From IMG/VR virus record IMGVR_UViG_3300032050_000088: DNA of 20,000 bases; one strand, written 5' to 3'. Below the pieces are notes generated by a model. The model had not been told where the DNA came from and made no database searches. It worked only from the letters and a program-made list of their open reading frames with translations. This stretch comes from an uncultured virus (IMG/VR IMGVR_UViG_3300032050_000088) (taxonomy: Duplodnaviria > Heunggongvirae > Uroviricota > Caudoviricetes). Shown here piece after piece: positions 1-20,000 of this stretch. Position 1 is the stretch's first letter. Each line of letters starts with the position of its first letter. The translations under genes were made by a program, and so were the position numbers.

Positions 1-1
1 G

Positions 2-574
2 GCGGTTAGAACTGTAATTAGAGATATTGTAACGGTTTTAAAATCAGGTAAAACAGATGAAATTATGTTACCTTATGACTTAAATGGTCAAGAAAGTTAT
101 GAGATAATGAATTTTCCTGAGTTTGATGTTTTTTTAGACATAAGACAGGTCGATTTTGAAGAAATTAAGTCAGGTGCTGACTTTTTTATACAGTCAAGTT
201 ACGTTTCTGAAGGACAACAATTACAAATTTTAATTCAGTATGTACCTGAGAGGCTACAAAAATCATTACATTCTATAGTTGGAAATCTTAATGACGATAT
301 CGCACATGAATTACAGCATTTAAGACAGGATGTTGAGGGTAGACTTGATATTACTGATTATAGAGGTTCTAATGTTGGATATTTTTTACAACCGAACGAA
401 ATTGAATCACAATATAGGGGACTCAAAAGAAAATCAAAAATTATGGGATTACCTATGATTGATGTTGTTGATGATTGGTTTGAAAATAACTCAAAAAGAT
501 TTAGATTATCTGATAAAGATGTTGCAAAGATAAAATCTGCAATTATGAAATATCCTAAGAAGAAAATCTCTTAA
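2..574 (+). CDS. 5'-truncated HExxH zinc-metallopeptidase-like phage protein
   Basis: Frame is open from position 2 through the ATG at 65; HELQH motif with a downstream YFLQPNEIES (possible third Glu ligand). Confidence 0.6.
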   Translation, partial: AVRTVIRDIVTVLKSGKTDEIMLPYDLNGQESYEIMNFPEFDVFLDIRQVDFEEIKSGADFFIQSSYVSEGQQLQILIQYVPERLQKSLHSIVGNLNDDIAHELQHLRQDVEGRLDITDYRGSNVGYFLQPNEIESQYRGLKRKSKIMGLPMIDVVDDWFENNSKRFRLSDKDVAKIKSAIMKYPKKKIS

Positions 575-1184
575 TTATTTTACTAATTGAATTTCTAAGT
601 CCTATTGAAGATACAGTTAGTAGTCCAGAAGTTAACAATCTATCTGAAATTTCTTTTACAGTAGAACTGTCAATTTCACCACTTGTTGCATATTGAGCTA
701 AATAAAATAAAATCGGAGCTAAAAAAGCGTAAGACATTAAGTTTGTCACTTTATATAAATGTAGATTTAGGCTTTCCATGAAACTTATAAAGGCATCCTT
801 AAATTCCTGACTTTTATATAATGCCATTTTGAATGGTTCCTCTAAACCTTTTTCTTTAATAACCTCAATAATTTTTTTAACTTTTGATTTGTTGTCTTGG
901 AAATATATTGCAATAACTCCAAGTAAAACTATACTTAATTCCGCGTCAGATAGTCCCGAATAGTTACCACGTATAAATCTTGATAAAGGTTCAATTAAAC
1001 CACCAATAGTTGCTCCCCACGATATCAAAATATTAAAATGACCCCCAAATTCTTTTGAAGTTTCCTCAATAATATTTTTAACAGTTTCGTAATTAGTTTT
1101 TAAAACACCAATCAATTCATCGGCGATTGATTCAGTGATTAAAACTTTTTTTTGACTTTCGTTTATTACTACAGTTAATTTCAT
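555..1184 (-). CDS. hypothetical protein with hydrophobic segments, probably virion-associated
   Basis: ORF track 555..1241; more likely start MKLTVVINES at 1184, 6 nt after a minus-strand TATTTAT (1191-1197); N-terminal INES/ITES motifs. Confidence 0.7.
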   Translation of the reverse strand: MKLTVVINESQKKVLITESIADELIGVLKTNYETVKNIIEETSKEFGGHFNILISWGATIGGLIEPLSRFIRGNYSGLSDAELSIVLLGVIAIYFQDNKSKVKKIIEVIKEKGLEEPFKMALYKSQEFKDAFISFMESLNLHLYKVTNLMSYAFLAPILFYLAQYATSGEIDSSTVKEISDRLLTSGLLTVSSIGLRNSISKIIKRFSS

Positions 1185-1228
1185 ACAATAATAAATACTT
1201 GAAATATATTTATTGTTAAAGTCAAAAT

Positions 1229-1831
1229 ATGATAAATCCAAAATTAAAGGTGGGAGATAGGGTCCAAATATTACATATGGAGGATGAAATGGATATAATC
1301 CCCATGGGGACGTGGGGAACTGTGGAGAGAGTTTCTAATGTAATGGATGAGGACATTTATGGTGTTAAATGGGATAATGGTAAAACTTTAAACATTTTGT
1401 CAACTACAGATGTTTGGGACACCGAAGAAAATAGAGGTAAATTCAAAAAGAAAAAAATAACCGAATCAGGTGAAATTGAAAGACACAACGCTTTGTACGG
1501 TAATTTGGATGTGTTTGCCAATTTTAAAATGAGATACTTAAACGAGTATTTAAGAAAAGTTAGAGAGTGTGGTGCGGTAAATATGTTTACCGCAGCTTCA
1601 TTTCTTTACATGGGAAGAGACCGAATGGAACATATGTTTGCTTATCAGGATATTGACAGTGAAATATGTGAAGAGGTTTTGGATATGGCAAACATGGCAC
1701 AACATGAAATGGTGTCAGGGGTTATTAAGGTTTTAGAAAGCGAAGGTAAAGAAGTTGAGTTGAATAAAATTAATAGATATCTCCAAAGATATTCTCAAAA
1801 AGTTTTAGATAGTTACATGCATCTATTCTGA
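1229..1831 (+). CDS. DUF4314-like N-terminal domain plus DUF5049-like (RxxGxVNMF) domain protein
   Basis: KVGDRV..MED..GTxGTV..VKWDNG.TL pattern and LRKVRECGAVNMF, recognised by eye. Confidence 0.6.
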   Translation: MINPKLKVGDRVQILHMEDEMDIIPMGTWGTVERVSNVMDEDIYGVKWDNGKTLNILSTTDVWDTEENRGKFKKKKITESGEIERHNALYGNLDVFANFKMRYLNEYLRKVRECGAVNMFTAASFLYMGRDRMEHMFAYQDIDSEICEEVLDMANMAQHEMVSGVIKVLESEGKEVELNKINRYLQRYSQKVLDSYMHLF

Positions 1832-2110
1832 GTAATAAGATATTTTATCATTATCAGGAATAGGAGTTATATTTAAATCTAAAAAAACAGGATTTTGTTC
1901 TCCGGCGTAAAGACCCAAAATATTATAGTCATAAAATTCTTCAGCTTCGCTCATAGTCATACCATCTCTGACCATTAAAATATTCAAAATTTTTTCTTTT
2001 GAATATAAAATTCTTCTACCGTTAAAATCCTCAACAATACCAATAATCGCATTATCTAAATCTGAAAGTAAGACAGCACCTTCAGCGTATTCATTAATAT
2101 CTACTATCAT
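1823..2110 (-). CDS. conserved phage hypothetical protein
   Basis: 95 aa; LDNAIIG..RDGMT..EA.EF..YNI.G.Y.GE..PVF pattern common in phages; 4-nt overlap with upstream rmlC. Confidence 0.7.
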   Translation of the reverse strand: MIVDINEYAEGAVLLSDLDNAIIGIVEDFNGRRILYSKEKILNILMVRDGMTMSEAEEFYDYNILGLYAGEQNPVFLDLNITPIPDNDKISYYSE

Positions 2111-2604
2111 TTTTTTATATATTCGTTAAAATCAATCGCCGTGTTATCCTTATCACTTATAATTAATTGGTGGTTACCAAGTAATGACTCAACTCTTTTT
2201 CTAACTCCCGGTATACTAGTCCAATGAATTGATACTTCATGTTCTTTTGAATAAATCTCATCAACAAAATAACTAACTATGGTACCTGATTCTAATGTTA
2301 AAAATCCGTGAGCGTAATTTTTTGGGACAAATAAACTTTCACCTTCGGATAATTCATAAACTTCAACTTCACCTACATTTTCTCCGGTCAAACTAACAAT
2401 AATATCAACAATTTTACCTTTAATAACAGTAACATGTTTAGATTGTCTTCGTGGTCCTACCTGAAAATGTAACCCTCTCCATGTAAATGGATTATCATTA
2501 ATACTTAAATTAGATTGAATCCAATTGTCTTCTAACTTAGTTGGAACAAATGACCCTCTATTATCTTTATAAATTGGTTGAGTAGATTTTTTTGGAGTTT
2601 TCAT
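2107..2604 (-). CDS. rmlC: dTDP-4-dehydrorhamnose 3,5-epimerase family cupin
   Basis: DNRGSF, QSNLS, RGLHFQ, QSKHV.VI.G.IVD, LFVP..YAHGFLTL motifs. Confidence 0.88.
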   Translation of the reverse strand: MKTPKKSTQPIYKDNRGSFVPTKLEDNWIQSNLSINDNPFTWRGLHFQVGPRRQSKHVTVIKGKIVDIIVSLTGENVGEVEVYELSEGESLFVPKNYAHGFLTLESGTIVSYFVDEIYSKEHEVSIHWTSIPGVRKRVESLLGNHQLIISDKDNTAIDFNEYIKK

Positions 2605-2664
2605 GTATAAAATATAAAAAATAATTTCACATCAATCAATATATTTATTTAGAAAAACAAAACT

Positions 2665-3189
2665 ATGAATTCATATTTCTTTAAAATGACTCAAGCCGAG
2701 AAAAACAATATTCTTGACCAACATAAAACAATTTATGATGGGTTTGCAACTCAATACGGTCAACCAAATGAACAACCATTATATGTTCAAGATTTTGCTA
2801 ATGATAAAGCCGGTATCACAGTTAGTAACAAAGGTGATGTAAAATCATATACAAACATGAAAATTAATGAGGATGTGTTTACAGGTTCTGCAGTTGAATC
2901 TGAGGAAACATTTGAAGATGAAGAATTCATGGTAAGTGTTGGTGAACAGTTGGATATGATTGGTGACGGCTCTGAGGATTTAGACCACGGCACATTTGAG
3001 GATGATGAAACGGAGATGTTGGTAAGTCCTGAAGGTGAAATAGACATATTTGTTGATGATAATAAAGATGATTTTGATGAAATTGATTTGGAAAAAATGT
3101 TTGAGGAGATAGATGAGGATATTGTTGAACCTTTACAAGAGCAGATTAACAAAACTCTTGACATGTTTAAGAGATTTAAAAAATATTAA
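2665..3189 (+). CDS. acidic hypothetical protein, probably virion/head-associated
   Basis: 174 aa, D/E-rich, TATTTAT at 2642-2648. Confidence 0.7.
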   Translation: MNSYFFKMTQAEKNNILDQHKTIYDGFATQYGQPNEQPLYVQDFANDKAGITVSNKGDVKSYTNMKINEDVFTGSAVESEETFEDEEFMVSVGEQLDMIGDGSEDLDHGTFEDDETEMLVSPEGEIDIFVDDNKDDFDEIDLEKMFEEIDEDIVEPLQEQINKTLDMFKRFKKY

Positions 3190-3194
3190 ATGTT

Positions 3195-3533
3195 ATGCAG
3201 ATTAAAGATTTAGTTTCATTTTATGTGAATGAATCATCCCACACTTTAGATGTGACATTTAGGATTGATTCTGATTTGGATGATGAGGTTAGAACAGACC
3301 AAATAGGGTTTGATGAAATTAAAGGATTCGGGTATAATTTTCTTGATGACAAAATAGATGTTTATAAAACTCTATTTGAAGACGAATCATTTGATGACGA
3401 AGAAGACTTCAACGCAGATGACTTTGAGGATATTTTTTCTGAAGGTGAAATTGACGAACAAGAAGTAATATCTTTTTTAGAAGAATATTATTTAATTTAC
3501 AGTACAAGATTACCTGATACAGAAATTTATTAA
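3195..3533 (+). CDS. acidic hypothetical protein
   Basis: 112 aa ORF 5 nt downstream of the previous gene. Confidence 0.7.
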   Translation: MQIKDLVSFYVNESSHTLDVTFRIDSDLDDEVRTDQIGFDEIKGFGYNFLDDKIDVYKTLFEDESFDDEEDFNADDFEDIFSEGEIDEQEVISFLEEYYLIYSTRLPDTEIY

Positions 3534-4036
3534 GGTCCAATTCTTGTTAAATGTAACGTCATCGAGGATTGTTGCCAAATATTGGGAAACACCCATTGAC
3601 CTGTAGTTCTAAATGTTAGACTTTCTGCGGAATCATCTACAACTTTTAAAACTAATTTTCTTTCCATCAAATTAATGTCAATGTATCCCAAGTCATATTG
3701 ATTGTAAGCCGGTACCAAACTATAGAAATATTGTTCGGACCATTCTAATTGACCTACGGGGTTTACATAAGGTAAAAAAGAAACCACACTATAATCAAAA
3801 TGCCATTTGGTATGACCCACATGTATGTAATTTAGAGGAAAACTATCGGTTTCATTTACAAAAACATCGCCAGGTAGATATGTAGTATCTGACCCAGTGT
3901 TAGGGCCCTCAGTAATATTAACAACTATTTTATCGATGATGTATTCACCACTTAGACTAACTAATGAAGGCTCTTCGTATCTATAACAAGATACTAATAC
4001 ACTTGATAATATAAAAATCAAAAATATGTTTCTCAT
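3530..4036 (-). CDS. putative lipoprotein
   Basis: Hydrophobic N-terminus ending LVSC (lipobox); minus-strand TATATTTG at 4052-4059. Confidence 0.7.
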   Translation of the reverse strand: MRNIFLIFILSSVLVSCYRYEEPSLVSLSGEYIIDKIVVNITEGPNTGSDTTYLPGDVFVNETDSFPLNYIHVGHTKWHFDYSVVSFLPYVNPVGQLEWSEQYFYSLVPAYNQYDLGYIDINLMERKLVLKVVDDSAESLTFRTTGQWVFPNIWQQSSMTLHLTRIGP

Positions 4037-4092
4037 AATAGTAATATTTTACAAATATAGGAAATTTTTGAATAACAAAATATTTATTTTAT

Positions 4093-4341
4093 ATGAAAAA
4101 CGATATTGATTCAATCATTTCTCTGATGAAATCGTTTACTCCGTCATCAGATAAAGAAGAAATGGGAGAACAGGACGCTGCAGCACCTGCCTCGGGAGGT
4201 GGAGGAGCTAAGCCGGCGTATCCTACGGTAACAAAATGGGAAAGTGGTGTTGCAAGAACAGGGCCTGCTAATCAAATAGGACTTACAAAGTGGAGTGAAA
4301 TTGTTAAATTAACAAGAGGTAAGGCTAATACTTTATTATGA
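4093..4341 (+). CDS. small hypothetical protein with duplicated KW...RG/TG.AN motif
   Basis: KWESGVARTGPANQI and KWSEIVKLTRGKANTL; TATTTAT at 4081-4087. Confidence 0.65.
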   Translation: MKNDIDSIISLMKSFTPSSDKEEMGEQDAAAPASGGGGAKPAYPTVTKWESGVARTGPANQIGLTKWSEIVKLTRGKANTLL

Positions 4342-4381
4342 ATTTATTATAAGTAAGATATATTTATTAAAAAACTAAATC

Positions 4382-5392
4382 ATGGATAATAAGAGAAAAA
4401 TCGGAGAAGAAGAATTAAAAAGAGCTCTTCTCATGATGAAATACGACAGTAAAAAAACATTAACCGAAAATGTACAAGAAGTTGGAAAACCACAAATTTT
4501 AAATGAATGGGGGTTTTTATTACCGGCTTTAGGAAGATTAGGGGCTTCACTATTAGGAAAAAAAGCCGCCACTACGGCAGCTGGCACTGCGGTAAAACGA
4601 GGTTTAGGAGCTAGAGCCGCAGGTTTTGCAATAGATACCGCAGCATTTACATTACTCACATCTTGGATTAGTTCACTAATGGGAGGTGGAGACGCGGAAC
4701 AAAAACTCAAAATGTTTTTTGAAGGTTGCCCAACTCACATGGGAAAAATACAAGGTACCAATAGTCAAGAAGAAATAAGAAAGGCTGCCGATACAATTTG
4801 GGAAAATTCTGAAGGTGAGGATTGGTACGAAGGATTCGGTTCTGGAAATGAAGAAAACATTAAAAAGGCCATTAAATCTATGAATACTATTTCCGATATT
4901 TGCGCATTAAGTGGTGTGTTTTATGATGTATATGGAACTACTTTAGAGGATGCACTTACGGGTGAGGCTACGGGGTCTGACTTGGTTTCATACGTATGGG
5001 TTCCTATAAATGATAAAGTTAAAGAATCCGATTCTCAATTATCGGAATTACAACAACAAAATGCACAAGATGGTGCAACAGGTGAAACCCAAGATGGAGG
5101 AACAGGTGAAGCTCAAAATGCGCCTGCAATAGGTAGTTATACACCATGTAGTGGTACTTACACAAGAGGATGTTATTCTGAGGCAATTAAAGAGGTTCAA
5201 ACATGTTTAGGAGGTTTAGTTCCTGATGGTAAATTTGGGCCTAAAACACAGGCGGCGTTAGACGGAGTTGGTTTTGGTAGTGGATTTAAGGATTCTGATG
5301 TTTCCAAAATTTGTAACGTATCATCAATGCCTGAACCTGATATGGATTTACCGACACCTGATGAAGATGACATTGATTCATTGAATATTTAA
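4382..5392 (+). CDS. probable virion protein with C-terminal peptidoglycan-binding (PG_binding_1-like) domain
   Basis: IKEVQTCLGGLVPDGKFGPKTQAAL motif; Ala/Gly-rich hydrophobic segment after ILNE; TATTTAT at 4361-4367. Confidence 0.7.
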   Translation: MDNKRKIGEEELKRALLMMKYDSKKTLTENVQEVGKPQILNEWGFLLPALGRLGASLLGKKAATTAAGTAVKRGLGARAAGFAIDTAAFTLLTSWISSLMGGGDAEQKLKMFFEGCPTHMGKIQGTNSQEEIRKAADTIWENSEGEDWYEGFGSGNEENIKKAIKSMNTISDICALSGVFYDVYGTTLEDALTGEATGSDLVSYVWVPINDKVKESDSQLSELQQQNAQDGATGETQDGGTGEAQNAPAIGSYTPCSGTYTRGCYSEAIKEVQTCLGGLVPDGKFGPKTQAALDGVGFGSGFKDSDVSKICNVSSMPEPDMDLPTPDEDDIDSLNI

Positions 5393-5405
5393 AAAATTTA
5401 ACCGA

Positions 5406-7088
5406 ATGAAAAAAAGAAATATTATAACGGAACAATCCGCTGTCATGGATGACAGAACAAAACTAAAAACCGCTGCCGAAAATGGATGCTATCCTAAATG
5501 GTTAAAAAATGGAAGATTAGGTAACTATAAAGGTAAAAAAGTTTGGTATGGCACAAACGATAAAGGAAATACCGTTATCTTCTATGCGGATATGACCGCA
5601 GAAGTTAAGTTCAAAGATACAGATAAACCTTCTAAAACTGGAAAATGGAAATGTCAGGCATTAGAACAAACAGTTGGTGTGGAAACTCCAATGGAACAAT
5701 TCACTCCTGACCAACAAAAATACATTGAAGATTTGGTTAAATATGAAGGTGTTGTTAGAGAAAAACCATCTGACTATGAAACAAATCAAGGAAAATATGA
5801 GGTCATAGATTTAAATTCCAAAAACCCAACTTTATTCCCTAAAGTCGGAGTTGCGATGGTTTATAAACAAAAGGGCGAAATTAATATTGATAAACCACAA
5901 CAAGACCAAATAATTCAATCTTACAAAGATAGAGGGTATCAAATTGAAAGACCACCAGCAACTGAAAGTTTATTTTGGAACTCAATTGAATTAAGAACCG
6001 CTGAAGATGGTAAATACTCAGAATATTTTTCAAAACCATTTTTCATGTATCAGAGAGTCCAAGATACAAAACTTGCGGACGAAGACGTTAAGCAAGTTGA
6101 AATTGATAGTCAAAGTCAAGATGTTGAAAAATCTTTATGTAGACAATATATTCAATCTTTATACACTCACATGTCCCAAAACAAAGCCATGGAAGACACT
6201 ATGAAGAATAACATGAAGATTTATGTTAGAAGATGTGCCGCTCAAGATAAAATTCCGATGTTTGCTAAGAGTAAATATGAGGAATTATATGGTTTGAACC
6301 CTTATAGAAATTCTTATAGTTTGAGATGTCCGGCAGGATACAAATTAAATGAATTAAAAGTTTGTATGCCGGTTAAGGGAAAAAATGAAAGCATCGAACA
6401 AAAAGAAGTTATTGATAGTTACGAGATTGATTTGAAAAAATCAATTAAAGAAGGACTTAAAAACTATAAAGGTCCAAAAAAAAAAGTTAACGAGAACGAA
6501 ACCAAAATAATTAAAAACAGAATTAAATTCATAACTGAGGACATAAATTTAGACTCAGTTGAGAACCAAAAAAAGGTGGGTTCAGAATTATTCGAGGAAG
6601 TTATGTACCTTCGTTCACAAGGTTTTAATTCTCCATTATTAAATGAAAGTTTATTTGACTTTTTAGGTGGAGTTTTAGGACACTCAACTGAAGGAGTAAG
6701 TCAGTTCTTTAAAGAGAAATTAGTAGATAAAGTTCTATCAATATTAGGGGTAAATCCTGATAGCTGGGTTGGAGGAGTGGTATCAACAACTATTGGTAAC
6801 TTAGCGTTAAGTGACATTCCTAAAGTATTTAGTGATTGTAGTTTTACAACAAAATTATTATCAAAATCAATCGCCGAAGAAGCCGTTAACCAAGTTAGAT
6901 TAGGTGTTGGAGTATCTGGAGGTTTCTATGATATTCTTTCAAATACTTTAGTTGATATGATTGAAAAAGGTGATTTCGCCCAATCAGTCGAAGAAAAATT
7001 AGCAGAATCAATTTGTCCTATGTTATCTGATGTTAGACAAAAATTTACTGATACAGAACAAGGTTTAAAGGACAAAGTTTTTTCTTAA
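5406..7088 (+). CDS. large hypothetical protein, probably virion-associated
   Basis: 560 aa; several I/L-x-E motifs (IITEQ, IKEG, FITED, LLNES); co-oriented with the previous gene. Confidence 0.75.
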   Translation: MKKRNIITEQSAVMDDRTKLKTAAENGCYPKWLKNGRLGNYKGKKVWYGTNDKGNTVIFYADMTAEVKFKDTDKPSKTGKWKCQALEQTVGVETPMEQFTPDQQKYIEDLVKYEGVVREKPSDYETNQGKYEVIDLNSKNPTLFPKVGVAMVYKQKGEINIDKPQQDQIIQSYKDRGYQIERPPATESLFWNSIELRTAEDGKYSEYFSKPFFMYQRVQDTKLADEDVKQVEIDSQSQDVEKSLCRQYIQSLYTHMSQNKAMEDTMKNNMKIYVRRCAAQDKIPMFAKSKYEELYGLNPYRNSYSLRCPAGYKLNELKVCMPVKGKNESIEQKEVIDSYEIDLKKSIKEGLKNYKGPKKKVNENETKIIKNRIKFITEDINLDSVENQKKVGSELFEEVMYLRSQGFNSPLLNESLFDFLGGVLGHSTEGVSQFFKEKLVDKVLSILGVNPDSWVGGVVSTTIGNLALSDIPKVFSDCSFTTKLLSKSIAEEAVNQVRLGVGVSGGFYDILSNTLVDMIEKGDFAQSVEEKLAESICPMLSDVRQKFTDTEQGLKDKVFS

Positions 7089-7154
7089 GAAACCTAGCAG
7101 AGTAGTTTCTGCAATGGGATAAACCACTAAAAGAAAGGGGGTATTCCAAATCTA

Positions 7155-7184
7155 ACAAAAGGGTGTCGAGAGACACCTTTTTGT
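7155..7184. terminator. bidirectional intrinsic terminator
   Basis: ACAAAAGGGTGTC-GAGA-GACACCTTTTTGT between convergent genes. Confidence 0.8.
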
Positions 7185-7185
7185 T

Positions 7186-7677
7186 TTATATGAAGGATTT
7201 TCTAAATTCTTCCCATACAAACTCAACTTGAGGATTTACAACGTCTGAAAATATTGTCGGTTCATATGGTTTTTTGAGTAATTTCATTCCGGCTTCATCC
7301 GGTGTTTTATTGTCCTTTGTTCTGTTACATGAAGAACAACAAGTAACAAGATTTAACCAAGTATTTTGTCCACCTCGTGATTTAGGAATAACATGGTCAA
7401 CAGTTAAATTTCTTTTACTACCACAATAAACACATTGATAATCATCCCGCCTAAAAAGTCTATGACGATTAATTTTTAATTTGTGATATCTGAATTTAAC
7501 ATAATTGAAAAGGCGTATAATAAGAGGTCGAACAAATGACCTTAAACCTGCCATAATTGGCTGGTCGTGAGACTTTAATATCTCCGCCTTACCCTTATTA
7601 ACCAAATTAAAACCTTTAAAAACGGTTGTTACGTTAATGGGGGTGTAGTCCGAATTTAGTACTAATACCTTTTCCAT
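7186..7677 (-). CDS. HNH endonuclease, McrA/HNH_5-like
   Basis: VLVLN.DY.P N-terminus, RD.Y.CVYCG..LTVDHVIPKSRGG..TW.NLVTCC..CN..K. Confidence 0.9.
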   Translation of the reverse strand: MEKVLVLNSDYTPINVTTVFKGFNLVNKGKAEILKSHDQPIMAGLRSFVRPLIIRLFNYVKFRYHKLKINRHRLFRRDDYQCVYCGSKRNLTVDHVIPKSRGGQNTWLNLVTCCSSCNRTKDNKTPDEAGMKLLKKPYEPTIFSDVVNPQVEFVWEEFRKSFI

Positions 7678-7747
7678 CTATTTATTCAATATCTCAAATA
7701 TACAAAATTTTAATCACATAAAAAATAACATGTGAAAAAATAATTTA

Positions 7748-7778
7748 TTTGGTTATTTGGAAAATGTTCGTATATTTG
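7748..7778 (+). promoter_or_regulatory. Bacteroidota-type promoter for tRNA-Arg
   Basis: TTTG (7748-7751), 19-nt spacer, TATATTTG (7771-7778). Confidence 0.7.
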
Positions 7779-7795
7779 TGGTGTGAATAACATAT

Positions 7796-8078
7796 GTCTC
7801 CGTAGCTCAGTAGGATAGAGCAACAGCCTCAAAGGGGGCGTCTGATTAGAAATAATCAGATGGAACTTCTCGAATTCGGTGAAACCTTCCGAGTAATGTC
7901 GATGGTAATACCGAGCCAAACCTCAGAAATGAGGAAGTGTGTAGAGACTAAGTGGGAAGCACCTAAACAAATTAAGTTGAAGGTGATGATATAGTCCAGA
8001 CCACAAACCGAAAGGGTAGTGAAAACTATAGTGGTATGTCTAAGCTGTGGGCCACAGGTTCGAATCCTGTCGGGGATA
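7796..8078 (+). tRNA. tRNA-Arg(UCU), split by a group I intron (exons 7796-7829 and 8039-8078); CCA not encoded
   Basis: Joined exons give acceptor GTCTCCG/CGGGGAT, D arm GCTC/GAGC, anticodon arm ACAGC-CT^TCT-AA-GCTGT, T arm ACAGG-TTCGAAT-CCTGT. Confidence 0.92.
7830..8038 (+). ncRNA. group I self-splicing intron (209 nt, no internal ORF) inserted after U33
   Basis: Exon ends in U pairing with IGS GGGGC; terminal G at 8038; P-like GAATTCGGTGAAAC, Q-like AATACCGAGC, P7 GACTA (7946-7950)/TAGTC (7992-7996), P8 CACCT/AGGTG, P9 with GAAA tetraloops. Confidence 0.9.
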
Positions 8079-8606
8079 CTGGTAACTCAATTGCTCACCG
8101 TGAATTTCGCGGTGGCAATTTGAGCACAGTAACATACATTTATCCAATTCATCAATTATTACTTGGTTAAATGAGTATATTTTAAGATGTGATAGAGTAA
8201 AATCTTTTTCTTCAGGATTCAAATGGTGGAACTCTAAAGCTCCAATATATTTATCATATCCACATCTTTCACATTTACCCCCCTTATAATCTACCATTTC
8301 TTTTTTCAATTTTCTTTGCCTCTCAATTGTTTGCATATTTGTACATTGCTTACAATACACTGATGAATTTTCTTTACCCCTTCTACTATAAAATTCAGAA
8401 GTATCACAGTCTTTTTTACATCTAGGACAAAATCTAGTTTCACCATAAACCTTTTTCCCCATTTGTTTAAAAGGTTTATTTGGAAATTCAACATTATGTT
8501 TTTTTGCCCAATATCTCACTGTTGTTAGTCCTTTACCTGTTTCCTTACTTATTTGGTTTAGAGATAAACCACTATTAATTTTCCCAATTAAAAATTCTTT
8601 AGTCAT
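8040..8606 (-). CDS. free-standing HNH homing-endonuclease-like protein (HTH + Zn ribbon + HNH)
   Basis: GLSLNQISKETGKGLTTVRYW (HTH), CxxC pairs, GGKCERCGY..ALEFHHLNP..K...ELDKC.LLC.NCHREIH; likely start MTKEF at 8606 (track 8633). Confidence 0.85.
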   Translation of the reverse strand: MTKEFLIGKINSGLSLNQISKETGKGLTTVRYWAKKHNVEFPNKPFKQMGKKVYGETRFCPRCKKDCDTSEFYSRRGKENSSVYCKQCTNMQTIERQRKLKKEMVDYKGGKCERCGYDKYIGALEFHHLNPEEKDFTLSHLKIYSFNQVIIDELDKCMLLCSNCHREIHGEQLSYQYPRQDSNLWPTA

Positions 8607-8675
8607 ATGGATAGTTTTTATATAAATATCCATTAAGTTATTTTTTTATTGGAAATTATTGACTATATTTGTGGT

Positions 8676-9053
8676 ATGAAAAAACTAATCCTAACTTTAG
8701 TCCTATCACTTTGGACAATCATTTCATTTTCCCAAGTTTGGGCAAAGGCCGTCAGTCTAACAATTGGTGTCAGAGATGATGCTTACTCCAAATTTACGTG
8801 GGGTGAAACAAAAAGTTTACCCGGAGATATCCTAATTAAATTTGATGACCAAGAAGTAACAATATATACCGAGGACATTCAATTCTATCAAACATTAAAA
8901 CCTGAATATTTTACTGAGGATGGTAATGGGTCATATTGGTTTGCGGTTGATGAAGAAAGAAAAAGATGCAAGCTTTATATGTACAATAAGGGTGGGAATG
9001 TTATTATGATTGAATACGACGATGTTTGTATAATTTATGGGGTTTTATATTAA
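8676..9053 (+). CDS. secreted hypothetical protein
   Basis: Start MKKLIL at 8676 with a Sec signal peptide (..SFSQ); TATATTTG at 8664-8671. Confidence 0.7.
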   Translation: MKKLILTLVLSLWTIISFSQVWAKAVSLTIGVRDDAYSKFTWGETKSLPGDILIKFDDQEVTIYTEDIQFYQTLKPEYFTEDGNGSYWFAVDEERKRCKLYMYNKGGNVIMIEYDDVCIIYGVLY

Positions 9054-9057
9054 AAAG

Positions 9058-9249
9058 ATGGAAGACCCGATTAAATACAAGATTAAAAATTCTCATTATT
9101 ATAAGTTTGGAGGTATTGCCCCTGATGGATTCACCTTAATCCCAAACGAAACTCTTAAAAGGTTGTTAGATTTTGATAATTGGAAAGAATGGAAATCCGA
9201 CCATTCAGTTTTGGAAAAATGGATGATTGAGGACACTGTTGATAAGTAA
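9058..9249 (+). CDS. small hypothetical protein
   Basis: ORF track 9037..9249; start MEDP at 9058 avoids overlap. Confidence 0.55.
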   Translation: MEDPIKYKIKNSHYYKFGGIAPDGFTLIPNETLKRLLDFDNWKEWKSDHSVLEKWMIEDTVDK

Positions 9250-9287
9250 AATTTGTAAAATCAAAAAAGTCACCTTATATTTGTACC

Positions 9288-9956
9288 ATGAAACACACAC
9301 TTATTATCCTTACAGTTATTACTTTATTTTCATGTAACAATGAGCCGACCAAAGTCGTACCTTGGTCTGAGAGCGGAATTCCTGAACTTGAAAGTCTTGG
9401 TCGAAAACTCGAAAAAATGCCAAATGTTGACGACACCCTATCTCAACATTACGTCAAAATCCTTAAAGAAAAGGAATCAAATGAAATTCAACCAAAAGTC
9501 GAATCTGCGGTCCGAATTAAGGGGTTAGGTAATTACAACCAAAAGGATGTCAACAAAGTTGCGGAATATGTGAACAAGTTTTTTGGTTATAAATGTATAA
9601 TTGAGGAAGGAGTTCCAACCACATCTAAAATGTATTATGGTGGTAGTGATTTGGATGTATCACAATGTATATTTGAACTTAATCGTCACGGTGTTAAAAC
9701 AATATACGTGACTAATGAAAATGTTGTTAACAAAGGACAACAAATTCGTGGGGGTACGTTCTTACGTTGTAATACTGTGATTGTTGAACATACTGATTAT
9801 GATGAATCAACTGTTTTACACGAAGTTGGACATACTTTGGGACTTGTTCACTGTGATAACCCAAAATGTTTGATGGCGATTAATAATGACGCCGAGGTAA
9901 CTATGGATTTTTGTAATAAATGTAAAAAAAGATTAGAAAATGAAAACATTCGATGA
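9288..9956 (+). CDS. lipoprotein zinc metalloprotease, archaemetzincin (M54)-like
   Basis: LFSC lipobox; HEVGHTLGLVHCDNPKCLM...FCNKC (HExxHxxGxxH plus Cys4 site). Confidence 0.8.
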   Translation: MKHTLIILTVITLFSCNNEPTKVVPWSESGIPELESLGRKLEKMPNVDDTLSQHYVKILKEKESNEIQPKVESAVRIKGLGNYNQKDVNKVAEYVNKFFGYKCIIEEGVPTTSKMYYGGSDLDVSQCIFELNRHGVKTIYVTNENVVNKGQQIRGGTFLRCNTVIVEHTDYDESTVLHEVGHTLGLVHCDNPKCLMAINNDAEVTMDFCNKCKKRLENENIR

Positions 9957-10224
9957 TTTGATATTTAAACCACACCCTGTAGGTATGGGTGGAAAATTGG
10001 CTCAAATGGAATTGGGCAACGGATACACAATTTCTGTGGTTGGTGGTAGAAAAGGTTTATACGGAGATGGTGAAACGACTTTTGAAGTTGCAATGTTTGA
10101 CCGAACTGGTGAAATGCTTAGGTTGTCAGAAGATGACCAAGTTTTGGGTTGGATGACTATTGATGAGGTAAATGAAATAATTCAAAAATACGATAATGAG
10201 CCAATTTTAAAAGTTAAATTATGA
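9940..10224 (+). CDS. conserved phage hypothetical protein
   Basis: 94 aa; NGY.ISVV..GLYG..FEVA..D..GW pattern. Confidence 0.65.
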   Translation: MKTFDDLIFKPHPVGMGGKLAQMELGNGYTISVVGGRKGLYGDGETTFEVAMFDRTGEMLRLSEDDQVLGWMTIDEVNEIIQKYDNEPILKVKL

Positions 10225-10385
10225 GTAAAGAATCTAAAGATTTTGCATATTGGATACCAACAGTATACGAACCGTGCGGACAACACGATTGGAAATATCG
10301 GTATCCAAAAACTTCAGAGGATATGACCAAGTGTTTTACTGTTGAGGAGGTCTATAACGATTATATACAAAAAAAGGGGAGTTAA
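10221..10385 (+). CDS. small hypothetical protein (54 aa, not in track)
   Basis: MSKESKDFAYWIP...KKGS; ATGA overlap with upstream stop. Confidence 0.5.
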   Translation: MSKESKDFAYWIPTVYEPCGQHDWKYRYPKTSEDMTKCFTVEEVYNDYIQKKGS

Positions 10386-10396
10386 CAACTCCCCTT
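10374..10396. terminator. intrinsic terminator between convergent genes
   Basis: AAGGGGAGTT-AAC-AACTCCCCTT; A-run on the left gives a U-tract for the minus strand. Confidence 0.7.
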
Positions 10397-10416
10397 AATT
10401 CCCAATATTTGAAATA

Positions 10417-10581
10417 TTATTTGTTGGATAAAACTGACCAAACAGTTCCAACAAAAGTTACAGTCATACCAATTATGTCCATAATTTGACCTTCTGTTGC
10501 CAAGCCCTTAGCAACTAAAATTCCCCCTAAAAAAGTAAGTCCGTGTCTAACTAAACCCAAAATTTGTTCTTTTTGTACCAT
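10417..10581 (-). CDS. putative two-TM phage holin (54 aa, not in track)
   Basis: MVQKEQILGLVRHGLTFLGGILVAKGLATEGQIMDIIGMTVTFVGTVWSVLSNK; resembles small RH.LT..GG.L holin families; minus-strand TATTTAT at 10609-10615. Confidence 0.65.
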   Translation of the reverse strand: MVQKEQILGLVRHGLTFLGGILVAKGLATEGQIMDIIGMTVTFVGTVWSVLSNK

Positions 10582-10671
10582 TGTTTAAAAATTAAAGTTT
10601 ATTTTACTATAAATATTTTGAAAGTTGGAAAAACATACTTACATTTGTAATCACAATTAAAACGATAAAAT

Positions 10672-11040
10672 ATGTCTAAAGAAAAAAAGAGTTCGATTGA
10701 TTCATTGTATGAACAAACTATGTTAATTGCAAAACAAGTTAAGGAACTGAAGAAAGAAGTTATGGGTGAACAAACCTATTCTTTCACTCAAGAACAACTT
10801 AAAGAATTTTCTGAGCGACTTTATGATAATTTTACAGAATATAATAATTCACAAATTTCGGAAATTGAGTTTTCAAATGACTTTATTGAACTAGAACTTG
10901 TGGATAATGTGATTGTTACGTCAATTAATTCCGAAAGTGTATCTAATGAAATTGAGAACGTTGTAGAATCTCCAACTGATAAAGAAATGTCAAATATAAT
11001 TAGTGAGATTTTGGACGGTATGGAGATAGAACTCCAATGA
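10672..11040 (+). CDS. acidic hypothetical protein
   Basis: 122 aa; TACATTTG at 10640-10647. Confidence 0.65.
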   Translation: MSKEKKSSIDSLYEQTMLIAKQVKELKKEVMGEQTYSFTQEQLKEFSERLYDNFTEYNNSQISEIEFSNDFIELELVDNVIVTSINSESVSNEIENVVESPTDKEMSNIISEILDGMEIELQ

Positions 11041-11127
11041 AAAAAACCTTATATCGATAAAACTGATGAGACAAGAAATCAGGTAATTAGAGATATGTTT
11101 AATACCAATAAAAAACCAATTACAAAA

Positions 11128-11244
11128 ATGAAATACAATAACAACACACCATTTGAAGAATTTATGTACCGTTTTGCGGTTGTATTTGGTATCACTGTAA
11201 TAACTTTAAATCTAATTATTTTGGTTTTAAAGTTGATAGGTTAA
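11128..11244 (+). CDS. small single-TM peptide (38 aa)
   Basis: MKYNNNTPFEEFMYRFAVVFGITVITLNLIILVLKLIG; A-rich upstream context. Confidence 0.4.
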   Translation: MKYNNNTPFEEFMYRFAVVFGITVITLNLIILVLKLIG

Positions 11245-11253
11245 GGTTTTTAT

Positions 11254-11279
11254 CGTATATTTGTAGAAGTTATTTGAAA
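11254..11279 (+). promoter_or_regulatory. promoter -7 element plus boxA-like leader for the tRNA cluster
   Basis: CGTATATTTGTAGAAGTTATTTGAAA, 25/26 identical to 14957-14982. Confidence 0.65.
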
Positions 11280-11280
11280 C

Positions 11281-11366
11281 GCCCGGATGCTGAAATGGTA
11301 TACAGTGCAGACTTAAAATCTGCTGAGCAATCGCTCGTGAGGGTTCGAGTCCCTCTCCGGGTACCA
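11281..11366 (+). tRNA. tRNA-Leu(UAA)
   Basis: Acceptor GCCCGGA/TCCGGGT, anticodon arm GCAGA-CT-TAA-AA-TCTGC, long variable arm, TTCGAGT loop, encoded CCA. Confidence 0.93.
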
Positions 11367-11368
11367 AA

Positions 11369-11446
11369 GCACCTTTATCTCAGTTGGTTAGTAGAAGCTC
11401 GCTCATAACGAGAAGGTCACAGGTTCGAGTCCTGTAAGGTGCACCA
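11369..11446 (+). tRNA. tRNA with CAU anticodon (elongator Met or Ile2)
   Basis: Acceptor GCACCTT/AAGGTGC, CTCG-CT-CAT-AA-CGAG, T arm ACAGG/CCTGT, CCA; paired 1:72 argues against initiator. Confidence 0.88.
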
Positions 11447-11456
11447 GTTAAAACAT

Positions 11457-11601
11457 AGTCAAGTGGCGGAATACTGAGAGTCTCCGGAAACATACTCTCA
11501 AGGTAGACGTACTAGATGGTTATAGCACTAGGGGTAAAAAATCACAATGCGTGTGGTCACTATAATGACAGCCCGTGGAGGTTCGAATCCTTCCTTGACT
11601 A
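11457..11601 (+). ncRNA. tRNA-like RNA (Leu-type shell) with D-loop hairpin insertion and branched interior
   Basis: AGTCAAG/CTTGACT acceptor, TGGCGGAAT..GGTAGACGT D arm, GGAGG-TTCGAAT-CCTTC T arm; 145 nt. Confidence 0.75.
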
Positions 11602-11620
11602 CTAAAATTTTTAATTTACT

Positions 11621-11710
11621 ATGAATGGGTTAGAATTATTGTTAATTGGTATTTGGGTTGGAATGGGACTTGTATACCTAATAACTAAAGATTTCTATAA
11701 GAAAAAATAA
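11621..11710 (+). CDS. small single-TM peptide (29 aa)
   Basis: MNGLELLLIGIWVGMGLVYLITKDFYKKK. Confidence 0.45.
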   Translation: MNGLELLLIGIWVGMGLVYLITKDFYKKK

Positions 11711-11768
11711 TTTTAATATTCAAAACTTACGTATTATATTTGTATCAATAATTTAAATTTATAAAAAT

Positions 11769-12794
11769 ATGAAAAATAAACTTTTTTTAATTGCATCTTT
11801 ATTAATTATTAATGGTGGTCTAATCTCCCAAGTACCAAGTTACGTACCTTCCGAAGGATTAGTGGGTTGGTGGCCATTTAACGGAAATGCGGAGGATGAA
11901 AGTGATTATACTAATGACGGAACTGTCTACGGTGCAACATTAACTACTGACAGATTTTTAGAAAATGATAAGGCTTATTCCTTTAACGGTTTTGATTATA
12001 TTGAGGTTATTGATGATAATACTTTGGATTTAACACAAAATTTTACCATAAGTGTCTGGTATCTTACATATGATTCAATATCATATGGGGCTATTTTGGG
12101 AAAAGGAAAAAATGAAAATTCAACTGGGTACGTCTTACTTCATAATGTTTGGGATTTTAATAACAACGAATTAACATTTAACACCGGAATTTCTTTACAA
12201 AACAATCCCGATTATGTCACAGCATCGGAGTCTTTTATCGACCCTTCATTGATTACCCCAAATACTTGGAACCATTTGGTTTCCACTTATGACGGAAACG
12301 AATTAAAACTTTACTTAAATGGGGAACTGGTTAATTCTATAAATACGAACATTGAATTATATGATAACTCAACAACTAGTTTGTATTTTGGAAAAGAATT
12401 GGTGAATTTTAGATATTTTTATGGTAAGATTGACGATATTGGTATGTGGGACAGAGCTTTAACTCGAGAAGAAATAGGAAAAATATTCAACTCGGCCGAT
12501 TCAACAACCGATGTTAATGACACCTCATCCCCAATTGATTTCGGAGATAAGATAGAATGTTATCCAAATCCAACTACAGATATTATTAATGTTGATTTGT
12601 CTGGTCTGAACGATTATAGTGGTCAAAAACTAAGAATTATGAATTTATCAGGTCAAATTGTTTATGAAGAAAATGTAAACCAAAGTAAGGTTGTTATTGA
12701 TGTTAAATCATTACTTTCTTCGGGAATCTATGTTCTTAACACCGTTGACCAAAATGGTAATGTCTCATCCACAAACAAATTTGTGGTTCAATAA
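11769..12794 (+). CDS. LamG-like jellyroll protein with T9SS type A C-terminal sorting domain
   Basis: Signal peptide; GLVGWWPFNGNA.DES, WNHLV.TYDG..LKLY.NG, GKIDDI.MW.RAL; C-terminal YPNPTTD.INV...LSSGIYVL...KFVVQ. Confidence 0.88.
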   Translation: MKNKLFLIASLLIINGGLISQVPSYVPSEGLVGWWPFNGNAEDESDYTNDGTVYGATLTTDRFLENDKAYSFNGFDYIEVIDDNTLDLTQNFTISVWYLTYDSISYGAILGKGKNENSTGYVLLHNVWDFNNNELTFNTGISLQNNPDYVTASESFIDPSLITPNTWNHLVSTYDGNELKLYLNGELVNSINTNIELYDNSTTSLYFGKELVNFRYFYGKIDDIGMWDRALTREEIGKIFNSADSTTDVNDTSSPIDFGDKIECYPNPTTDIINVDLSGLNDYSGQKLRIMNLSGQIVYEENVNQSKVVIDVKSLLSSGIYVLNTVDQNGNVSSTNKFVVQ

Positions 12795-12806
12795 TCAACC
12801 AAAAAG

Positions 12807-12835
12807 AAAATACCACCTTAGGGTGGTATTTTTTT
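12807..12835 (+). terminator. intrinsic terminator
   Basis: AAAATACCACC-TTAG-GGTGGTATTTT followed by a T-run. Confidence 0.85.
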
Positions 12836-12856
12836 GTTAATAACTTAATTTTGTGG
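12833..12856 (+). repeat. 24-nt promoter-upstream direct repeat, copy 1
   Basis: TTTGTTAATAACTTAATTTTGTGG identical at 14051-14074. Confidence 0.8.
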
Positions 12857-12884
12857 GTTAGAATGTTCGCCGTATATTTGTGAT

Positions 12885-13367
12885 ATGAATAACGAAATCA
12901 AATACATACCCACCAAAGAGGCAATTATTGGATATTCTGATTCAAAAATTGCTAAAACCGAAAAAAATGACTGTGTTGTTAGAGCAATCTCGTCGGCATT
13001 TGAAATGCATTATGATGAAGCTCACAAGTTAGTTGCAAAGATTTGGTTCCGTAAAAACTTTGAGGGGACAAGAAACTTTGTCGGTGGTATGCGTCATATG
13101 GTTGACCATAAAATTATGATTAATGGAAAATCATTCTCAAATTTGGGTGACCAGTACGGACATATGAAATACGATGTTAAGTCCAAAGGTCAAATGGTTA
13201 AACGTAATATGACCACAAGTACGTTCATTAAGAAATACCCTGTTGGTAAGTATCTTGTTGTTGTTCGTGGTCACGCATTCTCAATCATTGATGGTCAAGT
13301 CGTTGGAAACACATCTGACGCAACAATGAAGAAACGAGTTATTAACTTTGCTTGGAGGGTCTCGTGA
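12885..13367 (+). CDS. phage hypothetical protein with possible papain-like Cys/His dyad
   Basis: NDCVVRAIS ... YLVVVRGHAFSIIDG. Confidence 0.65.
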   Translation: MNNEIKYIPTKEAIIGYSDSKIAKTEKNDCVVRAISSAFEMHYDEAHKLVAKIWFRKNFEGTRNFVGGMRHMVDHKIMINGKSFSNLGDQYGHMKYDVKSKGQMVKRNMTTSTFIKKYPVGKYLVVVRGHAFSIIDGQVVGNTSDATMKKRVINFAWRVS

Positions 13368-13604
13368 TTAAAGAGGTGAAATATCGATTATGGTATCTTT
13401 TGTTACCTCGATATTGTGTTTTGTTTCGTAACTGATGTATGAAATGGACTTAATCTCCTCACCTTGAGGTATTTCAACATAACCATAAAGGTCGGTGAAG
13501 TAAGTATTATTGTCTGTTTCAACTCTTGCGCCCACCAAATTTTCATTTGTTTGTGAGTCGATGATTAGGAGTTTAAATACTATTGTAATGAATATTGTCT
13601 TCAT
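13368..13604 (-). CDS. stand-alone carboxypeptidase-regulatory-like (CarboxypepD_reg) domain protein
   Basis: IDSQTNENLVGARV...TDLYGY...ISYISYET, typical of Bacteroidota TonB receptor N-termini; likely start MKTIF at 13604. Confidence 0.6.
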   Translation of the reverse strand: MKTIFITIVFKLLIIDSQTNENLVGARVETDNNTYFTDLYGYVEIPQGEEIKSISYISYETKHNIEVTKDTIIDISPL

Positions 13605-13694
13605 AAGTAATAGATATGTTAAATTTTTCATTTGTCAAAATTGTTAATATGAATTAACATTTCCTTAATCTATTTATAATATATCGTTAATATT

Positions 13695-14048
13695 ATGAAA
13701 CAGATTATTTTCTTTTTGAGTTTGTTTGTGTGGGTCACAGGCCTTTCTCAGGTTAAGGAAATCGTAACCAAATACGATAACGGGTGTGTTAACCAAATAG
13801 GTCACATCAATGAAAATGGTTTAAAAGATGGTAACTGGGTTGCCTATTATGAAAATGGTATTCTTTGGTCTACGGCTCAGTATTATAAAGGTCTTAAAGA
13901 TGGTATTTGGAAAATTTACAGACCTGACGGGAAGTTATATTCTGAAATAGAATATAGAAAGGGTAAAAGGTTGTATGGTAGAATGTATGATGAAACAGGT
14001 CAAGTTATTGATAAAAGAATCTTTCAGGATTACATAACCAATGAATAA
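13695..14048 (+). CDS. secreted MORN-variant repeat (YwqK-like) protein
   Basis: Signal peptide; repeats GLKDG.W..Y.ENG / GLKDGIWK.Y..DG. Confidence 0.75.
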   Translation: MKQIIFFLSLFVWVTGLSQVKEIVTKYDNGCVNQIGHINENGLKDGNWVAYYENGILWSTAQYYKGLKDGIWKIYRPDGKLYSEIEYRKGKRLYGRMYDETGQVIDKRIFQDYITNE

Positions 14049-14050
14049 AA

Positions 14051-14074
14051 TTTGTTAATAACTTAATTTTGTGG
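14051..14074 (+). repeat. 24-nt promoter-upstream direct repeat, copy 2
   Basis: Identical to 12833-12856; followed by TATCTTTG at 14090-14097. Confidence 0.8.
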
Positions 14075-14117
14075 TAACATAGTTTGTTGTATCTTTGTAT
14101 ACTTAAAAATAACAACT

Positions 14118-14285
14118 ATGGAATTCATCGGAGTGTACAAAAAAGAAAACTTAATTGGAATTATTGACCTTGATGAGGTCGATGTAAATTTCCTACATAG
14201 AATGTTTGAACAGGGATATTCTTTTAATAAAATATCTCAAAAACTTTTGGCAGGTAAGGAAAATGTCCTTAAATTTGTCCAATGA
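14118..14285 (+). CDS. small hypothetical protein (55 aa, not in track)
   Basis: MEFIGVYKKENL...LKFVQ; promoter upstream, ATGA overlap with next gene. Confidence 0.5.
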   Translation: MEFIGVYKKENLIGIIDLDEVDVNFLHRMFEQGYSFNKISQKLLAGKENVLKFVQ

Positions 14286-14464
14286 AAACAAATCGATTAC
14301 TTTTAGTTTTAGCATGGGTTATGATTGGTTTATCCTTCATGTTTAAAGAACCTGTACATGGTTATTTACTTGGAATTGGATGCGGACTTTCAATATCTAG
14401 TGTTATTATAACAACCCGAGAAATCAAAAAAAATGAAACAGAACGAGCAGACAATATGGTGTGA
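14282..14464 (+). CDS. small two-TM membrane protein
   Basis: 60 aa with two hydrophobic stretches. Confidence 0.55.
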   Translation: MKTNRLLLVLAWVMIGLSFMFKEPVHGYLLGIGCGLSISSVIITTREIKKNETERADNMV

Positions 14465-14621
14465 AAGATGTGGTGAAAAACTTAACCCATTAAAGGCGGT
14501 ATGGCTTGAGTTATCAATGACCGATGGAAAATACTATAATCAAATTCCTGATGGCCACGATAGTCAAGGAGCATTCAGTTTCGGTAAATCATGTGCTAAA
14601 TCAGAATTAAAAGAAATATAA
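14433..14621 (+). CDS. small Cys-containing hypothetical protein
   Basis: CERC ... FGKSCA; 62 aa. Confidence 0.6.
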   Translation: MKQNEQTIWCERCGEKLNPLKAVWLELSMTDGKYYNQIPDGHDSQGAFSFGKSCAKSELKEI

Positions 14622-14622
14622 A

Positions 14623-14955
14623 ATGTCAGGAGGAGCATTTGACTACAAACAATGGCATATTGAACAAATTGCCGATGAGGTTGAGAAACTGATTGAGAAA
14701 AATGGTCGTGAAAAAACACGAGAGGAACTCAAAGAAGAAGGATGGCGTGTGGATGATTGGTATGAGAAATATCCCGAAGATTTATATCATTACAAATACC
14801 CTGATGAAGTAATCGAGAAATTCAAGGAGGGTATGAAAGCTCTGAGAGTTGCTGCGGTTTACGCTCAACGTATTGATTGGTTGGTATCAGGTGATGATGG
14901 TGAAGAAAGTTTTTTGGAAAGATTGAAAGAAGAATTAGGCCAGTTGGAAAAATAG
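14623..14955 (+). CDS. conserved phage hypothetical protein
   Basis: MSGGAFDY ... RIDWLVSGDDGEESF pattern. Confidence 0.7.
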   Translation: MSGGAFDYKQWHIEQIADEVEKLIEKNGREKTREELKEEGWRVDDWYEKYPEDLYHYKYPDEVIEKFKEGMKALRVAAVYAQRIDWLVSGDDGEESFLERLKEELGQLEK

Positions 14956-14956
14956 C

Positions 14957-14982
14957 CGTATATTTGTAGAAGTTCTTTGAAA
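14957..14982 (+). promoter_or_regulatory. promoter -7 element plus boxA-like GTTCTTTGAAA heading the ncRNA/tRNA array
   Basis: CGTATATTTGTAGAAGTTCTTTGAAA. Confidence 0.65.
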
Positions 14983-14992
14983 TCATTTAAAG

Positions 14993-15117
14993 GGTGGGGT
15001 GGCAGACGAAAGTTAGATATATCCAAGTCAAACGTAGCTACGGTGTTTTTAAAACACGATGGATAAACGACAAGTAGAGCTCTAAGGGAACAAGTCGCTA
15101 TTGTTCCTCCCCCACCG
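14993..15117 (+). ncRNA. structured RNA with acceptor-like terminal stem and T-arm-like hairpin
   Basis: GGTGGGG/CCCCACC, GGAACAA-GTCGCTA-TTGTTCC, TATCCA/TGGATA. Confidence 0.55.
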
Positions 15118-15127
15118 ACAACATTAT

Positions 15128-15261
15128 AGGTTGATTGGGGAATGATTATACCAATAGTTTGAGAGTGGATACCGACTGGTATAATCGGAGTTGGCAGGTA
15201 TTCACCTGAAGTAATGCCAATCGTAAAAGGGGTTGTCCACTCGACCATCTTCCCCTTACCT
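15128..15261 (+). ncRNA. structured RNA with putative kissing-loop pseudoknot
   Basis: GATTATACCA/TGGTATAATC stem; loop GAGTGGAT complementary to GTCCACTC (15235-15242); TTGGCA/TGCCAA; AAGGGG/CCCCTT. Confidence 0.6.
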
Positions 15262-15357
15262 AAAACACAGAGTGGCGCAGGTTGATGCTACCTTAGCGGG
15301 TATACTGATACAGAGTAAAAAGAGGTGGGGGAAACCACTCATTAACCCACCCAACAT

Positions 15358-15429
15358 GGTCGGTTCATCTAAGGGTTAGGATACAAGATTTTCATTCTTG
15401 TCATAGGGGTTCGAATCCCCTACCGACTA
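15358..15429 (+). tRNA. tRNA-Glu(UUC), CCA not encoded
   Basis: GGTCGGT/ACCGACT, CAAGA-TT-TTC-AT-TCTTG, AGGGG-TTCGAAT-CCCCT. Confidence 0.9.
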
Positions 15430-15444
15430 CAAAAAGTAATATTT

Positions 15445-15564
15445 ATGAAAAAGATGTTTATTAATACACATAGGGAAATAGAAAAAATACTTCACCCATT
15501 TGACCCGGTTGGATTTTACGTTCTAATACCTTTTATACTAATCCTATTGTATCTGTTTACATAA
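15445..15564 (+). CDS. small single-TM peptide (39 aa)
   Basis: MKKMFINTHREIEKILHPFDPVGFYVLIPFILILLYLFT fills the gap between two RNA genes. Confidence 0.4.
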   Translation: MKKMFINTHREIEKILHPFDPVGFYVLIPFILILLYLFT

Positions 15565-15569
15565 AAAAT

Positions 15570-15691
15570 AGTCAGGTGGCGGAATGGTAGACGCAGCTGT
15601 GATGATTTTGTTGGAAGGTGAATCTCCTTAAACTATTAGCAAGGTTAATCAACTCCCAATCATCGTACAGGTTCGAGTCCTGTCCTGACTT
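15570..15691 (+). ncRNA. tRNA-like RNA (Leu-type shell) lacking a canonical anticodon arm
   Basis: AGTCAGG/CCTGACT, TGGCGGAATGGTAGACGC D arm, ACAGG-TTCGAGT-CCTGT T arm; interior closed by GATGATT/AATCATC; 122 nt. Confidence 0.78.
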
Positions 15692-15694
15692 CGC

Positions 15695-15837
15695 GTTCCG
15701 AAACAAATACAACGGATAGTGTGCCCCACACGAAGATAAACGGAGTGATGTCCGTAGGAGGTTTGGTATCACAGTAAGGCTGTGTACGACTGTTGACTAG
15801 TCGGCCCAAGAAAAGGTAAGAGTTGGTGGTACCTTGT
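15695..15837 (+). ncRNA. putative multi-hairpin RNA between the tRNA-like RNA and tRNA-Ile
   Basis: Hairpins GTGTG/CACAC, ACGGA/TCCGT, CACAG/CTGTG, CGACT/AGTCG, AAGGTA/TACCTT; GC above background. Confidence 0.45.
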
Positions 15838-15847
15838 TAGTTAATAT

Positions 15848-15921
15848 AGTCGGATAGCTCAGGTGGTGAGAGCGGCACGCTTATACCGTGATGGTCGTGG
15901 GTTCAACTCCCACTCCGACTA
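15848..15921 (+). tRNA. tRNA-Ile(UAU), CCA not encoded
   Basis: AGTCGGA/TCCGACT, GCTC/GAGC, CACG-CT-TAT-AC-CGTG, GTGGG-TTCAACT-CCCAC. Confidence 0.88.
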
Positions 15922-15989
15922 CAACTGAAAAACTATAGTTCATATCTAACTCGCCATTTGTTTAAGATATTTACTATAAAACCTAACAA

Positions 15990-16490
15990 ATGAAACACGT
16001 ATTTTTTGTACTATGTACAATTTTAACCATTAATGCCTTTTCACAAACTTTTAAAGACCCTGTGTCTTTTAAGTCCGACTTATGGCTTGTTCAAACTTTT
16101 GAGGAAGGCACATTCGTTGCTCCTGATACTATCTCAATAACTTGGGATATTAAAAAAGTTAAACAGGGTAAACACGCCATTTATGTTGATATCTCTAAAA
16201 AGGGAACATTGATTGGAATTAAATACCCAAATAAACTTACATTAAGTTCAGAAGGGTTACCCAATAATGGATTTATGGTTGAGAAATGGTTTAGCCGTTA
16301 CTCAATGTATATCCAAAGTATGGTAAAGGATGAAGAAGGATATATTTGGACAGTTACCGTTGGTAAGGATGCGGTTTCTGATGATAATAAGGGATTGGAA
16401 AATGGTAGAATATATGTTGTCATACAAGACCCAAAACATATAAAACCAAGTTGGTATTTCACCATTAAGTCATTTGGAAGTAAAAAATAA
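15990..16490 (+). CDS. secreted hypothetical protein
   Basis: 166 aa, signal peptide ending AFSQ. Confidence 0.7.
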   Translation: MKHVFFVLCTILTINAFSQTFKDPVSFKSDLWLVQTFEEGTFVAPDTISITWDIKKVKQGKHAIYVDISKKGTLIGIKYPNKLTLSSEGLPNNGFMVEKWFSRYSMYIQSMVKDEEGYIWTVTVGKDAVSDDNKGLENGRIYVVIQDPKHIKPSWYFTIKSFGSKK

Positions 16491-16496
16491 TTATAA

Positions 16497-16567
16497 GGTC
16501 GGATGTCCGAGCGAATAGGTGAATGTTTGCAAAACATTTTAGGGTGGTTTAACTCCATCTCCGACCT
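16497..16567 (+). tRNA. tRNA-Cys(GCA), atypical D/T loops, CCA not encoded
   Basis: GGTCGGA/TCCGACC with U73, AATGT-TT-GCA-AA-ACATT, GGTGG-TTTAACT-CCATC. Confidence 0.82.
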
Positions 16568-16585
16568 CTTTTTTAAAATAATAAT

Positions 16586-16678
16586 ATGGAAAAGAAACCT
16601 TTTGTAGATAGCGGAAAATTGTTTATCACATCGATAATACTATTTATTATCATGATGATTATAATGTTTTTTCTTTGA
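16586..16678 (+). CDS. small single-TM peptide (30 aa)
   Basis: MEKKPFVDSGKLFITSIILFIIMMIIMFFL. Confidence 0.4.
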   Translation: MEKKPFVDSGKLFITSIILFIIMMIIMFFL

Positions 16679-16728
16679 TTTTTTAGATTAAATCATTTAT
16701 ATTTTGGGTAAACTCAATAACTAAAACT

Positions 16729-17730
16729 ATGAAAAATTTATTCCTAACTTTATTTACTTTATTATCGATTAATTTGTTTTCACAATGTGAGAATGACTCA
16801 ATTAACCCCTATTTTGTTAACTTCGAGCCTGAGGTTACAATTTCATGCGATGTTGACCTGAATGTTGTATTTCCTGTTGCTCTTGATGAGTGTGATGATA
16901 GTGTTGAGATTGCTTGGTATGAAGAAACTACAAATATTTATTGTGACAATTCATATGATTTGTTTAGAGTTTACAGAGCTTTTGATAATTTCGGTAATCA
17001 ATCTGTTGAGTCTCAGATAATTCACGTAGTCGATGAAACATCCCCATTATTTCAACCAACACCAACTAAAATTATAAGTTGTGATGAAGTACCGGTTTTT
17101 GACCAGCCCGTTGCAACCGATAATTGTGGTTTTATTGTAATAACTAATCAAGATATGGTTGATACTACGGATAGTTGTCAAATAACTTATACCAGACTAT
17201 GGACCGCTTATGACCAGTGTGGAAATACCTCATACTCATCTCAAACAATAATTTCAATTGATACAGTACCACCAGTCATTAATGGACCAATATATTTGGA
17301 AGTCAATGAAGGTAATAATATTGACACTTTATTTGTTACAGTTACTGATAATTGTTCATCATTTAATGTAACTTATGTTGACACTGAAGTATCCTCACAC
17401 AGTATTATAAGAGATTACACGGCGACTGATTATTGTGGAAATGAATCTACATTTGAGCAAATAATTCATATTAATCACGATGAAGAGGAAGAAGAAGGTG
17501 GTGGTGGAAACAACAGAGTCGCAATTTGTCACAATTTAGGCAACGGAGAATGGATTACAATTTATGTGGCACAACCTGCGGTCCAAGCTCACTTGAATCA
17601 CGGAGACTATCTTGGTCCTTGTACCGAAATGGTAATAGACTGGCAACAAATTCTCCCAAATAGCGATTTACAAATGAGAGTTATTAAGGGAAAAGATAAT
17701 AAGTACAAAAAATTTGTGAGAGTTAGATAA
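16729..17730 (+). CDS. secreted HYR-like repeat protein
   Basis: Signal peptide; three repeats with A/V.D.C ... R...A.D..GN.S; C-terminal VAICH...AHLNHGDYLGPC module. Confidence 0.75.
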   Translation: MKNLFLTLFTLLSINLFSQCENDSINPYFVNFEPEVTISCDVDLNVVFPVALDECDDSVEIAWYEETTNIYCDNSYDLFRVYRAFDNFGNQSVESQIIHVVDETSPLFQPTPTKIISCDEVPVFDQPVATDNCGFIVITNQDMVDTTDSCQITYTRLWTAYDQCGNTSYSSQTIISIDTVPPVINGPIYLEVNEGNNIDTLFVTVTDNCSSFNVTYVDTEVSSHSIIRDYTATDYCGNESTFEQIIHINHDEEEEEGGGGNNRVAICHNLGNGEWITIYVAQPAVQAHLNHGDYLGPCTEMVIDWQQILPNSDLQMRVIKGKDNKYKKFVRVR

Positions 17731-17748
17731 ATCACTTATCTTTGTACC

Positions 17749-18201
17749 ATGAAAAGGATTTATTTGGATGATGTTCGTACACCTCTATCTAATGACTGGA
17801 TTGTCGTTAGAAGTTATGATGAATTTGTTAATAAAGTAACCGAGATTGGACTTGGTGAAATTGAAACTATTTCATTTGACCACGATTTGGGTGACACCGC
17901 CATGAATGAATATTTCACAAATGTTTCACCAAATTACAAATTGGATTATAATAATATAACCGAAAAAACAGGTTATGATTGTACCAAATGGATTGTTGAT
18001 TATTTTTATGAAATGAATCCTGATAGGATTGAAATGAGTCGCTCAAAAAAAGGAAATACCAAAATTAAATTTCCTTTGGTCGTAGTTCACTCGGCAAATC
18101 CAATTGGTTCGGCGAATATTATGGGATATATTAATAATTTTTTGATGAATGAAAATAAACCTCAAACTTGTATTAGGGTTAATATTGACCACACGGTTTA
18201 A
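17749..18201 (+). CDS. cyclic-phosphate processing receiver-domain protein
   Basis: IYLDDVR, VRSYDEF, ISFDHDLG, TGYD, VHSANPIG motifs. Confidence 0.78.
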   Translation: MKRIYLDDVRTPLSNDWIVVRSYDEFVNKVTEIGLGEIETISFDHDLGDTAMNEYFTNVSPNYKLDYNNITEKTGYDCTKWIVDYFYEMNPDRIEMSRSKKGNTKIKFPLVVVHSANPIGSANIMGYINNFLMNENKPQTCIRVNIDHTV

Positions 18202-18221
18202 TTAAACATTCGTATATTTGT

Positions 18222-18254
18222 AAAAAGTATGACTCTATGTCATACTTTTTTTTT
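18222..18254 (+). terminator. intrinsic terminator
   Basis: AAAAAGTATGAC-TCTAT-GTCATACTTTTT plus T-run. Confidence 0.75.
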
Positions 18255-18300
18255 GTTTTTGATATTTATCTTAATATAATAACTGACTTAATAAAAACTG

Positions 18301-18636
18301 ATGATGGAGCAACACTTGGTTACAATTCTCGTTACACTAATAACGGTTTTAACTTCAAACGCGGCTTGGAAATATTATGAGAAAAGAATGTTGTTGAAGC
18401 AAAGGCAAGAAGAGAATCAACACAAAGATGGGGAACTTTATAGAGATGATTTAAGAGAAAGAATTGTTAAATTAGAAACATTACTTGACGAATCATCCAA
18501 AGAAAAAGATAAGATGAGAGAAAACATCATCGTATTAACCACTTCACTCTCAAGATTAGAAGTCGAGGTGGATTTCTTAAGAAAAGAAAATGAAAAGTTG
18601 AGAGCAGAAAATCAACTTTTAAGAACTAGAGTATAA
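18301..18636 (+). CDS. N-terminal TM plus coiled-coil protein (possible lysis accessory)
   Basis: Hydrophobic residues 6-23, then heptad-rich tail; TAATG coupling to the M23 gene; TATTTAT at 18263-18269. Confidence 0.7.
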   Translation: MMEQHLVTILVTLITVLTSNAAWKYYEKRMLLKQRQEENQHKDGELYRDDLRERIVKLETLLDESSKEKDKMRENIIVLTTSLSRLEVEVDFLRKENEKLRAENQLLRTRV

Positions 18637-19352
18637 TGACAAATTTTTCTTACATAACAAATACCTCTAAAGGTAGAATAACATCCCCTTTTGGTAATAG
18701 GGTACATCCTACATTAGGTAAGGTCAAAAAACATTCAGGATTAGATATTGCTCACCCCACAGGAACTGAAGTACTAGCAATGACCGACGGAGTTGTCATT
18801 CAAAGTGAAATGGCAAATAACGCTTGCGGTGGTACCATTGCAATAGACCACGGAATGGTTGATGGAAAAAAGCTTAAAACCAGATTTTGTCATAATAGTA
18901 AATTACTTAAAAAAGTAGGGGATAATGTTAAAAAGGGTGAGGTAATTGCGATTTCTGGAGGTGGTAAAAATGATGTTGGTAGAGGTCGTTCGACAGGCCC
19001 CCATATTCATTTTGAGGTATATGAAAACGGACAAACAGTAAATCCAAAACCATATTATGATGGCTCAAAATTAGGAGTGACACCCGATAGTGAAAATACG
19101 ACTGATTCAGATACTACTAAAGTTTCAGGTAAAGAAGATTTACCGACACCTGATGAGGATGACGAACAACAAATGAGTCCTGAGTTATCTAATGCTCTAA
19201 AAACTTTAACTCCGGACTCTAAAGGTCTTGATGTGTTTGGTGGAAAATTGGACCCTTTAATGAAAGGGTTTGAAAAGGCGTTTGGTCAATTTGGTATGAA
19301 TTCTATCGTTAAAGAAGATGTTGATAGAATTAAAAATTTGATGAATCTGTAA
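18636..19352 (+). CDS. M23 family metallopeptidase (peptidoglycan hydrolase)
   Basis: ITSPFG.R.HP, HSGLD (HxxxD), STGPHIHFEV (HxH). Confidence 0.92.
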   Translation: MTNFSYITNTSKGRITSPFGNRVHPTLGKVKKHSGLDIAHPTGTEVLAMTDGVVIQSEMANNACGGTIAIDHGMVDGKKLKTRFCHNSKLLKKVGDNVKKGEVIAISGGGKNDVGRGRSTGPHIHFEVYENGQTVNPKPYYDGSKLGVTPDSENTTDSDTTKVSGKEDLPTPDEDDEQQMSPELSNALKTLTPDSKGLDVFGGKLDPLMKGFEKAFGQFGMNSIVKEDVDRIKNLMNL

Positions 19353-19368
19353 TTTTTTTACGATTTTG

Positions 19369-19636
19369 CTTGTTTGGTGAGTATTTATCCTTATCTTTGT
19401 AAAAGATTTGACACCTACAGGTGATGAAAGATACTCGGAAAGTTAAATCTAAAAAAAAACTACAAATAAATTTGGTGAAATGAAAAAGTCACCATATATT
19501 TGTAAAGGATTTGAGACGGACAACGATTAAGATACAAGTCTCGAATCTTAAAAAAAGTTTAAGAAAAATTGGAAGATTGAAAAATTTGACTTAAATTTGT
19601 AAAACAATTCGGGAATGACCGAAAAGTTCTTTGAAA
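19369..19636 (+). promoter_or_regulatory. three tandem Bacteroidota-type promoters followed by boxB-like hairpin and boxA-like motif
   Basis: TAnnTTTG at 19392, 19495 and 19592; TTCGG/CCGAA hairpin 19608-19623; GTTCTTTGAAA 19626-19636. Confidence 0.65.
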
Positions 19637-19639
19637 GAT

Positions 19640-20000
19640 TTTGGGCCGTGTATGGTCCTTTAAAATAAACTACGAAAGTAGGATAAAGTGGTCTCCCCCG
19701 TGTTAAGGAGACTGCGGCTTCAGAAATGGAGCTCGAGTACACAAGTGGGATATCACAAGACCTTTAGTACCGAGGGTAACACTGTAGGGAAAGTGGAATT
19801 GTGACCTGGGAATGTGGATTCTCAAGTTGAGTTCGGAAGAACAATAAGAATAACCCATAGGAATCAAGTAAGAAATGTGGCTTCCAACTACAATATTGCG
19901 GATTCCAATACCGAAGGGGACTTAAAACCGAAAGGTAAGGTGGAGAACGAGTGGTGTCGCTACTACCCCTAAAGATGACCTACCAAGGTCTCTTTATGAA
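19640..20000 (+). ncRNA. large structured non-coding RNA, truncated by the window end (GOLLD/ROOL-class candidate)
   Basis: No plus-strand ORF in the track; raised GC; CTAC-GAAA-GTAG, GTTC-GGAA-GAAC, ACC-GAAA-GGT, GTCTCC/GGAGAC, GGAATC/GATTCC, GACCT/AGGTC hairpins. Confidence 0.7.

What the first reader, a model, noticed from the sequence alone, without database searches (positions are those of the whole stretch)
19640..20000. Start of a large ornate non-coding RNA
Seen: over 360 nt with no credible ORF, dense in short stems with GNRA loops (GAAA twice, GGAA), longer-range GGAATC/GATTCC pairing and A-rich joiners, running off the window. Established: GOLLD and ROOL are 0.5-0.9 kb phage-associated RNAs, often near tRNAs, that form multimeric cages. 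Inference: a member of that class or a new one; I cannot assign the family by eye.
Basis: partly seen in the sequence, partly recalled or inferred. Interest (0 to 1): 0.72.

Follow-up and report, generated by a model that had tools for sequence, protein, structure and literature searches.

The report
Front half of GOLLD cage RNA

Summary
Window 19643-20000 is the 5' domain of a GOLLD RNA. The window ends at its contig's end. Three longer viral contigs match it with 0 mismatches over 5365 nt, and on one of them (L001) Rfam's GOLLD model, which covers only the 3' half, hits 34 nt past the window (298 bits, cut-off 150). All 124 of 124 locus rows (redundant) with its 19-nt motif and enough downstream DNA carry the 3' domain. 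In 41 homologues, 78 of 117 pairs show compensatory changes. By eye it is colinear with env-38 GOLLD, the cryo-EM 14-mer, and keeps counterparts of its 5' bridges. Three Bacteroidota-type promoter motifs precede it. Cage formation is inferred; biological function is open, with a tRNA/translation role my best guess. One side result: the RNA is a mosaic whose last 273 nt match a rare allele linked to an adjacent HNH endonuclease gene, which suggests homing-driven domain swapping. The scan has reported env-38-type GOLLD before in two other genomes. New member of a known kind; low interest.

The parts
19643..20000 (+). 5' domain of a GOLLD RNA (env-38 type). It continues past the contig end; in L001 the whole RNA is 5008-5792 (785 nt) and the Rfam-matched 3' domain is 5399-5792, which would be window 20034-20427
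   Evidence: env-38 comparison by eye
19643..19658 (+). First hairpin (19643-19646 with 19655-19658); its loop 19648-19653 pairs with 19737-19742 as a pseudoknot
   Evidence: helices 1 and 2: 2 of 4 and 3 of 6 pairs with changes on both sides
19670..19681 (+). GAAA-capped hairpin, counterpart of env-38 G33-A36 whose A34/A35 form inter-subunit bridge B1 to the 3' domain
   Evidence: 19663-19691 equals env-38 22-50 at 29 of 29 nt (by eye). Invariant in alignment A1 by construction, since it was the search motif
19772..19783 (+). Stem-loop, counterpart of env-38 138-149 (bridge B2, inner ring of the cap)
   Evidence: 12 of 12 nt identical by eye; helix 10
19831..19842 (+). GGAA-capped hairpin, counterpart of env-38 G201-A204 (bridge B3 donor); the receptor counterparts are 19921-19923 and 19998-20001
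   Evidence: 19825-19860 equals env-38 191-226 at 34 of 36 nt by eye; stem covaries at 4 of 4 pairs (helix 12); loop and receptor bases invariant in 41 rows
19860..19906 (+). GGAATC/GATTCC helix enclosing two further stems; loop bases 19883-19885 are predicted to pair with a loop just past the window (L001 5389-5391), a shortened counterpart of kissing-loop bridge B4
   Evidence: helices 13-16; the kiss is 3 bp, 97.6% paired, only 1 row with a change on both sides
19927..19936 (+). GAAA-capped hairpin, likely counterpart of env-38 L11a, the loop that points into the inner circle
   Evidence: helix 19; text; name mapping inferred
19952..19985 (+). Loops 19952-19955 and 19982-19985, complementary, counterpart of kissing-loop bridge B5 (env-38 340-342 with 369-372)
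   Evidence: 100% paired in 41 rows but nearly invariant, so no covariation support (helix 22); env-38 numbering
19392..19599 (+). Three tandem promoter-like TAnnTTTG elements (19392, 19495, 19592), the first two followed by hairpins (19404-19450, 19506-19549); likely drive the RNA
   Evidence: the motif lies within 200 nt upstream in 38 of 41 homologues against a shuffle mean of 4.2 and 4 on the opposite strand. That it is the Bacteroidota -7 promoter element is recalled, not from a call
18636..19352 (+). Upstream neighbour: M23 peptidase gene, used to find the longer contigs; not part of the RNA
   Evidence: Pfam PF01551, E 4.8e-25

Best explanation
The stretch is the 5' half of a roughly 790-nt GOLLD non-coding RNA of a large phage that likely infects Bacteroidota, and it is predicted to form the cap of a hollow cage of about 12-14 RNA copies that likely serves the phage's tRNA and translation supply during infection. 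Shown: identity as GOLLD, extent, conserved covarying fold, colinearity with env-38. Inferred, about 0.8: host RNA polymerase transcribes it from the tandem promoters, often in one unit with a downstream tRNA-Met; each copy folds into a 5' cap domain and a 3' ring domain, and copies join through the tetraloop-receptor and kissing-loop contacts seen in env-38 (B1-B5 have counterparts here). Inferred, about 0.35: the cage shelters or stages tRNAs or other translation components, chosen because of the tRNA-Met and tmRNA neighbourhood and the reported ribosome pull-down; nothing here tests it. The confidence score refers to identity plus cage architecture.
For: Extension: L001, L002, L004 match window 14636-20000 with 0 mismatches and, with L003, agree over all 3349 nt beyond it. 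Rfam GOLLD RF02032 hits L001 5399-5792 at 298 bits over the full model (cut-off 150). The only 2 phage records that blastn found for the window stretch itself (70-73% identity, 635-642 kb genomes) both carry GOLLD right downstream. 124 of 124 locus rows with the 19-nt motif and at least 900 nt downstream have the 3' domain, 123 at 361-399 nt from the motif (rows are redundant; own profile seeded from Rfam hits); Rfam itself confirmed 12 of 12 such loci given to it. Covariation: 78 of 117 pairs change on both sides, 97.2% of cells paired, covariation score 0.50 against 0.19 in shuffles (0 of 500) and at most 0.105 for slid partners. env-38 blocks of 29/29, 12/12 and 34/36 nt in the same order (by eye). 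env-38 forms a D7 14-mer whose 5' region is the cap (PMC12286853 section 7). tRNA within 40 nt downstream in 17 of 75 unique full-length homologues, 16 of them Met. Contigs of RNA libraries from 4 of 4 studies laid cover parts of the RNA; in two of them pieces with 0-1 differences tile most of it and span the 5'/3' junction.
Against: The GOLLD model matches only outside the window, so membership rests on contigs identical to it and on homologues. The env-38 comparison is by eye, not a computed alignment, and the paper's figures and alignment files were not seen. Kissing loops B4 and B5 are nearly invariant, so covariation hardly tests them, and B4 is shorter here (3 bp against 6-7 in env-38), which could change the copy number; related GOLLD RNAs form 10-, 12- and 14-mers (PMC12990946). 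All homologues were picked by an exact motif, 17 pairs were added by hand after looking at pairing fractions, and relatedness inflates the shuffle control. 55 of 75 homologues have no tRNA called close by, none has a tRNA inside the linker, and in this allele an endonuclease cassette separates the RNA from the tRNA: all weak against the tRNA-storage step. The RNA data are contigs only and do not show strand, ends or level.
Confidence: 0.9

Rival explanations
1. A new class of large structured RNA, or a novel 5' domain fused to a GOLLD core.
For: No Rfam family matches the 361 nt at gathering score or with E below 2; GOLLD 5' domains are described as variable.
Against: The Rfam model spans only the 3' part (416 positions). 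The stretch is colinear with the 5' region of env-38, down to the bridge residues (by eye), and all 142 locus rows with a 3' domain hit also had a hit to this 5' profile.
Confidence: 0.02
2. GOLLD RNA that folds and assembles as above but whose job is unrelated to tRNA: a decoy or sponge for host anti-phage RNA sensors or nucleases, or a scaffold for proteins or metabolites.
For: Most homologues have no tRNA called nearby (55 of 75) and none inside; the cage was empty in cryo-EM and the authors list several possible cargoes; tandem promoters suggest high output.
Against: No partner gene is conserved beside it in the loci inspected, apart from tRNA-Met and tmRNA; no test here favours it. It is a rival to the function step only.
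Confidence: 0.35
3. A self-splicing intron, RNase P RNA, tmRNA, ROOL, OLE, HEARO or OTKONC RNA.
For: A weak OTKONC match over 19582-19711 (18 bits, E 4.4, cut-off 141); an HNH-type gene lies next to the 3' end as in HEARO loci; the same window has a real group I intron.
Against: None of these models hits the RNA in the window or in L001 at E up to 1, while the same scans do find the real group I intron and the real tmRNA nearby. The HNH gene is on the opposite strand, outside the RNA, and present in only 2 of 74 homologues.
Confidence: 0.005

Closest known systems
GOLLD env-38 (marine metagenome; 833 nt; cryo-EM D7 14-mer, PDB 9MEE; Kretsch et al. 2025, PMC12286853)
   Same: Same order of conserved 5' blocks (29/29, 12/12, 34/36 nt by eye), counterparts of bridges B1-B5 and of the L11a GAAA loop, a 3' domain above the Rfam cut-off, phage setting with tRNA-Met nearby.
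   Different: Shorter (785 against 833 nt), with a shorter linker and a shorter B4 kissing loop (3 predicted bp); freshwater-type phage; tRNA-Met lies downstream, beyond an HNH cassette, not upstream. Copy number of the cage untested.
Rfam GOLLD RF02032
   Same: Full-length match of the 3' half at 298 bits.
   Different: The model does not cover the 5' half, which is all the window holds; hence no hit in the window.
Streptococcus agalactiae GOLLD (700 nt; 12-mer, 3' domain alone 10-mer; as reviewed in PMC12990946)
   Same: Same family and two-domain plan.
   Different: Per the review it lacks P9, P11a-c and P21b; this RNA has counterparts of the P11a-c hairpins (mapping inferred). Its sequence was not compared here.
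ROOL (Rfam family; 6-8-mer cages)
   Same: Large phage-associated cage-forming RNA near tRNAs.
   Different: Unrelated sequence and fold; no Rfam ROOL match.

Membership tests
GOLLD | Conserved 3' domain scoring above the Rfam RF02032 cut-off | tested here: met
   298 bits against 150, model 1-416, on L001, which is identical to the window over 5365 nt; it lies past the window's end
GOLLD | Length of about 700-850 nt | tested here: met
   785 nt in L001; 771-987, median 801, in 75 unique full-length homologues
GOLLD | Ornate 5' domain supported by covariation | tested here: met
   78 of 117 pairs in 25 helices with changes on both sides, 41 sequences
GOLLD (env-38 type) | 5' domain homologous to env-38 with the bridge-forming loops B1-B5 | tested here: met
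   By-eye comparison with the sequence and residue tables; no computed alignment; B4 shortened
GOLLD | Encoded by a phage or prophage, often near tRNA genes | tested here: met
   Identical to IMG/VR contigs up to 321 kb; 5 tRNAs in the window, tmRNA and a tRNA-Met-like gene downstream. No capsid or terminase among the 44 ORFs of at least 140 aa scanned from the first 54 kb of the contig
GOLLD | Transcribed as an abundant RNA during infection | tested here: inconclusive
   Present in contigs of RNA libraries; contigs show neither strand, ends nor level
GOLLD | Self-assembly into a multimeric nanocage | not testable with these tools
   Bridge residues conserved; needs mass photometry or cryo-EM
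ROOL / OLE / HEARO / RNase P / tmRNA / group I and II introns | Match to the family's Rfam model | tested here: not met
   No hit on the RNA at E up to 10 in window 19300-20000 or E up to 1 in L001
OTKONC | Match above the Rfam RF03053 cut-off (141 bits) | tested here: not met
   18 bits, E 4.4

The most novel reading that the evidence does not exclude
A free-standing homing endonuclease targets the GOLLD gene and swaps its 3' core between co-infecting phages, so that cage 'caps' and 'rings' are exchanged as modules. In L001 the first 514 nt differ from L007 at 10 positions and the last 273 nt at 84, with a sharp switch at L001 5519/5520, at the end of the flexible linker; the last 273 nt match L049 (1 difference) and L139 (6). 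Both lineages that carry the HNH gene beside the RNA (2 of 74) have this rare 3' allele, which only 3 of 75 have. That would make GOLLD a homing target and give natural chimeras to test which cap-ring contacts a cage needs. Ordinary linkage and recombination explain the same data, and L049 has the allele without the gene.
Probability: 0.3. Interest if true: 0.45.

Novelty: new member of a known kind. Interest (0 to 1): 0.2.

Why it matters
As a GOLLD member of an already solved structural type it adds little. Two practical points remain. Rfam's GOLLD model misses the 5' half, so contig-end fragments like this one look like unknown RNAs; a 5'-domain model removes that false novelty. And these freshwater phage populations hold many natural variants, including a cap/ring chimera beside an endonuclease gene and a shortened kissing loop, that could be used to test what sets cage size and whether the domains are exchangeable. 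GOLLD's biological function is still described as unknown in the papers read.

Tried and rejected
Rfam on the window alone: no family on the stretch; misleading, because the GOLLD model covers only the 3' half. The weak OTKONC match was followed with a 17-nt pattern (86 stretches, 80 listed): 53 had the GOLLD 3' domain, 16 ended within 341 nt, and 11 were unrelated sequence beyond the 17 nt (8 of the 11 given to Rfam, none GOLLD or OTKONC), so there is no sign of a separate family sharing this hairpin; a paper search for OTKONC found 0 papers. Single-sequence folding misses the pseudoknot and mispairs the middle; the alignment fold was used instead. The pile of loci ending 319 nt after the motif reflects the 300-nt default flank of unlisted loci, not contig breaks; not used. 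RNA contigs showed no cover on the M23 or HNH genes while covering GOLLD and tmRNA, but the runs were chosen by this RNA and gaps in contigs prove nothing, so no level or boundary is claimed; much of the depth comes from relatives. A second GOLLD copy in the own contig: none. More distant relatives of the HNH protein (7 of 12 loci, 36-51% identity) have no GOLLD within 1.5 kb, so the family as a whole is not GOLLD-linked. Host from genome collections: the motif occurs in only 2 short contigs of assembled Bacteroidota genomes, which may be mis-binned phage DNA. L003 matches the window over 19350-20000 but not further upstream in an ungapped comparison; not followed up. Paper searches for a GOLLD function or a GOLLD-homing endonuclease link listed no paper holding the word GOLLD; one search listed 25 of 29 GOLLD papers, of which three were opened, so absence from print is not established.

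Full report
Observation. The stretch 19640-20000 is as described. Only 52-64 aa frames overlap it, and 40 of 40 homologues carry a non-triplet indel against it. It is GC-richer than the window (44% against 33%), has 4 GNRA-capped stems where shuffles give 0.34 (0 of 1000 reach 4), and folds better than 100 of 100 shuffles on the + strand but not on the - strand. The window ends where its 73,412-nt contig ends. Rfam finds nothing on the stretch at gathering score and only chance-level matches at E up to 10.

Extending the contig. The upstream M23 peptidase found 12 viral loci, 4 of them at 100% protein identity. L001 (a 321-kb contig), L002 and L004 match window 14636-20000 with 0 mismatches; these and L003 agree over all 3349 nt beyond the window's end. 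Window position = L001 position + 14635. They may sample the same phage population as the window, so they extend it rather than replicate it. On L001 Rfam GOLLD (RF02032) hits 5399-5792 at 298 bits over the whole 416-position model, cut-off 150 (7 of the 12 loci were scanned and 5 had GOLLD, the other two being L008 and L009, where the window stretch has no match either). The hit begins 34 nt past the window's end. The whole RNA, from the first conserved helix to the model's end, is L001 5008-5792, 785 nt.

Linkage of this 5' part to GOLLD. Blastn of the window stretch against annotated phages found 2 records (70-73% identity); both have GOLLD directly downstream (275 and 287 bits). A 19-nt motif from the stretch was present in 199 locus rows; of the 124 with at least 900 nt downstream, 124 have the 3' domain, 123 of them at 361-399 nt. 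Conversely all 142 rows with a 3' hit also had a 5' hit, though these rows were collected through 5' motifs.

Structure. 133 5' halves gave 90 unique sequences (65-100% identical to L001), reduced to 41 at under 93% identity, dropping L102 for length (alignment A1). RNAalifold gave 99 pairs, 68 with compensatory change. I added 18 pairs by hand after inspecting pairing fractions and mutual information: the first hairpin, a 3' hairpin, two kissing interactions and two isolated pairs. On the 117 pairs, 97.2% of cells pair, 78 pairs change on both sides, and the covariation score is 0.50 against 0.19 for shuffles (0 of 500) and at most 0.105 for slid partners. Relatedness and my hand additions inflate these margins, but the top 15 column pairs by corrected mutual information include 14 that pair in at least 95% of rows, which does not depend on the drawn structure.

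Which GOLLD. Kretsch et al. 2025 (PMC12286853; I saw the abstract, sections 7, 8, 9 and 19, and part 2 of supplementary file 1; not the figures, the scanned file 2 or the alignment files) solved env-38 GOLLD as a 14-copy cage in which residues 1-420 form the cap. Comparing its printed sequence by eye, window 19663-19691 equals env-38 22-50 (29 of 29), 19772-19783 equals 138-149 (12 of 12) and 19825-19860 matches 191-226 at 34 of 36, in the same order. The residues that the paper lists for bridges B1 (A34, A35), B2 (G140-U150), B3 (A203, A204 onto U293, A387, G388) and B5 (340-342 with 369-372) have counterparts at 19675-19676, 19774-19784, 19837-19838 with 19922 and 20000-20001, and 19952-19955 with 19982-19985. 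B4 is shorter here: 3 predicted pairs (19883-19885 with L001 5389-5391). Loop names are mapped by inference. A review (PMC12990946, passages on GOLLD) says env-38 has the generally conserved GOLLD structure and that other members form 10- and 12-mers. So this is the common, solved type, not a new 5' domain.

Setting and expression. Three TAnnTTTG elements precede the RNA (19392, 19495, 19592); the motif lies within 200 nt upstream in 38 of 41 homologues against 4.2 in shuffles. I recall it as the Bacteroidota -7 promoter element; with a type IX secretion tail domain in the window and two motif matches in Bacteroidota genome bins, the host is likely of that phylum. The contig has phage-type metabolic genes but no capsid or terminase among the 44 ORFs of at least 140 aa scanned from its first 54 kb; phage identity rests on the identical IMG/VR contigs. 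Five tRNAs lie in the window and a tmRNA 1.6 kb downstream. 17 of 75 unique full-length homologues have a tRNA within 40 nt downstream, 16 of them Met; none has one inside. Of 24 runs listed, 20 hold part of the stretch, 18 on record as RNA. In the 4 laid, from 4 studies, contigs cover parts of the RNA; in X1 and X2 pieces with 0-1 differences tile L001 5127-5791 and 5308-5782 and span the 5'/3' junction. These are contigs, so they show presence in RNA libraries, not strand, ends or level.

How it most likely works. Shown: identity, extent, fold. Inferred (about 0.8): transcription from the tandem promoters, folding into a cap and a ring domain, and assembly into a 12-14-copy cage through the conserved contacts. 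Inferred (about 0.35): the cage shelters or stages tRNA or other translation parts during infection. The basis is the tRNA-Met and tmRNA neighbourhood and the ribosome pull-down that Kretsch et al. cite; against it, most homologues have no tRNA called beside them and none inside. A decoy or scaffold role is about as likely. The papers read describe the function as unknown; the original 2009 description was not read.

A side result. This allele is a mosaic. Against L007 it differs at 10 of the first 514 nt and 84 of the last 273; against L049 at 31 and 1; against L139 at 54 and 6. Trees of the two parts give different nearest neighbours (L007, support 1.0; L139 and L049, 0.998, 75 rows, unrooted, no formal test). 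A 235-aa endonuclease VII/HNH-like gene (PHROG 1035, E 2.7e-20) and a 51-aa possible ribbon-helix-helix gene (Pfam E 0.04) sit on the opposite strand between the RNA and a tRNA-Met-like gene, and beyond that the sequence returns to the L007 type. The gene occurs beside GOLLD in 2 of 74 homologues with at least 300 nt downstream, both with this 3' allele, which 3 of 75 have. A paper on large aquatic Bacteroidota phages describes similar antitoxin-like plus homing endonuclease modules (PMC12619734, passages); I did not test whether this phage belongs to that lineage. Homing with co-conversion fits; so does plain linkage, and L049 has the allele without the gene. Probability about 0.3.

Earlier notes. 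The scan's index held two earlier reports of env-38-type GOLLD in other genomes; they agree, came after my own identification, and are not counted as support.

Verdict. Observation confirmed, interpretation supported, family assigned: a new member of GOLLD of the solved env-38 type. Interest 0.2.

Noticed in passing
L001 5520-6780 (just past the window's end): The GOLLD 3' core is a different allele from that of the closest relative, followed by an HNH/endonuclease VII-like gene and a small possible ribbon-helix-helix gene on the - strand, then a tRNA-Met-like gene that ARAGORN does not call; flanks return to the L007 type. Possible homing with co-conversion.
   Followed up: partly
window 7797-8078: A tRNA-Arg(UCU) gene split by a group I intron in the anticodon loop, read by eye; Rfam finds the intron at 7820-8020 (75.6 bits). 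HNH-type gene next to it at 7186-7677 on the - strand.
   Followed up: partly
window 14980-15350 and 15693-15846: GC-richer gene-free stretches behind a TAnnTTTG element (14959) among the tRNAs, with visible stems; no Rfam match at E up to 1. Possibly further structured RNAs.
   Followed up: partly
window 15571-15692: tRNA-like sequence with normal D and T arms but a long insert in place of the anticodon arm; called by neither ARAGORN nor Rfam.
   Followed up: no
window 19392-19600: Three tandem promoter-like units, two followed by conserved hairpins that resemble each other (about 70% over 116 nt in relatives); relatives L005 and L010 have an extra hairpin between the last promoter and the RNA.
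   Followed up: partly
L001 6785-6905: A 120-nt non-coding stretch after the tRNA, conserved in L007, L227 and L048, with stem-loops by eye; no Rfam match at E up to 1.
   Followed up: no
L029 and L065: Two GOLLD copies about 88% identical (730 of 825 columns) on one 59-kb viral contig; real duplication or chimeric assembly not resolved.
   Followed up: partly
L102 and L059: Degenerate GOLLD copies: L102 has an A/T-rich insert of about 150 nt in the 5' domain, L059 an internal deletion joining the 5' domain to the middle of the 3' domain.
   Followed up: no
L001 7372-7749 (- strand): tmRNA gene 1.6 kb downstream of GOLLD, found by Rfam in 7 of 7 loci scanned but not called by ARAGORN.
   Followed up: no
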